Assembly (NCBI GenBank): GCA_965219685.1
Contig: CBDCOH010000002.1
Span: 992,001 to 1,056,000, forward strand
Reading direction: 5' to 3'
Length of the DNA stretch: 64,000 bases
Source of the DNA: Candidatus Spongiisociaceae bacterium
GTDB taxonomy: Bacteria; Actinomycetota; Acidimicrobiia; Spongiisociales; Spongiisociaceae
The position numbers and the translations under genes were made by a program. This document shows, piece by piece, positions 1 to 64,000 of the stretch. The stretch's first letter is position 1, and the number at the start of each line of letters is the position of its first letter. The notes beneath the pieces were generated by a model. It saw nothing but the letters and a program-made list of their open reading frames with translations. It ran no database searches and was not told the origin of the DNA.

Positions 1-2
1 TC

Positions 3-1268
3 GGCGACGATCTCCACGGTTCTCTGCACTACCAGGGCGGGGCATTCACCCTGCATTTCGCCTCCACCTGGAGTTTCCGGATGGGCGGGCGCACCTGGCA
101 GCTCATCGACCGGTTCAACTGGAGGCGCATCTTCTCGGTGCTGCCCGTGCGGACGATCCCGGAGTTCGGAGGTAAGGTTCTCGACTTCTTCCAGAGGTGG
201 CTCGACCATCCTGACTACGACGACTACTGGAAGGCGATGGCTATCAAGGAGCAGTACGAGAGGGTGAAGATCCCAGTGCTGCAGATCGGCGGCTGGTACG
301 ACATCTTCGCCGGCGGCACCATGAACAACTTCGTCGGGATGCGACAGCGGGGCGGGTCGGAACTCGCCCGGAACCACCAGCGGGTCGTCATGGGGCCATG
401 GCATCACCATACCAACACCGAGACCCACGCCGGTGAGGTCGACTTCGGCACGGCGTCGGTGCTGGATCTGGACCAGATCCAGTTGCGATGGTACGACCAC
501 TGGCTGAAGGGGAAGGACAACGGGGTCGACTCCGACCCGCCGCTGCGTATCTACACGATGGGCACCGACGAGTGGCGAGACGAGCACGAGTGGCCGCTGG
601 CGCGGACCGAGTTCACCCCGTGGTACTTCCACAGCGGCGGGTCCGCCAACTCGTTGCTGGGCGACGGAACGCTGTCGTCCGACCCGCCGGGCGACGAGCC
701 CGCCGACGAGTACGTGTACAACCCGGAGTTCCCGACGCCCACGGTGGGGGGCGCCACGTGTTGCACCCCCGAGATCGTGGATTGGGGTTCCTTCGACCAG
801 CGCCCGGTCGAGTACCGCAACGATGTCCTGGTGTACACGTCGGAACCGCTGGAGGCCGATCTGGAGGCGACCGGGCCGGTGGTCGTCAAGCTGTTCGCCG
901 CCACCGACGGGAGGGACACGGACTTCACCGCCAAGTTGGTCGACGTCCACCCGGACGGGTACGCCAGGAACCTGTGCGACGGGATCATCCGCGGCCGCTA
1001 CCGGGAAGGCGCCGAACGGCAGGTGCTGCTGGAACCCGGTGAGGTGTACGAGTTCACCATCGATCTGTGGGTGACCAGCAACGTGTTCAAGGCAGGCCAC
1101 CGCATAAGGGTCGAGATCGCCAGCAGCAACTTCCCCCGGTTCGACCGCAACCTCAACACGGGCAAGCCGACCGCCGACGACGACCGGATCCGGATCGCCC
1201 ACCAGGTCGTCCACCACGACCCGACCCGGCCCTCCCGCATAATCCTGCCGGTGATACCCACGGGCTGA
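3..1268 (+). CDS. CocE/NonD family hydrolase (X-Pro dipeptidyl-peptidase-like), 5' end outside window
   Basis: Frame is open from base 3 (GDDLHGSLHYQGGAF...). Motifs GGWYDIF, MGPWHH, DTDFTAKLVDV, SSNFPRFDRN. Confidence 0.9.
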   Translation, partial: GDDLHGSLHYQGGAFTLHFASTWSFRMGGRTWQLIDRFNWRRIFSVLPVRTIPEFGGKVLDFFQRWLDHPDYDDYWKAMAIKEQYERVKIPVLQIGGWYDIFAGGTMNNFVGMRQRGGSELARNHQRVVMGPWHHHTNTETHAGEVDFGTASVLDLDQIQLRWYDHWLKGKDNGVDSDPPLRIYTMGTDEWRDEHEWPLARTEFTPWYFHSGGSANSLLGDGTLSSDPPGDEPADEYVYNPEFPTPTVGGATCCTPEIVDWGSFDQRPVEYRNDVLVYTSEPLEADLEATGPVVVKLFAATDGRDTDFTAKLVDVHPDGYARNLCDGIIRGRYREGAERQVLLEPGEVYEFTIDLWVTSNVFKAGHRIRVEIASSNFPRFDRNLNTGKPTADDDRIRIAHQVVHHDPTRPSRIILPVIPTG

Positions 1269-1419
1269 ACCCGGCACTTCGTAGGGTCGGGATCGCCTCG
1301 GGACGTCGCCAATGGTCTGACGGAGGATCGTTGCCCGGAGCCGGTCGACGGGCGTTACATGGATGCGGTCTCGGGGTGGCCGACCTCCTGGCGGGAACAA
1401 GGCGCTGGTCCCGCTCTCT

Positions 1420-1674
1420 TAGACGAGTAGCTCCAAGGGATCTGACCGGAAGCGACCGTACTCTACCAGTTGCTACACAACGCTGCACAACACACCTGTA
1501 AGTTGTATGCGTATGTTCCTGGACTCGGACCCCTCACAGCCACATTCGGGAATAGCTCCCCTCCCGCGTAACCGCGAAACCCAAACGGTGCGATGGAGGC
1601 GGTAAATTATCCAACTTCACGGCAACTACCGATGACCAACTACAGACTACCGACTGGGAACTAGTCATCTAGCG
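1420..1674 (+). repeat. Dispersed ~255-bp non-coding element, copy A
   Basis: Colinear with the reverse complement of 50376-50635; identical 24-mer GGATCTGACCGGAAGCGACCGTAC at 1438-1461; ends in CAACTAC-like heptamers (1623-1664). Confidence 0.85.
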
Positions 1675-1802
1675 ATTGTGGCACTCTCCGGGTTGGTCGC
1701 GGAGGGCTGTTCGGCCATCGGTGGCAGATCGCCGGGAGCCTTGCGGCTAGCCTGAGTGGCGATCGCGATCCGCGGGTGACACCTAGCAAGAGTGAGGTTC
1801 TC

Positions 1803-3239
1803 ATGCGTCCTACCGTTGCTGACCTTCCATGGGGTTTGCTGCCGGAACCCGTGACCAGGCGGCTCGCCGACTGGTCGTACGAACTCTCATATCGCGACCT
1901 GGATGATGAGGTCCGCGAGGGTGTTGTGCGGCTGTGCCGGGACTTCGTCGTGATCTCGCTGGCGGCGTCGACCGGTCGGGGCGTGGGCGAGTCGTCCGGT
2001 CCCGGGCTGGAGCCCTTGGTCAGGTTGGCGGCGCTCAATCCGGGGCCCTGCACCATCCTCGGACGGGACGTCACAACCACTCCCCAGCACGCGGCCATCG
2101 TCAACGGGGCGTACGCTCACACCCTCAACCTGATGGACGTGCACCGCTGGAGCGCCCCGACCCACATCTGTCCCGGTGTCTTCCCGGCCGTCTTCGCACT
2201 GGCCGAGACGAGGCAGGTGTCGTTCCCCGAGTTCGCGGTGGCTGTAGCGGTGGGTGTGGAGGGGATAGCCAAGCTGGGCATGGCCCTCAACGTCGGGCAG
2301 GGCGTGATCGACACCACCGACGCCAACGCTCCCGGAGCCGCCCTCGCGGGAGCCAAGCTCCTCGGTCTGGACCGGGAGGGCCACGCCGACGCCCTCGGCA
2401 TCGGCGCTTACCTGGCCGTCGGCGGCACGATCTCCCTGGAGCTGACCTCCCCCGGCTACTGGTGCCGGCCGATGCTGAGCGGGTGGCAGCCCGGCACGGG
2501 CGTGATCTCGGCCATGCTGGCCCGCGAGGGGCTAAGGGGATCCCCCCGGATCCTGGAGGCGCCCACCGGCTTCCTGAACGCGCGGAGCCTGGTCCCCGAC
2601 ACCGCTCCCCTGTCGCAACTGGGCGATCCTTTCGAGGTGACCAGGGTCGGTTTGAAGCCGTACCCGACCACCCGCTACCTCCACTCCGAGATCGAGGCGC
2701 TGCTACGGATAGTCGTGGACGAGGACCTGTCGCCGGCGGACGTGGCTCGGGTGGTGATCGAGAAGCCCCGGTCGATGCACCTGGTCACGGGCACGGACGA
2801 CCGCCGCGACCCGGCCGCCCCGGAGGTGGCCCGCCTCAGTTCATTCTTCTTCGCCGCCAAGGTTGTCAAGGATCGCCGGGCCTGGCTGGATGCGCTGGAA
2901 CCCGGCTCGCTCCACGATCCCGGGACGAAGGAGTTGATGGACCGGGTGGAGTGCCGGCCGGCGGCTGACCTGGACGCCTTCTTCCCCGACGGGTTGCCGG
3001 CCCGGGTCACGGTGGAGAAGAAGGACGGGTCGTCCTCGACCCGGACCATCCACCATCCCAGGGGCGAGCCGGAGCGGCCCCTGTCCGAGGCGCAACTCAT
3101 GGCCAAGTACGACGGTCTGTACGACTACTGCCTGGCGGATTCGATACCGAGGGCCCGGTTCGACGAGATCCTGGCCCGCTGCTCGGAATTGGGGAACGAG
3201 TCGGACATCGGTGCGTTCGTGGCATCCCTCCGCGGCTAG
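1803..3239 (+). CDS. MmgE/PrpD family protein
   Basis: AAIVNGAYAH..DVH, LKPYPTTRYLH and C-terminal PRGEPERPLS motifs; ATG after GAGG (ORF track starts at 1776). Confidence 0.85.
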   Translation: MRPTVADLPWGLLPEPVTRRLADWSYELSYRDLDDEVREGVVRLCRDFVVISLAASTGRGVGESSGPGLEPLVRLAALNPGPCTILGRDVTTTPQHAAIVNGAYAHTLNLMDVHRWSAPTHICPGVFPAVFALAETRQVSFPEFAVAVAVGVEGIAKLGMALNVGQGVIDTTDANAPGAALAGAKLLGLDREGHADALGIGAYLAVGGTISLELTSPGYWCRPMLSGWQPGTGVISAMLAREGLRGSPRILEAPTGFLNARSLVPDTAPLSQLGDPFEVTRVGLKPYPTTRYLHSEIEALLRIVVDEDLSPADVARVVIEKPRSMHLVTGTDDRRDPAAPEVARLSSFFFAAKVVKDRRAWLDALEPGSLHDPGTKELMDRVECRPAADLDAFFPDGLPARVTVEKKDGSSSTRTIHHPRGEPERPLSEAQLMAKYDGLYDYCLADSIPRARFDEILARCSELGNESDIGAFVASLRG

Positions 3240-3296
3240 TGGTCCTGATCGGAAGGTGTGCCAACCCCACGGGTGACGAACGGAAGGAGGCGTGAC

Positions 3297-3719
3297 ATGT
3301 CGCTCAGTGCGGCCGACAAGATCGAGATCCAGGAACTGGTCGCCAGATACAACCGGGCCATCGACTCGGGCGATGTCGAGGGCTGGGTGGAGACATTCGT
3401 GCCTGACGGGGTGTTCGAGGGGCTGGTGGTCCCCACCTTCCGCGGCCACGACGAGCTGAGAGCCTTCGCCACCGCTTTCTGGACCGAACCCGAGTACGCC
3501 GAGTGGCGCGGGGCCCAGCACTGGACCATCAACATGATCATCGACGGTGAGGGCGACAGCGCGACCCTTTTCGCGTACCACATCATGTTCAAGCCCGATG
3601 GGCCGGGTGCCGATCCGGCCCTCATGTGCGCGTACGATGACGAACTGGTCAGGGTGGACGGGGGGTGGAGGTTCTCCCGTCGCCGGGTGGTCGAGTTCCC
3701 CGGCGACCTCGCTCCCTGA
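3297..3719 (+). CDS. SnoaL-like / NTF2-fold protein
   Basis: DKIEIQELVARYNRAID...YDDELVRVDGGWRFSRR; AGGAGG ribosome-binding site. Confidence 0.85.
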   Translation: MSLSAADKIEIQELVARYNRAIDSGDVEGWVETFVPDGVFEGLVVPTFRGHDELRAFATAFWTEPEYAEWRGAQHWTINMIIDGEGDSATLFAYHIMFKPDGPGADPALMCAYDDELVRVDGGWRFSRRRVVEFPGDLAP

Positions 3720-3756
3720 CGCCTGTCGAACCCCTTGCAGTTCCGGGTCGCAGCTT

Positions 3757-4797
3757 TCAGCCGGCCAGCGAGTCCAGTATGTGCATGATGCCGTCCCGCG
3801 CCTCCGGGTTGGGCAGGTAGCTCCGGAATCCCGGATACAGGGGGAAGATGATCGGCAGGGTGATCCCGGCCGCCCGGTAGACATCGATCTTCTCCCGGCA
3901 CATCTCCGGCGTGCCGTAGACGGTCACCGCGTCGGCCATCTCGTCGTCGATCAGGTCCACCGCGGCCTCCATGTCTCCCGCATCGACCCGTTCGGCGACC
4001 CGGCGAGCGATCTCACCCTTGCCGCGGCGGTCGAAGTAGGTGCGGTAATAGTGGTACGAGGACATGTGGATGGCCACGTCGTACTTGGCGGCAAGCTTGG
4101 CGGTCTCCACGTCCTCGCTGACCGAAGTGGGTAGGTAGCAGGCGAGTTCGACCTCGGCCGGGTCCCGACCGACCTGGGCGGCCCCTCGGGCCACCGCCTC
4201 CTTCATGGTCGGAACGAAGTCCAGCGGGACGAAGATGGGCGCCACGCCGTCGGCGATCTCGCCGGCCAGCTCGAAGGTCTTCTCAGCGAGCGCGCCGTAG
4301 AAGATCTCAATGTTGTCCCGGTACGGCCCCAGCCACGGTTCGTAGTCGCGGACATGGAATACCTCGCCGTCGTAGCGGACGGGTTCGCCCCTGTAGGCGC
4401 CCTTGATGATGGCGCGGGTCAACTCCGTCGTCTCGCGCAGCCTCAGAAGGGGACGCTCGAACGGGGAGGGCCGGTGCTTCTCCACGTCGTCGCGCATCAG
4501 GTGGATCTCCCGGTGGCCGACCCCAAGACCCAGCCGGAAGCGTCCCTCGGATATCGAGTCGACTGTGGCCGCGGCGATGGCGATGGTGGTCGGGTTGCGG
4601 GTGAAGACGGTTGCCACCCCGGTTCCCAGGAGGATCTGCTCCGTCTCGCGCGCGCAGGCTGCCAGGAAGCAGAAGGCGTCCGAGAAGCTCTCGATGATGT
4701 ACGCGGACTCGTACCCCCTCCGGTCGGCCAGCTTCACCACGTCGACCAGGTCGTTGATCGGCATTCCACCCCAGAGCCCCACTCCGAGTCTGTCCAT
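3757..4797 (-). CDS. LLM-class flavin (possibly F420)-dependent oxidoreductase
   Basis: LGTGVATVFTRNP, SEGRFRLGLGVG, ELAGEIADG motifs. Confidence 0.88.
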   Translation of the reverse strand: MDRLGVGLWGGMPINDLVDVVKLADRRGYESAYIIESFSDAFCFLAACARETEQILLGTGVATVFTRNPTTIAIAAATVDSISEGRFRLGLGVGHREIHLMRDDVEKHRPSPFERPLLRLRETTELTRAIIKGAYRGEPVRYDGEVFHVRDYEPWLGPYRDNIEIFYGALAEKTFELAGEIADGVAPIFVPLDFVPTMKEAVARGAAQVGRDPAEVELACYLPTSVSEDVETAKLAAKYDVAIHMSSYHYYRTYFDRRGKGEIARRVAERVDAGDMEAAVDLIDDEMADAVTVYGTPEMCREKIDVYRAAGITLPIIFPLYPGFRSYLPNPEARDGIMHILDSLAG

Positions 4798-5022
4798 ACG
4801 TAATCCCTTCTTTGCTCTTGGTCCTGGTTCTGTCAGCCCGCGGGCCGCCAGACGACCCGCGGATCGCGAATATTCCCCGACACCAAGGGGTTGACCCTGT
4901 CACACCCAGCCCGCACACCAAGTGACACCAAGCACCTGTGCGGTATCGAAAGCGACGTCATTCGACTGCCCCGAGGGTCATCGAGTTCGGACCGGTCTTT
5001 CAGCGCCGCAGATGCCGGTGCC

Positions 5023-5096
5023 ACGCGTCCGGAACCCAGGAAAGGTGGTGGCGGGGGTGGGCCCGGCGAAGGAGTCGGCGGGGTCGTTTTTCGCGA
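5023..5096 (-). repeat. Dispersed ~75-bp intergenic motif, copy 1
   Basis: Minus strand reads TCGCGAAAAACG...CGGGCCCACCCCCGCCACCACCT...ACGCGT, matching 18060-18133 in block order and spacing. Confidence 0.55.
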
Positions 5097-5149
5097 CCTG
5101 GGGGTGTTTCGGGGTCTTGAGCGGTTGGCGTGCCGGTCTCCTCGCATGG

Positions 5150-6160
5150 TCACCGGGGCGTCCGGTCCGTGGTTCCGCCCGATTGGTCGGGATCCTGCCT
5201 GCGGTCCCCGGGGCGGGTGGCGCGGGCCAGGAGTTGGGTGTCGGCTGCGAACTCCCCGGATCGTATGCACGACACCGAGTGCTGGTCGCCGTAGTCCTCC
5301 TCGGGCGGCTCCGCTTCAGAACATGCTTCGATGGACCAGGGGCAACGGGGTTCGAGAGGGCATCCCGGAGGGCGGTCCATGGGGCTCGGGATCTCCCCGG
5401 TGAGCTCCACCGGCGCCATCGGGACCGACGGGTCCAGTTCCAACGCCGATTCCATCAGTGCCCGCGTGTAGGGGTGCAGGGGGTCCACGAACAGCCGGTC
5501 GGTGGGGCCCCGCTCGACGATCTTGCCGAGGTACATGATGGCCACCCGTTCGGTGACCGACCGGATCGCGAGCAGGTCGTGGCTGATAAGCAGGATGGCG
5601 GTGGAGGAGTTGCCGCGAAGCTGCTTGATCAACTCCAGGACTCCCGCACGAGCGTCCGGGTCCAGCGCGGTGGTCGGCTCGTCGAGGATCAGCAGGTCCG
5701 GTTCGAGGATGAGCGCGCGGGCGATCGAGGCCCGCTGCAGCAACTCCTCGGGGAGGCCGTCGCAGTCGAGCAGCAGGTGCGTCCGGTCGAGGCCGACCAG
5801 CGCAGCGGCATCCTCCACCCTGGTCGCCAGCCGGGGACCCCTCCGCATGCCGTGGGCGAGGAGTGGATCGGCTATCGCCTCCCACACCTGGAACCGGCGG
5901 TTGACCGAGTCCCTCGGCTCCTGGAAGACCATCCCGACCTGCGCGCCCTCCTTCTCCCAGGAGATGGAACCCCCATCGGGTCTGAGAAGACCGGCCAGGC
6001 ACCTGCCCACGGTGCTCTTCCCGGAACCGCTCTCGCCGATCAACCCCAGGACTTCGCCCTGGTCGATCCGGAAGGAGGCCTCGGCCACAGCCACCAGCCG
6101 GTCCCCTCCCTCTAAACGGAAGACCTTGCGCAAGCCCTCGACGGTGACGACGCGGCTCAT
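5150..6160 (-). CDS. Oligopeptide/dipeptide-type ABC transporter ATPase (DppF-like)
   Basis: Walker A GESGSGKS, Walker B ILDEPT, H-loop SHD, HPYT and Cys-rich C-terminus; signature degenerate (LPEEL). Confidence 0.9.
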   Translation of the reverse strand: MSRVVTVEGLRKVFRLEGGDRLVAVAEASFRIDQGEVLGLIGESGSGKSTVGRCLAGLLRPDGGSISWEKEGAQVGMVFQEPRDSVNRRFQVWEAIADPLLAHGMRRGPRLATRVEDAAALVGLDRTHLLLDCDGLPEELLQRASIARALILEPDLLILDEPTTALDPDARAGVLELIKQLRGNSSTAILLISHDLLAIRSVTERVAIMYLGKIVERGPTDRLFVDPLHPYTRALMESALELDPSVPMAPVELTGEIPSPMDRPPGCPLEPRCPWSIEACSEAEPPEEDYGDQHSVSCIRSGEFAADTQLLARATRPGDRRQDPDQSGGTTDRTPR

Positions 6161-6942
6161 CACACTCTCGCTCGCGCCAGCATCGCGGCTCCGGTCTCGC
6201 TCTCCGGGCCGGAGAAGAACTGCATCGGGTTGGTGTGTTCCACCACCTTGCCGCGGTCCAGGACCGTGATCGTGTCCGCGTAGTGAGCCACGACTCCCAG
6301 ATCCTGGGTGGCGATGACCAGTGTGAAACCCTCCTGCTCGCGGAGGGAGGCGAGGAGGTCCATCAACTGGCGCTGGATGGTCACGTCGAGCCCTCCGGTC
6401 GGGTCGTCGGCCGCGAGGACGGTGGGCTTGAGGAGCAGGGCGAAGCTGAGCAGCACCCGCTTGCGCATCCCGCCGCTGAGCTCGTCGGGCAACGATGCGA
6501 GCACGCGGTCGGGGTCGGCGATGCCCAGATCCAGGAGGGCGGTGCGGGCCTGGTCGTGAATGGTGGCCTTCCGCCGGGATCTCCGCGTGCCGTGGTGGTC
6601 GAGAACGGAGCAGACATCCTCGAAGTGGCGTCCCACCCTGATGACCGGGTTCAGGGCTTCCCGGCCGGAGGCGGGCACGAACAGCAGGCGCCTGCGCCTC
6701 ATGACCAGCCGCTCGGCTGCGGCGACGGTGGCAGGCTCCAGGCCGTCGACCCGCATACGGCCGGTGACCACTGCGGACGAGGGCCACATACCCACGAGGG
6801 CGCGGAGCAGCACGGTCTTGCCCGCCTCCCGTTCGCCGATGAAGGCATGGATCAGGCCGGGCGCCAGCTCGAAGTCGACCTCGTCGAGGAGGCGCTTGTC
6901 GCCGATCGCGAGCGTGAACCCCTCAGCGGTGATGCCGCTCAT
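6160..6942 (-). CDS. Oligopeptide/dipeptide-type ABC transporter ATPase (DppD-like, degenerate site)
   Basis: GEREAGKT, LSGGMRKR, AADDPT, ATQDL; start overlaps upstream stop. Confidence 0.85.
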   Translation of the reverse strand: MSGITAEGFTLAIGDKRLLDEVDFELAPGLIHAFIGEREAGKTVLLRALVGMWPSSAVVTGRMRVDGLEPATVAAAERLVMRRRRLLFVPASGREALNPVIRVGRHFEDVCSVLDHHGTRRSRRKATIHDQARTALLDLGIADPDRVLASLPDELSGGMRKRVLLSFALLLKPTVLAADDPTGGLDVTIQRQLMDLLASLREQEGFTLVIATQDLGVVAHYADTITVLDRGKVVEHTNPMQFFSGPESETGAAMLARARV

Positions 6943-7826
6943 CCGAACACCCGCGCGGCCCACCGGTGTGACCTCGACAGGGCGCCGGAGCCGGCCCGTG
7001 ACGGCGCCTCCCGGAGTCCCTCCCCGAGGAGCGAGAAACCGAAGATGGTGAAGGCCAGGGACAGCCCGGGGAACACCGACGGCCACCACTCCCCCGTTCC
7101 CAGTTGGTTGGATCCCTCGGAGATCATCACGCCCCACTCGGCGGTCGGTAGCCGCACGCCGGCGCCCACGAAGCTGAGCCCCGCGGTGAGCAGGATCGAG
7201 AAGCCGATCATCACCGAGACCAGCGAGGCGGCCGGGCCCAGAGCGTTGGGCAGGACGTGGCGGAAGGCGATGCGCAGCCGGCTCCAACCGGCGATGGTGG
7301 CAGCCTCCACGAAGGGCTCCTCGCGCAGCACCAGGATCCCGGTCCGGATCTGGCGAACGAAGACGGGAGTGTTGACGAAGGCCAGGCCCAGTATCAGGTT
7401 GACGGGACCGGCCCCGAGCACCGCCACCAGGGCCAGGGCGAACACGAACACGGGGAACGCCTGCATCACGTCCATGCCCCGCATGATCACCTGGGCCGAG
7501 AAGCCTCCGAGGCGACCGCGGTCCTCGAACATACCGGCGATGGTCCCCAGCGGGATACCGATGACGAAGGCCAGCAGGGTGGCGGCCAGCCCGACCGTCA
7601 GGTCGACCCGGGGCGCGTGCAGGGTGCGGCTGAGCACGTCCATTCCCCGCCGGTCGGTTCCGAACGGGAAGTCCCCGCCCGGGGCGGCCAGCAACTCCCC
7701 GGTCAGTTCCTCCGAGCCGTACGGCGAGATCACGGGGGCAAAGAGGGCAAGCAGGATCATCAGGCCCACCACGGCGGCGCCGCACACCGTCTTCGCCCCG
7801 TGCTGCTCGATCAACCTCCGGATCAT
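6939..7826 (-). CDS. ABC transporter permease (DppC-like)
   Basis: FPFGTDRRGMDVLSR, EAA loop FVEAATIAG, RHVLPN. Confidence 0.9.
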   Translation of the reverse strand: MIRRLIEQHGAKTVCGAAVVGLMILLALFAPVISPYGSEELTGELLAAPGGDFPFGTDRRGMDVLSRTLHAPRVDLTVGLAATLLAFVIGIPLGTIAGMFEDRGRLGGFSAQVIMRGMDVMQAFPVFVFALALVAVLGAGPVNLILGLAFVNTPVFVRQIRTGILVLREEPFVEAATIAGWSRLRIAFRHVLPNALGPAASLVSVMIGFSILLTAGLSFVGAGVRLPTAEWGVMISEGSNQLGTGEWWPSVFPGLSLAFTIFGFSLLGEGLREAPSRAGSGALSRSHRWAARVFG

Positions 7827-8899
7827 GCCGATCCCTTGCGACCGAGACGGGGGTCCACCATCCACAGGACCACGTCGACCAGCAGGTAGTTGACGATGTT
7901 GAACACCGCGGCGAGGACGATGAAGCCCTGGAGGGCGGCGAAGTCGGCGCTCCGCAGCGCCGTCACCGCGTACTGGCCGATCCCTCCCCAGGAGTAGATC
8001 TGCTCCACGAGCACCGAACCCCCCAGGAGGAATCCGTAGGTGATGCCGGCCACCGTCGCCACCGGGGGTAGAGCCAGGCGGACCAGGCGCCGGTTGGTCA
8101 GCGCCTGGCGGATGCCGACGCTGGCGTACAGGTCGTTGAACCCGGCCCGCATGGCCTGCTCCGAGGCGGCGTTGGCCACCTTCACTATCAGACCCGAGTA
8201 CACGAGCGTGAGGGTCAGCACCGGCAGGGCAAGGTGCTGCAGGGCCAGCCACAGGGTGCCCAGGTCCCCGGCCAGGACGGAGTCGACGGTCAGGAACCCG
8301 GTGACCCGCTCGGGTGGAGTCTCGAAGCCGAGGCGTCCTATGGGGGGCGGGAGGACCCCCCAGGTGTAGGCGAAGATGAAGGCGACTATCAGGGCCAGCC
8401 AGAAGTCGGGGATCGAGCCCGAGAACATGGCGTAGCCGAAGATCACCTTGCCCTTCCCCCGCAGGCGCCGGCGAGCCATGGCGAATCCGAGCGGGATTCC
8501 CAGCAGCAGGGACACCAGCATGGCCAGCGAGATCAACTCGAGGGTGGCGGGTACCCGCTGGATCAGGTCGTCGAACACCGGCTGTCCCGTCGTTATCGAG
8601 TCGCCGAGGTCGCCCCTCACGAGGTTGGTCAGGTACCGCCAGTACTGGACCGGCAGGGACTGGTCAAGTCCCAGGTGGCGCCGGATGGCGGCCAGAACCT
8701 GCTCGCTGGCGGCCGGCCCCGCTATGACCCTGGCGGGGTCGCCCGGGACCAGGCGGATCAGGAAGAAGGCCGCTGTGGCCGCTCCGGCCACCTGGATGAT
8801 CACGAAACGGGCGCGGCGGGCGACCAGGCGGCCCAACCGTCCCAGGCCGAGCCGTCTCCGGACCGGTCCCGAAGCCTGGTCGGCCGGTGCGGTGGTCAC
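7823..8899 (-). CDS. ABC transporter permease (DppB-like)
   Basis: LVPGDPA, LGLDQSLPVQY, GDLGDS, PATLEL, VLVEQIYSWGGIG, VDPR. Confidence 0.9.
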   Translation of the reverse strand: MTTAPADQASGPVRRRLGLGRLGRLVARRARFVIIQVAGAATAAFFLIRLVPGDPARVIAGPAASEQVLAAIRRHLGLDQSLPVQYWRYLTNLVRGDLGDSITTGQPVFDDLIQRVPATLELISLAMLVSLLLGIPLGFAMARRRLRGKGKVIFGYAMFSGSIPDFWLALIVAFIFAYTWGVLPPPIGRLGFETPPERVTGFLTVDSVLAGDLGTLWLALQHLALPVLTLTLVYSGLIVKVANAASEQAMRAGFNDLYASVGIRQALTNRRLVRLALPPVATVAGITYGFLLGGSVLVEQIYSWGGIGQYAVTALRSADFAALQGFIVLAAVFNIVNYLLVDVVLWMVDPRLGRKGSA

Positions 8900-9032
8900 C
8901 TCGTTCGGCTGCGGGGGCGCCCGGGTGCGAGCCGCCGCCCCGTCGGTCGCCGGAGGCGATCGAAACCGGTGCGCCGTCTGCGCGCAACTGTCCTCATCCT
9001 TCGGCAGCCTCCATCGTGCAGTTGGAGTGTGG

Positions 9033-9070
9033 GGGCCGGGCCCTTCCGGATACCCCGTCGGGCCCGGCCC
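9033..9070 (-). terminator. GC-rich hairpin after substrate-binding-protein gene
   Basis: GGGCCGGGCCC...GGGCCCGGCCC inverted repeat just after the 9077 stop; no U-tract. Confidence 0.5.
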
Positions 9071-9076
9071 GGTCTC

Positions 9077-10846
9077 CTACGAACGGCTCAGGTCGTAGAA
9101 CCAGATCTGGTTGTTCGGGTACCACGTGTATCCCTCGATGTCGGGCGCGAACCCGTACCTGGTAGGAGCTCCCACCACCGACAGGTGGGGAACCTCGTCG
9201 GCCATGATCTGTTGCATCTCGGTGACCAGCGCGGTCCGCTCGGCGCCCGGCAGGACCGACAGAGCCTCGGCGATGGATGCGTCGAAGCGCTCGTTGGTGA
9301 ACCCGCCGAAGCTTAGGAAGCCGGTCGGGCCCGACACGTACAGCAGGTAGTGGTACGGGATGTCGGACACGATGGCGTAACCCTGGTGCAGCACCATGCC
9401 GATGTCACCGGAGTTGCCGACCTCGATGTACGCGGCGGCCGGCTTCGGGTCGATGATCACGTTGACGCCGATCTGCGCCAGCGAGTCCTTCAGCAGCACC
9501 GCCACGTCATCGTGGTCCGCCACGTCGGAGTTGATCAGGAGCGGGATGTCGAACCCGTCGGGGTAACCCGCGTCGGCGAGCAACTGCTTGGCCGTCTCGA
9601 CATCGCCGTTGGCCGGATAGGGCCAGACGTCGCCGTTGTAGTCGGGATAGGAGTCGGGCGCGACCATCGCCAGGGCCGCGGCGTCTCCGCCGTACACGTT
9701 GTCGATGATCAGCGACTGGTTCACCGCGTACTGCATCGCCCGCCTGACCGCCGGGTCCTCGGTCGGCCCGGAGCCGGGACGGGTGTTCATGGCGGCGAAG
9801 ATCACCTGGTTTCGCACCGCCGACACGGTCTTGCCCTCGTCGGCGCTGAGCGACGCCAGCTCGCGGCTCGACAGGTTCTCGGCTATGTCGATCTGGCCCT
9901 GCTTGAGCAGCGCCAGCCGCTGCGACGAGTCGGGGATCTCCCGGTAGATGATCTCGGAGAAGAAGGCCTCACCCCTCCAGTAGTTCTTGTTGGCCCTGAG
10001 CACCAGCTGCGAACCCGGGGTGAACTCGTCCACGTAGTAGGGGCCGAACCCCATCTGGTTGAGCTGCATCCACTCGGTGGCCCACGGGTCGTCGTCGGTG
10101 GCGTGTGACTTGGCCACCGTCGAGTCCGCCGGGCTGATGGTCTGGAGCTGCATCGCCCTGAGGAAGAGCGGGTTGGGAGAGGTGATGGTGATCTCGATCG
10201 TGTAGTCGTCGATCACCTTGACGTTGTCCATCGACGGGATCTTGGCGACGCCCACGACGAAGGCGCCGACCACGCCCACTCCGAAGTTGCGGGCGATCAT
10301 CCAGCGCAGGTCCTCGGAGGTGAACTCGTTGCCGGCCGCGCTCATCACGCCCTGGCGCAGATGCATCGTGTAGGTCAGGTTGTCGTCCGACACTACGGTC
10401 TCTTCGACCAGCGCCGGGAGCATCCCGGCGTCGCCCTTGCGCAGTTCGGTGGCGCCGCGCACACCGCCGGGTCCTTCCTCCGACTCGAACCAGTAGAGGG
10501 AGTCCAGCACGGTCGTGATGACCTCCACCGACTCCTGTCCGGGGGCGAACTCCGGGTCCAGCGTCACGGGGAGGGCGGCCACCCCGACGATCAGCCGGCG
10601 ACTCTCGTCGTCCATCATCTCCTCTTCGGGTTCCTCGGCCATGTCCTCTTCGGGTTCCTCGGCCATGTCCTCTTCAGGTTCCTCGGCCATCTCCTCCGCG
10701 GGTTCCTCGGCCGGGGCCTGGGTGGTGGCGGCAGCGGCTGCTGCAGTGGTGGTCGGTTCCGCTTCCTCCTCACCACCGCACGCGCCGGCGACCAGTGCGA
10801 ACACCAGCAGCATTCCCAACAGCTTCCGGATCCGGTGCGCAGTCAT
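9077..10846 (-). CDS. ABC substrate-binding lipoprotein, family 5 (DppA-like)
   Basis: Lipobox LVAGAC, acidic linker, GFGPYYV, LRANKNYW, VRRAMQYAVN, AKQLLADAGY; GAGGAGG ribosome-binding site. Confidence 0.9.
   Translation of the reverse strand: MTAHRIRKLLGMLLVFALVAGACGGEEEAEPTTTAAAAAATTQAPAEEPAEEMAEEPEEDMAEEPEEDMAEEPEEEMMDDESRRLIVGVAALPVTLDPEFAPGQESVEVITTVLDSLYWFESEEGPGGVRGATELRKGDAGMLPALVEETVVSDDNLTYTMHLRQGVMSAAGNEFTSEDLRWMIARNFGVGVVGAFVVGVAKIPSMDNVKVIDDYTIEITITSPNPLFLRAMQLQTISPADSTVAKSHATDDDPWATEWMQLNQMGFGPYYVDEFTPGSQLVLRANKNYWRGEAFFSEIIYREIPDSSQRLALLKQGQIDIAENLSSRELASLSADEGKTVSAVRNQVIFAAMNTRPGSGPTEDPAVRRAMQYAVNQSLIIDNVYGGDAAALAMVAPDSYPDYNGDVWPYPANGDVETAKQLLADAGYPDGFDIPLLINSDVADHDDVAVLLKDSLAQIGVNVIIDPKPAAAYIEVGNSGDIGMVLHQGYAIVSDIPYHYLLYVSGPTGFLSFGGFTNERFDASIAEALSVLPGAERTALVTEMQQIMADEVPHLSVVGAPTRYGFAPDIEGYTWYPNNQIWFYDLSRS
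10616..10711 (-). repeat. Four 24-bp coding tandem repeats (AEEPEE(D/E)M linker)
   Basis: In-frame units inside the lipoprotein linker. Confidence 0.85.
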
Positions 10847-10931
10847 TGGGCCCTCCTCTCGCGCTCCCGCTTCGGGTAGCGCTCTCGTGACTTCACGACA
10901 ATAGTGGCAAGGCCTTCCGGCCGTCCATAGG

Positions 10932-10987
10932 GTGGCTTGTGGCTTGTGGCTTGTGGCTTGTGGCTTGTGGCTTGTGGCTTGTGGCTC
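10932..10987. repeat. Heptamer array (GTGGCTT)7 GTGGCTC
   Basis: Read directly; intergenic between cupin and binding-protein genes. Confidence 0.95.
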
Positions 10988-11084
10988 GTGATGGTTCTTC
11001 GTTGTCCGGTACGACGGAGGACGGAGGGCTGTTGTCCGTTGGCACCATCCGAGGTGCATACCCGGGTTGGTTCCCGGCAAGTTC

Positions 11085-11930
11085 TCAGCGGGGTCCCAGC
11101 TTGACGAAGAGTTCGGTACCGTCGGGACTGGACAGTGTCAACGGGGCTGAATCAGCCTGGATGGATACCAGGTCACCCGCGGCGGCGGCCTCTCCGTCGA
11201 TGGACAGCGTTCCCGAGATGATGTAGGCGATCAATTGGCGGGCGAGGCGGTGAGGCTGCGGGTCTCGGTAGCCGGGCTCGAAGCGGGCGAGAAGGGATCG
11301 GGCCCCGTTGGACCAGTTGCTGCTCAATACCTTCAGATCGAGGGAGGGATGGTCGAGGTCCCGCAGCCACTCCTCCCCCGGCATCATGGCCGTCGCGGGG
11401 GTCCAGGGCATGAGCGACGATGGCAACCGGCGGATCCAGCCGCGGGGGCCGAGTGACTTCTCGAGGTTCTCGAACAGTACGTTCCGGCCGAGATCTTGGG
11501 GCGGTCTGACCCGCCGGGTGGCCAGGCCGCTGGCGTCGCCCGCGCTGATGCCTTCCTGCATCAGCAGGCCCAGGAATCCGCGGGCCGCGCGGGCCGCGTG
11601 GACCCATCCCGGCGGGCGCCAGAAGTAGTCGCCCGCCTCCACCGGGCCCTCCCCGTCGATCTCGCAACCCCCTTCGAGCACCAGGCATTCCTCCACCGAG
11701 TCGTGGTATGCGGGCCCGGGGTCGGTGAAGCCGGGCAGGAGGCGGACCAGATCGATCCGCCGGGTGGTCTCGGGGTCGTCGAGCAACGTCTTCTGCTCCC
11801 AGCGGGAGTAGGTGTCCGCCAGTTGCTCCTCCGGGCCCAGGTTGCCGCCATAGCCGTCGGGCATGCCCTGCACGGTGTCGAGCCCACTGACCCAGGCGAT
11901 CGAATCGCCCCGGACCACCGTGGCGGTCAT
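11085..11930 (-). CDS. Cupin-domain protein (ChrR/DUF4437-like, two cupin halves)
   Basis: YHDSVEECLVLEG...GDYFWRPPGWVH; second half degenerate. Confidence 0.75.
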   Translation of the reverse strand: MTATVVRGDSIAWVSGLDTVQGMPDGYGGNLGPEEQLADTYSRWEQKTLLDDPETTRRIDLVRLLPGFTDPGPAYHDSVEECLVLEGGCEIDGEGPVEAGDYFWRPPGWVHAARAARGFLGLLMQEGISAGDASGLATRRVRPPQDLGRNVLFENLEKSLGPRGWIRRLPSSLMPWTPATAMMPGEEWLRDLDHPSLDLKVLSSNWSNGARSLLARFEPGYRDPQPHRLARQLIAYIISGTLSIDGEAAAAGDLVSIQADSAPLTLSSPDGTELFVKLGPR

Positions 11931-13327
11931 CGGGTCACGCGGCGTGAGACGGGCGGCGGCGGCATCCGCGGTGTCCAGCCGGCCAGTTGCTGGATGACGG
12001 CGCTCAGGTCCAGCACGTCGTGCTCGGCGTGGGGCGGTCCGATCACTTGGATCCCGATGGGGAGACCGTCGGGAGACCAGCCCACCGGGATACTCGCCGC
12101 CGGGTGGCCGGTCAGCGAGCACAGGGAGAGGGGCCGGATCAGGGTCAGGTCACGGGGCAGGACGGTCCCGTCCGCGAACTCCAGTTCCCCCCTGTCCGGG
12201 AACGGTGCGGTCACGTGCTGGGCGGGCGCCAGCACCAGATCCGCCGCCCCCAGAACGGCGTCGAGGCGGTCCCTGTAGACCGCTCGGAGGCGCTGAGCGT
12301 CCACGTAGTCCGCAGCCGCCAGGCCCATGCCCAACTCCAGGTAGGCGAGGACATCGTCGCCGTAGCGTTCGGGGTGCTCCTGGAGCCATCGCCGGTGGTA
12401 GGCGGAGGCCTCTGCGGCGAGGATCACGAAGATGGTGGCGATCACCTCGTCCGGATCGACCACCTCGACCTCCTCGATCTCGGCTCCGCGGTCCGAGAGG
12501 CGATCGAGCACCGAGCCGAGTACGGCACCGACGTCCGGCTGCATCGGGGTCATCAACTCGCCGAGGAGCGCCACCCTGCGGATCCGCGGCTGCGAGGGAC
12601 TCCGGAGTCGCGCCGGACGGGTGGCAGGGTCGGCCGGATCCCGGCTCACCATCGCATCGATCAGGACCCGGCTGTCATCGATGGTACGGGTCATGGGACC
12701 CACCGTGTCGAGCGACCAGGCCAGGGGTATCACCCCGCGGCACGAGACGTTGCCGTAGGTGGGTTTCAGTCCGGTGAGCCCGCACAGCGCCGACGGTTCC
12801 CTCACCGACCCGGCGCTGTCGGTTCCGAGAGCAGCGAAGGCCTCGCCCGAAGCCACCGCCGCTCCCGATCCGCCGCTGGACCCGCCCGGCATCCGCTCCG
12901 TGTTCCACGGATTGCGGGTGGGAGGGGTCAGCGCTCCGTACGCGAACTCGTGCGTGTTGGACTTGGCGAGGATGATCGCTCCCACCGCCCGTAGCCGGCC
13001 GATGACGGTGGCGTCCTCGGCCGCCACGTTCCCGGTCAGTTGGCGTGATCCCGCCTCCGTGGGTGCGCCTGCCACGTCGATGAGGTCCTTCACCACGATC
13101 GGAACGCCGTGGAGCGGTCCCCGCAGCTTTCCGGCGGCGGCCTCGGCGTCGCAGGCGGCGGCCTCCGCGAGCGACCGCTCGGCCAGTACGAACGGCAAAG
13201 CGGCGATGTGCGGCTCCCACATCTCTATCCGGCGGAGGCAGGTTTCCACCAGTTCCCTGGCCGAGAGACGGCCGGCCCGGACCTCGGTGGCGGCCTGCGT
13301 GAGTGACAGGCCGGCGATGCCGGTCAT
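11927..13327 (-). CDS. Amidase-signature family amidase
   Basis: GPLHGVPIVVKD, GGSSGGS, GTDSAGSVR, GLKPTYG, GLPIGIQVIG. Confidence 0.92.
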   Translation of the reverse strand: MTGIAGLSLTQAATEVRAGRLSARELVETCLRRIEMWEPHIAALPFVLAERSLAEAAACDAEAAAGKLRGPLHGVPIVVKDLIDVAGAPTEAGSRQLTGNVAAEDATVIGRLRAVGAIILAKSNTHEFAYGALTPPTRNPWNTERMPGGSSGGSGAAVASGEAFAALGTDSAGSVREPSALCGLTGLKPTYGNVSCRGVIPLAWSLDTVGPMTRTIDDSRVLIDAMVSRDPADPATRPARLRSPSQPRIRRVALLGELMTPMQPDVGAVLGSVLDRLSDRGAEIEEVEVVDPDEVIATIFVILAAEASAYHRRWLQEHPERYGDDVLAYLELGMGLAAADYVDAQRLRAVYRDRLDAVLGAADLVLAPAQHVTAPFPDRGELEFADGTVLPRDLTLIRPLSLCSLTGHPAASIPVGWSPDGLPIGIQVIGPPHAEHDVLDLSAVIQQLAGWTPRMPPPPVSRRVTR

Positions 13328-13520
13328 CGACCGCGGCGTTCGGGGAATGGATCGACGACGTATACCACGGGGAGCACCCGGTCGGGTGGTAGCCGGAGCG
13401 CAGCGGACCGGACCGCTTGGGTCAGCAGGGTGGCGAGGTCCGGCGCCTCGGCAACCTTCCCGTCTTCCGGTGCAGCGGAGTCGTGCTCATCGTCCATCGG
13501 TCACCCCCTCCGGGAGCCGT

Positions 13521-14318
13521 TCATCCGGTCACGAAGCCGATCACCCGCTCCGAGTACTCCTCCGGTACCCGGATCGGCAGTTGGCCCGGAAGTCCCGGAA
13601 TGATCGAGATGCGAGCGTCGGGTATCAGGGCAGCGGCGGGTTCGTCCTGGTCGGCGAAGATGTCGAACTCGGCGTCCAGCAGCAGCGTCGGGCAGGACAG
13701 CCGCCTCAGCCCGGCCTCCGGGTCGTACCGGAACGCGGCGTTGTATGCCCACTGGTAGCGGTCCAGGACCGACAGAACATGTATGGCGCCCACATGGAGC
13801 ACCGCCGGGTCGGAGTCGGCTCCCCAGATCCGCTGGTAGCGCCGCCAGGCCCAATCCAGGTGTTCCCCCTGGGAGGTGGGTCGCATCGCGGGCGCCCACG
13901 ACGCCAGGTACCGGAGCCGGTCCTCCTCGGTCATCAGCGGAACGCCGCTGAGGATGGCGTGGGTGGTCCTACCCGGCGTGGCCTGCAGGGCCACCTCCAG
14001 AGCCAGCGACGCCCCCGTATGGACCCCGGCGACCGCGAACGTGTAGAGGTCGAGGGCGTCGGCCGCCTGCAGGAGCACGGAGGAGTAGTCCGGGATCTCG
14101 AAGCGGTCGTGTGGAGGAGCATCGGAACACCCGTATCCGGGCGTGTCCAAGGCGTAGGCCCGCAGCTGCCTCCCGAGGTAGGGCAGCGCCTGCTCGTAGG
14201 CAATGCTCGAGAGCGGGGACTCGTGGAAGAACAACACGGCTGGGCCGGCATCTCCGGACGCGCGGTAGTGGATCTGCCCCCATTCGACATCCACGTAGCC
14301 GCGCCTGACCGATTCCAT
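13521..14318 (-). CDS. Alpha/beta-fold hydrolase
   Basis: GQIHYR, FFHESPLS, ALDTPGYGCSD; nucleophile elbow reads GVHTG. Confidence 0.82.
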   Translation of the reverse strand: MESVRRGYVDVEWGQIHYRASGDAGPAVLFFHESPLSSIAYEQALPYLGRQLRAYALDTPGYGCSDAPPHDRFEIPDYSSVLLQAADALDLYTFAVAGVHTGASLALEVALQATPGRTTHAILSGVPLMTEEDRLRYLASWAPAMRPTSQGEHLDWAWRRYQRIWGADSDPAVLHVGAIHVLSVLDRYQWAYNAAFRYDPEAGLRRLSCPTLLLDAEFDIFADQDEPAAALIPDARISIIPGLPGQLPIRVPEEYSERVIGFVTG

Positions 14319-14328
14319 ATCGGGCGGA

Positions 14329-15945
14329 ATGGTACCGTGTGCGCGTGGCGCCGGTGACCCTTCCGAGATCTTGACAGTCTGTCTTCCCTCCGGTCTCCGC
14401 GGGACCCTGTGCGACGTCCTGGGAGCGGACGCGGTCCTTGAGGACCTGGACGACCGGCGCTTCTTCTCGCACGACATCTTCGAGGCCGGCGAGACGGCCT
14501 CGGCTGTCATACGGCCCGGCACCGTGGATCAACTGGCCTCGGCTGTGGCGGCCGTGACGGGCGCCGGACTCGCGGTGGTCCCGCGGGGAGGGGGCGTGTC
14601 GTACACCGGTGGCTACCTCCCGGTGAGAGCCGACTCGGTAATCGTGGACACCAGGGCACTCGACCGGGTGATCGAGGTGAACACGGCTGACATGCACGTG
14701 ACCGTGGAGACCGGTTGCACGTGGGAACGCCTGAGCGAGGCGCTGGAGGGAACTGGCACCGCCACGCCGTTCGGGGGGCCTTTCTCGGGCCGCTACGCCA
14801 CAGTCGGCGGCACCCTGTCCCAGAACGCCATCCTGTGGGGATCCGCCGCTCACGGGGGCGCGGCCGACTCGGTGCTCGGTCTGGGAGTGGTGCTGGCCGA
14901 CGGAACGCTGGTGCGGACCGGATCGGCCGGAACGTCGGCCGGGTCGCCCTTCCATCGCTACTTCGGCCCCGATCTGACCGGCCTCTTCCTCGGCGACTCG
15001 GGAGCACTCGGCATCAAGGTCGAGGCAACGTTGCCGCTGATGCCCAAGCCAGTGGCCGCCGGGTTCGCCTCGTTCTCCTTCCGCGACCGGAGAAGGTTCG
15101 TCGACGCGATGGCAGACGTTGCCCGCTCGGGCGCCGCGTCGACCTGTTTCGGGCTGGATCCGCTGCTCCAGTACCAGCGGGTCAGAAAGACGCGGCTGCG
15201 GGAAGGGGCCAGGAAGCTGAAAGGAGTGGTCCGTACTGCGGACACCACGGTGGCGGGTCTGCGCGATGCGGCTGCCGTCGCGCTCCGTGGAAGGCGGGTG
15301 GCCGACGTTCACGGCTATGCCATGCACGTGATCGTCGAGGAGCGCTCCACCCGGGCCGCGGAGGCGGCCATCTCCGAGATAACAGCCATTTGCAGCCGGG
15401 GAAGCCGTCAGCTACCCGATTCGGTGCCCCGCGTCATGCTCGGCAACCCTTACGTGAGCCTGGCGGCAACCCTTGGCCCGGAGGGTGAGAGGTGGATTCC
15501 CACCCACGGGATCTTCCCGCTATCGGCTGTCAACAATGCCTGGGACCGCCTCGACAAGCTGTTCGCCGAGTTCGCGGAGCCGATAGAGCGTCTCGGAGTC
15601 GTCACGGGTCTCCTGACGGCGGTGGTCGGTACCGGGGGATGCATACTCGAGGTGGTCCTGTACTGGCCCGGACCCCGGAACCTGTGGCACGAGCACATGC
15701 TCGACCCAGCCAAGTTGAGCCGCTACCGGAACTTCGAGGACGACCCCGAAGTCAGCCGCGTAGTGGCGGAGTTGAGGGCGCGGCTTATCGAGACGTTCCA
15801 CGAGTCGGGAGCGGCGCATCTCCAGATCGGCAAGCGGTACCCCTACCTGGACGGTCTGGAGCCCGGGGCAAGAGCACTGCTGGAGGCGATCAAGGACCAT
15901 GTCGACCCGCGGCGCCTGACCAACCCCGGCTCGCTGGGGCTCTAG
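14329..15945 (+). CDS. FAD-binding oxidoreductase (GlcD/VAO-type FAD_binding_4)
   Basis: VPRGGGVSYTGG, ATVGG, DLTGLFLGDSGALGI, IKDHVDPRRLTNPG; start uncertain. Confidence 0.85.
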   Translation: MVPCARGAGDPSEILTVCLPSGLRGTLCDVLGADAVLEDLDDRRFFSHDIFEAGETASAVIRPGTVDQLASAVAAVTGAGLAVVPRGGGVSYTGGYLPVRADSVIVDTRALDRVIEVNTADMHVTVETGCTWERLSEALEGTGTATPFGGPFSGRYATVGGTLSQNAILWGSAAHGGAADSVLGLGVVLADGTLVRTGSAGTSAGSPFHRYFGPDLTGLFLGDSGALGIKVEATLPLMPKPVAAGFASFSFRDRRRFVDAMADVARSGAASTCFGLDPLLQYQRVRKTRLREGARKLKGVVRTADTTVAGLRDAAAVALRGRRVADVHGYAMHVIVEERSTRAAEAAISEITAICSRGSRQLPDSVPRVMLGNPYVSLAATLGPEGERWIPTHGIFPLSAVNNAWDRLDKLFAEFAEPIERLGVVTGLLTAVVGTGGCILEVVLYWPGPRNLWHEHMLDPAKLSRYRNFEDDPEVSRVVAELRARLIETFHESGAAHLQIGKRYPYLDGLEPGARALLEAIKDHVDPRRLTNPGSLGL

Positions 15946-16087
15946 CAAGGTTCTCCTCGCTTCTGAGAACGTGCCGGTAGGTGTGGTGTCGCGGGCGGGC
16001 GGACAGGGCGGCGATACCCTATAGTCGCGGTTAGTCGCTTTGGCGGGCTTGCGCCGACAAACCCGGATCCGGAAGGTGGAGACGACG

Positions 16088-17143
16088 ATGGATGGGTCGA
16101 CCCCGACCGTGGCAAGGATGACCAGCCGCGAGCGGGTGCTGGCCGCTCTTCGGCGGGAACCGGTGGACAGGACGCCCGTCTCCAACCCCACGTCCGTGGC
16201 AACGGTCGAGCTGATGGACCTGGTCGACGCCTACTTCCCCGACGCCAACCGGGAGGCGGAACTGATGGCGCGCTTGGCGGCTACCGGTCGCACGGAACTC
16301 GGTTTCGACAGCGTCATGCCGGTGTTCTCGATAATCCAGGAGTCCTCGGCTCTCGGTTGCAAGATGCAGTGGGAGCAGAAGGACAACTGGCCGACGGTCA
16401 AGATGCGGGAACCGATCTGGGAGGAGCCCGAGGATGTCCACATCCCGGACGGGTTCCTCGATCATCGGGACACCAAGTGTGTGCTCGACGCGATCAGGAT
16501 CCTGCGGCGGGAGTTTGGAGACGAAGTGGCGATCATCGGCAAGACGATGGGGCCCTGGACCCTCGGATACCACTGCTTCGGGGTCGAACCGTTCCTGCTG
16601 ATGTCCTACGACGACGAGGCCAAGACCAAGGACGCACTCGATCGCATGAAGGAGATCTCGGTGCTGTTCGGGGTGGCCCAGATAGAGGCCGGCGCCGATG
16701 CCCTCACCTTCCCGGACCATGCCACCGGCGATCTGGTCTCCGGGGACTACTACTACCGCTACCTCAAGGACCTCCACGTCGAGATGGTCGAGCGGATCCC
16801 GGTTCCTCTGATTCTCCATATCTGCGGGCGGACGGTGGACAGGATGGGGTTCATAGCCGACACGGGTATGGCCGCCTTCCACTACGACTCCAAGAACAAG
16901 CCACTGGAGTCCATGGAGGCGGTCCGCGAGGACATCGCCCTGGTCGGCAACGTGAACAACCCCGAGACGCTGTTCTCCAAAGGACCCTCCGAGGTCCGCC
17001 AGGAGGTGTTGGCCAATCTCGAAGCGGGCGTGCAGATGGTCGCTCCGGAGTGCGCCATCCCCCTCCAGACCCCCATCGAGAACCTCCTCGAGATCCCCAA
17101 GGCCGTGCGAGAGTGGCACGCCGAGCGTGCACCGGCGGCTTAA
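16088..17143 (+). CDS. MtaA/CmuA-family methylcobamide methyltransferase (URO-D fold)
   Basis: SRERVLAAL..EPVDRTPV, GPWTL, AQIEAGAD, Zn motif ILHICG plus APEC. Confidence 0.85.
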   Translation: MDGSTPTVARMTSRERVLAALRREPVDRTPVSNPTSVATVELMDLVDAYFPDANREAELMARLAATGRTELGFDSVMPVFSIIQESSALGCKMQWEQKDNWPTVKMREPIWEEPEDVHIPDGFLDHRDTKCVLDAIRILRREFGDEVAIIGKTMGPWTLGYHCFGVEPFLLMSYDDEAKTKDALDRMKEISVLFGVAQIEAGADALTFPDHATGDLVSGDYYYRYLKDLHVEMVERIPVPLILHICGRTVDRMGFIADTGMAAFHYDSKNKPLESMEAVREDIALVGNVNNPETLFSKGPSEVRQEVLANLEAGVQMVAPECAIPLQTPIENLLEIPKAVREWHAERAPAA

Positions 17144-17160
17144 GGAAAGATGCAGGGGAC

Positions 17161-17913
17161 ATGGCGGAACTGTCCGACATCATCAACGAGACGATCAGGT
17201 TCGAGATCGAGGACTACCTGGAACGGCCGGAGGAGATTGGCCGCAACATTGAACTCTTCAGCCGGGCCCGACCCCTCATGCAGGACATCGCCGCGGCCCT
17301 CATCGAGGGCGAGCACCACGAGGTGGACCGGCTCACCGAAGGCGCGCTGGCGGACGGAATCGAGGCGCTCGAGATCATGGACGACGGCCTGATCGCGGGT
17401 ATGGGGATCGTGGGTATCAAGTTCAGGGAGAACTTCATCTTCGTGCCCGAGGTCCTGGCCTGCGCCCGCGCCATGAAGTCCGGAATGCGCCACATCGAAC
17501 CGATCCTGTCGGCCTCGGGGGTGGAGCCGATCGGCACCGTGATCATGGGAACCGTCAAGGGCGACCTGCACGACATCGGCAAGAACCTGTGCATCATGAT
17601 GCTGAGGGGCTCCGGGTTCGTCGTCGTGGACCTGGGGGTCGACACCTCGGCGGACGAGTTCATCGACGCCGTCGAGGAGCACGAGGCGAAGGTGATGGGA
17701 ATGTCGGCCCTGCTCACCACCACGATGCCGAACATGGGACGGACCATCGAGGCGTTCATCGACGAGGACCTACGGGACGAGGTCCAGATCATGGTGGGTG
17801 GCGCCCCGGTGACCCAGGAGTTCGCCGACGACATGGGGGCCGACGGTTACGGGAAGGACGCACTTGCATGCGTGGCCCTGGCCAAGCAACTCATGTCGGG
17901 CGACGACGGCTGA
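17161..17913 (+). CDS. Corrinoid (B12-binding) methyltransferase protein
   Basis: Cap domain FVPEVL, GDLHDIGKNL (DxHxxG), MSALLTTTM, MVGGAPV, GADGY. Confidence 0.93.
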   Translation: MAELSDIINETIRFEIEDYLERPEEIGRNIELFSRARPLMQDIAAALIEGEHHEVDRLTEGALADGIEALEIMDDGLIAGMGIVGIKFRENFIFVPEVLACARAMKSGMRHIEPILSASGVEPIGTVIMGTVKGDLHDIGKNLCIMMLRGSGFVVVDLGVDTSADEFIDAVEEHEAKVMGMSALLTTTMPNMGRTIEAFIDEDLRDEVQIMVGGAPVTQEFADDMGADGYGKDALACVALAKQLMSGDDG

Positions 17914-18059
17914 ACGGAGAGGACTCAGGGAGCACCGCGACGGCTCGCACCTCCGCCACACATGCGGGAGCAGTTTCGGAACGGCTTCCGCCGTCGATCC
18001 GAGCGGCGTGGTTCGAACGAGTCACGGCTCTGCACACCGGCCGGCGCCGAGTCACGAGA

Positions 18060-18133
18060 TCGCGAAAAAACGCCGGAGCGGATGTCGGCCACGGGCCCTC
18101 CCCCAACCGCCACCTCCGAGGCTCGAAACGCGT
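18060..18133 (+). repeat. Dispersed ~75-bp intergenic motif, copy 2
   Basis: TCGCGAAAAAACG...CGGGCCCTCCCCCAACCGCCACCT...ACGCGT. Confidence 0.55.
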
Positions 18134-18462
18134 CACCCTGTCCCCTGCCCAGGGTTCCCCTCGAGAATGATCCCGCCACGGTCCGATCGACGCCGGATCG
18201 GACCGATGGTGCTTGCGACTACCCCTCATTGTGCGGTACGGCTGTGACACGGTCAATCCCCTGGGGCCCGGTTGTCCGGCTGCGGGCCAGGTTGGGTGAC
18301 GATCCCGTTAGTGACCGGGTCGCTGCTCGACGGAAAGCGGGCCCACGTTGTCCTGCTTTCTCGCTCCTTCCGCCGTTCTCGGCCGACGACATTGGCGGGA
18401 CCCGGCGCGAGGGACGCGTTGATACCGGTAAACGGCGCCCTTACCGGCTAAGTTCGTGACGC

Positions 18463-21315
18463 GTGCCGATCCGTATCCAGGTGACCGCTTCAGACGACCC
18501 GAGAGAGGGTCACATCGTGGAGTTTGCTCGCCTGCTCGGCGTGCGCGGTCTGGTCGGTTGCCGTGTGAGCCGGGTCCATCATCTGCGTGGAGACCTCTCC
18601 GCGGACGACGTCGATCGTCTTTGCCGCGTTGCCCTGGTCGACCCGGTGGTCGACCAGGTGATTGTGGGATCCCCGCCGCCCGGTTCCCTCCCGGCGGTGG
18701 AGGTCGCGCCGCGCCCGGGCGTGACGGACACCGAGGCGCGGGAACTGGAACGGGCCGCTGCCGCCCTCGGTCTACCCCCCGTGCGGGCCTCCACCGCCCG
18801 TCGCTACGAGTTGATCGGTGACCTCGACGAGGGCGACGTCTCGGCCATCGGCCGCCGGTTGCTCGCCAACGAGACCATCGAGTTGCACTCGCTCGGAACC
18901 GTCCTTCCCCGCTTCGACTCCCCGGCGCCCGCCGAGGCGCGCGTCGAGACCGTCACGCTTGCCGGTTTGGCGGACGCCGACCTCGAGCGCATCAGCCGTG
19001 AACGCCTGCTCTCGCTAGACCTGGCCGAGATGCGGGCGATCCGGGCGCACTTCGCCCGCGCGGGTCGTGACCCGACCGACGCCGAACTCGAGACGCTGGC
19101 CCAGACCTGGTCGGAGCACTGCATGCACAAGACCTTCCGCGCCCGCATCCGATTGGAGCACACGAGGGCCGACGGGACGGTGGTGGTTTCCGACCACGAC
19201 GGCCTTCTCGCCGCGCTGAGAAGGGTCACCGAGGATCTGGCTCCGCCCTGGCTCCGCTCCGCATTCGACGACAACGCCGGCATCGTGGCCTTCGATGATG
19301 ACTTCGACCTCGCGTTCAAGGTCGAGACCCACAACCACCCTTCGGCGCTTGAGCCTTTCGGGGGCGCCAACACCGGGATCGGCGGCGTGGTACGGGACGT
19401 GATGGGCGTGTCGGCGCGTCCGATCGCCTGCACGAACGTCCTCTGTTTCGGACCGCCCGACCCAGCCGACGGTGATCTGCCGCCTGGGGTGCTGCATCCC
19501 CGTCGTATACGTGACGGGGTGGTGGCCGGGATCGGCGACTACGGCAACAAGCTGGGCCTTCCCACGGTCAACGGAGCGGTCATCTACGACGAGGGATACA
19601 TCGCGAACCCGCTGGTCTACTGCGGAGCATTGGGCCTGCTCCCGGCAGGATCGCACCCGACCGATCCGCAGGCCGGCGACCGGGTCATCGCCATCGGAGG
19701 CCGGACCGGAAGGGACGGCATCCACGGAGCCACCTTCTCCTCGGCGGGTATGGACGAGACCACTGTCGAGCAGGCCGGGACGGCTGTTCAGATCGGTGAC
19801 CCGATCACCCAGAAGGGGTGTATCGAGGTCGTCGAGCAGGCTCGAGACCGGGGTCTGTACAACGCCATCACAGACTGCGGCGCCGGTGGGTTCTCCTCGG
19901 CGGTGGGAGAGATGGGCGAAGACCTCGGCGCCGAGGTCGACTTGGCGGGCGTGCCCCTCAAGTACGAGGGCCTGGAACCGTGGGAGATCTGGCTCTCGGA
20001 GGCCCAGGAGCGCATGGTGCTTGCGGTGCCACCAGGCAAAGTCGAAGCCCTGCGCGGCCTGTGCCGGGGTCACGACGTGGAGATGACCGATATCGGGTCC
20101 TTCACCGCAACCGGGCGCCTGACGGTGCGCCACGGCGAGACCCGGGTGGTCGACCTCCCCATGGAGTTCCTCCACAACGGCGTCCCGCGCCGGGAGATGG
20201 TCGGGCGGTGGGTCGATCCGGTTCCGCGACCGGGGTGGGTCCCCGACGTCGACTCTACCCGGCTCGTTCTGGACCTCCTGTCCCATCCGATCGTCGCCTC
20301 CAAGGAGGCCATCGTCCGCACCTACGACCACGAGGTGCGGGGCGGCACGGTCGGGCGTCCGTTCGTCGGCGTGGAGGCCGACGGCCCCGGCGACGGCGCA
20401 GTTCTGAAGCCCCTGGGTACCTGGCACCACGACGCCGCGGTGGCGCTGGCGGTCGGTATCAATCCCCGCATCGGCCGCCTCGATCCCCGGGCGATGGCGC
20501 TGCACGCCATCGACGAGGCCGTGCGGAATCTCGTGGCGGTAGGGGCCGACCCGGCGCGGGTGGCCCTGCTCGACAACTTCTGCTGGGGCGACCCCACCAA
20601 GCCCGACCGGCTCGGGTCGCTGGTCAGGGCGGTGGAAGGGTGCGTGGAGGGAGCGCGCCGGTATCGCATGCCATTCATCTCCGGGAAGGACAGCCTGTTC
20701 AACGAGTACGCCGGAAAGGCGATCCCCGGCACCCTGCTCATCTCGGCTCTCGGGCTCGTACCGGACCTGCATCGCACCGTTGCCAGCGCGCTCATGGGCG
20801 CGGGCAACGATCTGTGGCTGGTCGGAGAACCGTCGGACCGTCTCGGCGGCTCCCTGGTCGACGAACTGCTGTCTATCGGTGACCACCGCGTACCGCCGGC
20901 CCTGGACGATCCCCTCCGGCGATACATCGAGATCCACCGGATGATCATCGAGGGAACCGTCGTCGCCGCCCACGACGTGAGCGACGGAGGCATCGCGGTG
21001 GCGATCGCGGAGATGGCCGTGGGAGGCAGGCTCGGGGTCGAGGCCGCCGTCCCGGCCGCGGGGTCGGGCCTGGTCGCCACGCTCGGCAACGAGGCGCCAG
21101 GTCAACTCCTTCTGGAGTCGCTCCCCGCCAGCCGTGACCACCTCGCGAACCGGCTCGGCACGCTGGGACGCCGTATCGGCGTGGTAACCGGGGGTCCCAC
21201 GATCGAGATCCGGGTGGCCGACCCGGCCGGATCGCCTGCGGATCACCGGGAGTCGGTGACGATCCGTCTCGAGGCAGCTGTCCGGGCCTTCACCGGCCGC
21301 GGGGCCGGGCCGTGA
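18463..21315 (+). CDS. purL: Phosphoribosylformylglycinamidine synthase PurL with N-terminal PurS-like extension
   Basis: QTWSEHCMHK, KVETHNHPSA, DCGAGG, SEAQERM, ISGKDSL, HDVSDGG. Confidence 0.95.
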   Translation: MPIRIQVTASDDPREGHIVEFARLLGVRGLVGCRVSRVHHLRGDLSADDVDRLCRVALVDPVVDQVIVGSPPPGSLPAVEVAPRPGVTDTEARELERAAAALGLPPVRASTARRYELIGDLDEGDVSAIGRRLLANETIELHSLGTVLPRFDSPAPAEARVETVTLAGLADADLERISRERLLSLDLAEMRAIRAHFARAGRDPTDAELETLAQTWSEHCMHKTFRARIRLEHTRADGTVVVSDHDGLLAALRRVTEDLAPPWLRSAFDDNAGIVAFDDDFDLAFKVETHNHPSALEPFGGANTGIGGVVRDVMGVSARPIACTNVLCFGPPDPADGDLPPGVLHPRRIRDGVVAGIGDYGNKLGLPTVNGAVIYDEGYIANPLVYCGALGLLPAGSHPTDPQAGDRVIAIGGRTGRDGIHGATFSSAGMDETTVEQAGTAVQIGDPITQKGCIEVVEQARDRGLYNAITDCGAGGFSSAVGEMGEDLGAEVDLAGVPLKYEGLEPWEIWLSEAQERMVLAVPPGKVEALRGLCRGHDVEMTDIGSFTATGRLTVRHGETRVVDLPMEFLHNGVPRREMVGRWVDPVPRPGWVPDVDSTRLVLDLLSHPIVASKEAIVRTYDHEVRGGTVGRPFVGVEADGPGDGAVLKPLGTWHHDAAVALAVGINPRIGRLDPRAMALHAIDEAVRNLVAVGADPARVALLDNFCWGDPTKPDRLGSLVRAVEGCVEGARRYRMPFISGKDSLFNEYAGKAIPGTLLISALGLVPDLHRTVASALMGAGNDLWLVGEPSDRLGGSLVDELLSIGDHRVPPALDDPLRRYIEIHRMIIEGTVVAAHDVSDGGIAVAIAEMAVGGRLGVEAAVPAAGSGLVATLGNEAPGQLLLESLPASRDHLANRLGTLGRRIGVVTGGPTIEIRVADPAGSPADHRESVTIRLEAAVRAFTGRGAGP

Positions 21316-22103
21316 CTCGCCCACCCATCCTCATCCTCCACGCTCCGGGAACGAACCGGGACACCGAAGCCGCGGTGGCCGTCGAACTGGCGGGAGGGGA
21401 CCCTCGCATCGTGTCCGTCCACGACATCCGGACCGGGGCGGCCTCGGTATCCGACTTCGCCGGCCTGTTGCTACCGGGAGGGTTCTCCTATGGCGACGCG
21501 CTGGGCGCCGGAGTGCGGCTGGCCCTCGAACTCCGCACGTGGCTGTACGACGAGCTCAGCGAGACCGTACGGGCGGGCCGGCCCGTGCTCGGGATATGCA
21601 ACGGATTCCAGACCCTCCTCAAGGCCGGCCTGCTCGGAGGTCCGCAGGGGTCCGGTGAGCAGCGGATGGTCACACTCACCGACAACGCCGCCGGCCGCTT
21701 CGAATGCCGCTGGGTGACGCTGCGGGTCGAGCCGGGCAACCGGTCTGGCTGGCTCGGTTCCCTGGAGGGTTCGAAGGTCCGTTGTCCGGTGGCCCACGGG
21801 GAGGGCCGGATGGCGGTAAGCGACTCACGGGTCGTCGCGCTCCTCCAGGAGGAGGGAATGATCGCCTTCCGTTATCTGTCGGTCGACGGTCACGGGGGTG
21901 GCGACCGGCTCGCCGGAGGGAGTTACCCGGCCAACCCCAATGGCTCGGCGGGTGACATCGCCGGTCTGTGCGACTCCACCGGGGCGGTGGTCGGACTGAT
22001 GCCCCATCCCGAGGACCATGTCGTCGATTGGCAGAGGCCGGGCGGGCCGCCCGGCGCACGGGGGCTACCGCTCTTCGAGGCGTTCGTGGATGCTGCCCGA
22101 TGA
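21312..22103 (+). CDS. purQ: FGAM synthase glutaminase subunit
   Basis: PGGFSYGD, GICNGFQ, AHGEG, NPNGS, GLMPHPE. Confidence 0.95.
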   Translation: MTRPPILILHAPGTNRDTEAAVAVELAGGDPRIVSVHDIRTGAASVSDFAGLLLPGGFSYGDALGAGVRLALELRTWLYDELSETVRAGRPVLGICNGFQTLLKAGLLGGPQGSGEQRMVTLTDNAAGRFECRWVTLRVEPGNRSGWLGSLEGSKVRCPVAHGEGRMAVSDSRVVALLQEEGMIAFRYLSVDGHGGGDRLAGGSYPANPNGSAGDIAGLCDSTGAVVGLMPHPEDHVVDWQRPGGPPGARGLPLFEAFVDAAR

Positions 22104-22188
22104 GCAGTCGCCTGTCCGCGAAATGGGGGTGTGACGTGCATGTGGAGCACGGCAAGCCACAATGCGGCCGGACCACGGGCGTGGGCTG

Positions 22189-23163
22189 GTGAGCACCGAC
22201 CTGGCTCCCGCCCTGACCCGTCCCTTCACGGGGATCGAGGTCGCCGACCTGCAGGGTATAGGTCCGGTGACTCGCGGCAAGGTCCGTGACGTCGTCGATC
22301 TGGGTGACCGCCTGGCACTGGTTGCCACCGACCGCCTGTCGGCGTTCGACCGGGTGCTCGGAACCGTGCCCTACCGAGGCCAGGTCCTCAACCAGCTGTC
22401 TGCCTGGTGGTTCGAGCGGATCCCAGACCTGGCTCGAACCCATGCGATCGACGTTCCGGATCCCAACGTGATGATCGTCCGCAAGTGCCGGCCACTACCG
22501 GTGGAGGTAGTGGTGCGGAGCAGGCTGACCGGGACGACGGGTACCTCGCTGTGGACGATGTACGCGGCGGGTGCCCGCCGCGCCTACGGGATCTGCTTGC
22601 CGCACGGCTTGGAGAAGAACGACCCACTCCCCCGGCCGGTCGTCACCCCGACCACCAAGGGCGCCCGGGGCACGCACGACCGGCCGGTAACCGAGCGGGA
22701 GATCGTGGACGAGGGCCTGGTGGAGGCCGGGTGTTGGGACGAGGTGCGCAGTACCGCGCTCGCCGTGTTCGAGCGCGGCCGGCGGGCGGCCTCGGACGTC
22801 GGTTTGGTGCTCGTCGATACCAAGTACGAGTTCGGTCTCGATGCCGAGGGCCGGGTGGTCATCATCGACGAGGTACACACGCCCGACTCCTCACGCTTCT
22901 GGAGGGCGGCGACTGTCGCGGAGCGCATCGCTGCCGGAGAGGAGCCCGAAAACCTGGACAAGGAACTCGTGCGGCTTGCCTATGCCGCTCGGGGCTTCAC
23001 CGGCGACGGCGACCCTCCGCCACTCGCGACAGAACTGGCGGTAACCGCGGCGCGCGCCTACCTGGAGGTGTTCGAGGCGTTCACCGGCCGGCCTCTGGAT
23101 CCGGCGTCCTACCCGGCCGCTCCACGGGTCATTACCGCGATTCGCGCCCGACATCGTTCATAA
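22189..23163 (+). CDS. purC: SAICAR synthase
   Basis: [38 protein letters not shown]. Confidence 0.95.
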
Positions 23164-23228
23164 TCGTGACTCAGGATCCGCCCGGGTGGCGACGCCACTC
23201 GCCGGCGGAGGGCGGAGGAGAAAACAGC

Positions 23229-23720
23229 GTGACCGGGCACCCGCTCGTCGGCGTAATCATGGGCAGCGACTCGGACTGGCCCACAATGCGGCGCGCCGCC
23301 GAGGTACTCGATGACTTCGGTGTTCCCCACGAATGCCGGGTCGTGTCGGCACACCGCACCCCCGGCCTGATGGTGGAGTACGCCGCGGGGGCTTCCCGGC
23401 GGGGTCTCGAGGCGATCATCGCCGGGGCCGGAGGCGCCGCCCACCTGCCGGGCATGGTGGCGGGGCACACCATCGTCCCTGTCATCGGCGTCCCGATCCA
23501 GAGCCGCGCCCTCAGAGGCATGGATTCCCTCCTCTCGATAGTGCAGATGCCCGCCGGCGTGCCGGTCGCCACGATGGCGATCGGGGAGGCCGGAGCCACC
23601 AACGCCGGCCTCTACGCGGTGGCCATGCTGGCTCGCCACGATCCGCGGCTGGCCGAGCGCCTCACCGCGTACCGCGAGCGGAGGGCCGCGGCCGTCCTCG
23701 ACATCGAGATCGAGTTGTGA
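23229..23720 (+). CDS. purE: N5-CAIR mutase
   Basis: [36 protein letters not shown]. Confidence 0.96.
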
Positions 23721-24880
23721 TCGACAGCGGCGTGGCGCCCGGAGGCACCATCGGGATCGTGGGTGGTGGACAACTGGGAAGGATGCTGTCGTTCGAGGCC
23801 CACCGGCTCGGGTACCGGGTGGCGGTGCTGACCGGAGGGGGCAAGGACACACCCGGAGGGCGGGTCGCGGACGTCGAGGTCGCGGCCGGGTACGACGACG
23901 GGTTGGCCGTCCGGCGCTTCGTGGGTCTGTCAGATGTGATCACGTGGGAGTTCGAGAACGTCGAGGTGCCTCTGCTGGCCGACGTGGCGTCCGCGTCGGG
24001 CGTACCGGTCCGGCCGGGCGGCACCATCATCGCGGCTGCCCAGCACCGGGGCCGGGAACGCCGAGCCCTGACGGCGGCCGGAGCGCCCGTGGCCGCTTTC
24101 CGCGAAGTCGCCACGGCGGACGAATTGGTCCGGGCAGTGGAGGATCTCGGCCCACCGGTCATCGCCAAGCGGGTCCGGTTCGGGTACGACGGCCGAGGTC
24201 AGGTCCGGCTCGCGTCGCCTGACCAAGCCGAGGCGGACCGGATTGTCGAGGCGATCGGCGAGGAGGGTTTGATAGTCGAAGAGGTGGTTCCCTTCGATGC
24301 GGAGATATCGGTGGTCGTGGCCAGGGGGATCACCGGCGAGATGACCCACCACGGGGTCATGGAGAACGTTCACGTGGACGGGATCCTCGACACCACCGTC
24401 ACGCCTCCCCTGTCGGTATCGACCAGGGTGGCCGTAGCGGCGGTGGATCTGGCTGCCACGGTGGCCGAACACCTCGGACTGGTCGGGGTGCTCTGCGTCG
24501 AGATGTTCGTGACCGGCGAGGACTTGGTGGTGAACGAGATCGCTCCGCGGCCCCACAACAGCGGCCACTGCACCATCGAGGCGGCTTCGGCCAGCCAGTT
24601 CGGCCAGCAGTTGCGCTCCATCTGTGGCCTTCCCCTCGGCGACGGCTCCTGCCGCCCGGCGGCCATGGCGCAACTTCTCGGGGATCTGTGGGGCGACCCT
24701 CCCCGCCGCCCCGCGTGGGAGGTGGCCATGGTCGACCCTGGCGCGTATCTTCATCTCTACGGTAAGGACGAGGTCCGTGCGGGTCGCAAGATGGGCCACA
24801 TCACGTGTGTCGACAGTTCAGCCGACCGAGCCCTGGAGCGGGCTCTGGCAGCGCGGCGCCGGCTCCGGGGGCGGTCATGA
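23717..24880 (+). CDS. purK: N5-CAIR synthetase
   Basis: [44 protein letters not shown]. Confidence 0.95.
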
Positions 24881-26307
24881 TTCCCGGGTTGGACCGTGAC
24901 AGCCCCCGGGAACAGTGCGGGGTGGTCGGTGTGTACGCGGCCGATCGGGAGGCGGCCCGGATCACCTTCTTCGGTCTCTTCGCCCTCCAGCACCGGGGTC
25001 AGGAAGCGGCCGGGATCGTGAGCTACGACGGCCTGTTCGCCCATGTCCATAAGGGGGAAGGCCTGGTCGGGTCGGTCTTCAACGAGGACATCCTCGCCAC
25101 CCTGAAAGGCGGAGCCGCCATCGGCCACACCCGCTACAGCACCACCGGTGGATCCACCCTCCGCAACGCTCAGCCGCAGGTGATCGAGACCATCGACGGC
25201 CCGCTGGCGGTGGCCCACAACGGGAACCTCGTGAACGCCCCCCAACTCCGCCGCCAACTGCTCGAGCGGGGGGTCGGCCTCCAGACCTCATCCGACACCG
25301 AACTGATGGTGCACGTCCTCACCGGGGCCGGGGGTGGCTGGATCGACCGGATCCGGGCCCTCATGAGACAGGTCGAAGGCGCGTACTCGCTCACGATCCT
25401 CACCCGCGACGCTGTCTACGGGGTCCGCGATCCGTGGGGCTTCCGCCCCCTGGTGATCGGGGAGATCGACAGCGGATACGTACTGGCCTCCGAGACCTGC
25501 GCCTTCTCCACGACGGGGGCCAAGTTCGTGTCCGAGTTGCAGCCCGGCGAGATTGCCAGGATCGACGACCTCGGGCTGCACATCGAGGAGGGCGCTCCGC
25601 CCCGGACCCGGGCCTTCTGCACCTTCGAAGAGATCTACTTCTCCCGTCCCGACAGCGTCCACGACGGCAACCTCGTGCACAGCGTCCGCCAGCGCCTCGG
25701 CCGCGAGCTGGCCCGCGAAGCGCCCGTCGAGGCCGACCTGGTCCTGTCCGTACCAGACTCGGGGACACCCCACGCGGTGGGCTTCGCCCAGGAAGCGGGC
25801 CTGCCCTACACCGAGGGGCTGATCAAGAACCGCTACGTGGGGCGGACCTTCATAGAGCCGACCCAGGAGTTGCGCAACGCCGGCGTGGCGATGAAGTTCA
25901 ACCCGCTCCGGGACAATCTCGCCGGTCGGCGGATCGTCATGGTCGACGACTCGATCGTGCGGGGCACGACCGGTGGGCAGCTGGTTCGCATGCTGCGCGA
26001 CGCGGGGGCGTCAGAAGTACACGTGCGGGTAGCGTGCCCCGCCATCACCCATCCCTGCTACATGGGGATCGACATGGCCACTTCTGAGGAGTTGGTCGCC
26101 TCCCGCCTCTCGATCGCCGAGATCCGCGAGGAGATCGGAGCGGACTCCCTCGCATTTCTCTCGCTCGAGGGCCTGATGAGGGCGCTGGGAGCGGATGACG
26201 GCTACTGCAACGCGTGCTTCACCGGCGAGTATCCCTTCGAGCCCGAGCGGTTCGTCCAGTTGCAACTCGGGCTCAAGGATCGCTTCGCCTCGGTGTGGGG
26301 AGAGTGA
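24877..26307 (+). CDS. purF: Amidophosphoribosyltransferase (Fe-S type, with propeptide)
   Basis: EQ|CGVVG, LQHRGQ, GHTRYST, VDDSIVRGTT, CNACFTG. Confidence 0.96.
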   Translation: MIPGLDRDSPREQCGVVGVYAADREAARITFFGLFALQHRGQEAAGIVSYDGLFAHVHKGEGLVGSVFNEDILATLKGGAAIGHTRYSTTGGSTLRNAQPQVIETIDGPLAVAHNGNLVNAPQLRRQLLERGVGLQTSSDTELMVHVLTGAGGGWIDRIRALMRQVEGAYSLTILTRDAVYGVRDPWGFRPLVIGEIDSGYVLASETCAFSTTGAKFVSELQPGEIARIDDLGLHIEEGAPPRTRAFCTFEEIYFSRPDSVHDGNLVHSVRQRLGRELAREAPVEADLVLSVPDSGTPHAVGFAQEAGLPYTEGLIKNRYVGRTFIEPTQELRNAGVAMKFNPLRDNLAGRRIVMVDDSIVRGTTGGQLVRMLRDAGASEVHVRVACPAITHPCYMGIDMATSEELVASRLSIAEIREEIGADSLAFLSLEGLMRALGADDGYCNACFTGEYPFEPERFVQLQLGLKDRFASVWGE

Positions 26308-26311
26308 GTCC

Positions 26312-27628
26312 GTGAGCACGGTGCTCGTGGTGGGTGGAGGAGGCCGCGAGCACGCGCTCTGCTGGTCGTTGGGCAAATCGCCCCATGTCGAGCGGATCCT
26401 CGTGGCGCCCGGCAACGCCGGAACCGCCCTGGCGGAACGCTGCCAGAACCTCGCCGTGGGGGCAGGCGATCTGGCCGGATTGGTGGACGCGGCCCGCCGC
26501 GAATCGGTCGATCTGGTGGCGGTAGGTCCCGAGGCTCCACTGGCCGCGGGCCTGGGCGACGCTCTGGATGCGTTCGGTGTTCCCACCTTCGGGCCCTCCT
26601 CGGCCTGTGCCCGCCTGGAGGCCTCAAAGGCGTACTGCAAGACGTTCCTGGGAGCGCTTTCCGTACCGACCGCGGCCTCGGAAACCTTCCGGGAGCCGGA
26701 GCCCGCACTGGCATATCTCGAACGGCTCCCCTCCGTGCCCGTCATCAAGGCAAGCGGTTTGGCGGCCGGGAAAGGAGTGGTGGTGGCCGAGACACGCGGG
26801 GAAGCGGCCGAGGCCCTCCAAGCCATGCTCGTAGACCGACGGTTCGGCGACGCGGGAAGTGAGGTCGTCGTGGAGGAGCGGCTGCGGGGCATCGAGGTGT
26901 CGGTGCTCGCCTTCAGCGACGGGAAGGACTTCGTGGTCATGCCAGCGGCGCAGGACCACAAGCGGATCTTCGACGGCGACCGGGGACCCAACACCGGAGG
27001 TATGGGTGCCTTCGTTCCGTCACCGGTTGCCACCACGGGGGTTGTCGAAGAGGTGGCCGATCACATCATCCGCCCGACCCTCGACGCGCTGCGCGAGGCT
27101 GGCACGCCTTACCGCGGCGTGATCTACTTCGGGTTGATGCTCACCGGCGACGGACCCAAGGTGCTGGAGATCAACTGCCGCCTGGGCGATCCGGAGACCC
27201 AGGCGGTTCTGCCACTGCTCGAGAGCGACCTCTTCGAGGTGATGCTGGCCTGTGCCACCGGCTCGTTGGGGGATGTCGCGGTCGAGTGGTCAGGGTCGGC
27301 CTGCACGACGGTGGTGATGGCGTCATCCGGATACCCGACGGCTTCGGCCGCACCCGTGCCCATCACCGGTCTCGAAGCGGCGGCGCAGGAAGGATGCCTC
27401 TTGTTCCATGCCGGGACCGGCCGAATCGGCGGCGCCATCCAGGCCACCGGCGGCAGGGTGTTGGGGGTGAGCGCTCTGGGAAGCACCCTGGCGGAGGCGA
27501 CGGACCGTGCCTACGCGGGTGTCGGAGCCATCGCTTTCGAGGGCTCGCACTACCGCCGCGACATCGGCCGCGGCGATGCGCCGGATGCTGCCCGAGAAGG
27601 GCTCGCTCGGGAAGCCGGCGTGGGATGA
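26312..27628 (+). CDS. purD: Phosphoribosylamine-glycine ligase
   Basis: GGGGREHA, GLAAGKGV, QDHKR, GPNTGGMG, EINCRLGDPE. Confidence 0.96.
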   Translation: MSTVLVVGGGGREHALCWSLGKSPHVERILVAPGNAGTALAERCQNLAVGAGDLAGLVDAARRESVDLVAVGPEAPLAAGLGDALDAFGVPTFGPSSACARLEASKAYCKTFLGALSVPTAASETFREPEPALAYLERLPSVPVIKASGLAAGKGVVVAETRGEAAEALQAMLVDRRFGDAGSEVVVEERLRGIEVSVLAFSDGKDFVVMPAAQDHKRIFDGDRGPNTGGMGAFVPSPVATTGVVEEVADHIIRPTLDALREAGTPYRGVIYFGLMLTGDGPKVLEINCRLGDPETQAVLPLLESDLFEVMLACATGSLGDVAVEWSGSACTTVVMASSGYPTASAAPVPITGLEAAAQEGCLLFHAGTGRIGGAIQATGGRVLGVSALGSTLAEATDRAYAGVGAIAFEGSHYRRDIGRGDAPDAAREGLAREAGVG

Positions 27629-28626
27629 TCACCTATCGGGACTCCGGAGTCGACATCGACGCCGGTAACCGGGCTGTCGCCTTGCTGGCTTCGTTGGTGG
27701 CCTCCACCGCAACCGACGAAGTGCTGGTGGGAGGCGGAGGATTCGGTGGTCTCTACGCCGCCGACCGGCTAGGACCAGGGAAGGTGCTGGTGGCGTCGAC
27801 CGACGGTGTCGGCACCAAGGCGGAGTTGGCGGGTCGCTTCGGACGCTGGCACGGGGTCGGGATGGACGTGGTCAACCATTGCGTCAACGACATCCTGGTG
27901 GTGGGCGCCGAGCCGTTGTTCTTCCTCGACTACGTCGCGACCTCCCATCTGGTCCCGGAGGTCGTGGCGGCGATCGTCGAGGGTATTGCCGAAGCATGCC
28001 TCGAGGCGGGCTGTGCCCTGCTCGGAGGCGAAACCGCGGAGATGCCGGGCGTCTACATGCCCGGTGCGGTCGACGTCGCAGGAACCATCGTCGGCGTGGC
28101 CGACCGCGACCGGCTCTGGCCCCGGCTCGACGCGGTGCGGGAGGGAGACCTGGTAGTCGGCCTACCGAGCAGCGGGCCGCATACCAACGGCTACTCGTTG
28201 ATCCGGCGGATGGTCGAGGGACGGGACTTGTCGCAGCGAATGATCGATCGGTTGGTGGCCCCCCATCGCAGCTACCTACCGCTGGTCCGCTCGCTGCAGG
28301 CCGAGGGAGTGGAGCCCAAGGCCCTTGCCCATGTGACCGGCGGAGGGTTGGTCGAGAACATCCCCCGGGTGCTACCTGCGGGTCTCGGCGCCAGGGTCGA
28401 GTTGGGAACGTGGCGAGTACCGGAGCCCTTCGTCAGCCTCGTGGACTGGAGCGGGATCGACGACGCCGAGGCCTTCCGGACCTGGAACATGGGAATCGGA
28501 ATGGCGATGGTCATCGACCACGCGCTCGGGTCGCGGGCGGTCGAGTTGGGCTGCCCACGGATCGGATCGGTTGTACCGGTCGAGGGCAGGGATGGCAGGG
28601 TCGTGCTGGACGGGTCGTGGCGGTGA
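27625..28626 (+). CDS. purM: Phosphoribosylformylglycinamidine cyclo-ligase
   Basis: YRDSGVDI, TDGVGTK, GGETAEMPG, HTNGYS, HVTGGG. Confidence 0.96.
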   Translation: MITYRDSGVDIDAGNRAVALLASLVASTATDEVLVGGGGFGGLYAADRLGPGKVLVASTDGVGTKAELAGRFGRWHGVGMDVVNHCVNDILVVGAEPLFFLDYVATSHLVPEVVAAIVEGIAEACLEAGCALLGGETAEMPGVYMPGAVDVAGTIVGVADRDRLWPRLDAVREGDLVVGLPSSGPHTNGYSLIRRMVEGRDLSQRMIDRLVAPHRSYLPLVRSLQAEGVEPKALAHVTGGGLVENIPRVLPAGLGARVELGTWRVPEPFVSLVDWSGIDDAEAFRTWNMGIGMAMVIDHALGSRAVELGCPRIGSVVPVEGRDGRVVLDGSWR

Positions 28627-29237
28627 CAGCACGTCTGGCGGTCCTGGCGTCAGGATCGGGAACCAACCTCCAAGCGCTGATAGACGCGGTGGCGTCGGGT
28701 CACCTCGATGCCGAGGTGACCCGGGTGATCGTCAACCGCCGGGGTGCGCAGGCTCGCCAACGGGCCCGCCGCGCAGGAATCCCCGAAGAGTGCCGCCTGC
28801 TGGGTCCCTACCTCGACGGCGCGCGCGATCGGCGCGAAGCCCGTGCGCGCTACGACTCGGATCTGGCCGGCGCGTTCGCTGCCGGCCAACCCGATCTGGT
28901 GGTGCTCGCCGGATGGATGCACATCCTGTCGATGGCATTTCTCGAGCGATTCCCCAACCGGGTCGTCAACCTCCACCCTGCGCCTCCGGGGATGTTCCCC
29001 GGAGCCACCGCCATCGACGAGACCTGGGCGGCCTACCGGGCCGGGGAGCTCAGCTCCGCCGGTGTCATGGTTCACCACGTCGTGGACGAGGGTGTGGACG
29101 ACGGCCCCGTCATTGCCTGGGAGGAGGTCCCGATTCACCGCGACGACTCGATCGACACCCTGACGGAGCGGATCCATCGGGTCGAGCACCGGCTCCTGGT
29201 GCACGCGGTTGCCGTGGTGTTGGAGAGTCGACGCTGA
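28623..29237 (+). CDS. purN: Phosphoribosylglycinamide formyltransferase
   Basis: SGSGTNLQAL, LAGWMHIL, NLHPA, VDDGPVI. Confidence 0.93.
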   Translation: MTARLAVLASGSGTNLQALIDAVASGHLDAEVTRVIVNRRGAQARQRARRAGIPEECRLLGPYLDGARDRREARARYDSDLAGAFAAGQPDLVVLAGWMHILSMAFLERFPNRVVNLHPAPPGMFPGATAIDETWAAYRAGELSSAGVMVHHVVDEGVDDGPVIAWEEVPIHRDDSIDTLTERIHRVEHRLLVHAVAVVLESRR

Positions 29238-29355
29238 AGCTCACCCACGGGACGGAAGGACCCGGAGCCGGGGCGTGGCAAGCTATGCCGGAACCGGTGC
29301 GACACGGTCTGAGGCACCGGGCGTTCGCGAGACCGTGGATCGGGGGTCGGGGAGC

Positions 29356-30303
29356 ATGAGGGTGATCTACCACCACACTGCTGGTCCGTGGCTGGAGGCT
29401 CGGCTGCGGTCCCTGTCTGACGAGTCGGGTCTGGATGTCGTCGTGGTGGCGCCCAAGGACTACTCGAGTCTCACGACCGAACTGGGTGAAGCGGAGGTTG
29501 TCTGGCACGTGCTGGAGCCGATGACGGCTGCCTTCCTCGATGCCGCGCCGTGCCTCCGGCTCATCCAGAAGATCGGTGTCGGGGTGAACACGATCGATGT
29601 GGCCGCTGCCACCGCCCGGGGCATCGCGGTCTGCAACATGCCGGGAACGAACAGCCGAGCGGTTGCGGAGATGGCCCTGGCCTTGATGCTCGGCTGCCTC
29701 CGGCAGTTGGCATGGTTTCATGAGCGGACACGGACCGGGCGTGGTTGGGACATTCCTGCAGATGTGCCGGAGACGTGCCTGGAGTTAGCGGGCCGGACGG
29801 TGGGTCTGGTCGGCTACGGGAGTATCCCGCGGATCCTGGCGCCGATTCTCGCCGCGCTCGGCGCTCGCGTCGTCTACACGGCGACTTCACCCAAGGAGGA
29901 CGCTGTCGCCGAATGGCGGGCACTCCCCCAGCTCCTGAGCGAGTCGGACATCGTCTCCCTGCACCTTCCGCTTACCAACGAAACGGGGGGAATGCTGGAC
30001 CGGCGAGCACTCATGACCATGAATCCAGGCGCCATCCTGATCAACACCGGGCGAGGCGAAGTCGTGGATCAAACGGCGCTGGTTGATGTCCTCAGATCGG
30101 GACATCTAGCTGCGGCCGGCCTGGATGTCTTCGCCTCTGAACCCGTGGCTCCCGATGATCCGATCCTCGCCCTCGACAACGTCGTTCTGGCGCCCCACGT
30201 CGCCTGGCAGACGAGGGAGACGCTGGAACGGAGCCTCGTAGTGGCGATGGAAAACTGCGACCGTCTCCGGGCCGGTCAACCGTTACTGCACCAGGTCAAC
30301 TGA
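29356..30303 (+). CDS. D-isomer-specific 2-hydroxyacid dehydrogenase
   Basis: GLVGYGSI, SLHLPLT, INTGRG, GLDVF..EP, APHVA. Confidence 0.9.
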   Translation: MRVIYHHTAGPWLEARLRSLSDESGLDVVVVAPKDYSSLTTELGEAEVVWHVLEPMTAAFLDAAPCLRLIQKIGVGVNTIDVAAATARGIAVCNMPGTNSRAVAEMALALMLGCLRQLAWFHERTRTGRGWDIPADVPETCLELAGRTVGLVGYGSIPRILAPILAALGARVVYTATSPKEDAVAEWRALPQLLSESDIVSLHLPLTNETGGMLDRRALMTMNPGAILINTGRGEVVDQTALVDVLRSGHLAAAGLDVFASEPVAPDDPILALDNVVLAPHVAWQTRETLERSLVVAMENCDRLRAGQPLLHQVN

Positions 30304-30325
30304 GCTGGTTGCTAGTTGGTGATCG

Positions 30326-32287
30326 ATGGTTAGCGCTGAATCGGGTAGTGTTCCGATCTCGGGGCGCCTATCGCGGGAGGTACCGCCGATGGTCTTATCA
30401 CCCGGATATGGCACCGCGCTGGCCAGGAACATGGGCATGCCGGCTCGCGATGGGGTGCATCTGGCGACCGACGTGTGGCGGCCGGCGCTCGACGGTGACC
30501 CCTTGCCGGGTCCGTTCCCTGCGGTGATGACCCGCACCCCCTACGGCCGCACCGACCCGCGCTACGGTCCCGAAGCGGACTTCTGGACCACGCGGGGGTT
30601 CCTGTTCGTCGTGCAGGACTGCAGGGGTCGGTTTGGGTCGGAGGGAGAGTTCACGCTGTTCGCGAACGAAGGGCCCGACGGTTACGACGCCGTGGAGTGG
30701 GTCGCCGGATTGCCGTTCTGCGACGGCAACGTCGGAACGTACGGCACTTCGTACCCCGGCTGGGTACAGAGCGCGTTGGCTATCGAGCGGCCTCCCCACC
30801 TCCGGGCGATGTGGATCAACCAGGGCGGGTCGAACGGAAATCGCACCGCGTTGCGCCACAACGGCGCGATGGAGCTCCGATGGTTGGCGTGGGCCGTCGC
30901 TCACGGCGCCACGACGATGGCGCAGACCGACCCGGAACTCGCCCAGGAGTTGTGGCAGCACGGCATCTCCATGTACGAGTGGCTACGTCGGCTGCCGTGG
31001 CGGGAGGCGTCGCCACTGGCGGGACTTCCCGGGTATGACCGCTGGTCGCATGAACTGTACGAGCGAGGGGACGAGGTGAGGGAGGATGGGTTCTGGCAGC
31101 AGTCCGGCCTGAACTTCGAGGCGCACTTCGACCGAACCGCCGATGTTCCGACCGTATACAGCGGCGGCTGGTACGACTCCTATGCCAGGGCGACGACGGA
31201 CAACTATGTGAGCCTCGCCGCCAGGCTCCACCATCAGCGGCTGCTCATGGGACCCTGGACGCACGGATCGTTGACGCCCGAGCAGTCCGCCGCCGGCGAA
31301 GTGGAGTTCGGGCCGGGTGCCGCCATGAACTCGAACAACGAGGTCTTCCCGGCGGGAAGTCTCCTGGGCGAGTTGCTCCGATGGTTCGACTGCTGGCTGC
31401 GCGGCGAGGACGACGGGGTCATGGATGGCCCGGAGGTGCGCATCTTCGTCATGGGTGGTGGCAGCGGGCGTCGGACCGAGGCAGGTTTCATAGACCACGG
31501 GGGACGCTGGCGTGACGAGCCGACCTGGCCACTCGAACGGGCGGTTGTCACCCCGTTCTATCTCCAGCCCGATGGCGCGCTCGGGCTGACTCCGCCGCCC
31601 TCGGGCGGCGGGAGTTCGTCGTTCCTCTACGACCCGAGACGGCCGCTGCCGACCGTATCGGCGAACACCTCCTCACTCACCGACTTCGTTCCGGTTCCGG
31701 ATCGTGTCGATCCCCTCAAAGCGATCTCGTTGATGCGACCTATGGTGATCCACGGTGGGGCTGACCAGCGCGTCCGCTCCGACACGCTGCGCACCGACGA
31801 CTTCACCGGACCCCTCGAACTTCGCGAAGACGTGATCGTGTTCGAGACCGGACCCCTCGATGCCGACATCGAAGTCACCGGTCCGGTTGGAGCCACGATC
31901 TACCTCTCGTCGGACGTGCCGGATACCGACCTGTTCGTGATGGTGCAGGACGTCTACCCGCCAAGCACCGACTGGCCCGACGGATTCCGGCTCAACGTGA
32001 CCGACGGGTTGATGCGGGTGCGCTACCGCGAGGGTTTCGACAAAGGGAGGTTGCTGACCCTCGGGCAGGTGGTCAAGGTCGAGTTCCAGCTATACCCCAC
32101 CAGCAACCGTTTCGTCGCCGGCCATCGCCTGCGGGTCCTGGTGTCGTCATCGTCGTTCCCCCGCTTCGACGTCAACCCCAATACCGGCGAACCGCTCGGG
32201 CGTCACACACGGACTCAGCCCGCCACGAACACCATCCACCACTCAGAGGCGCACCCATCAAGCATCAACCTGCCGGTGGTTGGTTAG
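30326..32287 (+). CDS. CocE/NonD family hydrolase
   Basis: RTPY, QDCRGRFGSEG, GTSY nucleophile, GGWYD, GPWTH, SSSFPRFDVNP; start uncertain. Confidence 0.92.
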   Translation: MVSAESGSVPISGRLSREVPPMVLSPGYGTALARNMGMPARDGVHLATDVWRPALDGDPLPGPFPAVMTRTPYGRTDPRYGPEADFWTTRGFLFVVQDCRGRFGSEGEFTLFANEGPDGYDAVEWVAGLPFCDGNVGTYGTSYPGWVQSALAIERPPHLRAMWINQGGSNGNRTALRHNGAMELRWLAWAVAHGATTMAQTDPELAQELWQHGISMYEWLRRLPWREASPLAGLPGYDRWSHELYERGDEVREDGFWQQSGLNFEAHFDRTADVPTVYSGGWYDSYARATTDNYVSLAARLHHQRLLMGPWTHGSLTPEQSAAGEVEFGPGAAMNSNNEVFPAGSLLGELLRWFDCWLRGEDDGVMDGPEVRIFVMGGGSGRRTEAGFIDHGGRWRDEPTWPLERAVVTPFYLQPDGALGLTPPPSGGGSSSFLYDPRRPLPTVSANTSSLTDFVPVPDRVDPLKAISLMRPMVIHGGADQRVRSDTLRTDDFTGPLELREDVIVFETGPLDADIEVTGPVGATIYLSSDVPDTDLFVMVQDVYPPSTDWPDGFRLNVTDGLMRVRYREGFDKGRLLTLGQVVKVEFQLYPTSNRFVAGHRLRVLVSSSSFPRFDVNPNTGEPLGRHTRTQPATNTIHHSEAHPSSINLPVVG

Positions 32288-32292
32288 AGCTC

Positions 32293-32325
32293 CACCACTC
32301 ACCACTCACCACTCACCACTCACTA
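32293..32325. repeat. Heptamer array (CACCACT)4 running into the stop codon of the minus-strand gene
   Basis: Minus strand reads TAG-TG-(AGTGGTG)4. Confidence 0.92.
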
Positions 32326-32976
32326 CACCCGGCTGCTGGGTGCGGCCAGCACTCCGCGGGCGGCCTGGCTCTCTATCTCCCGCAGCGCTGCTCGGACCTC
32401 CAGGGCGCGCGTGAGAAGCAGGCCCACCGCTGCGTCGTGGGATGTGCCGCATCCGAAGCGGACCCGATCACTGGTGTCCGGGACCGCCTCCATGTCTCCC
32501 AGCTTTACGAGGCCGAGGACGGCTACCGCGGCCCTGCGGTCATGGGCGCCGACGTTCCCTTCGGTCCTGGCCAGGTACTCGCCCCGTCCCAGGCTCGTGA
32601 CCTGGATGGTCTTCCGCTTCTTCCTGTCCCATACCTCCAGCGGCCTTGCCTCGAGTGGCGCACCCGTGGGCAGCTTGGCCGACTCCAGGAAGATCCGTCG
32701 GCAGGCGACACAATGGGGCAGCCCGCAGGGGAACCGTACCCGCGTGTCCACGCCCCGATCGATCTGCATTCCGCCCAGGACCGCCATCGCCTCTGCAACG
32801 TAGCGCACTCGCTCCGCGGCGCCCTCGCGGGAGCTGTACGTGTGTACCTGGAAGGAGGTTCCGTCGGCAGAGGCCTGTTCGTACAGACCGAGGGTGATGT
32901 CGTGGCAGTGCCCGTCCATCGCCACCAGCTCGATACGTCGACCGATCGACTTGAGACGCCCCGTCGCTACAGCCAT
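32323..32976 (-). CDS. Hypothetical protein with duplicated RVRFxCGxxH motif
   Basis: 217-aa ORF with AGGAG ribosome-binding site; no family recognised. Confidence 0.7.
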   Translation of the reverse strand: MAVATGRLKSIGRRIELVAMDGHCHDITLGLYEQASADGTSFQVHTYSSREGAAERVRYVAEAMAVLGGMQIDRGVDTRVRFPCGLPHCVACRRIFLESAKLPTGAPLEARPLEVWDRKKRKTIQVTSLGRGEYLARTEGNVGAHDRRAAVAVLGLVKLGDMEAVPDTSDRVRFGCGTSHDAAVGLLLTRALEVRAALREIESQAARGVLAAPSSRV

Positions 32977-33083
32977 GTCACTCCTATGAGGCCGGAATGG
33001 TCACGCGCCGATGCTATCAGCCGGTGTGCCATGCCGCAGCCGAGCCAAGCGCCCGATCGATCCGGGATCGTGATCACTATCCG

Positions 33084-33665
33084 CTATCCGCTGACGACCG
33101 GCCGGTATGTGACGGCGAGCCGCTGGTAGGCCTCGACCCCGTGGCGCTGGCGTTCGATTTCAGTCTCGGTGAGTTCCCTGATCGGCTTGGCGGGAATGCC
33201 CATCGCCAGCGTCCACGGCGGCACCGTGCGTCCTTCGGGGAGGATGGCTCCCGAAGCCAGCCAGGCGCCGTCGCCGAGCACCGAGCCGTTGAGGGCGCGG
33301 GCGCCGATTCCCACCAGGCAGTGGTCCCCTATGGCGGCGCCGTGGAGGACGACGCTGTGGCCGACGGTGGAGTGGTCGCCGACCGTGCACGCGAACCCTT
33401 CGTCGACGTGCATCACCACGTTGTCCTGGATGTTGGAGTAGGCGCCCACCACGACCCGGTCGAACTCGGCTCTGATGACCACCCCGAACATGACCACCGC
33501 GTGGGCGCGGATCTCGGCGTCGCCGTAGATGTGGACACCTGGCGCGACGAAGGCTGAGGGGTCGATATTGGGGCTGCCCATCGGTATCGGGTCGGACCGG
33601 TACACCTCTGCTCCTTCGTTCCCGGCGTCGGGCGCACTGTACTCGTGGTCCGACCCGGTTCCCAT
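33084..33665 (-). CDS. Gamma-class carbonic anhydrase family protein
   Basis: SNIQDNVVMH, TVGHSVVLHG, hexapeptide repeats, GIPAKPIR. Confidence 0.9.
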   Translation of the reverse strand: MGTGSDHEYSAPDAGNEGAEVYRSDPIPMGSPNIDPSAFVAPGVHIYGDAEIRAHAVVMFGVVIRAEFDRVVVGAYSNIQDNVVMHVDEGFACTVGDHSTVGHSVVLHGAAIGDHCLVGIGARALNGSVLGDGAWLASGAILPEGRTVPPWTLAMGIPAKPIRELTETEIERQRHGVEAYQRLAVTYRPVVSG

Positions 33666-33775
33666 GCCGGATTGTCCTCCACCGTTGACACCCTGTCCGG
33701 CCTCGGCGTACGCTGCAAGCAGGTCGGAAGCCGGGCGGCGCCGGATCGTCGCTCTCTTGGTGCAGGGAGGCCATC

Positions 33776-34552
33776 ATGATGCGTTTCAAGGATCGGGTCG
33801 CGATAGTGACCGGCGGGGCCTCGGGCATCGGCGGCGCCACCGCCCGTGAGTTCCTGAGAGAAGGCGCCCGCGTGGTGGTGATCGATCTGCAGCCCGTGGA
33901 TCACGGGTACCTGACCCGCGGCCTCGACTGCGCCCCCGACAATCTCCGGTCCATCCGGGGCAGCGTGGCGGAGATCGACGACTGCCGCCGTACCGTGGCC
34001 GAAGCGGTGGGAACATTCGGCCGGCTCGACTGCATCGTCAACAACGCCGCGAGCTTCGTGGTCGAAGCACTCGATGCGGCCAAGGAGGATTGGGACGCCA
34101 GTTGGTCCACCAACGTCCTCGGCCCGAACAACATGGTCAGGGCCGGGTTCGAGCCCCTCAAGGCGGCAGGCAACGGGGCCGTGGTGAACGTGGCCAGCGT
34201 GGTCGCGGTGGTGGCCAAGCCGGGTGCCTGGACGTACCACGGGACAAAGGGGGCGTTGCTCTCGCTCACCATGTGCATGGCTCTCGATCTCGGTGTTCAC
34301 GGGATCAGGGTCAACACCGTCAGCCCGGGCTGGACTTGGACCGAAGCTACCGCCGCCATCATCGACCGTCAGGCCTACGAGGACTACATCGTCCCCCACA
34401 TGATGCTGGACCGGTGTGGTGAGACCATCGACGTGGCCCGGGCGATTCTGTTCCTGTGCAGCGACGACGCCTCGTTCATAACCGGGACCGACCTCAAAGT
34501 GGACGGTGGTTACAGCGCTATGGGCCCGGAAGGCAAGACCAACCCGGTCTGA
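33776..34552 (+). CDS. Short-chain dehydrogenase/reductase
   Basis: TGGASGIG, NNAA, YHGTK, VNTVSPG, VDGG. Confidence 0.92.
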   Translation: MMRFKDRVAIVTGGASGIGGATAREFLREGARVVVIDLQPVDHGYLTRGLDCAPDNLRSIRGSVAEIDDCRRTVAEAVGTFGRLDCIVNNAASFVVEALDAAKEDWDASWSTNVLGPNNMVRAGFEPLKAAGNGAVVNVASVVAVVAKPGAWTYHGTKGALLSLTMCMALDLGVHGIRVNTVSPGWTWTEATAAIIDRQAYEDYIVPHMMLDRCGETIDVARAILFLCSDDASFITGTDLKVDGGYSAMGPEGKTNPV

Positions 34553-34572
34553 TACCGCGACCAGGTCCGGAA

Positions 34573-35760
34573 TCAACCTCCTTGCCGGGCGATCGCGTCG
34601 TAGAGGGCGGCCGAGAGGGCGCGGGGGCGGCGGTCGGTGCCCACCTCCATGTGGGTCTGGTTCATGGCGTAGCCGAAGCCCACCTCTGCGGCCGGGTCGG
34701 CGTAGCCCACGGATCCCCCTATTCCCTGCATGCCGAACGCCTCGTCGTTTGGTCCGAGCGACAGGCCACCGGGGGTGGAGCGGCCGTATCCGAGGGCGAC
34801 ACGGGTCTCGCCCCCGAAGATGGCATCGGTTCCCCGGGCCTGCTCGGCCGAGTGGGCAACGACCGACTCCTTGGACACGATCCGCACGCCGTCGAGTTCG
34901 CCACCTGCGGCCAGCATGGCGTACATGCGCGCAACGCTGCGGGCATCCCCGATTCCGTTGACCGCCGGCGCCTCCGCTCTCCAGAACTCGGGGTCGTTGG
35001 CCAGGTCGATGAAGCTGCCCTGCTCCGGGCCGATGAACAGGGCGGCGCCCCCGGGGTTCTCGGGTCCCCAGAGCACCTTCAAGAGATCGAATGCCGGGTC
35101 TGGATCGTGCAGGAGTCTCGCCACCCTCGCGTGTTGCTCGACGGGAAGCCCGATCCAGAAGTCCAGGCCGAGTGGGCGGGCCACGTCGTCCGCGAAGAAT
35201 GCGCCTAGAGTGCGGCCGTCGATCCGACGCACCAGTTCTCCTACGAACCACCCGTAGGTGATCGAGTGGTATCCGACTCGGGTTCCTGGTTCCCAGATGA
35301 GCGGCGCGGCGGCCAGCCGTGCCGCGATCTCCTCGGTGCGGTGCCAGCCCTCCGCTTGGTCGAAGCTGACCAGATCCCAGTACTCGGGGAACGAGGGGAG
35401 TCCGACTGTGTGGTTCAGGAGTTGCCTGATCCGCACGCGTTCCTTGCCCTGAGCGGCGAACTCGGGCCAGTAGGCGGTCACGGGGGCGTCCAGGTCCATC
35501 AGCCCGCGGTCGGCCAGGATCTGGGCGGCCAGGGCCGTCGGTCCCTTCGTCACCGAGAACACGAATACGAGCGTGTCCCGACTCCAGGGGCGGTCAGGCG
35601 TGGCCATCCCCGCCCAGATGTTGACCACGCACTCGCCCCCGACGTAAGCGCAGAACTCTGCGCCCACCTCACCCCGTTTGGCGAAGTTCTCGTCGAACGC
35701 GTCGGCGACCCGTTCGAAACCCCCCGCTACGTACCCTCTGATATCGGTCACTTTCCTCAT
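34573..35760 (-). CDS. Serine hydrolase, beta-lactamase/EstA-like family
   Basis: FSVTK (SxxK), LLNHTVG, PG...YHS. Confidence 0.88.
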   Translation of the reverse strand: MRKVTDIRGYVAGGFERVADAFDENFAKRGEVGAEFCAYVGGECVVNIWAGMATPDRPWSRDTLVFVFSVTKGPTALAAQILADRGLMDLDAPVTAYWPEFAAQGKERVRIRQLLNHTVGLPSFPEYWDLVSFDQAEGWHRTEEIAARLAAAPLIWEPGTRVGYHSITYGWFVGELVRRIDGRTLGAFFADDVARPLGLDFWIGLPVEQHARVARLLHDPDPAFDLLKVLWGPENPGGAALFIGPEQGSFIDLANDPEFWRAEAPAVNGIGDARSVARMYAMLAAGGELDGVRIVSKESVVAHSAEQARGTDAIFGGETRVALGYGRSTPGGLSLGPNDEAFGMQGIGGSVGYADPAAEVGFGYAMNQTHMEVGTDRRPRALSAALYDAIARQGG

Positions 35761-35785
35761 CTCCCCTTCAGCGGCCCGATGCGCG

Positions 35786-35818
35786 GAGCAGGCCCCGGAC
35801 CGGAGCCGGGGCCTGCTC
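35786..35818 (-). terminator. Perfect 13-bp hairpin
   Basis: GAGCAGGCCCCGG-N7-CCGGGGCCTGCTC after the binding-protein stop. Confidence 0.6.
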
Positions 35819-35832
35819 TCGGTTGGCTGTTG

Positions 35833-37191
35833 CTAGAGCGGCTTCATGATCCAGGCGACGAGATCCTCCCGGGCCTGGAGCTTGGCGAACCAATCCTTCT
35901 CGACCTCGAACACCCGCCAGTCGGAGTCGGCCGCGACGGTACCCGCCTCCACCGCGTTCTTGTGCGAGTGGGCGATGGACAGGTCCATGTTGGTCGGCGA
36001 ACCGTCGGCGAAGTAGTGATCCCATGCGTCCTGGAAGCGCACGTAGTCCTCGATGTTGAACAACTCGGCCTTTAGGGTCTCGTCGTCCACTAGGACACCA
36101 CCGGCCCGGCGCACCGCCTCGTGCATGGGCGGGAGCACGTCGTCGGTGCGGTTGTGCAGGTAGCGGGTGGTCCGGTACCAGATGGCGATCAGGCGCAGGG
36201 CCGTCTCCTCGTTGGCAGCCAGCCAGTCCTCGGTGGAGGCGAAGGTGCTGTACCACAACCCGGTCGCTCCGAACGCCTGGAACGGGGCGGCCGAGGTGAA
36301 CTTGTCCCTCAGGTCCGGGTCGGTGAGCATCCGGTGCATCTGGATGCTGTCACCCATGTGGTAGTCGCCCTCGCCGGCGATGAACGACGTGGAGGCCACA
36401 TTGATGTCGGCGAAGCCGATGATCTCGACGTCGTCGAGCGTCAGCCCGCCCTGCTCGAGCAGGGCCTTGAGGGTCGGAATGCTGCCCGGATCCCAGATGG
36501 CGAAGCTCCTACCGGCCAGCGAGGCGGAGAATTCCTGGTTGGCCACCTCGAGGTCTCCCCCGGCATCGACGAAGAAGTCGATCCACGGCTTGTGGACCGC
36601 GGCGCCGGTCTCCGGGTCGGAACGGCCGATGACCTGGAAACCCCTCCACTGGTAGGAGGTGATCCAGTTCCGGAACTCCGGAATGCTCTCGTACACGCCG
36701 AATGCGCAGGCCGGGCAGGAGGCGATCACGTCGAACTCGCCCCGCTTAAGCGCGGCGGTAGGGAAGAACCCCTGGCTCGAGATGTCCAACTCGATGTTCA
36801 GTTCATCGGCGATGCCCAGTTCCTTGGACGCGGCCCACAGGTTGAACGGATAGAAGGGCCCTCCGTTGATCCGCACCGTCACGAGCGGCGCATCCGGGAT
36901 CATCGGACCCATTTCCTCTTCCTCGGGCTCCACGAGCACCTCGCGAACCACCTCACGGATCACCGTCGTGGGCGGAGCGGTGGTGGTCGGCGCCGGGGCC
37001 GTTGTGGTTGGCGCCGCGGTGGTGGTTGGCGCGGCCGTTGTGGTTGGCGCCGCGGTGGTGGTTGGCGCGGCCGTTGTGGTTGGCGCGGCCGTGGTGGCCG
37101 CCGGCTCGTCTTCGGCCCCGCACGCGATGGCCACCAAGGCCAACGCAGCAAGGATCGCCGTAAACCGCCATCTCTTCCGTAGGTATCTCAC
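35833..37191 (-). CDS. ABC substrate-binding lipoprotein (SsuA/TauA/NMT1-like context)
   Basis: Lipobox VAIAC, (PTTTAA)n linker; follows two TauC-like permeases. Confidence 0.72.
   Translation of the reverse strand: MRYLRKRWRFTAILAALALVAIACGAEDEPAATTAAPTTTAAPTTTAAPTTTAAPTTTAAPTTTAPAPTTTAPPTTVIREVVREVLVEPEEEEMGPMIPDAPLVTVRINGGPFYPFNLWAASKELGIADELNIELDISSQGFFPTAALKRGEFDVIASCPACAFGVYESIPEFRNWITSYQWRGFQVIGRSDPETGAAVHKPWIDFFVDAGGDLEVANQEFSASLAGRSFAIWDPGSIPTLKALLEQGGLTLDDVEIIGFADINVASTSFIAGEGDYHMGDSIQMHRMLTDPDLRDKFTSAAPFQAFGATGLWYSTFASTEDWLAANEETALRLIAIWYRTTRYLHNRTDDVLPPMHEAVRRAGGVLVDDETLKAELFNIEDYVRFQDAWDHYFADGSPTNMDLSIAHSHKNAVEAGTVAADSDWRVFEVEKDWFAKLQAREDLVAWIMKPL
36997..37086 (-). repeat. Five 18-bp coding repeats (APTTTA linker)
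   Basis: In-frame tandem units. Confidence 0.85.
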
Positions 37192-37270
37192 TCTTTCCCT
37201 CCCGTCTCAAGTGTTCCTGGGGCCTGTCTCAGCGGTTTTTGCCTCCTTGTGTAGTTCTCGCTTCTTGGCG

Positions 37271-38140
37271 TCAATTGCCGAGCATGCTACCGACCAGTCC
37301 CCTGTCGGTGCGTGGGCTCCAGCGGGTTACTTTCGCCGCGATGAAGCGAACCGCCTGGTCGAAGATGATCGCCATCGTGCAGAAGACGAACACGATCATC
37401 ATCATTCCGGCCGGATCGAGGTACTGGTTCCGTACCAGCAGGATGAAGCCCAGACCGGTCCGGGAACCGCCTATGAGTTCCACGGCGGCATCGAGTCCCC
37501 ACGCTGACGCCGCGGCCAGGCGGAGAGAACCCACCAGATGGGGGAGGATCGCCGGCACGACCACGGTCCGGTAGATGTGGAAGCGGCTCGCTCCGGTGGT
37601 GAGTGCGGCCTGTATGTAGATATGCGGGACGTTGCGGATGGCCTCCAGGGTCACGAGCGTCCACAGGAGGAACATGGCCAGTGCAACCAAGGACACCTGG
37701 GGCGCGTACCCGACCCCGAACCAGAGGATGAAGAACGGAATCAGCGCGAACAACGGGACGGGACGGACCAGGTTGTCGAGGGTCGCCTCGAAGAAGCGGC
37801 GGATGAACGAGCTGTAACCGAAGATGATGCCTGTGGCCAATCCGGCGACGCTTCCCACCGCCATTCCCAGCAACACCATCCGCAGCGATACCCACGTAGC
37901 GGCCGGTATCAGGTCGATGATCTCCAGGAGGGAGTCGAGCACCCTGTCCGGGCCGGGGAGAATGGCGGGATCGAGGATGCTCCGCGTGAGCGCGTACCAG
38001 ACCGCCAGCGAGATGAGCGGCACCACCGACGCCTCGGCCAGCCGGCGCGCCGGCCCTGCGGTCACCGGTTGGATCTGGAGCTGGGCTCCCCTTCTTCCTC
38101 TTCTTCCCCTTCTGGAGGGCAGAACGCGCGACCTCCTCAT
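37271..38140 (-). CDS. ABC permease (SsuC/TauC-like)
   Basis: RPVPLFALIPFFILWFG, YIQAALTTGAS, PAILP. Confidence 0.88.
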   Translation of the reverse strand: MRRSRVLPSRRGRRGRRGAQLQIQPVTAGPARRLAEASVVPLISLAVWYALTRSILDPAILPGPDRVLDSLLEIIDLIPAATWVSLRMVLLGMAVGSVAGLATGIIFGYSSFIRRFFEATLDNLVRPVPLFALIPFFILWFGVGYAPQVSLVALAMFLLWTLVTLEAIRNVPHIYIQAALTTGASRFHIYRTVVVPAILPHLVGSLRLAAASAWGLDAAVELIGGSRTGLGFILLVRNQYLDPAGMMMIVFVFCTMAIIFDQAVRFIAAKVTRWSPRTDRGLVGSMLGN

Positions 38141-38145
38141 TCCGG

Positions 38146-39054
38146 TCAATTCCCCAGCATGTGGCCGACCATTCCTCTTCTCGCCCGGGGGCTCCACCTG
38201 GTCAGCCGACCGGCGGCGAACCGCACCGTCTGGTCGAAAACCACCGCGAGAGAGCAGAAGATGAACACGATGAGTACCGCCGAAGAAGTGTCCAGGTAGT
38301 AGTTGACGCGGCTGATCAGGATGTAGCCGAGCCCCTGCTGGCTGCCGGCTAGCTCGGCCGCGACGAGGAGTCCCCAGGCGTAGGCGGCGCCCAACCGCAC
38401 GGATGCGATGAGGTGGGGCGTGATCGCCGGTATGACAACAGTCCGGTAGATACGGAACCGTTCGGCTCCGGCGGTCAGGGCGGCCTTGACGTAGATCTGG
38501 GGGACATTCCGCACGGCCTCGAGAGTGGTCAGGCTCAGGAGCAGGAAGATTCCGATGGCCACCAGCACGACCAGGCGAACCGCCTCGACCCTGAACCAGA
38601 GGATGAACAAGTAGATGAACGCGATGAACGGAACCGGGCGCACCAGGTTGTCGAGGGTGGCCTCGAAGTACCGCCGGATCGTGGGGCTGTAGCCGAGGAT
38701 CAAACCTGTGGCGATCCCGGCTACGCCTCCGATCGCCAGGCCCATGAGCACGATCCGCATCGAGATCCACAGGGCGCCCAGGAGAACGTCGGAGAGTTCG
38801 ATCGCGCTGTTGTAGACAGATTCGGGTGGGGGCAGGTATACCGGGTCGATCCGGGTAAGACCGGAACTTCCCGTGGTGAAGAACAGGCGCAAGGACTGCG
38901 GAAGGCTCATCGGGTCCAGCCGGGTCTCCCTGGTGAGAACGAACCAGACGATTGCCAGGATCACCGGGACCACAGTGGCTTGGGCGATGAGCAGGGATTG
39001 CTTAGGAGGTCGCGCCGGAGGTCGAATAGTTCGCCGTCGACTACCTCTGACCAT
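38146..39054 (-). CDS. ABC permease (SsuC/TauC-like), paralog of 37271-38140
   Basis: LPPP, RPVPFIA, AAELAGSQQGLG; shares C-terminus TRWSPR...MLGN with its neighbour. Confidence 0.88.
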   Translation of the reverse strand: MVRGSRRRTIRPPARPPKQSLLIAQATVVPVILAIVWFVLTRETRLDPMSLPQSLRLFFTTGSSGLTRIDPVYLPPPESVYNSAIELSDVLLGALWISMRIVLMGLAIGGVAGIATGLILGYSPTIRRYFEATLDNLVRPVPFIAFIYLFILWFRVEAVRLVVLVAIGIFLLLSLTTLEAVRNVPQIYVKAALTAGAERFRIYRTVVIPAITPHLIASVRLGAAYAWGLLVAAELAGSQQGLGYILISRVNYYLDTSSAVLIVFIFCSLAVVFDQTVRFAAGRLTRWSPRARRGMVGHMLGN

Positions 39055-39186
39055 CCGGATCCTCTTCAGACGCAGGGGATGCTACCCACTGCCCTGCGAT
39101 CCGTCACCTGCCACCACCCGACTCCGCTCTCGTCCGGGCGTTAGGATCACCGGCAGACGGATCGAAATCGGGTGGCTGGAGGGTAT

Positions 39187-39627
39187 ATGAAACGCGCAGT
39201 GATTCCGGCGATGGCCCTCCTGGTCTTCACAGCGTGTGGCGGCGACTCCAGTCCGGACACAACCGCCACGACATCCGCACCCACCACCACTCGGTCGGCG
39301 CCCAGCACGACGCTGCCGCCCACGACCGTGGTGGCGCCCACCGACGGACTTCCGGATGAGTATCCGCCCGAGTTGGTTCCGCCCGGCGTGATATCCGTCT
39401 ACTGGGAGCCCACCGGAGCGGGAACCGACGTCTTCTTCGAAACCTCGGCCGGTTTCGAGGAGCTGATCGACTTCTACACCAATGCCCTGGAGCCGCCGCT
39501 GGATGTGCGGACGGAAGACGGAGTGGACCGGGCCATCTGGGTCTACAAGCCGGGCGTGGAGCACATCACGGTGATCCTGGAGTCAGACTCGGAAGGCATC
39601 AGCCTCAAGGTATCGGGCCTGTTTTGA
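39187..39627 (+). CDS. Hypothetical lipoprotein
   Basis: Lipobox FTAC, Thr-rich linker, GGAGG ribosome-binding site. Confidence 0.75.
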   Translation: MKRAVIPAMALLVFTACGGDSSPDTTATTSAPTTTRSAPSTTLPPTTVVAPTDGLPDEYPPELVPPGVISVYWEPTGAGTDVFFETSAGFEELIDFYTNALEPPLDVRTEDGVDRAIWVYKPGVEHITVILESDSEGISLKVSGLF

Positions 39628-39666
39628 GTGGTGAATGGTGAATGGTGAATGGTGAATGGTGAATGG
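39625..39666. repeat. Heptamer array TGAGTGG (TGAATGG)5, first unit contains the stop codon
   Basis: Read directly. Confidence 0.95.
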
Positions 39667-39802
39667 TGGTAAGTCTTGAGGGTATCCGACTACTGAGCTA
39701 GGACAGGACCACGGTGAGCCAGGTGGTAGCCGTTCACTGGCGCCTCGTGAAGATCTGGTCGGGTACCGCGGGCAGCCCCCTCGCTGTCTGCGGCGGTCCG
39801 GT

Positions 39803-39808
39803 TATACT
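39803..39808 (+). promoter_or_regulatory. Putative -10 box for tRNA
   Basis: TATACT ending 13 nt before the tRNA start; no clear -35. Confidence 0.45.
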
Positions 39809-39820
39809 CGGGCGCCGCCC

Positions 39821-39905
39821 GTCGGAGTGGCGGAATTGGTAGACGCGCTAGGTTGAGGGCCTAGTGCCCTAAAAGGGCGTGGAGGTTCGAGTCCTCTCTC
39901 CGACA
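39821..39905 (+). tRNA. tRNA-Leu(GAG), CCA not encoded
   Basis: Acceptor GTCGGAG/CTCCGAC, D-loop GGAATTGGTAGAC, anticodon arm CTAGG-TTGAGGG-CCTAG, long variable arm, GGTTCGAGTCC. Confidence 0.95.
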
Positions 39906-39910
39906 CCTCA

Positions 39911-39940
39911 TTCAGGTGCCAGGTGTTCAGGTGCCAGGTG
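39911..39940. repeat. (TTCAGGTGCCAGGTG)2 short tandem repeat, CAGGTG recurring every 7-8 bp
   Basis: Between tRNA and the convergent MBL gene. Confidence 0.7.
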
Positions 39941-39959
39941 CTGTCACATTCCGGCCGAC

Positions 39960-40589
39960 TCAGGTCACTCCCAGATCCGCTATCCGGTCGAGCACGCCTT
40001 GGCGCTCGGCCCCGATGGTGGTGCTGGCGCCATGGCCGGTGTGGACGACGGTCTCGTCGGGCAGCGTCAGCAGAAAGTCCCGGATGCTGCGCAGAATGGT
40101 GGGCTTGTCGCTGAAGCTGCGTCCGGTTGCCCCCGGACCTCCGTTGAACAGGGTGTCACCCGAGAACACCAGACCGCTCGCCTCGTCGAGGAAACAGCAC
40201 GAACCCGGAGAGTGACCAGGAGTGTGGATCACCCCTAGTTCGTGCCCCGCCACTTTCAGGGTGGTCCCGTTCGCCAGGTCTCGGTCCGGCTCGGTGTCGG
40301 AGTAGACCATGTCCCATAGCATCCGGTCGTCCGGGTGCAGCATGATCGGCGCGTCCACGACATCGCGCAGCGGCACCGCCGAGTCGATGTGGTCGTTGTG
40401 GCCGTGGGTGAGCACGATGGCTTCCACCCTGCGGCCGGCGACCGCCTCGACGATGGGGGCGTGGTCGTGACCCGCGTCGAACACGAGCACCTCCCGGTCG
40501 TCACCCACTAGCCAGACGTTGTTGGTCACCGCCCACTCGCCTCCGTCGAGGCGAAAGAACCCCTCGGTCGTCACCAGTTCCAGCGGCAT
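39960..40589 (-). CDS. MBL-fold metallo-hydrolase (partner of mycothiol formaldehyde dehydrogenase)
   Basis: THGHNDH, HTPGHSPG, SGDTLF, HTGHG. Confidence 0.9.
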   Translation of the reverse strand: MPLELVTTEGFFRLDGGEWAVTNNVWLVGDDREVLVFDAGHDHAPIVEAVAGRRVEAIVLTHGHNDHIDSAVPLRDVVDAPIMLHPDDRMLWDMVYSDTEPDRDLANGTTLKVAGHELGVIHTPGHSPGSCCFLDEASGLVFSGDTLFNGGPGATGRSFSDKPTILRSIRDFLLTLPDETVVHTGHGASTTIGAERQGVLDRIADLGVT

Positions 40590-40604
40590 GAGCCCGTCCC
40601 CCGA

Positions 40605-41690
40605 TCAGATGACGACCACGGAACGGAGCACCTCGCCCCGCTCCATCTTGTGGAAGGCTTCCTCAACATCTCCGAGCCCGATCGTCTCCGAGACGAAACG
40701 GTCGAGATCGAGCCGGCCCTGCAGGTACAGGTCGATCAGCATCGGGAAGTCCCGCGAGGGCAGGCAGTCGCCGTACCAACTCGACTTGAGGGCGCCGCCG
40801 CGCCCGAAGACCTCGAGGAAGGGAAGCTCGATGGTCATGTCGGGGGTGGGCACGCCGACCAGCACGACGGTTCCGGCCAGGTCCCGGGCCTCGAAGGCCT
40901 GGCGGTAGACATGCGGCAGGCCGATCGCCTCGATGGCCACGTCCACGCCGTTGCCACCGGTCAGGCTCTTGATCTTCTCCACGGGGTCCTCGTCGTTGGA
41001 GTTGATCGTGTGGGTGGCGCCGAAGTCACGGGCCCACTCCAGCTTGCGGTCGTCGATGTCCACGCCGATGATCGTGGTCGCGCCGGCCAGTTTCGACCCG
41101 ACGATGGCGCCGTCGCCGACGCCACCGCATCCGAACACGGCAACGCTGTCCCCGCGACCCACTCCCCCGGTGTTGACCGCCGATCCGATCCCGGCCATCA
41201 CACCGCATCCCAGCAGCCCGGCCACCGTCGCGGAAGCGGCCGGATCCACCTTCGTGCACTGGCCTGCGGCCACCAGGGTCGCCTCGGCGAAGGCTCCGAT
41301 CCCCAGGGCGGCCGACAGTTCGGTGCCGTCCTCCAAGGTCATCTTCTGGGCGGCGTTGTGGGTGCTGAAGCAGATGTTCGGCTTGCCCTTGAGGCACGAA
41401 CGGCATTGGCCGCACACGGCTCTCCAGTTGAGGATCACGAAGTCGCCGGGAGCCACCTCGGTGACGCCCGGACCCACCGCGTCCACTACACCGGCGGCCT
41501 CGTGGCCGAGGAAGAAGGGATAGTCGTTGCTGATCCCCCCCTCCCGGTAGTGGAGGTCCGTGTGACAAACTCCGCAGGCTTGGATCGCCACCACCGCCTC
41601 ACCCGGTCCGGGATCGGGGATGACGATATTCTCCATCGTGACGGGCTCACCCACCGCCATTGACACCACACCCTGTACGGTCCGCGACAT
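40605..41690 (-). CDS. mscR: S-(hydroxymethyl)mycothiol dehydrogenase / S-nitrosomycothiol reductase
   Basis: [48 protein letters not shown]; adjacent MBL gene. Confidence 0.88.
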
Positions 41691-41760
41691 CTCCATCTCC
41701 TGTTGTCGCTGTCTGAAGTGCGCCGCCGAGATCGATCCGGGCGGCGTACACAAGAATAGT

Positions 41761-42204
41761 TCAGTGGTCAGGCCGGTCGCTAAGGGAGACCGGAAAAGCC
41801 GCGGCGAGGAGGTCGCTGTCCGGTCGTACTGGGCGGAGTCCTCCCCTGAGGCTGACCGTCGGCTGCCTCATCAGAGTCTGCTTTAGGGGGTCGACTTCGA
41901 TGCCCATCGACTCCAGAGCGGTCACGCCGAGAAGAGGTTCGGCGTCCGCATCGCCGAAGATGATCGTCGCTCCGACGAATATGTCCATGAGTTCGACGCG
42001 GCCGACCGTGACATCCATCGTGATGCTGGTGCCGTCGGCGAGACTGTAGACCCGCTGTCCTTCGGGCTTCAGGCCGATAGCCTCGAGATGGCGACGCGGG
42101 ACGAGGCAGTCGATGGCGCCGGTGTCGACGAGGAAAGTTCCCTCCCAGACCTGATCGGGTTCGGCCGGATTCCGTATCGCGGCGATGGTGCGGATGAGTC
42201 CCAT
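41761..42204 (-). CDS. Clan AA (retropepsin-like) aspartic protease
   Basis: [21 protein letters not shown]. Confidence 0.85.
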
Positions 42205-42345
42205 CAGGGTCCCCTTAGATCGTAGATAAGATATTCTACACTAGTCAGCATGTGTTGCTGTGCAAACACAGCGATCGTGTCCAAGAGACGAGCAGACGAT
42301 CCAACCGGAGGGGAACGGTCAGTGGTCAGTGGACGACGATCCTGT

Positions 42346-42401
42346 CACCATTCACCATTCACCATTCACCATTCACCATTCACCATTCACCATTCACCAT
42401 T
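42346..42401. repeat. Heptamer array (CACCATT)8 directly after the livF-like stop
   Basis: Read directly; a partly complementary GGTCAGTGGTCAGTGG lies at 42317-42332. Confidence 0.95.
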
Positions 42402-42402
42402 C

Positions 42403-43146
42403 TCAGCGGGTTCCCAGGAATGCTCGCCTGACCTCGGGGTCGGCGAGGAGTTCTTCGGCGGGACCCTCGTAGCTGTTTCGGCCCATCTCCAGCACGTAGC
42501 CACGGTGGCTGGCTTGGAGTCCCTGGCGGGCGTTCTGCTCGATCATCAGCACCGTCAGGCCGGTTTCGTGGTTCAACTGCCGGATGGCCTCGAAGACCTG
42601 GCGCGTGACGATCGGCGCCAGACCCGCCGAGGGTTCGTCCATCAGGACTATGCGGGGATCGTGCATCAGGGAGCGGCCGATCTCGAGCATGCGCTGCTCC
42701 CCTCCCGACATGGTTCCGGCGACCTGCCGGTTGCGCCGGGCGAGCCGCGGGAACAGGCCGTACACGTAGTCGATCCGCTCTCGGATCCTGGCCTTGTCGC
42801 GTTCCAGGTACATCCCGAGTTCCAGATTCTCGTGGACCGTCATCTGAGGGAAGACGCTGCGGAGCTGGGGAACCATGGCCATCCGCGCCGTGCGCAACGC
42901 ATCCTGGGGAGCGATGTTGGTGATGTCCACGCCGTCGCAGAGCACTCGTCCCGAGCGCACCTCCGCCAGACCGTAAACGGCTCTGAACACCGTGGACTTG
43001 CCGGCGCCGTTGGGTCCGATGACACAGACGATCTCTCCTTCGGCCACTTCGAGGTCGATTTGGTGGACGACGTTGTGGCCCGTGTAGTAGCCGGCGCTCA
43101 TGTCGAGGACCTCGAGAAGCGGCCGCTCAGTTCCGGTGAGCGCCAC
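42403..43146 (-). CDS. Branched-chain amino acid-type ABC ATPase (LivF-like)
   Basis: GPNGAGKS, MSGGEQRM, MDEPSAGLAP, IEQNA. Confidence 0.9.
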   Translation of the reverse strand: MALTGTERPLLEVLDMSAGYYTGHNVVHQIDLEVAEGEIVCVIGPNGAGKSTVFRAVYGLAEVRSGRVLCDGVDITNIAPQDALRTARMAMVPQLRSVFPQMTVHENLELGMYLERDKARIRERIDYVYGLFPRLARRNRQVAGTMSGGEQRMLEIGRSLMHDPRIVLMDEPSAGLAPIVTRQVFEAIRQLNHETGLTVLMIEQNARQGLQASHRGYVLEMGRNSYEGPAEELLADPEVRRAFLGTR

Positions 43147-43892
43147 TACTCCCCCTCCGCCCCGAAGTAGGCCTCGATCACGGCCGGGTCCTCCATGACC
43201 TGGCGCGGGGTACCCTCGGCCAGCTTGGCGCCGCGATCGAGAACCACCACTCGGTGGCACAACTCCGCCACGAACTGCACGTTGTGCTCCACGAGAAGAA
43301 TGGCCACTCCTTTCGAGTTGACCTCCCGCAGGCGATCGGCGATCTCGACGACCAGGGCAGGATTGACACCCGACGTGGCCTCGTCCAGTAGCACCAACTT
43401 CGGTTCGCTCATCAGGGCCATCCCGATCTCCAGGAGGCGGCGCTGGCCTCCTGACAGGGCGCCGGCGCGCTCGTGCCGGAGCCCGGCGAGCAACAGGAAC
43501 TCCAGCAGGGAGTCGACCCGCCGGCGGGCTGCCGGGTCCGTCCGGCCGAACAGGCCTGCCGGACCCACCCGCGCCCACTGGATGCTCAACTCCAGATTCT
43601 CGGTGACGGTCAGTTCTCGGTACACCCGTATCAGCTGGAAGGTGCGGGCCAGGCCCAGCCGGGCCACCTGGTGGGGCCGGTGCCCGGTGATGTCGACACC
43701 GTCGAACCTGATCGAACCGGAGTCGATGCTCGACACCCGGCTCAGGCAGTCGAACAGGGTGGTCTTCCCGCTGCCGTTGGGACCGATGAGCCCCACCATC
43801 TCGGCGGACCCGACGCTGATGTCCACCCGGTCCACCGCCGTCAGACCGCCGAACCGCTTCACGACGCCGCGGGCATCCAGCAACGCGGTCAT
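43146..43892 (-). CDS. Branched-chain amino acid-type ABC ATPase (LivG-like)
   Basis: KRFGGLTAV, GPNGSGKTT, ARTFQ, VEHN, VIEAYFG. Confidence 0.9.
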   Translation of the reverse strand: MTALLDARGVVKRFGGLTAVDRVDISVGSAEMVGLIGPNGSGKTTLFDCLSRVSSIDSGSIRFDGVDITGHRPHQVARLGLARTFQLIRVYRELTVTENLELSIQWARVGPAGLFGRTDPAARRRVDSLLEFLLLAGLRHERAGALSGGQRRLLEIGMALMSEPKLVLLDEATSGVNPALVVEIADRLREVNSKGVAILLVEHNVQFVAELCHRVVVLDRGAKLAEGTPRQVMEDPAVIEAYFGAEGE

Positions 43893-44959
43893 GGTTCCTC
43901 TTCCCCCTCATCCGGTTGCCCCTCATCCGGCTGGTTGCCCCGCCCGAGCCATCGCCGCCACATGGCGGTCACCGACGTGCCCCGCGGATCGAGGATCCCG
44001 ACCAGGCCCCTGGGGAGGAACAGGACTATTCCGACCAGCAACACTCCCTGCGCGATCAGGTGGTAGTCGAGCAGATGCGCCCATAGCAGTTCGCGCAGCC
44101 AGAACAGCGCGATGGTTCCCACCACCGGTCCGGCCACGGTACCGAGCCCTCCCAGCATGGTGCCCATCACCGCGTCGACCGTCCGGAGCTCGACGAAGGC
44201 GATGTCGGGGTCGACGAAGGTGTTCTGGTAGGCCCACAGTCCCCCGAACAACCCGGTTGAGAAGCCGGCGAAACTGAACACGGTCACCTTGAGGCGCGTC
44301 GTGTCGATCCCGCGCGTCTCCGCCCCGACCTCGTCCTCCCTGATTGCCACCAGGGCAGCCCCGAATCGCGTGCTCCGCAGCCACCAGGTGAATGCGACCA
44401 GCCCGGCCACGAGCGCCAACTCGACGTAGTAGAAGAGCGGCCGGTTGAGGTAGGGAGGCAGCGTCAGCCCCACCCCTCCTCCGGTCAGGCCGCCGGATAC
44501 CCGCACTATCTCCCGGACCGCCACAAAGGTACCGAGCATGGCGATCGAGAAGTACGGCCCCTTGAGGCGCATGGTCGCCCTCCCGATGGCCGCGGCCAGA
44601 GCGCCGGCCACCACCGCACCGATGACGATGGCGGGCGGAGCCGCCCAGCCGATCTGCGGGCCGTTGGTCTGCAGCGACATGAGCATTGCGGTGGTGTAAG
44701 CGCCGATCCCGAACCAGGCGGCGTGCCCGAAGTCGACGTAGCCCGTGAACCCGCCGGTGAGATTCCAGTTCACGGCCACGGCGACCGAGGTGAGCATCAG
44801 GGTCAGGGTGAACAGTGTCGCGTCGCCGACACCCGGCAGGGTCGGCAACAACGCGAGCACGACGAGTAACCCGAGCGAGACCCTGACGAGGAAGCGTCGG
44901 GGACGAGGGCCTTGGAGCCGGGATGCGCGGGAAGGCCTGTCGGCGGTTACGGGTCTCAT
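43889..44959 (-). CDS. Branched-chain amino acid-type ABC permease (LivM-like)
   Basis: WNLTGGFTGYVDFGHAAWFGIGAY, RLKGPYF, AIREDE, GGLGTVAGP. Confidence 0.9.
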   Translation of the reverse strand: MRPVTADRPSRASRLQGPRPRRFLVRVSLGLLVVLALLPTLPGVGDATLFTLTLMLTSVAVAVNWNLTGGFTGYVDFGHAAWFGIGAYTTAMLMSLQTNGPQIGWAAPPAIVIGAVVAGALAAAIGRATMRLKGPYFSIAMLGTFVAVREIVRVSGGLTGGGVGLTLPPYLNRPLFYYVELALVAGLVAFTWWLRSTRFGAALVAIREDEVGAETRGIDTTRLKVTVFSFAGFSTGLFGGLWAYQNTFVDPDIAFVELRTVDAVMGTMLGGLGTVAGPVVGTIALFWLRELLWAHLLDYHLIAQGVLLVGIVLFLPRGLVGILDPRGTSVTAMWRRWLGRGNQPDEGQPDEGEEEP

Positions 44960-45020
44960 GAACTCTCTGCGCGGCTGCCGGACGCGAGGCGTGAGGGGCC
45001 GTTAGGACGGCAGTTCCTGA

Positions 45021-47207
45021 TCATGTCGCGGTCGCGTCCACGGGCCGGAGGCCTTTGAAGAGGCCCTGGGGCCGGACCACCAGCGCAACGACGAGCAGCA
45101 CGAACGAAGCCACGACCGCCAGGTTTGTGCCTATCTGGGGGATGTAGAGGGCCAGTCCCGCCTCGACGAGGCCGAGCACCATGGCGCCGCCGAGGGCGCC
45201 CCTGACCGAGCCGAGTCCCGCCATGGCGGTTATGGCGAAGGCCTTGAGCGTCAGGGGCGGACCCTGGAAGGGTTGTACAGCCAGCACCGGGCTTATGAGA
45301 GCACCGGCCACGCCGGTGATGCCGATGCAGATGGCGAACGTCGCCGCGTATACCTTGGCGACGTCGATGCCGACGATCCGTGCCGCCTCCCGGTTCTGGG
45401 CGGCGGCCCGGATACTCTTCCCCAGCCTGCTCCGAGAAAGGAACAGGCTCAGGCCACCCGCCACCGCCAGCGCCACGACCAGGATCCAGAAGCGGGTGAC
45501 GGGCACCGTCACCTCTCCTGCGACGGGCCAGACGCCGTCGAGGACCGTGTCGGCACGCCGGAAGTCCGCCGAGAACACAACCTTCATGACGTTCTGCAGG
45601 ATGATCGCCACCGCGAACATGACTAGCAGCGAGACGAGGTGGGGCCGGTCGATCACGCGGTTGACGAGCAGGCGTTGCGTCCCGAAACCGAGCAGCATCA
45701 TCAGCAGGAACACCGCGGGGACGGTCACGAACGGGTCCACTCCCCAGACGTCGTTGGCGAGCCAGGCCATGTAGGCGCCGATCATCACGAACTCGCCGTG
45801 GGCGAAGTTGATGACCCCCATCACCCCCCAGATGATCGAGAATCCCAGCACGAGAAGGGTGTACATACCGCCGAGGGCGATGCCGTTGACGAGCATCTGC
45901 GCGGCCTTCTTGCCGGTGGAGGCTGGCCCTCCCCCGCTGGAACCGGCAAGGGGATAGATCAGATCGGCTACTGCCGCCTCGTCGGGCGCCACCACTCGGA
46001 TCAGCCCGTCCTGCACCTGGACGGTGCCCATCGGCTTGGCCGCGTTGACGCCGCGCCGGTCGAACGAGATAGGCCCGTAGAACGTGTCTTTCTCCAGTGC
46101 GTAGAGGGCTTCGCGGACCGCGTCGGTGTCGGTGGTCCCGGCGGTCTCGATAGCCAGGTGAAGCGCGAGGGCCGAGGCAGTGGCGCTGGCGGCCTGGTAC
46201 ACGGGCGGATCTCCCCAGAGGCTCTCGTAGTAGGCCGCGTAGTCCGACGCGGTACCGAAGTACGGTCCCTCGTAGGCCATCACCGGTTCCCACTGGGTGG
46301 GACCCAGGACACCGTCCACGTCCTCGCCGAGTTCGTCGATCAGCTTGGGGTTGGACGGTCCCACCGTGATGAGCATCCCGTCCGGAGCGAATCCGAGTTC
46401 CTTGGCTGCGTTGACGAACAGGACCGCATCGTTGTAGTGGCCGCCGCCCACGAAGATGTCGGGGTCCAGGTCGCGGAACTTGGTCATGATCGCCGAGGCA
46501 TCCTGGATGTCCTTGGGGTAGGTCTCCATCGACAAGACCTCGATGCCGGCGGCTTCCATGTGCCGTCGGGCCCCGTTGGCGACCGCGGTTGGGAAGGAGG
46601 TGTCCTCGTAGGCGATCACCGCGGTGCGCGCACCCCGGACAGCTAGGGCCTCGACGGCTGACTTGGTGTAGTCGCTGGCGATGGTGGCTACCAGGAAGAG
46701 GTTGCGGAAGCCGCGCTCGAACATCGTGTCGGAGGTTCCGTTTCCTTCCACCATGATTACGTTGTTGGCCTCGGCGATGGCGCTGGCGCCGGTGGTCAGA
46801 CCGCTCGAGTAGGGGCCGAGCAGGAAGTCGACCCCGTCCTCGTCGATCAGCTTCTGCACCAGGTTGGCAGCCGTGTCGGCGTCGGACTCGTCGTCGTAGT
46901 AGACGATCTCGGCGGCGAACCGGCGGCCGCCGATGTCGATGCCGCCGTACTCCTCGTTGACCCACCGAACCCAGGTGTCGTAGCCCTGGCGGGAGTCCCG
47001 TCCCTCCACGGCGAACTTCCCGGTCTCGCTGAGCGCGGCGCCCAAGCGCACCGTGCCCGCGAAGCCTTGGTCTCCTCCGGCCACGCCCGCGTCGTCAGGC
47101 CTGGTATCAGATTGCCTATCGCTCCCGGCACAACCCACAAGGATCAGCGACAGCACGGCTAACGCGGCCCACCGGCTCAGCATCGGTCCTGGTCGAAATG
47201 AATCCAT
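45021..47207 (-). CDS. Fused LivK-like binding lipoprotein + LivH-like permease
   Basis: Lipobox LVGC, YYDDES, LLGPYSSG; then QMLVNGIALGG..GVMGVINFAHGE; one 728-aa frame. Confidence 0.85.
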   Translation of the reverse strand: MDSFRPGPMLSRWAALAVLSLILVGCAGSDRQSDTRPDDAGVAGGDQGFAGTVRLGAALSETGKFAVEGRDSRQGYDTWVRWVNEEYGGIDIGGRRFAAEIVYYDDESDADTAANLVQKLIDEDGVDFLLGPYSSGLTTGASAIAEANNVIMVEGNGTSDTMFERGFRNLFLVATIASDYTKSAVEALAVRGARTAVIAYEDTSFPTAVANGARRHMEAAGIEVLSMETYPKDIQDASAIMTKFRDLDPDIFVGGGHYNDAVLFVNAAKELGFAPDGMLITVGPSNPKLIDELGEDVDGVLGPTQWEPVMAYEGPYFGTASDYAAYYESLWGDPPVYQAASATASALALHLAIETAGTTDTDAVREALYALEKDTFYGPISFDRRGVNAAKPMGTVQVQDGLIRVVAPDEAAVADLIYPLAGSSGGGPASTGKKAAQMLVNGIALGGMYTLLVLGFSIIWGVMGVINFAHGEFVMIGAYMAWLANDVWGVDPFVTVPAVFLLMMLLGFGTQRLLVNRVIDRPHLVSLLVMFAVAIILQNVMKVVFSADFRRADTVLDGVWPVAGEVTVPVTRFWILVVALAVAGGLSLFLSRSRLGKSIRAAAQNREAARIVGIDVAKVYAATFAICIGITGVAGALISPVLAVQPFQGPPLTLKAFAITAMAGLGSVRGALGGAMVLGLVEAGLALYIPQIGTNLAVVASFVLLVVALVVRPQGLFKGLRPVDATAT

Positions 47208-47291
47208 CGCAGAGAGAGAATTCCCGGGGATAACTCGGCGCCCACGGTAGTCGCTAGCTGCGCGAGGGATGGTCCGCGCCCATCCGGACGG

Positions 47292-48851
47292 TCACGCCCC
47301 GGTGAGTCTCCAGACTTCGGTTCGGGGATGGAACTGGCTCCATGCGAACCAGAAAGCCTCGTGGGAGGGTATCTCGACGCCGTCCGGTCCCCAGGAACGC
47401 AGGCCGCCGCCGTCCCTGGTCACCACGATGCCCGCATGTTCGACCGGTTCACCTCGCTGCAGGGTCGCGTGGGTCTCGCCGACGGGGAAGGCAACCACGG
47501 TGGGCGTCGCTCCTCCCTCGAACAGGACGCCCAGCACCTTCTCCTGGATCGGGAGGCGGTCATCCCAGGGCCCTATCGGGAAGATCGGCCCCTGGTCGTC
47601 CCTACCCCTGAGCGGATCCGCCGGGTAGGACCGACCGATCCCGCCGTCCTCGGCAACGATGAGAGTGTGAGGGTTGGCCTCCTTCCAATCGCCCCACCGG
47701 GAGGCCACCATGGTGGTCTGGGGTAGCCGGACACCAGCCTCGCGCAGGGGCCCGCTGACCGCCTGGCCGGTGAAGGTGTCGAACATGGAACGCGTGTGGT
47801 ATTCGTACATCATCTTGTTGGAGCGCGACAGGAGCCCGGAGGTGCGGAGCTCGAAGGTCTCGGCCTCTCCTAGCCGGTCGAGGACCGGATCGGGCACCTC
47901 GTCTGTGAAGTAGGCCTGGGCGGAGCCGCACAGGGTGCAGTAAGGGATGCCCAGCCGCCTGCCTCCGATGGTGATGTTGACCATCTCGTGGACTTCCATC
48001 ATGTTCTTGGGGAAGGCAACCGCCTCCCCGTTGACGGTCACCGCGAACACGTACGCGTCGTCGGGGTAGTAATCCCCCTCCGAGGCGGGCACGAGGCGGG
48101 GATCGTCGAGGGCCGGAATGCAGCCGCGGGGACAGGGTAGATGAACCTCGTCGAGCGGGCGGTCGTCGATGAGCACCCCACCCCATGTGACGTGACGCCA
48201 GTCGATGAGAGAGTCCTCGTCGGCGAAGAACGGCGCCCAGCCCGGCTCGATCAGGGTGTACATTCCACCCTTCCACTCGGCAAAACCGGGCGGTGCAGGC
48301 GTGTCCCACGTGATCAGCTGGTTGGTGGCGTCGAGCCACGGGTTCCAGCCGAGATCGATGCCTGTGAGGTCGGTGAAGGCGAAGCGGAGGCCCGACGCGT
48401 CGGGGTTGATGAAGCGCATGAGATCCGCGATCACCCAGCCGAGCCGCAGGTCACCGGACCGGCTGAGCCGGGCGACCGCATCGGTGTCCAGGCCGGTCGT
48501 AAGGGAGTCGAGCACGGCTTGGAGATCGGCTTCGATGTCCACCGCCGCAGGATCCTCCGCCCGGGTGGCAGGCGGTTGCTCGCTGGAGGTCGTGGGTGGC
48601 GAAGCGGCGCCGGCGGGGGTGTCGTCCGGCGCAGTGGTGGTCGGGCGGTCATCGGCCGGTTCCGTCGGGCCGGTCGTTTCGGAAGCTGCCGGCGGTTCGG
48701 CATCCGTTGCCGCCTCTGTTTCGTCACGCGGTGACTCCGCGGACAGGAAGGCGACCAGAACGGCGAAGCCCACCAGCATCGCGAGGCCGATCAGGAGCGC
48801 TCGCCGGCGTCCTCCTCCCCCGCCGGCGGATTCTTCATGCGGATCGGTCAT
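47292..48851 (-). CDS. DUF3179-domain membrane-anchored protein
   Basis: IPALDDP, HEMVN, YCTLCGS, TSGLL..SNK.MY, FWFAWSQFHP. Confidence 0.8.
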   Translation of the reverse strand: MTDPHEESAGGGGGRRRALLIGLAMLVGFAVLVAFLSAESPRDETEAATDAEPPAASETTGPTEPADDRPTTTAPDDTPAGAASPPTTSSEQPPATRAEDPAAVDIEADLQAVLDSLTTGLDTDAVARLSRSGDLRLGWVIADLMRFINPDASGLRFAFTDLTGIDLGWNPWLDATNQLITWDTPAPPGFAEWKGGMYTLIEPGWAPFFADEDSLIDWRHVTWGGVLIDDRPLDEVHLPCPRGCIPALDDPRLVPASEGDYYPDDAYVFAVTVNGEAVAFPKNMMEVHEMVNITIGGRRLGIPYCTLCGSAQAYFTDEVPDPVLDRLGEAETFELRTSGLLSRSNKMMYEYHTRSMFDTFTGQAVSGPLREAGVRLPQTTMVASRWGDWKEANPHTLIVAEDGGIGRSYPADPLRGRDDQGPIFPIGPWDDRLPIQEKVLGVLFEGGATPTVVAFPVGETHATLQRGEPVEHAGIVVTRDGGGLRSWGPDGVEIPSHEAFWFAWSQFHPRTEVWRLTGA

Positions 48852-48899
48852 CCGCCGGTCCGCCGACCCGTTCCCACCTGGCGCCGGTGGATCCGAGGT

Positions 48900-49139
48900 T
48901 CAGCGGCCAAGCAGTATGGCGAGGCTGATCGTCGTCAGACCGAACAGAACCGCCACGACCACAGTTATGCGGTCGAGATTCCGCTCGGCCAGGGTCGATC
49001 CCCCCATCCCGCCGGCCTGCATGCCCCCGCCGAACATGTCCCCGAGCCCCCCCTTGCCGGAGTGCAGCAGGATCAGGAAGATCAGGGCGACGGCCATGAT
49101 CAGATGGACGATCGTAAGGATCGCGGTTGCGATAGTCAT
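48900..49139 (-). CDS. secG: Preprotein translocase subunit SecG
   Basis: ILLHSGKGGLGDMFGGG...AERNLDRIT; two transmembrane segments; near tpiA. Confidence 0.93.
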   Translation of the reverse strand: MTIATAILTIVHLIMAVALIFLILLHSGKGGLGDMFGGGMQAGGMGGSTLAERNLDRITVVVAVLFGLTTISLAILLGR

Positions 49140-49142
49140 TGA

Positions 49143-49177
49143 GTAGTTCCTAGTTGGTAGTTGGTAGTTGGTAGTCA
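49143..49177. repeat. Heptamer array (GTAGTTG-like)5, one arm around the four-helix-bundle gene
   Basis: GTAGTTC CTAGTTG GTAGTTG GTAGTTG GTAGTCA. Confidence 0.9.
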
Positions 49178-49525
49178 GCGAAGTGCTCGCTTGAGCCCGG
49201 TCAGCATCTTACCAACCTCGTCGCTACAGACCAGGGCATGCTCGATCTCCTCGTCCTTAGCCATTCCCAGACGGACCGCCAGGATCAGAAAGGTTTCGGT
49301 CTCCGCTAGCGATCCGCTTGCGATCCCTAGAAACTGCCGGAACTCCCTGGTACCGCGCCGTGCCGCCCCTTCGGCGATGTTCGCCGCGATCGAGCACGCA
49401 GACCGGCGCACCTGCACCGTCATCCCGTACTCCTCCGAAGATGGGAACCGGGCCGAAAGCTGATACACCATCTCAGCAAGATCGAGCGACTTCCGCCAGA
49501 CCGCCAAATCCTGATAACTACCCAT
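49175..49525 (-). CDS. Four-helix-bundle protein (23S rRNA IVP / bAvd-like family)
   Basis: YQDLAVW, FPSSEEYGMTVQVRRSACSIAANIAEG, FLGIASGSLAE. Confidence 0.92.
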   Translation of the reverse strand: MGSYQDLAVWRKSLDLAEMVYQLSARFPSSEEYGMTVQVRRSACSIAANIAEGAARRGTREFRQFLGIASGSLAETETFLILAVRLGMAKDEEIEHALVCSDEVGKMLTGLKRALR

Positions 49526-49563
49526 GTCTGAGACTATAGGCATATGTAGATATTAGTTTGCAT

Positions 49564-49598
49564 CAGCTAGCAACCACCAACTAGCAACTACCAACTAT
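49564..49598. repeat. Heptamer array (CAACTAC-like)5, other arm, inverted relative to 49143-49177
   Basis: CAGCTAG CAACCAC CAACTAG CAACTAC CAACTAT; includes the gpmA stop. Confidence 0.9.
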
Positions 49599-50335
49599 CC
49601 CGCTTGGGCGGCTACGGCTGCGGCCGCGGCTTCGGCAGCCGCTTGGTCGCCCAGGTATCGATCGGAGCGGTGGTTCCAGTCTTCGTCGAGTTCTACGACC
49701 AGGGGGATACCGGTCGGGATGTTCAGTCGGGTTATGTCCTCGTCGCTTATCCCCTTCAGGTACTTGAGAAGGGCCCGGATGCTGTTGCCGTGGGCGACCA
49801 CCACGACCCGCAGCCCTGCGCGGAGATCGGGAACGATTCCCTGTGTCCAGTAGGGCACCGCTCTTGCTACGACATCAGCCAGGCACTCGCTTGCCGGCAA
49901 CTCGTCCGTGGGCACGGATGCGTACCGGGCGTCGAACCGGGGATGCCGCGGATCGTCCGAGTCGAGTGGCGGTGGCGGGATCGAGTAGCTCCTTCGCCAC
50001 TGGAAGACCTGCTCCGCCCCGTGGATGGCTGCGGTCTCCTTCTTCTCCAAGCCTTGCAGAGCGCCGTAATGACGCTCGTTGATCCGCCAACTGCGCTTCA
50101 CCGGGATCCAGTGGAGGTCCATGCGGTCGAGGGCGATGTCGGCAGTACGGATAGCTCGCCTCAGCACCGAGGTGTGAACGACATCGAAGGACAGGCCTTC
50201 GGACGCCATCAGTTCGCCGGCCGATGTCGCCTCATCGATGCCCGCCTCGGTCAGCGGCACGTCGGTCCATCCGGTGAAGCGGTTCTCGAGGTTCCACACA
50301 CTCTGGCCGTGCCTTACGAGTACTACCCTGCTCAC
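49595..50335 (-). CDS. gpmA: 2,3-bisphosphoglycerate-dependent phosphoglycerate mutase
   Basis: [33 protein letters not shown]. Confidence 0.96.
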
Positions 50336-50375
50336 TCGGTCACTCCTTTGTAGAGGGGCTGCACAGAACTACCAC

Positions 50376-50635
50376 CGCTAGCTGATTAGTTCCTAGTCGG
50401 TAGTCTATCGTTGATAGTTGGGGCTTGGTGGTTAACGTTAGAGCGGGTCATTTTCCATCCCTATTGTACTGTTTGGGTCTCGCGTTTACGCCGCAGGCGG
50501 CTCTTCGCAAAATGGCAGCTCCAGGGTTCCAAGTCCAGGAACAGACACGCGCGAGTTACAGATGTGTTGTTCAGCGATGTGTAGCGATCGTAGCGTACGG
50601 TCGCTTCCGGTCAGATCCTTGGAACTACTCGTCTA
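50376..50635 (-). repeat. Dispersed ~255-bp non-coding element, copy B
   Basis: Reverse complement aligns end to end with 1420-1674; identical 24-mer at 50595-50618. Confidence 0.85.
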
Positions 50636-50642
50636 CCTGCCA

Positions 50643-51419
50643 TTACCTCCAGTAGCGGACGCATGCGGCGAACGTCTCCGGGTCGAGCGAGGCGCCTCCG
50701 ATCAGGCCCCCGTCGATGTCGGACTTCGCCATCAGGGCCGCCACGTTACCGGGGTTCATCGATCCGCCGTAGAGGATACGGACCTGATCGGCGGCTGACC
50801 CGTGCCGCCCTCGGATCTGCTCACGGATCCCGGCGATGGCCTCCTGTGCATCGGCCGGAGCCGCGTGGCGGCCGGTTCCGATGGCCCACACCGGTTCGTA
50901 AGCGATGACCAGCCTTCCAATGGCCTCGGTCGGGATCCTGGCCAGAGAACCGGAGACTTGCCGGCGGACCACTTGGGTGGTCTTACCCCCTTCGCGTTGT
51001 TCGAGGGTCTCGCCCACGGCCACTACGGGCGTGACCCCGGCCCGCATCGCCGCCTTGGCCTTGCGGTTGACGGAGCGGTCGTCCTCGCCGAAGCACTGGC
51101 GGCGTTCCGAGTGGCCGACGATCGCGTACGACACCGACAGCTTGGCGAGCATCGATGCCGATATCTCGCCCGTGTAGGCGCCCCGGTCCTCCCAGTGCAG
51201 GTTCTGTGCCACGATCCTGATCCGCAGATCGTCCATCTGCACGACCGTCTGAACCGACCGGAGGGAGGTGAAAGGAGGCGCCACGCCCACCTCCACCCGG
51301 TCGTAGTCGGCCGGGTCGAGCAGGTAGCTCAGTTTCTGCACCCGCTGGATGGCTTCGAGGTGGGAGCCGTGCATCTTCCAGTTGCCGACCATGAGCGGTT
51401 TCCGTGTCACCGCGACCAC
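50643..51419 (-). CDS. tpiA: Triosephosphate isomerase
   Basis: GNWKM, GHSERR, AYEPVWAIGTG, YGGS, GGASL. Confidence 0.97.
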   Translation of the reverse strand: MVAVTRKPLMVGNWKMHGSHLEAIQRVQKLSYLLDPADYDRVEVGVAPPFTSLRSVQTVVQMDDLRIRIVAQNLHWEDRGAYTGEISASMLAKLSVSYAIVGHSERRQCFGEDDRSVNRKAKAAMRAGVTPVVAVGETLEQREGGKTTQVVRRQVSGSLARIPTEAIGRLVIAYEPVWAIGTGRHAAPADAQEAIAGIREQIRGRHGSAADQVRILYGGSMNPGNVAALMAKSDIDGGLIGGASLDPETFAACVRYWR

Positions 51420-52591
51420 CGTTCCAGCGCCTTCACACCAGGAAGGACCCGGCCTTGCAACAACTCGAGGCCCGCGCCTCCTCCCGTGGACAGATGGTCG
51501 AGGTCGCTCTCCCGCCCGACCATGCGCAGCGCGGCGACGGAGTCACCCCCTCCTGCCACGGTGAAGGCGTTGGAGTCCGCGACAGCCTCGGCCAGAGCGG
51601 CGGTTCCCAACCGGAAGGACTCCCACTCGAAGACCCCCATCGGGCCGTTCCAGAACACGGCCGCGGACCCAGCGATCACCTCGGCGAACCGCTCGGCTGT
51701 TCGGGGGCCGATGTCGAGGCCCATCGAGTCCTCATCCAACGACGACGCGTCGAGCGTGGTGGAACTGGCGTCAGGGGCGAATCGATCTGCCGCCACGATG
51801 TCGACCGGGAGCACCAACCGGTCACCCAACTCTCCTCGGAGTATCTCGGCCAGGGAGTCGAAGTAGTCGGGTTCGACCAGTGAGTCCCCCACCTCGTAGC
51901 CATCGGCGGCCAGGAGGCTGAAACACATACCTCCGCCGACCAGCATGGTGTCCACGGCGGGAAGCAGGGCCTGGATGAGGGGGAGCTTGTCGGATACCTT
52001 GGCTCCTCCCAAGAGGACCGTGAACGGTCGCGGAGGGTGGTCCGTCAGGGTACGGAAAGCCTCGAGTTCGCGGACGAGCAGGGGTCCCGCCGCCGATCTC
52101 AGGTGATCGGTCACTCCCGCGGTGGATGCATGGGCACGGTGGGCCGATCCGAAGGCATCGAGGACGAAGAGGTCCGCCAGTTCGGCCAGTGCGGCAGCGA
52201 GACCGGCCTCGTTGGTCGTTTCACCGGGGTGGAAGCGGGTGTTCTCGAGGAGAACCACGTCCCCGGGCCCGGCCCGCGCGACGAGGTCCCTGGCGTCCGG
52301 CCCGACCGTGTCGCGGGCCGAGGCCACCGCGAACCCGCCGATACCGGACAGGGCGGCTGCCACAGGCGCCATTCGCAGTTGCTCGTCGACCCGCCCTCCT
52401 GGACGTCCCAGGTGACTGCACACGACCACCGCGGCGCCCGCGTCCCTCAGCCGGGCGATGGTCGGCGAGGTTGCCCGCAGGCGGAAGTCGTCGTCGACCC
52501 TGCCGTTCTCGATCGGTACGTTCAGATCCGATCTGAGAAGCACCGTGCGATCCTCGACCTCGAGGTCGGCGAGGGTCAGGAACGACCGCAT
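51407..52591 (-). CDS. pgk: Phosphoglycerate kinase
   Basis: DLNVP, SHLGRP, LENTRF, GGAKVSDK, WNGPMGVFE, STGGGA. Confidence 0.97.
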   Translation of the reverse strand: MRSFLTLADLEVEDRTVLLRSDLNVPIENGRVDDDFRLRATSPTIARLRDAGAAVVVCSHLGRPGGRVDEQLRMAPVAAALSGIGGFAVASARDTVGPDARDLVARAGPGDVVLLENTRFHPGETTNEAGLAAALAELADLFVLDAFGSAHRAHASTAGVTDHLRSAAGPLLVRELEAFRTLTDHPPRPFTVLLGGAKVSDKLPLIQALLPAVDTMLVGGGMCFSLLAADGYEVGDSLVEPDYFDSLAEILRGELGDRLVLPVDIVAADRFAPDASSTTLDASSLDEDSMGLDIGPRTAERFAEVIAGSAAVFWNGPMGVFEWESFRLGTAALAEAVADSNAFTVAGGGDSVAALRMVGRESDLDHLSTGGGAGLELLQGRVLPGVKALERWSR

Positions 52592-52628
52592 AGCTCCTCT
52601 CCTTCTTCCATGGGCTTCCCGGCGGGCG

Positions 52629-53522
52629 TTACTCGTCGATGTCGCGGTGGCGGACGGTTGCGTGGTACCCGCGTCCCACCAGCCAACTGGCCAGTTCTTC
52701 GGCCATGGCGACTGAGCGATGGCGCCCCCCCGTGCAGCCTATCCCGATGCTCACGTACGACTTCCCCTCCTCCCTGTAACGGGGAACCAGGAATGAGAGA
52801 AGGTCGCGGAGCCTGTCGAGGAATCCGGCGGCATCGCCGTTGGACAGCACGTGTCGCAGAACCTCGGGGTCTCTTCCGGTGAGAGGCCGCAGTTCGGTCT
52901 TCCAATGCGGGTTGGGCAGGAACCGCACGTCGAACATCAGGTCGACATCCCGTGGCGTGCCGTTCTTGAACCCGAACGAGGTGACAACCAGACGCATCGG
53001 GTGGTTGTCCACCAAGGCGGACAAGTGATGGGCGAACCAACTCCGGAGCTGGTGGACGTTGGTCTCGCTGGTGTTGACGTACATGTCGGCCCGCAGCCGC
53101 AGGTCGGCCATCATCGCCCGCTCCGCGGCGATCGAATCGGCGAGGGTCTCCAGGCCGAGGGGGTGGGGGCGACGGTGCTCCTCGTAGCGGCGGATCAGGA
53201 TGTCGTCGTCGGCGTCGAGGAATACCAGGGTCACCTGGATGCCGGCCTGCTCCAGTTCGCGGAAGTGGTCCTCGAGTTCGTTGAGGGGGAAGCCACCCCG
53301 GCTGTCCACCACTACGGCAAGGTGCCGGCTGCCGTCCCGCAGGTTGTTGAGTTCCACCGCCTGGCGGAGCAGATCCGGTGGGAGGTTGTCGATGACGTAG
53401 AAGCCGAGATCCTCGAGGACCTTGGCGCCGCTCGAACGCCCGGCGCCCGAGAGGCCGGTGAGCACCAGGAGTCGGGGGCTCGCACCCTCTGACCCACTCC
53501 GATCGTTCTCAACTGTTGCCAT
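52629..53522 (-). CDS. rapZ: RNase adapter RapZ (YvcJ) P-loop protein
   Basis: TGLSGAGRS, LEDLGFYVIDNLP, SFGFK, DVRFLPNP, GCTGGRHRSV. Confidence 0.95.
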   Translation of the reverse strand: MATVENDRSGSEGASPRLLVLTGLSGAGRSSGAKVLEDLGFYVIDNLPPDLLRQAVELNNLRDGSRHLAVVVDSRGGFPLNELEDHFRELEQAGIQVTLVFLDADDDILIRRYEEHRRPHPLGLETLADSIAAERAMMADLRLRADMYVNTSETNVHQLRSWFAHHLSALVDNHPMRLVVTSFGFKNGTPRDVDLMFDVRFLPNPHWKTELRPLTGRDPEVLRHVLSNGDAAGFLDRLRDLLSFLVPRYREEGKSYVSIGIGCTGGRHRSVAMAEELASWLVGRGYHATVRHRDIDE

Positions 53523-55341
53523 GCAGCGTAGCGTAGAGGTTCTCGGCGACATTCAGCGGTACCACCCGGGCCAGGCGCTCCAGATCGGCGTTCCTCATCT
53601 GCTTCACTGATCCGAACTCGCGGATCAGGGCCTTCTTGCGAGCCGGGCCGATCCCGTAGACGTCATCGAGGATGGAGTCGATCATGCGCTTGCCCCGGAG
53701 TTGGCGGTGGTACATGAGCGCGAAGCGGTGGGCTTCGTCCCTTACCCGCTGCAGGAGGTGAAGCGCCGACTGGTCCCTAGGGATGATGATGGGTTCGGGC
53801 TGTCCCGGTACGTAGACCTCCTCCATCCGCTTGGCCAGGCCTGCCACCGGTATCTGGAGGTCGAAACGGTCGATGACCTCGACGGCGCGCCCGATCTGTC
53901 CGGGCCCGCCGTCGATCAGCACCAGGGAGGGGGGGTAGGCGAACTTCCCCCGTTCGGAGACGGGCTTTTCCAGATCCTGCATGTACGCCGCGAATCGACG
54001 ACGGATCACCTCCTCCATCGAGGAGAAGTCATCCTGGCCCTGGACCGTGCGGATGCGGAATCGCCGGTAGTGGCCCCGGCGCGGGAGCCCGTCCTCGAGA
54101 ACCACCATGGATCCGACCGTGTGGCGCCCTTGGATGGTGGATATGTCGTAGGCCTCTATCCGCAGCGGGGGCTCGGGGAGGGTAAGCACCGTCTGGAGAC
54201 TTCTCAGGTCCTTGGCTCGGGCGTTGTGGTCGGATTGGCGCCGGAGCCGGTGTCGCAGGAACGCATCGGAGGCATTGGTCTTGGCAGTCTGCATGAGCCG
54301 GCGTTTGGCCCCCCGCTGGGGAACCCTGAGCGTCACCCGGGATCCCCGCCGCCTGGACAGCAGATCCGACCAGGGCTCGTCTGCGGGAGGGAGAGCCTCC
54401 ATCAGGATCAGGCGGGGCGGCGGAGAGGATTCGTCGTAAAGATCACGGAGCACCGTTGCCATGATCTGCGCCGGCGTGACGTCCTCGACCTTGTCGATGA
54501 TGGAACCCAGCCGGCCTACGATCCGCCCGCTCCGTATCTTCAGCACCTGCACCGATACTTCGAGGTCGTCTCCTTCAGTGGCGATCAGGTCGAACTCCTC
54601 GGGACGATCGGTCACCACCTCCTGGCGGGCCACCGCCCGGCGGACATCGCGGACCTGGTCCCTGATGCGGGCGGCCCGTTCGTACTCGAGCCGGTCAGAG
54701 GCGGCGAGCATGCGGCGTTCTAGGCGCACCAACAACTCCTCGGCGCTTCCGGTCAGTACCTGGGTGAGGCCGTCCACGTACTCGGCGTAGGTATCCGGAT
54801 CGACGAAACCGACGCACGGCGCCGAGCAGCGTTCGATCTCGTACTCGATGCACGGTCGGTCCTTCAGCTGGTGGCGGCGGAACACGGTGTCCGAGCAGGT
54901 GCGTATTGGTAGGGACTTGAGAAGCAGGTCGAGCGTGTTGCGGATGGCGTAGGCGTGAGCGAAGGGTCCGAAGTACTGAGTGCCCTTCTTCTTGGAGCCG
55001 CGCATGACCCTGGCGCGGGGCCACCGGTCGGAGCGGGTGATGGCCAGGTAGGGGTAGCTCTTGTCGTCCCTAAGCCGGATGTTGAACCGGGGAAGGTGCT
55101 CCTTGATCAGGGAGTACTCGAGAAATAGCGCCGCCACTTCGCTATCCACCACTATCCACTCGACGCGGCTGGAGGATTCGATCATCGCCCGGGTACGCGG
55201 CGCGAGGTCTCTCGAGAAGTAGGACGCCACGCGCTTGCGGAGCGACTTGGCCTTGCCGACGTAGGTCACCTGCCCATAGGTGTCCCGGAACAGGTAGGCG
55301 CCTGGTGCGTCGGGAATCTCGGCTGATGAAGGTCGCTTCAC
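53509..55341 (-). CDS. uvrC: Excinuclease ABC subunit C
   Basis: YVGKAKSLRKRV, RDDKSYP, RIEAYDIS, IDGG.GQ, RDEAHRFA, HhH. Confidence 0.97.
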   Translation of the reverse strand: MKRPSSAEIPDAPGAYLFRDTYGQVTYVGKAKSLRKRVASYFSRDLAPRTRAMIESSSRVEWIVVDSEVAALFLEYSLIKEHLPRFNIRLRDDKSYPYLAITRSDRWPRARVMRGSKKKGTQYFGPFAHAYAIRNTLDLLLKSLPIRTCSDTVFRRHQLKDRPCIEYEIERCSAPCVGFVDPDTYAEYVDGLTQVLTGSAEELLVRLERRMLAASDRLEYERAARIRDQVRDVRRAVARQEVVTDRPEEFDLIATEGDDLEVSVQVLKIRSGRIVGRLGSIIDKVEDVTPAQIMATVLRDLYDESSPPPRLILMEALPPADEPWSDLLSRRRGSRVTLRVPQRGAKRRLMQTAKTNASDAFLRHRLRRQSDHNARAKDLRSLQTVLTLPEPPLRIEAYDISTIQGRHTVGSMVVLEDGLPRRGHYRRFRIRTVQGQDDFSSMEEVIRRRFAAYMQDLEKPVSERGKFAYPPSLVLIDGGPGQIGRAVEVIDRFDLQIPVAGLAKRMEEVYVPGQPEPIIIPRDQSALHLLQRVRDEAHRFALMYHRQLRGKRMIDSILDDVYGIGPARKKALIREFGSVKQMRNADLERLARVVPLNVAENLYATLHGNS

Positions 55342-55514
55342 GGGGTGGCTCCTGTCACCTGCAAGGCTAGTGCCCGTTGTCGGTGGCCCGTTGTGGGTTG
55401 CCGGCTGTCGGAGTGACTCCGGCGACGAGGGGGACTACCTGAAGTGCCGAACCATGCTCGTGGACCCTGCGGAGCGTCTTGAGGGTGTCCTATTCGGGTC
55501 GGGCGCCGGGCCGG

Positions 55515-57599
55515 TCAGCCGAAGGCGCCGAACCATCGCTCGTGGACTTGGCGGTAGAGGCCGCTCTCGATCAGCTCGAGCAAGGCCAGGTTGACTCGCT
55601 CGCGTAGTTCGGGATCCGCCTCGCTGAGCATGAGGGCGTACTGGACCCTCTCGAAGAGCGGTCCCACCGTGGTGATCGCGCCGGCTCCTTCGTGGGCGGT
55701 GTGGAATTGCAGGACCGGGGCGTCGAACACGATGGCTTCGACGTCCCCTTCCTCCAGGAGCCGGTACGCCTCGTCGATGTCGTCGACCAGGACCGGGCCG
55801 ACGCCGACCGCCACCAGATAGGCGTCGCCAGCTGACCCGGAGACTGTGGCCACCCGGTGCCCCGGAAGATCCCCAGGTCCTGATATGTCACCGCGCAGTT
55901 CGTTCACGGCCAGCGACGACGCGATAGAGGCCGTGAAGCTGGCGAAGACCAGGGTGCCCAGCGCGATCCAGACAAGCGCGAAACCCCGACCCAGCCCGCC
56001 TCGCGCAACCTTGTCACCGTACCCGACCGTGCTCATGGTGACCACCGACCAGTAGAAGGAGTCCCATATGCCGCGTCGGTAAGGGACGGCGAAGTCGGGG
56101 TTGTGATGGCGTTCCAGCCACCAGATCAGGTGGGCGGAAACCAGTACGACTATCGCGAACACCACCATCAACCACGGCAGGTCCGACGAGGCGATAGCAC
56201 GGAAGAAGGTCACGATCCGCTGTCCCAGTCCCGGTGAGGCGTGGGTGGGAGCCATCACCGTGAGACCGGTGTCGAGGACCGGCAGCGAGAAGTCCACCCT
56301 CTCCTCCCGGGATCCGGTCACGGCTACGCCTCCCAGTCCCACCTGGGCGATGCCCCGAGTTATGTCGTCCATCTGCTTGGCGACGGTGTCGACCGCGTAG
56401 ATCTCGACCTGCATGCCCAGGTGAGCTGCGATAAGGCGGATGAGCGCCACCTCGAACCCGCTGTAGGCACGGTTCTCGTAGATGACGAAGGGCGGAAGGG
56501 CGCGCGCCGCCACCCGGAGTACGCCTCCCGTAACCGGGGTGGCCTGTTGCTGAGCGGCGAGCACCAGGGCATCGGGGTCGGCCCGGTGTATCCACTCTGA
56601 GACCAGGGCCTCGTTGGCGAGAGCCCAGTCCTCCGCATGGCGACGGAAGTCCTCCGGATCTCCCTCGTCAGCGACCATCAGGGCGTTCTGCGCCGAGATG
56701 TCCTCCATGGGGATCACCACCTGTTCCAGGAGCTTCCGTACGGCGGGGTTGTGCTTCAGGAAGCCGGAGTTCGCCACCGCCCTGATGTCGTTGGGAGGCC
56801 AACCGACCTGGCACGGATCGTTCGCGCATCCGGGAATCCCGGGGATGGAGGTCCGGTCGACGAAGGCTTCCTGGTCAGGTGGGAGGGAGGGGAACGGGGT
56901 TTCCAGCCACACCACATCCCGGCCGGGAACTAGTTCTCCTACCGTCCAGTTGGGGGTCCATGTGTAGTAGAGCACGGGCTCTCCGGCCCGGTGGCGAGCG
57001 ATGGTCTCGGAGATGAGCGGCGAATAGTCCCCCTGGATCTGCTCGATGGTGCCGGATAATCGATAAGTGCTCAGGTGGTGGTCGATGACGTCGGCGCAAG
57101 CCCAGCCGGCGTCGCAGCCGATGAGGTCCGCCTTCCCATTGCCGTCGAGGTCGAACAGGGCTGCCAGTGACGGGTCGGCCAGATCGCCGAGGTTCGTAAT
57201 TCCGTGCTCCGAGGCAGTGGCCGAATCGACGAAGTAACCCTGCAAAGCCCCCGCGTCGACCTGAGTACCCACCGTCTCGACGACTTCCTGCTCGAGTTGA
57301 CGATCGTGGCTCGGGAACCACCCGTTGACCCAGAGGTCGACGTTGCCCGCTGCCACCGAATGGTAGAACTCGTCGTTCTCCATCGTTACCGGACCATCGA
57401 CACGGTACCCGAGGCGTTCGAGAAGAAGCTTGTACACCTCCGCCTGGAACCATCCGGTGTCCCAAGTCGCCCGGGCCATCCGGACCCGCGGATCGTCCGG
57501 CGTCTCGTGATCCGGTTGTCCGGCCCCAGGCCCGGTCCCAACCCACAGGAGCAGAACTGTCACCAGGACTCCCAGAACAGCTAGCGGTGTTCGGCGCAT
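55515..57599 (-). CDS. GluR0-like ligand-gated K+ channel with N-terminal ProX (glycine betaine-binding) domain
   Basis: Signal peptide; ProX motifs; S1 (PPF..TGSREERVDFS); M1; pore WSVVTMSTVGYGD; SFTASIASSL; S2 (FDAP...RWFG). Confidence 0.9.
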   Translation of the reverse strand: MRRTPLAVLGVLVTVLLLWVGTGPGAGQPDHETPDDPRVRMARATWDTGWFQAEVYKLLLERLGYRVDGPVTMENDEFYHSVAAGNVDLWVNGWFPSHDRQLEQEVVETVGTQVDAGALQGYFVDSATASEHGITNLGDLADPSLAALFDLDGNGKADLIGCDAGWACADVIDHHLSTYRLSGTIEQIQGDYSPLISETIARHRAGEPVLYYTWTPNWTVGELVPGRDVVWLETPFPSLPPDQEAFVDRTSIPGIPGCANDPCQVGWPPNDIRAVANSGFLKHNPAVRKLLEQVVIPMEDISAQNALMVADEGDPEDFRRHAEDWALANEALVSEWIHRADPDALVLAAQQQATPVTGGVLRVAARALPPFVIYENRAYSGFEVALIRLIAAHLGMQVEIYAVDTVAKQMDDITRGIAQVGLGGVAVTGSREERVDFSLPVLDTGLTVMAPTHASPGLGQRIVTFFRAIASSDLPWLMVVFAIVVLVSAHLIWWLERHHNPDFAVPYRRGIWDSFYWSVVTMSTVGYGDKVARGGLGRGFALVWIALGTLVFASFTASIASSLAVNELRGDISGPGDLPGHRVATVSGSAGDAYLVAVGVGPVLVDDIDEAYRLLEEGDVEAIVFDAPVLQFHTAHEGAGAITTVGPLFERVQYALMLSEADPELRERVNLALLELIESGLYRQVHERWFGAFG

Positions 57600-57656
57600 C
57601 GATTCATCCGGTTAGGGGAGCCGAAGCGTAGCGAGACGGCAGCACATCTGTACGAG

Positions 57657-57690
57657 AGATAAAGAAAACTGCTCTAAAGATGAAGAAAAC
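57657..57690. promoter_or_regulatory. Direct repeat AGAT(A/G)AAGAAAAC x2 in divergent promoter
   Basis: Copies start at 57657 and 57678 (21-bp period) in an AT-rich spacer. Confidence 0.45.
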
Positions 57691-57816
57691 GAATAGTTTC
57701 CCGACACCCAAAGCACACTGATATGTAGGGTCACATAACCGGGAGAGGACTGGGTCCGCCCGGTGGCGTCTAGAGAGAGGAGCGATAGATGGTTTGGTAC
57801 GACGTGGGACAACGCC

Positions 57817-59586
57817 ATGGCTGACCACGACCAGGACCTAGACCTCACAAGTATCTCGGAGGCCTATGACGACTGGGAGCGGGACGAAGAACGCCGCCGA
57901 GAGGCAGCCATCCGGGATCGTGGGCACTTTGAGGGTCTTCAGATCGATCCGGACATCGACTTCTATCCCGAGGTAGCCGACCGGGAACCCGGTGACAAGA
58001 ACATCGTCAAGTGGGGATTCGACATCCATCCCCAGGTGACGTTCTACGCTGCAGGCTTCCTGCTGGTCTTCATCGCGGCCACTCTGATCTTCCCTGATGC
58101 AGCGGGCGGCGTGTTCAGCGCCATCCTCAACTTCATCAACGAGAAGGTGGGCTGGCTGTACATAATCTCGTTCAACATCTTTATCGGGGCGGCGCTCTAC
58201 TTCGCCTTGGGCAGGTACGGCAAGATCCGACTAGGCGGTCCGGGGGCCCTTCCGGAGTTCTCCACCGCCGCTTGGTACGCCATGCTGATCTCGGCCGGTC
58301 TCGGAATCGGGCTGATGTTCTGGGGTGTGGCAGAGCCGATCTTCCACCTGACGGCACCGCCTCCCCTGTTCGATGTAGAACCGTTGTCGACGGGCGCAGC
58401 TAGGGCCTCCCTGGCGACCTCCTACCTCCACTGGGGGATCCATGGATGGGCGCTGTACGGCCTGGTAGCCCTCGCATTGGGGTTCTTCGCCTACAACCGG
58501 GGATTGCCCCTTACCTTCCGTTCGGTCTTCTACCCGATTCTCGGGCCGAGGATCTACGGCGGATGGGGCAACGCCATCGACATCCTCACCGTTGTGGCCA
58601 CCCTCTTCGGTTTGGCCACCTCGCTGGGATTCGGCGCCTCACAGGCTGCCGCGGGACTGAACAAGGTCTTCGGTGTACCGGATACCCTGTTGACCCAGAT
58701 ACTGCTGATTGCCGGTATCACGGGGCTGGCCACCATCTCGGTGGTGGCGGGCTTGGACGCCGGAGTCAAGAGGCTGAGCGCGCTCAACGTATGGCTGGCC
58801 GCGGCCTTCCTCGTCTTCGTGCTTCTGGTGGGTCCCACCCTGCTGGTCCTCTCGTTGTACGTGGAGAGCATCGGGGTCTACATCCAGATCCTGCCCGAGT
58901 TCTCGTTCTGGAACGCCGCGCTGCTCGACACGCAGTGGCAGCAGTGGTGGACCATCTTCTACTGGGGATGGTGGATCTCCTGGTCCCCCTTCGTCGGTAT
59001 GTTCATCGCGCGAATCTCGAAGGGCCGCTCGGTGCGGGAGATGATCATCGGTGTGATCGTCCTTCCCTGCCTGCTGTGCTTCCTGTGGTTCGCGGTGTTC
59101 GGTGGAGCGGCCATGGATCTCCAGATGCGAGGTACGCTGGACGTGGCCACTGCCGTCAACGAGAACGTGGCGACCGCATTGTTCGTGATGCTGGAGGCCT
59201 TCCCATGGACCTTCTTCGTCTCGATAGTCGGCATCCTGCTGCTGGTCTCCTTCTTCGTCACTTCGTCGGACTCGGGATCGCTGGTGGTGGACCACCTGAC
59301 CTCGGGTGGCAAGCTTGACTCGCCCAAGCCGCAGCGCGTGTTCTGGGCGATCATGGAAGGCTTCGTGGCCATCGTGCTGCTGATCGGAGGCGGCCTGTCG
59401 GCTCTCCAGACGGCTGCCGTGGCTACCGGACTGCCATTCCTCTTCGTGCTCCTGATCATGCTGTGGAGCCTGAAGAAGGCCTTCGACGAGGAGCTCGACC
59501 TGCTCGAGAGCCACTATGACGAGGCCATCTTCCAAGCCCAGCACAGCGGTCTGATCGAGCGACTGGGAAGAGGAGGTGAACAGTGA
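57817..59586 (+). CDS. BCCT family (betaine/carnitine/choline) transporter
   Basis: GIGLMFWGVAEP, HWGIHGW, WTIFYWGWWISWSPFVGMFIARISKGR, FFVTSSDSG. Confidence 0.95.
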   Translation: MADHDQDLDLTSISEAYDDWERDEERRREAAIRDRGHFEGLQIDPDIDFYPEVADREPGDKNIVKWGFDIHPQVTFYAAGFLLVFIAATLIFPDAAGGVFSAILNFINEKVGWLYIISFNIFIGAALYFALGRYGKIRLGGPGALPEFSTAAWYAMLISAGLGIGLMFWGVAEPIFHLTAPPPLFDVEPLSTGAARASLATSYLHWGIHGWALYGLVALALGFFAYNRGLPLTFRSVFYPILGPRIYGGWGNAIDILTVVATLFGLATSLGFGASQAAAGLNKVFGVPDTLLTQILLIAGITGLATISVVAGLDAGVKRLSALNVWLAAAFLVFVLLVGPTLLVLSLYVESIGVYIQILPEFSFWNAALLDTQWQQWWTIFYWGWWISWSPFVGMFIARISKGRSVREMIIGVIVLPCLLCFLWFAVFGGAAMDLQMRGTLDVATAVNENVATALFVMLEAFPWTFFVSIVGILLLVSFFVTSSDSGSLVVDHLTSGGKLDSPKPQRVFWAIMEGFVAIVLLIGGGLSALQTAAVATGLPFLFVLLIMLWSLKKAFDEELDLLESHYDEAIFQAQHSGLIERLGRGGEQ

Positions 59587-60524
59587 TCAAGAGATCGAGC
59601 ACACTGATCGCCGCTCTAGCGGCTTTCGTGCTGATGCTTTCGGCGTGCGGCGTGCAGGACGAAGGTGGTCCCGTGTCCATGGCCCGGGCGAACTGGAGTT
59701 CCGGCTACATGCAGGCTGCCATCTACGCGCAACTGATCGAGGAGCTCGGGCACGAGGTCACCGATCCGGCGGCCGCGACCCTCAGCCCCTACTCGTTCTA
59801 TCCGGCCCTGGCTGCCGGACAGTACGACCTGTGGGCCAACGGGTGGTTCCCTCTCCACGACATCTACCTCGAGGGAGAGAACGTCACGGGCCAGGCGGTG
59901 GATCTGCCGATCGAAGCGGTTGGATGGCAAGTCGCCGACGGCGCCACTGACGGCCTGATGATCGACAAGGCCACGGCTGACAGCTACGGCATCAACTCGA
60001 TGGACGGCGTAGCCGCCAATGCCGGTCTCTTCGACGGCGACGGCGACGGCAAGGCCGACTTGTTCGGATGCAACGTCGGATGGGGTTGCGAAACCGCCAT
60101 CAACGAGCAGATCGCCGATGAGAGTTGGGGCTCCAGAGTGGAGCAGATCTCAGGCACCTATGACGATCTGGCCGCGGGGGTCGTGGGCAAGGTGAACGCC
60201 GGTGAACCGGCGCTCTTCTACGCCTGGACGCCGAACTGGACCAACACCGTCCTGGTGGCCGGGGACAACGCGGTCTGGCTGCAGTCGGCGGTCAACGACA
60301 TCCGCGCGGTGGCCAACACCGACTTCCTGGACGCAAACCCCGACATTGCCCGCCTTCTCGAGGTGGTAGCGATCCCGCTGAGCGACATCGCCGCTCAGAA
60401 CGCCAAGATGGCGGCAGCCGACGAGTACTCCGAGGCTGATGTCGCGGCCGACGCCGAGGCCTGGATCGCCTCCAACCGCGACAAGGTCGACAGTTGGCTG
60501 GAATCGGCACGAGCCGCCGGCTGA
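59583..60524 (+). CDS. ProX-like glycine betaine/proline-binding lipoprotein
   Basis: Lipobox LSAC; NGWFP, DGDGDGKADLFGCNVGWGC, YAWTP; GTGA overlap with BCCT stop and GGAGG ribosome-binding site. Confidence 0.9.
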   Translation: MIKRSSTLIAALAAFVLMLSACGVQDEGGPVSMARANWSSGYMQAAIYAQLIEELGHEVTDPAAATLSPYSFYPALAAGQYDLWANGWFPLHDIYLEGENVTGQAVDLPIEAVGWQVADGATDGLMIDKATADSYGINSMDGVAANAGLFDGDGDGKADLFGCNVGWGCETAINEQIADESWGSRVEQISGTYDDLAAGVVGKVNAGEPALFYAWTPNWTNTVLVAGDNAVWLQSAVNDIRAVANTDFLDANPDIARLLEVVAIPLSDIAAQNAKMAAADEYSEADVAADAEAWIASNRDKVDSWLESARAAG

Positions 60525-60559
60525 TAGCTCTAGAACCGAGCTAGCAAGCAGCAGAGAAC

Positions 60560-60596
60560 AAGACCCGGCTCCCCATCTCAAGGGGAGCCGGGTCTT
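60560..60596. terminator. Hairpin terminator between convergent genes
   Basis: AAGACCCGGCTCCCC-loop-GGGGAGCCGGGTCTT. Confidence 0.8.
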
Positions 60597-60624
60597 CGCG
60601 AGGTCCGCTTTTTTGGACCCTGGA

Positions 60625-61320
60625 TCATCGCCGCCATCGCAGTGCCATGAGGTGTGGGATCCCCCGATGTTTCGCCAGGATTGGGTCTCTGGTGGCCGCG
60701 CCCGAACCTACGCCCCGCTCACGCACCTCTTCCAGCATCCATCCCGATGCAGCCGCCCCGGTTAGCAGCGTCCCGATCGGTCGGTGGATGAACTCGACGA
60801 AACGGTCTCCGGCCGGGTCCCTCGTGCGGCCCGTTTTCAAGTAGTCCCCGAACCTCCAGAAGAGTTCCCCGTCAGTCGGGTCGAGCACCGGCCCCGAGTG
60901 TGGTGCGGTGTAGACCGGATGGTTGATAACCGCAGTCAGCGTTCCCCCGGGCCGGGTCACTCTCGCGGTCTCGGCGAAGAACCCTTCGGCGTTCTCGAAA
61001 TGTTCGAGCGCCAGCACCACGTACGCCCCGTCGACCGCCGCATCCCTCACGCAGGCCAGGTCCGGCAGGCGGTGGAGGAAGACCGGGTGACTACGCGCGG
61101 CGATCCCGGCCAGATCGATGTTGATGTCCACGCCGATCGCAATGGCGCCCCGCTCTGCCGTCACGTCCTGCATACGGCCGTCCCCGCATCCGAGGTCGAG
61201 CAGGACCTCGCCCGGTAGCGGCCGGAACACCTTGAGGAAGAGCGGCACCACCTCCTCCCGGTAGGCAGGATCATCGGCTTCCACCAGCCACCAGTCGGCT
61301 AGTCCGTTCCAGTCGTCCAC
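60625..61320 (-). CDS. Class I SAM-dependent methyltransferase
   Basis: LLDLGCGDG, GVDI, RVTRPGG, INHP. Confidence 0.85.
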   Translation of the reverse strand: MDDWNGLADWWLVEADDPAYREEVVPLFLKVFRPLPGEVLLDLGCGDGRMQDVTAERGAIAIGVDINIDLAGIAARSHPVFLHRLPDLACVRDAAVDGAYVVLALEHFENAEGFFAETARVTRPGGTLTAVINHPVYTAPHSGPVLDPTDGELFWRFGDYLKTGRTRDPAGDRFVEFIHRPIGTLLTGAAASGWMLEEVRERGVGSGAATRDPILAKHRGIPHLMALRWRR

Positions 61321-61372
61321 ATCGATCCCCGACTGAAGAGAGGTCGGGAACGGGATTCCGCCGGTTGCTCCT

Positions 61373-61921
61373 TCACCGTCCGAGCTCCCACTGCTTCACC
61401 ATCCGATGTTGCGCTGCTGTCTGGGGAGTCGCCATGTAACCGCCCTTCCTGTCACCCTGAAGGCGCAGTCTTTGCACCAGTTCGATCGCGGCGCCGGCCC
61501 CTGCGTAACCATGCCTCCGCAGCCAGCACCCCACCACGGTGCCCGTCCGTCCGCTCCCACCCCAGCAGTGAACGTAGACACTGCATCCGTGCTCGAGGTG
61601 CCGGTCGATCACATGGAGTGTGGTCACCATCTCCGCTGCGGCGGTCACCCCCATGTCCGGGATCTGGCGGCGAACCACCAGCGCGTGGCGGTCAGTCGCG
61701 GGGATGTCGTAGCGGTTCATGTGAGCGTCGGTGCCACCGGGATAGTCCTGGGTAAGGTTCACGAATACGTTGACACCGGCATCCAGCAATTGGGTCAGCT
61801 TGCTGCGTGACCCGACCGGGTTGGGATATGCGCCGGCAGCGAAGCGCCCGGGGACCACCCAGTAGGACCGATCGGTCGGACCGATCTCCCCTCTCCCGGC
61901 CAGCTCCAGGTCCAAGAACAT
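61373..61921 (-). CDS. Protein-tyrosine/dual-specificity phosphatase family protein
   Basis: YWVVPGRFAAGAYP, IPDMG, HCWGGSGRTG (CX5R), PQTAAQ; start uncertain. Confidence 0.85.
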   Translation of the reverse strand: MFLDLELAGRGEIGPTDRSYWVVPGRFAAGAYPNPVGSRSKLTQLLDAGVNVFVNLTQDYPGGTDAHMNRYDIPATDRHALVVRRQIPDMGVTAAAEMVTTLHVIDRHLEHGCSVYVHCWGGSGRTGTVVGCWLRRHGYAGAGAAIELVQRLRLQGDRKGGYMATPQTAAQHRMVKQWELGR

Positions 61922-61993
61922 CCGGTGACTCCCCTTCGCTCCCGCTACCGATGCGGTTGAGGCTAGAGGATCTGTTCCAAGGCTATTCCGTCC

Positions 61994-62027
61994 CCCCATT
62001 CACCATTCACCATTCACCATTCACCAT
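61994..62027. repeat. Heptamer array (CACCATT) x4-5 directly after the uvrA stop
   Basis: Minus strand reads TAG (ATGGTGA)4 ATGGGG. Confidence 0.92.
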
Positions 62028-63998
62028 CTAAAGGACGTCGCGTAGGAACTTACCCGTGTACGACAGCGGCACCTGGGCCACCTGCTCCGGTGTTCCGAGG
62101 GCGATCACGCGACCTCCCTCGTCGCCTCCTTCGGGTCCCATGTCGATCAGCCAGTCGGCGGAACGTACCACGTCGAGGTTGTGCTCGATGATGACGACCG
62201 TGTTGCCTCCGTCTACGAGCCGATGCAGGACCTGCAGCAGCTTGCGGGTGTCCTCGAAGTGGAGGCCGGTGGTGGGCTCGTCGAGGATGTACAGGGTGTT
62301 TCCAGTGGCTCGCTTGCCAAGTTCGGAAGCCAGCTTGACCCGTTGTGCCTCGCCGCCCGACAGCGTGGGAGCCGGTTGTCCGAGGCGTATGTAACCCAGT
62401 CCTACGTCGTAGATGGTCTGGAGGATGCGAGCGATGGGCGCCTGCGCTTCGAAGAAGGTGAGGGCCTCCTCCGCCGGCATGTTCAGGACGTCGGCGATGG
62501 ACATCCCTTTCCAGAGCACTTCGAGCGTGTCCCGGTTGTAGCGCCGACCCTCGCACACCTCGCACGGGACGTAGACATCGGGAAGGAAATGCATCTCGAT
62601 CTTGATGTTCCCGTCACCCCGGCAGGCCTCGCAGCGGCCGCCCCGGACGTTGAAGGAGAAGCGGCCCGGAAGGTAGCCGCGGGCCCTTGCCTCCGGGGTC
62701 GACGAGAAGAGCTTTCTGATCCGGTCGAACACTTTCGTGTAGGTAGCGGCGTTGGACCTGGGGGTTCGGCCGATCGGCGATTGGTCGATGTTGATCGCCT
62801 TGTCCAGTTGCTCCGCGCCTTCGATACGGCGGTGGCGGCCGGGGACGGCCCTCGACCGGTAGAGCTTGTGGTGGAGGGCCTTCGAGAGGATCTCCTGGAC
62901 AAGGGTGGACTTCCCGCTCCCCGACACTCCGGTCACGGCGATGAGCTTCCCCAGCGGGAAGGTGACGTCCAAGTGGCGTAGATTGTTCTCGGCCGCGCCG
63001 ACCACGGTCAGGGTACGCCCGTCTCCCTCTCGCCGACGGTCCGGTGTGGGGATGCGGCGGCGGCCGGCCAGGTAGTCGCCGGTTATCGACGTCGGCTCGG
63101 CGACGATGCCTGCCACGTCCCCTTCCGCGACGACATGGCCGCCATGTTCCCCGGCTCCCGGTCCCAGGTCGACCACGTAGTCTGCGGTACGAATGGTCTC
63201 CTCGTCGTGCTCCACCACGATCAGCGTGTTGCCCAGGTCCCGGAGCCGGAGCAGGGTCTCCAGGAGGCGCCGGTTGTCGCGCTGGTGGAGTCCTATCGAG
63301 GGTTCGTCCAAGACATAGAGCACTCCCACCAGGCCCGAGCCGATCTGTGTCGCCAGCCTGATCCGCTGGGCCTCTCCGCCGGATAGGGTGGCCGCTCCCC
63401 GGTACAGGGTCAGGTAGTCGAGGCCCACGTCGAGGAGGAACCGGAGGCGGGCGCGGATCTCCTTGATCACCGGCTCGGCGATCGTGGCGTCGCGGCGGTT
63501 CAACTCCAGGCTCTCCAGGACGTCGAGGGTCTTGCGGATCGAGCGCCGGCACAACTCGAATATGTTGAGGCCGTTGACGGTCACCGCCATCGACACCGGA
63601 TTCAGGCGGGCGCCACCGCACGCCGGGCACGGGACCTCTCGCATGTATTCCTCGTAATGCGCCCGGGCATTCTCGGACTCGGTCTGTTCGTGACGCCGCC
63701 GCAGCACGGGGATCACCCCTTCATATTTTGCCCTGTAGCGCCTGCGCCGACCGAATCGGTTGGTGAACGACACCCGGATGGACAGATCCCCGGTGCCGTA
63801 CAGCACCGCCTGCTGATCCTCCTCGTCGAGCGCGTGGAAGGGTGTGTTCACGTCGAATCCGAGTTCGTCGGCCAGGCCCCTGAGAAGGTGATGGAAGTAA
63901 CGGTTACGGTTGTCGGACCAGGGGGCGATCACCCCCTCGGCAATGGAGAGTTCGTCGTCCGGGATCACCAGCAGGGGGTCCACCTCGAACTTGGTTCC
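62028..63998 (-). CDS. uvrA: Excinuclease ABC subunit A, 5' end outside window
   Basis: Two LSGGEAQR signatures, [19 protein letters not shown], Zn fingers. Confidence 0.97.
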
Positions 63999-64000
63999 CA

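Follow-up and report, generated by a model that had tools for sequence, protein, structure and literature searches.

This locus raises the question of whether a glycine-betaine-binding clamshell and a glutamate-receptor-type K+ channel are really encoded as one protein, and what such a protein would do for the cell. Within the window, the whole 64,000-nucleotide stretch of DNA that we analyzed, the minus strand at 55515-57599 holds a single uninterrupted gene for a protein of 694 aa, P0001, stop codon included. As originally predicted, this is one unbroken frame, which starts with ATG and has no internal stops; the open frame reaches just 4 codons 5' of the ATG (698 aa). The domain order of P0001 is signal peptide, ProX/OpuAC domain (aa 38-340), flexible linker, and a GluR0-type S1-M1-P(TVGYGD)-M2-S2 channel. 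We rechecked every motif and coordinate of the original prediction in the translation and all were correct. The features of the gene and its neighbors are given below.

55515..57599, minus strand: whole gene of the ProX-GluR0 fusion P0001 (Pfam, NCBIfam, 65/66 loci intact, independent contig)
57516..57599, minus strand: predicted signal peptide, aa 1-28 (hydrophobic N-terminus without lipobox Cys; presumed cleavage)
56580..57488, minus strand: ProX/OpuAC-type clamshell, aa 38-340 (Pfam, NCBIfam, 1r9l alignment and structure match)
56520..56579, minus strand: ProX-to-S1 linker, aa 341-360 (conservation 0.35; predicted disordered)
56235..56519, minus strand: S1 half with T428 and R431, aa 361-455 (2pyy match)
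55905..56234, minus strand: pre-M1 helix, M1, pore helix, filter, and M2 with SFTASIASSL, aa 456-565 (Ion_trans_2, Lig_chan, model)
56013..56030, minus strand: TVGYGD K+ selectivity filter, aa 524-529 (sequence, conservation)
55518..55904, minus strand: S2 half with S589 and D626 (FDAP), aa 566-694 (2pyy match, model)
57600..57762, no strand: divergent intergenic region of 163 bp that separates the channel and BCCT genes (presumed promoters)
57763..59586, plus strand: BCCT-family transporter P0273, divergent from the channel gene (Pfam BCCT, E 3.5e-184)
59583..60524, plus strand: stand-alone ProX-type lipoprotein P0272 (LSAC lipobox, three cage Trp kept)

The frame was intact at 65 of 66 related Acidimicrobiia loci, the lone exception ending at a contig end; homologs are therefore not always split into two genes. 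We looked for a stop or frameshift in P0001 and found none, and the frame is also continuous in a 7386-base contig from run X5, which belongs to a study other than that of the probable source run, X1. This contig covers P0001 from end to end with 37 substitutions and 0 gaps. All three domains expected by the original prediction, OpuAC, SBP_bac_3 and Ion_trans_2, were found by Pfam, and the profile matches to P0001 far exceed chance. Moreover, both domain sets occur in all of the proteins, at least 120, in each of two listings of relatives. Hence, we rejected the explanation that an assembly or gene-calling error joined a ProX gene to a GluR0 gene, the likelihood of which is vanishingly small. 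The N-terminal 28 residues are poorly conserved (0.38) and form a helix (6-19) with low pLDDT in the model.

The original prediction placed a complete ProX-type domain at about aa 38-340, and profile and fold matches both support this. Pfam OpuAC matched aa 38-325 of P0001 (E 7.9e-48, 163.7 bits versus a cut-off of 21.2), and the NCBIfam ProX equivalog reached 334.3 bits with a cut-off of 215. Escherichia coli ProX (1r9l) aligned to the domain with an E-value of 1.4e-64 and about 37% identity, and the modeled domain matched 1r9l with a TM score of 0.90 and an rmsd of 1.9 Å. The ProX motifs are NGWFP (aa 92-96), DLDGNG (aa 150-155), GCDAGWAC (aa 161-168) and YTWTP (aa 212-216). In the 1r9l alignment, W94, W166 and W214 correspond to W65, W140 and W188 of E. 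coli ProX, Trp140 presumably being the third cage Trp. H98 corresponds to H69 and C162/C168 to C136/C142, so that the cage Trp, His69 and the Cys136-Cys142 pair are common to both proteins. P96 and P216 match conserved prolines flanking the ProX cage; the available part of PMC8601584, referring to Schiefner 2004, describes the Trp65/Trp188 box and cis-prolines of ProX. The E. coli protein is a free periplasmic component of the ProU ABC importer, whereas the domain of P0001 is covalently joined to an ion channel and its locus lacks ProV and ProW genes.

We followed conservation in 66 Acidimicrobiia sequences (57-95% identity) and in a broader set of 121 drawn from other lineages (40-59% identity). 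The claim of an intact three-Trp cage held in the alignment to 1r9l and across relatives: all three Trp are kept in 66/66 Acidimicrobiia sequences, and in the broader set W94 and W166 are present in 121 each and W214 in 105, with F (15) or Y (1) in the others. Some distant members are without cage Trp, the W166 equivalent being absent from P0126, P0127 and P0130. The clamshell holds a second Cys pair, C258/C263, in addition to C162/C168. We considered the GC-x4-PC motif formed by this second pair as a fusion-specific interface and rejected it, since it is also present in 32 of 59 other ProX-type representatives. No LIVBP/ANF_receptor-type domain was among the 7 Pfam matches at E-values up to 0.01.

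The channel half shares with GluR0 of Synechocystis PCC 6803, and with the ligand-binding domain of Nostoc punctiforme GluR0 (2pyy), the S1-M1-P-M2-S2 order; the K+-channel filter, the lack of a helix after S2 and an Arg/Asp amino-acid site are common to GluR0 and P0001. GluR0 is reportedly glutamate-gated and K+-selective. In contrast to GluR0, P0001 has about 330 extra N-terminal residues, which make up the complete ProX clamshell, and its gene is linked to BCCT and binding-protein genes. Pfam SBP_bac_3 spans aa 362-691 (5.4e-23) and Ion_trans_2 aa 482-563 (2.2e-14) is nested within it, which shows a binding fold split by a two-helix pore module; Lig_chan matched aa 476-579 (1e-9). The best solved match to S1S2 is 2pyy (E 2.7e-35), which aligned in two stretches, 361-451 and 569-691. 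R431, in the motif TGSREERVDFS (aa 428-438), aligns with the Arg of the AERE stretch of 2pyy, and D626, in FDAP (aa 625-628), with the Asp of VFDAP. In such sites the S1 Arg holds the alpha-carboxylate and the S2 acidic residue the alpha-amino group of the amino-acid ligand. R431 is kept in 66/66 Acidimicrobiia and 119/121 broader sequences and D626 in 66/66 and 120/121; together with T428 and S589 they are nearly invariant across the 121. Position 426 is Ala in P0001, and G (80), S (26), A (9) or T (5) in the 121-sequence set. It is presumably Ser/Thr in GluR0 and GluA2, as judged by alignment, so the S1S2 ligand of P0001 may not be glutamate.

The predicted helices of the pore are M1 at about 474-496, the pore helix at 507-523 and M2 at 535-565, the last containing SFTASIASSL (aa 554-563). 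P0001 ends within S2 without an M4, and the final helices that the model shows, 663-679 and 681-690, are part of the clamshell. It is very hard to credit that P0001 is a non-conducting sensor or a decaying fusion whose channel part no longer passes ions. The filter has degenerated to a GREGWG-like stretch in two distant paralogs, P0123 and P0134, but TVGYGD is invariant in the 66 Acidimicrobiia and the 121 broader sequences, and the pore region (aa 456-565) is the most conserved part of P0001 (0.82). The K+ filter, S1 Arg and S2 FDAP site are thus intact, as had been predicted, in the sequence and in its relatives.

The two clamshells differ in how they are joined to the rest of the protein. 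The linkers between the ligand-binding domain and the membrane are constant in length (43-44 and 20 residues), unlike the spacing between ProX and S1, which (W336 to P370) amounts to 32-34 residues in the 66 Acidimicrobiia and 33-56 (median 38) in the 121 broader sequences. The monomer model had a pTM of 0.49, a linker (346-357) with pLDDT below 50 and no confident packing of ProX on S1S2. Residues 355-694 of the model matched the ligand-binding and transmembrane domains of AMPA receptor chains with a TM score of about 0.5.

The ProX-GluR0 fusion is a large family that extends over several phyla, which the original prediction had missed; the architecture search it proposed returned a widespread fusion. 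Of the long proteins listed as relatives of an unfused GluR0 homolog, at least 120, every one has the fusion, and some fused relatives are named from Desulfobacterales, cyanobacteria and Actinomycetia. Unfused relatives have 360-390 aa and are 33-40% identical. A tree built from the channel part placed every one of the 26 fused rows in one supported set nested among unfused GluR0-type channels. This set has 31 rows, and a single origin of the fusion is not strictly implied because the other 5 are 'unfused': P0175, P0192 and P0199 have their own signal peptides, P0180 looks N-truncated and P0176 has a different N-terminus. NCBI names family members 'ABC transporter substrate-binding protein ProX', a label that covers half of the protein and hides the channel; the automatic annotation of some family records labels both halves. 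We found no characterized OpuAC/ProX-GluR0 fusion, and no BCCT linked to a binding protein, in the literature searched, in line with the original prediction, which knew of no characterized example. The available text of Ger et al. 2010 (PMC2950845) had 0 matches to betaine, OpuAC, ProX, N-terminal or fused, and its supplement may list members under other names.

Eukaryotic iGluRs (AMPA, NMDA, delta, plant GLR) have two stacked extracellular clamshells per subunit and a pore of the same fold, and P0001 is predicted to be alike. It differs from them in its distal domain, which is of the OpuAC/ProX and not the LIVBP/ANF_receptor type, in the absence of M4 and the presence of the K+-channel filter TVGYGD, and in that its fusion arose inside the bacterial GluR0 clade. 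The OpuAC/ProX-type fold and the lack of a LIVBP/ANF_receptor match indicate that the distal domain was gained independently of the eukaryotic amino-terminal domain. Of the original proposal of a second clamshell layer, the gain independent of eukaryotes is thus borne out by fold, Pfam and tree, while the layering itself was not reproduced as confident packing in the monomer model.

The genes next to the channel gene pointed to betaine. The start of P0272 overlaps the stop of the BCCT gene (P0273), and P0272 is the closest paralog in the genome of the ProX domain of P0001, with 47% identity over aa 38-234. P0273 scored 541.6 bits with NCBIfam betaine_BCCT, below the cut-off of 650, and among solved structures 8zw8 ('trimethylamine transporter') is its best relative and BetP the next. 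With a BCCT below the glycine-betaine cut-off and a trimethylamine transporter as nearest structure, a methylated amine other than glycine betaine could be the shared ligand. A BCCT gene adjoins the channel gene at 63/65 Acidimicrobiia loci, and at 61/65 both a BCCT gene and a free binding-protein gene flank it. We also analyzed 22 distant fused loci (34-53% identity, GC 37-71%). BCCT and/or free OpuAC genes were adjacent in 14 of these and both in 9, in three gene orders, and ABC transporter genes turned up next to the channel gene at none of the loci examined. The remaining eight had neither a BCCT nor a binding-protein gene in the fetched flanks; four of them (L106, L107, L110, L122) had full 8-kb flanks and four (L095, L108, L111, L112) lay on short contigs. 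At one distant locus, L098, all three are arranged as an operon, their ends overlapping, and no ABC genes were found in the vicinity. The free binding protein of L098 is of the Bacillus subtilis OpuAC type (2b4l, E 9e-61), only about 21% identical to the ProX type, and appears to be a non-orthologous substitute in this module. Overall, the channel, a BCCT and a free betaine-binding protein constitute a conserved module, which the original prediction did not mention.

No ABC importer permease or ATPase was present among the 10 ORFs scanned at 49595-63983, the single ABC_tran match being UvrA. Elsewhere in the genome, a canonical ABC ATPase with CBS domains adjoins a tandem ProX gene. A search for sigma-70-like promoters in the channel/BCCT region found none, the one terminator-like site is inside the channel gene and at the level expected by chance, and Rfam gave no match at 53000-61500 with E-values up to 0.1. 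The genome also encodes TrkH and two other Ion_trans_2 channels, so P0001 should not be needed for bulk K+ uptake.

We consider it fairly probable that P0001 is a K+ channel gated via its amino-acid clamshell, tuned by a betaine-sensing outer clamshell and working together with betaine uptake. Taking as established the architecture and folds of P0001, its conserved filter and ligand positions, the wide distribution of the family and the linkage of the genes, we infer which ligands bind, which domain gates, which way K+ flows and what the channel does for the cell. P0001 would be a GluR0-type, presumably tetrameric, K+-selective ligand-gated channel with two extracellular clamshells per subunit. 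The membrane-proximal S1S2 clamshell with its amino-acid-type site would open the pore, as in GluR0 and iGluRs, since the linkers that connect it to M1 and M2 do not vary in length. The distal ProX clamshell, on its flexible tether of about 20 residues, would bind a glycine-betaine-type quaternary amine in the three-Trp cage and may tune gating, be it through allostery or, in its loaded state, by docking on S1S2. Allosteric tuning by a distal clamshell has a precedent in the NTD of NMDA receptors. Most likely, the module couples K+ movement to betaine uptake; the usual location of the fusion beside a betaine transporter suggests that K+ flow and osmolyte uptake are linked. The coupling could serve charge compensation or let a compatible solute replace K+, the ionic osmolyte.

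Other readings of the same data differ in the role of the ProX domain. It might itself be the physiological sensor of a channel gated by betaine as the one ligand, with S1S2 as a mechanical transducer or permanently occupied. The Trp cage is conserved to the same degree as the filter, the whole genomic context is betaine-related with nothing related to amino acids, and position 426 is mostly Gly/Ala rather than Ser/Thr. According to the available part of bioRxiv 10.1101/2021.01.27.428399, ectoine-dependent currents were obtained from a GluR0 in which the ectoine-binding protein EhuB had been substituted for the ligand-binding domain; the coupling of a compatible-solute binding protein to a GluR0 pore can therefore work. 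However, EhuB takes the place of S1S2 in this engineered chimera, whereas the ProX domain of P0001 is a natural addition atop an intact S1S2. The near-invariance of R431, D626, T428 and S589 is hard to explain without a ligand, and ProX is linked to the pore solely through a variable, disordered tether, and we think gating by betaine unlikely.

We regard it as quite improbable that ProX is a tethered delivery protein, which hands betaine to the BCCT or an ABC importer while the channel is an anchor or has an unrelated function. Membrane proteins for betaine uptake with fused binding domains are known, for example the permease 7ahc, the tether is flexible and a BCCT is nearly always adjacent. 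However, the module already has a free or lipid-anchored binding protein, which would make a second, tethered one redundant, and in the same organism a lipobox alone serves as anchor (P0272). Moreover, the transmembrane and filter part is the best-conserved part of the protein, and the fusion partner is always the same type of channel. We know of no BCCT that uses a binding protein, and nothing relevant to this was found in the literature searched. There is a precedent for an OpuAC-family protein with a signaling partner: in the available part of PMC8050422, the betaine/choline/carnitine binder CosB of Halobacterium salinarum feeds the signaling protein CosT and not a transporter. CosB is a separate protein that acts on a chemotaxis transducer, whereas the ProX domain of P0001 is fused to an ion channel.

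An extension of the favored reading, tuning of an amino-acid-gated K+ channel by betaine, is that the three genes encode one osmolyte-exchange machine, in which the binding protein feeds betaine to the BCCT, and the channel, reading external betaine through ProX and an amino acid such as glutamate through S1S2, opens a K+ path. We consider this extension doubtful. If true, it would be the first binding-protein-assisted BCCT, and the uptake of compatible solutes would be electrically balanced, with K+ as primary ionic osmolyte exchanged for the solute.

Prokaryotic iGluRs figure in reviews as single-layer channels and the amino-terminal domain as a later, eukaryotic addition, and the legend of the modular figure in bioRxiv 10.1101/2021.01.27.428399 shows the ATD solely in metazoan receptors. 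The ProX-GluR0 family, which draws on another class of binding protein, is a natural bacterial counter-example of wide distribution and a small, tractable system for studying the tuning of an iGluR-type gate by a distal clamshell. If the osmolyte-exchange extension is true, a two-layer, two-ligand iGluR evolved in bacteria independently of eukaryotes. The near relatives of P0001 are mostly Acidimicrobiia named as sponge-associated taxa, and hence a role in sensing host-derived methylated amines is possible. The family unites in a single molecule and locus what matters most in osmoadaptation, namely K+, a site for an amino acid and one for betaine, and the BCCT and orphan binding protein alongside make a direct link between compatible-solute uptake and K+ flux testable. 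The exchange machine, if real, would put a molecule to the K+ movement seen during the accumulation of compatible solutes.

The fused channel gene is a 694-codon ORF on the reverse strand (55515-57599) that starts with ATG, contains no internal stop codon and is preceded by only four in-frame sense codons. This agrees with the original prediction of a single uninterrupted 694-aa ORF, and every motif position named in it was exact on recheck. The Pfam scan that it had proposed matched the expected OpuAC, SBP_bac_3 and Ion_trans_2 families plus Lig_chan, and the NCBIfam ProX equivalog model scored 334 bits, above its cut-off of 215. The parts of the protein are as follows:

aa 38-325: OpuAC (Pfam, E 7.9e-48)
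aa 362-691: span of SBP_bac_3 (Pfam)
aa 476-579: Lig_chan (Pfam)
aa 482-563: Ion_trans_2 (Pfam)
between S1 and S2, in this order: pre-M1 helix, M1, pore helix, TVGYGD, long M2

The C-terminus lies within S2, without any helix after it. With a G+C content of 65.1%, near the 66.5% of the window, and a GC3 of 0.80, the gene matches its surroundings.

A word-indexed search in which 8000 candidates were scored gave 752 relatives at E ≤ 0.001, and all 120 matches listed of these are 622-748 aa long, are 69-99% identical and carry PF04069, PF00497 and PF07885 together. A search of species-representative genomes located 141 stretches coding for a relative, and 77 loci were retained. Sixty-six of these (L009-L074) match past the ProX part; all are labelled Acidimicrobiia or unclassified 'bacterium' MAGs, with names including Candidatus Spongiisociaceae, Poriferisodalis, Poriferisocius and Aldehydirespirator. 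The frame is uninterrupted over at least 690 aa in 65 of the 66, and the remaining locus ends at a contig edge. Hence, the homologues are not split into two genes, a concern raised with the original prediction along with a frameshift or stop in the linker. The linker has neither, and a contig from an independent study covers the gene from end to end, differing by 37 substitutions and without gaps. These intact frames and the gap-free contig exclude an assembly or gene-calling artefact. In an even sample of the class, 12 of 401 genomes (G000 included) had a full-length match and one more had a partial match, with the matches concentrated in two families (4/5 and 6/48).

Representatives clustered at 50% identity included further full-length fusions at 33-49% identity (proteins P0122, P0124-P0131 and P0134), as well as P0123, whose 1008 aa include two OpuAC domains N-terminal to the channel part. 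P0123 and P0134 (689 aa) are distant fused paralogues that have a GREGWG-like stretch instead of TVGYG and have lost cage Trp residues; they share a longest contig figure of 29437 bases and so may be neighbours. When subjects of 696-2000 aa were searched with the unfused GluR0 homologue P0160 (E ≤ 1e-10), there were 132 hits, and the 120 matches listed all carry OpuAC, SBP_bac_3 and the channel set, making the ProX fusion the only long architecture seen among those listed. The NCBI name prefixes among them include Desulfobacterales, Desulfosarcinaceae, Xenococcaceae cyanobacterium, Symploca and Actinomycetia. The fusion is genuine and, as the architecture search suggested with the prediction makes clear, widespread, reaching beyond Acidimicrobiia.

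Among solved structures, E. coli ProX with glycine betaine (1r9l, E 1.4e-64) is closest to aa 45-340. By alignment counting, W94, W166 and W214 align with Trp65, Trp140 and Trp188, confirming the predicted correspondence of three Trp residues to the E. coli ProX cage, and H98 aligns with His69 and C162/C168 with Cys136/Cys142. We take Trp140 and His69 of E. coli ProX to have ligand-site roles. PMC8601584, citing Schiefner et al. 2004, describes the Trp65/Trp188 box of ProX as held by cis-prolines. The remainder of the fused channel is closest to the Nostoc punctiforme GluR0 ligand-binding domain (2pyy, E 2.7e-35), in a match split into S1 (aa 361-451) and S2 (aa 569-691). R431 lies within a conserved T-x-x-R-E and D626 within V-F-D-A-P, positions that in iGluRs hold the agonist alpha-carboxylate and alpha-amino groups.

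Across the Acidimicrobiia set (66 sequences, 57-95% identity to the window protein), W94, W166, W214, C162, C168, T428, R431, E432, TVGYGD, D626, A627 and P628 are invariant, and H98 is present in 59 and replaced by Gln in the other 7. In a broader set of 121 sequences (40-59% identity), W94, W166, C162 and TVGYGD are present in all, D626 in 120, R431 in 119, W214 in 105 (Phe in 15, Tyr in 1) and H98 in 103. Mean regional conservation across the 66 sequences was 0.82 for the pore module, 0.74 for S1, 0.73 for ProX, 0.67 for S2 and 0.35 for the linker. These patterns indicate that selection acts on all three functional sites, the ProX cage, the S1S2 site and the filter. The S1-to-M1 spacing is fixed at 43-44 residues and the M2-to-S2 spacing at 20, and the ProX-to-S1 spacing varies from 33 to 56 residues; conservation and spacing together fit an S1S2-driven pore with ProX on a flexible tether.

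An AlphaFold2 monomer model (input alignment of 59 sequences) had a mean pLDDT of 81.2, with values mostly of 85-95 in the ProX and S1S2 parts, 58-83 in the membrane part, the expected range for a monomer, and below 50 in the signal region and linker 346-357. The pTM was only 0.49, so the relative placement of the domains is undefined in the model. Its top Foldseek match was 1r9l (TM 0.90 on target, rmsd 1.9 Å, 307 columns), followed by LBD-TMD chains of AMPA and delta receptors.

The genomic context of the channel gene, which was absent from the original prediction, includes two genes:

57763-59586, forward strand, divergent from the channel gene: BCCT transporter (Pfam E 3.5e-184)
59583-60524, forward strand, overlapping the BCCT stop: stand-alone ProX-type protein with lipoprotein signal LSAC and all three cage Trp

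The stand-alone protein is the closest paralogue of the channel ProX domain in the genome (47% identity versus 39-40% for six others). Scanning 10 ORFs at 49595-63983 revealed neither an importer permease nor an importer ATPase, and the sole ABC_tran match there was UvrA. SAM-methyltransferase and dual-specificity phosphatase (PTP-SAK / Tc-R-P families) genes lie between the betaine module and uvrA (60625-61999, reverse strand), and in many relatives the whole block is between uvrA and uvrC. Besides the channel, the genome has eight ProX-like matches (39-47% identity) and encodes other single-frame ProX architectures, namely a tandem ProX-ProX beside an ABC ATPase with CBS domains, LRR + SLH + OpuAC, and SLH + OpuAC (loci L002 1489-3888, L007 1489-4014 and L008 220-3585, all reverse strand). 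A further unexplained output for a ProX-type domain is seen in P0139 (1000 aa), where its fusion partners are SBP_bac_11 and von Willebrand A.

The 65 full-length Acidimicrobiia loci have a BCCT gene in 63 cases, BCCT plus binding protein in 61 and the divergent arrangement in 59. One chromosome, OZ220747.1, carries two fused copies (L023 and L050), so heteromeric channels are conceivable; one copy is flanked by BCCT and binding protein, the other by neither. Because Acidimicrobiia genomes are kin, linkage is tested more stringently by 22 distant fused loci of metagenomic origin (34-53% identity, GC 37-71%). A BCCT and/or free OpuAC gene adjoins the channel in 14 of the 22 and both do in 9, in three gene orders (divergent, BCCT-SBP-channel and channel-BCCT-SBP); neither was found in 8, 4 of them on short contigs. 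At the distant locus L098, channel, BCCT and binding protein form an operon with overlapping ends, near which no ABC components were found, and the free binding protein belongs to the B. subtilis OpuAC type (2b4l, E 9e-61), with ~21% identity to ProX-type proteins. The linkage thus outlasts rearrangement and non-orthologous replacement of one component, which argues for a functional module of channel, BCCT and binding protein.

The BCCT and an orphan betaine-binding protein are predicted to be co-transcribed in the window (57763-60524, forward strand), in L098 (5178-7794) and in a further distant locus, L104 (10764-13370), with no ABC permease or ATPase accompanying these pairs; the binding protein is a ProX-type lipoprotein in the window and of the B. 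subtilis OpuAC type in the distant lineage. The pairing may point to a binding-protein-assisted BCCT, of which we found no description in the literature, and the orphan binding protein could supply the BCCT or have the channel as its target. The window BCCT, which has an acidic N-terminal extension of ~90 residues, scored 541.6 with the NCBIfam betaine model, below the glycine-betaine cut-off of 650, and its nearest solved relative is 8zw8, a 'trimethylamine transporter' (E 8.4e-151), ahead of BetP. Hence, the ligand shared within the module may not be glycine betaine.

A maximum-likelihood tree built on the channel part (91 rows, 26 fused) places all fused rows within one 31-row set (SH-aLRT 97), which is nested among the remaining 60 rows, all unfused GluR0-type channels. 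Of the 5 'unfused' rows inside the set, 3 have their own signal peptides, 1 is apparently truncated and 1 has another N-terminus. The simplest reading of the tree is a single early fusion followed by a few losses; alternatively, the ProX domain may have been gained more than once. Whether once or more, it was acquired within bacteria and differs in fold type from the eukaryotic NTD, and the predicted independent gain of a second clamshell thus holds.

In every defining feature tested, the fused channel agrees with GluR0-type channels and with the ProX/OpuAC fold. Unlike ABC-importer binding proteins, it had no importer permease or ATPase gene among the neighbouring ORFs scanned and so does not class as a subunit of an ABC importer, and it lacks both the LIVBP-type NTD and the M4 of eukaryote-type iGluRs; it is best classed as a GluR0 variant. 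Full-text literature searches gave no description of an OpuAC/ProX-GluR0 fusion, and the main text of a 2010 survey of prokaryotic glutamate-receptor channels gave zero hits for betaine, ProX, OpuAC or N-terminal. Automatic names at JGI already combine 'proline/glycine betaine ... substrate-binding protein' and either 'voltage-gated potassium channel' or 'amino acid transport', so the sequences are on record yet uninterpreted.

In the GluR0/iGluR family, the pore is pulled open when the S1S2 clamshell closes. We infer that the fused channel would be a tetramer selective for K+, with an alpha-amino acid gating it through S1S2, and that the ProX clamshell would take a betaine-type methylated amine and thereby alter gating, either allosterically, for which the NTDs of NMDA receptors are a precedent, or through docking of closed-form ProX on S1S2. 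It is possible that betaine is the only gating ligand, but the near-invariant Arg/Asp site would then be left to be explained. ProX could also be a tethered delivery domain serving the BCCT; however, a free binding protein is already part of the module, and the most conserved part of the protein is the pore. The invariant filter contradicts a dead channel part.

Transport by BCCT carriers, BetP among them, is coupled to ions and electrogenic, and the direction of K+ flux is set by where the membrane potential lies with respect to the K+ equilibrium potential. A K+ path opening in the presence of betaine could balance charge and exchange K+ for compatible solute, and the purpose of the fused channel would be to couple K+ movement to BCCT-mediated solute uptake.

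Follow-up and report, generated by a model that had tools for sequence, protein, structure and literature searches.

Bacteria exposed to an osmotic upshift first accumulate K+ (with glutamate) and later exchange it for compatible solutes. Symport of a solute with Na+ is electrogenic. Activation of the BCCT carrier BetP by K+ operates through the basic C-terminal domain of the protein. Secondary transporters of the TRAP and TTT families are served by binding proteins. In the structures of ionotropic glutamate receptors (iGluRs), an Arg binds the alpha-carboxylate of the ligand, Ser/Thr residues provide contacts and an acidic residue binds the alpha-amine; the distal domain of these receptors has a LIVBP-like fold, and OpuAC domains have a class-II fold.

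The closest described relatives of the channel reported here are GluR0 of Synechocystis PCC 6803, its homologue in Nostoc punctiforme and the "Group 1" receptors (PMC2950845). OpuAC and betaine are not mentioned in the study of Ger et al. 2010 (PMC2950845), and the role of bacterial GluR0-type channels is open. An engineered compatible-solute binding protein (SBP) gates the GluR0 pore, as a preprint describes (bioRxiv 10.1101/2021.01.27.428399), and CosB, a member of the OpuAC family, serves a chemotaxis transducer in Halobacterium (PMC8050422). Among BCCT carriers, TmaT of Myroides profundi is reported to be trimethylamine-specific, and GxGxG and aromatic-box motifs are given as markers of Na+-coupled quaternary-amine carriers (PMC11708041).

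Here, we analyzed a window of 64,000 nucleotides (the whole stretch of DNA under study) from a marine actinobacterium. At positions 55515-60596, this window carries a trio of genes: a channel on the minus strand, and a BCCT transporter and a ProX lipoprotein on the plus strand, followed by a hairpin. On balance, our results lean toward the view that the trio is a mobile cassette for the uptake of glycine-betaine-type trimethylammonium compounds with a built-in ion-channel sensor. A functional link among the channel, the BCCT transporter and ProX is likely.

Organization of the locus

The features of the locus are listed in Table 1. The initial annotation had described a common AT-rich spacer of about 217 bp between the channel and BCCT genes, as well as a ProX lipoprotein and a strong hairpin downstream of the BCCT gene, and both descriptions were confirmed. 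The spacer presents a GC-content of 0.53 (0.42 in its core; computed on 57600-57817) relative to 0.665 for the whole window. The stem of the hairpin is perfect and its energy (-41.7 kcal/mol; z = -6.1) was equaled by 0 of 200 shuffled sequences. A second, small hairpin and then a T-run are found downstream of it. Scanning positions 55300-60700 against Rfam yielded no match at E <= 1, and the spacer showed no riboswitch, c-di-AMP types included.

Table 1. Coordinates of the cassette, its parts and the neighboring genes in the window
Feature	Position	Strand	Description
ProX-GluR0 channel gene	55515..57599	-	694 aa; orthologues 56-95% identity across Actinomycetota
Ligand-binding segment S2 (aa 566-692), T585, S589, D626	55524..55904	-	Pfam; 2pyy alignment; homologue conservation
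Pore M1-P-M2 (aa 474-565), K+ filter TVGYGD aa 524-529	55905..56180	-	Pfam Ion_trans_2, Lig_chan
Ligand-binding segment S1 (aa 358-452), T428 and R431	56244..56528	-	Pfam SBP_bac_3, Lig_chan-Glu_bd; aligned to 2pyy
N-terminal ProX/OpuAC domain (aa 38-341)	56577..57488	-	Trp cage W94/W166/W214, H98, disulfide C162-C168
Divergent spacer, 217 bp, AT-rich	57600..57816	.	-10-like hexamers for both genes; conserved A-rich block
Leader ORF, 11 codons (MVWYDVGQRHG)	57789..57824	+	Spacer alignment
BCCT transporter	57817..59586	+	589 aa from ATG 57817; ORF open from GTG 57763
ProX-type lipoprotein	59583..60524	+	313 aa; GTGA overlap with BCCT
Terminator hairpin	60560..60596	+	15-bp stem, 7-nt loop
Methyltransferase	60625-61320		Between cassette and uvrA
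Dual-specificity phosphatase	61373-61999		Between cassette and uvrA

In relatives without the cassette, uvrA, the methyltransferase gene and uvrC are contiguous, which fits the earlier proposal of an insertion between uvrC and uvrA. That description had left out the methyltransferase and the dual-specificity phosphatase, both of which lie on the uvrA side. The trio is also found in genomic contexts other than uvrC-uvrA. Our search for mobile-element borders found no direct or inverted repeats flanking the cassette. One 50-nt inverted match (56744-56793 and 60293-60342) was considered as a border and rejected, as it reflects the two paralogous ProX coding regions, which lie on opposite strands.

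We further identified a conserved 11-codon leader ORF overlapping the start of the BCCT gene, which is new in this analysis. It is preceded by a Shine-Dalgarno sequence, GAGAGGAG (57775-57782), and its TGA overlaps the BCCT ATG. No columns of the spacer alignment are better conserved than those of this Shine-Dalgarno sequence and the ATG. The ORF is present in 22 of the 54 rows of this alignment, all belonging to the window's own clade; a search of more distant loci did not reveal it. Translation of the BCCT transporter most likely starts at ATG 57817, on which this out-of-frame ORF ends, since it is the ORF that the conserved Shine-Dalgarno sequence serves; the alternative start, GTG 57763, is less likely.

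A GluR0-type channel with an additional ProX layer

The predicted channel has all the elements of a GluR0-type K+ channel (S1-M1-P-M2-S2) and, in addition, an N-terminal ProX layer. From its N-terminus, the protein comprises a signal/anchor, the ProX domain, S1, the M1-P-M2 pore and S2. Pfam models placed OpuAC at residues 38-325 and SBP_bac_3 at residues 362-691, the latter split by Ion_trans_2 (482-563) and Lig_chan (476-579). The protein ends at residue 694, three residues past the last SBP_bac_3 position, and therefore lacks an M4 helix. The fused ProX domain scored well above the cutoff of the NCBIfam ProX equivalog NF008334 (334.3 vs 215 bits), and its nearest solved structure is E. coli ProX (1r9l; E = 1e-64). 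For the ligand-binding domain, the nearest is Nostoc GluR0 (2pyy; E = 3e-35); plant GLR3.4 and NMDA subunits come next. The 2pyy sequence aligns in two pieces (residues 361-451 and 569-691), and R431, T428, T585, S589 and D626 of the channel all align with identical residues.

We then compared the channel with 40 fused ProX-channel homologues (33-87% identity). Both binding sites are under constraint across these proteins. In the ProX site, W94 is kept in 38/40 homologues, W166 in 37/40, W214 in 35/40 (with F in four others) and H98 in 36/40, and both C162 and C168 are invariant (40/40). In the E. coli protein, the Trp box is formed by W65, W140 and W188, and the alignment to 1r9l assigns W94, W166 and W214, as well as H98 and C162/C168, to the corresponding positions of its site. 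The five ligand-binding residues that match 2pyy are kept in 36-39 of the 40 homologues (R431 in 39, T428 in 38, S589 in 36, with T in the other four, and D626 in 36), and TVGYGD is found in 39/40. The fused ProX domain also contains an additional Cys pair (C258/C263).

The initial annotation had proposed that the locus senses external betaine. This holds in part: the fused domain keeps a glycine-betaine signature, but by topology the domain that gates the pore is of the GluR0 type and not ProX. The annotation had overlooked this second binding module, which is joined to the pore. Since the pore is connected to the amino-acid-binding domain, betaine would represent a second, allosteric input, and gating of the channel by betaine is putative. 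Public databases label such proteins as ABC-transporter ProX binding proteins, which makes them invisible to searches for ion channels. Among named genera, the channel is carried by Haloactinopolyspora (RefSeq WP_165358706.1).

Linkage of the three genes across bacteria

In all 19 same-family genomes that encode the channel, BCCT and ProX genes lie adjacent to it, and of the 27 Actinomycetota loci from the genome collection, 26 contain the trio (17 divergent, 5 co-directional and 4 convergent). Most of the genomes that show the linkage are relatives of one another, and these counts therefore overstate the number of independent observations. The remaining locus (L127) has the channel and BCCT only. 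Wherever an Actinomycetota locus encodes a free ProX and could be evaluated, the three genes are adjacent. The trio was also found in four Acidimicrobiia genomes of other families and in one genome of another class, and genome G060 has the channel and BCCT without the free ProX. Conversely, BCCT was detected in none of the five same-family genomes without the channel. When we sampled genomes from the BCCT side, the channel adjoined BCCT in 5/7 genomes with a close BCCT. BCCT-ProX pairs without the channel were found in four cases (L070, L075, L079 and G542).

Outside Actinomycetota, three Desulfobacterales loci present the order BCCT>OpuAC-SBP>channel with overlapping genes. The SBP of these loci belongs to a choline-binder-like subfamily. 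In the tree, their BCCT is separated from actinobacterial BCCTs by a long branch, and unlinked cyanobacterial and Bacteroidota BCCTs are nearer. The neighborhood was therefore independently assembled or remodeled. Together with the actinobacterial loci, these results bear out the conserved linkage that had been set as a test of the original proposal. Since the trio recurs in distant bacteria, it may represent a so far unstudied unit that connects osmolyte uptake with K+ flow.

The channel is also found alone. In all seven cyanobacterial channel loci, the flanks of about 1.6-8 kb contain neither BCCT nor OpuAC genes, and the same was observed over this distance for one Bacteroidota locus, one unassigned locus, one of four Desulfobacterota loci and one Chloroflexota locus whose upstream flank is missing. 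The channel can therefore work without BCCT/OpuAC neighbors.

The BCCT transporter and the free ProX lipoprotein

The BCCT protein, which is the only BCCT of the genome, matched Pfam BCCT with 613.3 bits (cutoff 27) and TIGR00842 with 491.7 bits (cutoff 407.55). Among solved structures, TmaT is closest (8zw8; 507 bits), ahead of BetP (299 bits). Alignments identified the GLGIG motif, the TM4 motif W..W..Y and the TM8 motif WWISW. The latter lies within the BetP-like WGWWISW noted in the initial annotation. The analogy then drawn with K+ activation of BetP is probably not transferable: the C-terminal tail of the window's BCCT (residues 571-607) is 37 aa long with a net charge of -5, no alignment with BetP was obtained past residue 584, and TmaT is the closer relative.

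The free ProX starts on a GTG that overlaps the BCCT stop codon and is preceded by AGGAGG, which points to translational coupling. Its lipobox Cys is conserved and the protein exceeds the NF008334 ProX cutoff (228.8 vs 215 bits). W88, W167, W215, H92 and C163/C169 occupy the positions of the E. coli ProX site, whose other members are His69 and the C136-C142 bridge, and are invariant in 19 orthologues. A 33-aa Cys-containing loop is absent from the window's free ProX. The aromatic cages announced for all three proteins are thus present, with the Trp triad, His and disulfide conserved in both ProX modules and the aromatic motifs in BCCT. Unrelated ligand specificities would have spoken against a common function; the predicted classes are compatible, as both ProX modules carry a glycine-betaine signature and BCCT carries quaternary-amine markers.

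It is conceivable, though improbable, that the free ProX serves neither BCCT nor the channel and instead acts as an orphan binding protein for a ProU-type ABC importer encoded elsewhere. The genome does encode four ProV-type ATPases above the family cutoff (contig positions 427, 433, 1536 and 4163 kb; the cassette lies at ~1048-1053 kb), and no BCCT-OpuAC fusion was found among the best 120 of 302 longer ProX relatives, which is weak evidence but leaves the pair without Rosetta-stone support. However, at least about 480 kb separate the free ProX from any ProV-type ATPase above the cutoff, and the cassette contains no ABC permease or ATPase genes (ProW, ProV) in any of the 19 family loci. The BCCT-adjacent ProX proteins form their own clade (15 rows; support 100/99), apart from the ABC-linked ProX paralogues of the genome. 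The gene is coupled to BCCT in translation, the BCCT-ProX pair persists in the four genomes without the channel, and Desulfobacterales hold another OpuAC subfamily at the same position. The free ProX was also considered as a recent duplicate of the fused domain; this was rejected because the two fall in separate, well-supported groups of the tree.

Proposed function

Under the cassette reading, BCCT would be a Na+-coupled symporter importing a trimethylammonium solute, as its motifs suggest. The free ProX, whose lineage travels with BCCT, would most likely capture the solute at the cell surface for BCCT or present it to the channel. Judging from its domains, the channel would be a tetrameric GluR0-type K+ channel whose pore is driven by the amino-acid-binding clamshell. 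Its outer ProX layer would bind the same solute class as the free ProX and, by analogy with NMDA amino-terminal domains, may tune gating allosterically. K+ is accumulated first and then exchanged for compatible solutes, and symport moves net charge; through a K+ conductance that responds to the solute, the cell would therefore adjust both its K+ pool and its membrane potential while uptake proceeds. K+ enters the cell when the membrane potential lies on the negative side of E_K. More tentatively, and with clear reservations, the channel could be a natural two-input receptor with a betaine-binding outer layer, convergent with the NMDA amino-terminal domain, that works as one unit, physically or functionally, with what would be the first BCCT assisted by a binding protein, so that the K+ conductance is set directly by the osmolyte available outside during its uptake.

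Two observations on BCCT run against the favored explanation: the protein falls below the cutoff of the NCBIfam glycine-betaine uptake equivalog NF047988 (541.6 vs 650), so that this curated model assigns it no substrate, and its best solved relative is reported to be specific to trimethylamine. Moreover, betaine-catabolism-type genes in the genome (three MttB-family methyltransferases and several DMGDH/SoxA-like proteins) raise the possibility that uptake feeds metabolism and not osmoprotection. The cassette would then scavenge betaine-type compounds of the host or environment as sources of carbon, nitrogen or methyl groups, with the channel acting as a chemosensor or in charge balance; the parts are the same and only the purpose differs. 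Many carriers are metagenome-assembled genomes (MAGs) named for sponge-associated lineages, and runs labelled as sponge, marine and coral metagenome contain 23-35% of the window's sampled words. However, the catabolic genes cluster with ProU-type ABC systems (contig 414-463 kb), ~590 kb from the cassette, and the channel family extends to cyanobacteria, the Bacteroidota MAG GSL.Bin13 and sediment Desulfobacterales. We consider this scavenging role unlikely. Even less likely is that the adjacency is loosely functional, with an autonomous amino-acid-gated K+ channel whose ProX domain is a tether or relic lying merely alongside BCCT-ProX: solitary channels in cyanobacteria and several other phyla, channel-free BCCT-ProX pairs and the separate clades of the two ProX modules would agree with it, but the fused-domain binding residues are conserved across phyla, the trio is kept through three gene orders and several contexts, it recurs in Desulfobacterales with non-orthologous BCCT and SBP, and the channel and BCCT are lost together.

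An osmolyte-sensing member beside an osmolyte importer would offer a concrete and testable hypothesis for the role of GluR0-type channels. If true, the cassette would illustrate the natural modular evolution of ligand-gated channels through a second binding-protein layer, so far seen mainly in engineered chimeras. It also raises the possibility that BCCT secondary carriers use a binding protein, extending the principle of TRAP and TTT transporters to another family.

Comparison with known systems

In the full-text literature that we searched, in which subscription journals are largely outside the scope, we encountered neither an OpuAC-fused GluR0 channel nor a BCCT carrier encoded with a binding protein (SBP) nor the leader ORF. 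The individual parts resemble well-described proteins. Like GluR0, its Nostoc homologue and the Group 1 receptors, the channel has the S1-M1-P-M2-S2 order with TVGYGD and no M4, and its ligand-binding domain, which belongs to the SBP_bac_3 type, shows the conserved positions Arg, Thr/Ser and Asp. Unlike GluR0, it has an extra 300-aa ProX/OpuAC domain ahead of S1. This predicted two-layer exterior, in which a distal domain with a binding-protein fold would sit atop a pore-gating ligand-binding domain, is similar to that of NMDA receptors and plant GLR3.4, whose sequence matches to the channel extend from the ligand-binding domain through the pore. In contrast to these receptors, the channel has a K+ filter and neither M4 nor a C-terminal domain. 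Since the class-II OpuAC fold differs from the LIVBP-like fold of the iGluR distal domain, the distal layer of the channel likely represents an independent acquisition.

The Trp triad of E. coli ProX (1r9l), together with its His and its Cys-Cys bridge, is shared by the fused domain and by the free lipoprotein. Unlike E. coli ProX, neither module is encoded with ABC genes: the first forms part of a channel protein, and the second is coupled to a secondary transporter. The BCCT protein resembles BetP of Corynebacterium glutamicum and TmaT in its GxGxG motif and its TM4 and TM8 aromatic boxes, but its 37-aa tail is acidic and the K+-sensing domain of BetP is basic. Finally, the TRAP/TTT and CosB/CosT systems, which are precedents for binding proteins with such partners, belong to unrelated families, and the partnership between SBP and BCCT in the cassette is putative.

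Organization of the locus

The gene order of the window was established from an ORF listing and translation combined with Pfam and NCBIfam scans. The layout described in the initial annotation was recovered in full, every element being found in place by ORFs and domain scans.

Features of the locus, in window coordinates
Feature	Position	Strand	Evidence or detail
uvrC	53509-55341	-	ORF and family scans
Channel gene (694 aa)	55515-57599	-	ORF and Pfam/NCBIfam
Spacer (217 bp)	between channel gene and BCCT start		
BCCT transporter, ORF	57763-59586	+	Pfam/NCBIfam
Leader ORF (11 codons, MVWYDVGQRHG)	57789-57824	+	spacer alignment
ProX-type lipoprotein	59583-60524	+	Pfam/NCBIfam
Hairpin	60560-60596		perfect 15-bp stem
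Class-I methyltransferase	60625-61320	-	ORF and family scans
Dual-specificity phosphatase	61373-61999	-	between methyltransferase and uvrA
uvrA	62028 to window end	-	ORF and family scans

The spacer presents a GC-content of 0.53 (0.42 in its core) relative to 0.665 for the window. The GTG start of the free ProX overlaps the BCCT stop (GTGA) and is preceded by AGGAGG, and the hairpin presents a folding energy of -41.7 kcal/mol (z = -6.1). The cassette itself contains no regulator gene. Within the spacer (57640-57740), a conserved A-rich stretch runs into GTTTCC (about 57680-57708) and may serve as an operator or UP element. One TANNNT hexamer faces each gene: TAGGGT (57726-57731) points to BCCT, and the minus-strand TACGCT near 57625 points to the channel gene. 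By tblastn, the phosphatase gene is restricted to a subset of the genomes in the window's genus-level group. Elsewhere in the window, a single 728-aa open frame (45024-47207, minus strand) combines Peripla_BP_6 (aa 52-401) with the branched-chain amino-acid permease domain BPD_transp_2 (aa 438-709), and could encode a binding-protein-permease fusion of an ABC importer.

A leader ORF upstream of BCCT

An alignment of the divergent spacers from eleven relatives showed the highest conservation at a Shine-Dalgarno sequence, GAGAGGAG (57775-57782), and at an ATG at 57789 that is in a different frame from BCCT. The TGA of the resulting leader ORF (57822-57824) overlaps the BCCT ATG region at 57817 (ATGGCTGA). 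A leader ORF with a Shine-Dalgarno sequence and a stop overlapping the BCCT start was identified in 22 of 54 rows, all from the window's own family-level clade and including two row pairs that represent the same contig fetched twice. Its length is maintained (11 codons, 12 in two rows) and its peptide sequence varies. A wider pattern search covering 25 of the remaining loci did not find it. This arrangement likely reflects translational coupling by termination-reinitiation, which would fix the BCCT start at 57817; this start explains the spacer of about 217 bp reported in the initial annotation.

Domain architecture and conservation of the channel

The channel starts with a signal or anchor sequence followed by a ProX/OpuAC domain (aa 38-341), whose score on the NCBIfam ProX equivalog is 334 bits, above the cutoff of 215, and which aligns to the E. 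coli ProX structure 1r9l with E = 1e-64. An SBP_bac_3 domain comes next, split in two by a pore of two helices that bears the K+ signature TVGYGD, and the C-terminus of the protein falls directly after S2. Among solved structures, this second half comes closest to the ligand-binding core of Nostoc GluR0 (2pyy; E = 3e-35); plant GLR3.4 and NMDA subunits come next. The second half is predicted to be a complete GluR0-type prokaryotic glutamate-receptor channel, whose pore, judging by topology, would be driven by an amino-acid-type clamshell. The ProX part of the channel had been correctly recognized at first, but the GluR0-type clamshell wired to the pore had been overlooked. In eukaryotic receptors, the position of the extra distal ProX layer is occupied by the amino-terminal domain.

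Conservation was evaluated on an alignment of 40 fused homologues (33-87% identity). The ProX cage is largely kept (W94 in 38/40, W166 in 37/40, W214 in 35/40 with F in four others), as are H98 (36/40) and the C162-C168 pair (40/40). These residues align with W65, W140, W188, H69 and C136-C142 of E. coli ProX. In the ligand-binding domain, R431 (39/40), T428 (38/40), S589 (36/40, with T in four others) and D626 (36/40) are conserved, and the filter TVGYGD is found in 39 of the 40 sequences. Because both binding sites are conserved, the alignment argues for a two-input receptor.

The channel family is large: a word-indexed search yielded 752 proteins at E ≤ 0.001, with at least 120 full-length fused forms among the matches listed (the best 120 of the 752). 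In a library of 50% representatives, the fused architecture was found in about eleven clusters, down to 35% identity. Databases name these channels [quoted passage not shown]. One of them, WP_165358706.1, is encoded in the genus Haloactinopolyspora.

Two fused-channel relatives among the 50%-identity representatives, P0129 and P0140, carry SGREGWG in place of the filter and probably differ in ion selectivity; P0129 (1008 aa) also contains two tandem ProX domains. ProX domains close to that of the channel are present in many other multidomain proteins (P0145, P0150, P0162, P0199, P0259 and P0272 among them), where their partners are WD40 repeats, caspase-PEGA, a STAND NTPase-kinase, a trypsin-like protease, VWA or a second binding protein. 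These architectures suggest wide reuse of the ProX domain for sensing or recruiting.

The BCCT transporter and the free ProX

BCCT is encoded by a single gene in the genome. It scores above the cutoffs for Pfam and TIGR00842 and below that of the NCBIfam glycine-betaine equivalog (541.6 vs 650). Among solved structures, it scores highest against TmaT (8zw8; 507 bits), a Na+-dependent trimethylamine transporter, with BetT-type proteins and BetP (299 bits) ranking lower. It shares with BetP and TmaT the motifs GLGIG in TM3, W..W..Y in TM4 and WWISW in TM8, which the study of TmaT (PMC11708041) presents as markers of Na+ coupling and quaternary-ammonium substrates. Based on these markers, the predicted substrate is a small trimethylammonium compound. 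Betaine is our best guess, since both ProX modules show a signature of the E. coli type in which the carboxylate-binding His is present; TMA, TMAO and other compounds are possible alternatives. The BetP-style K+ sensor invoked in the initial annotation is not evident, the C-terminal tail being 37 aa long with a net charge of -5. The N-terminal extension has a net charge of -13.

The free ProX is 41% identical to the fused domain and lacks a 33-aa Cys-containing loop. A maximum likelihood tree of 54 ProX domains grouped the 21 fused domains together (83/94 support), so the fusion may have had a single origin. The free ProX located next to a BCCT (15 sequences, three of which come from pairs lacking the channel) formed their own clade (100/99), and the genome's other ProX paralogues formed a third (100/99). 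From these separate clades, the free ProX is predicted to be a dedicated companion of BCCT. They also rule out that it is a recent copy of the sensor domain.

The genome encodes six further ProX paralogues and four ProV-type ATPases above the family cutoff (427, 433, 1536 and 4163 kb of the contig); some of these ATPases lie beside ProX paralogues and none is near the cassette. On contig 2, outside the window, two MttB-family methyltransferases and three DMGDH/SoxA-like genes lie at 414-463 kb together with two ProV-type ATPases and an 800-aa frame made up of tandem ProX genes; this cluster likely represents a quaternary-amine catabolic island.

Distribution and linkage of the trio

Full-length fused channels were found in 19 of 24 genomes of the window's family and in none of 16 genomes representing the order's other families, a tally that includes the unpublished G028. 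BCCT and ProX adjoin the channel in all 19. The uvrC flank is missing at five of these loci, one of which (L036) also differs in gene order. The five family genomes without the fused channel (completeness 94, 91, 88, 78 and 72%) also lack BCCT. In three genomes without the cassette, G009, G014 and G025 (another family), uvrA, the methyltransferase and uvrC adjoin one another, and the gap before uvrC measures 48-358 bp. This arrangement is consistent with the 5-kb cassette having entered at the junction of methyltransferase and uvrC; we looked for flanking repeats at the cassette and found none.

Searching a genome collection with an alignment of 12 fused proteins yielded 40 loci encoding more than 550 aa of channel, several of them contigs already found via the genome search. 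Both neighbors are present in 26 of the 27 actinobacterial-type loci (56% identity or more), and the 27th has just 239 bp of upstream sequence. These 26 loci present three gene orders: 17 are divergent as in the window, five are co-directional (BCCT>ProX>channel) and four are convergent. In a class-wide sample, the channel was detected in 7 of 301 genomes and the trio in four genomes of other families. Another genome, G060, encodes a frameshifted channel homologue followed by BCCT without a free ProX (L127, 8213-10197). The frame of this homologue (45% identity) shifts just past the selectivity filter (~aa 535), which indicates either a pseudogene or an assembly error. Among the 401 genomes of a BCCT-centered sample of the phylum, seven encode a close BCCT: four trios, one BCCT-ProX pair, one channel-BCCT and one BCCT alone.

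Outside Actinomycetota, three Desulfobacterales loci (L052, L089 and L144) present overlapping genes in the order BCCT>OpuAC-SBP>channel. Their SBP falls in the choline-binder-like subfamily of OpuAC, with a TIGR03414 score (about 135 bits) that stays below cutoff. In an unrooted quick tree, their BCCT lies across a long branch from the actinobacterial ones, and unlinked BCCTs of a cyanobacterium and of one Bacteroidota genome group nearer to the latter. At L051, the fourth Desulfobacterota locus, the 3.6 kb upstream contain no BCCT. The channel has no BCCT or OpuAC neighbor at any of seven cyanobacterial loci (L049, L065, L067, L101 and L146-L148), nor at one Bacteroidota, one Chloroflexota and one unassigned locus; two of three checked genomes with such a lone channel encode BCCT elsewhere. 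The conserved linkage implied by the initial annotation holds in actinobacterial-type loci and three Desulfobacterales loci but not in cyanobacteria. It is strong, yet not universal, and was re-invented or remodeled in two phyla: the channel forms an autonomous unit, which two lineages have linked to an importer. In one cyanobacterial MAG, an MscL mechanosensitive channel gene directly follows the fused channel (L067:5779-6210, plus strand), another link to osmotic stress.

The leader ORF, the separate clade of BCCT-linked ProX, the insertion site, the joint absence of channel and BCCT and the non-orthologous trio of Desulfobacterales are new in this analysis. In the literature searched by full text, we found no description of an OpuAC-fused GluR0 channel, an SBP-linked BCCT or the leader ORF, and the words "OpuAC" and "betaine" are absent from a survey of glutamate receptors in prokaryotes (PMC2950845).

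Proposed mechanism

Our data show the components of the trio, the conservation of their sites, how they are linked and that they are lost together. In the mechanism that we propose, BCCT would import a betaine-type solute with Na+, and the tethered ProX lipoprotein would raise surface capture in a single-membrane cell or present the solute. The ProX layer would let the channel read the same solute while the ligand-binding domain reads an amino acid, such that K+ conductance would be set by both. A link between solute and K+ is plausible because cells respond to an upshift by first accumulating K+ with glutamate, which compatible solutes later replace, and because Na+-solute symport carries charge. 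If the membrane potential lies on the negative side of E_K, K+ enters through an open K+ channel and the cell depolarises. Betaine could open the channel, for charge balance and K+ entry, or alternatively close it, K+ being no longer needed.

The main rival in purpose, that the cassette serves nutrient scavenging, seems unlikely to us: the three MttB-family genes and the DMGDH/SoxA-like genes that the genome does contain are located near ABC-type ProU systems (414-463 kb), away from the cassette. Parts of the proposed sensing mechanism are supported by two precedents: CosB, an OpuAC-family protein, signals to a transducer in Halobacterium (PMC8050422), and the GluR0 pore has been gated by an engineered ectoine-binding protein (bioRxiv 10.1101/2021.01.27.428399).
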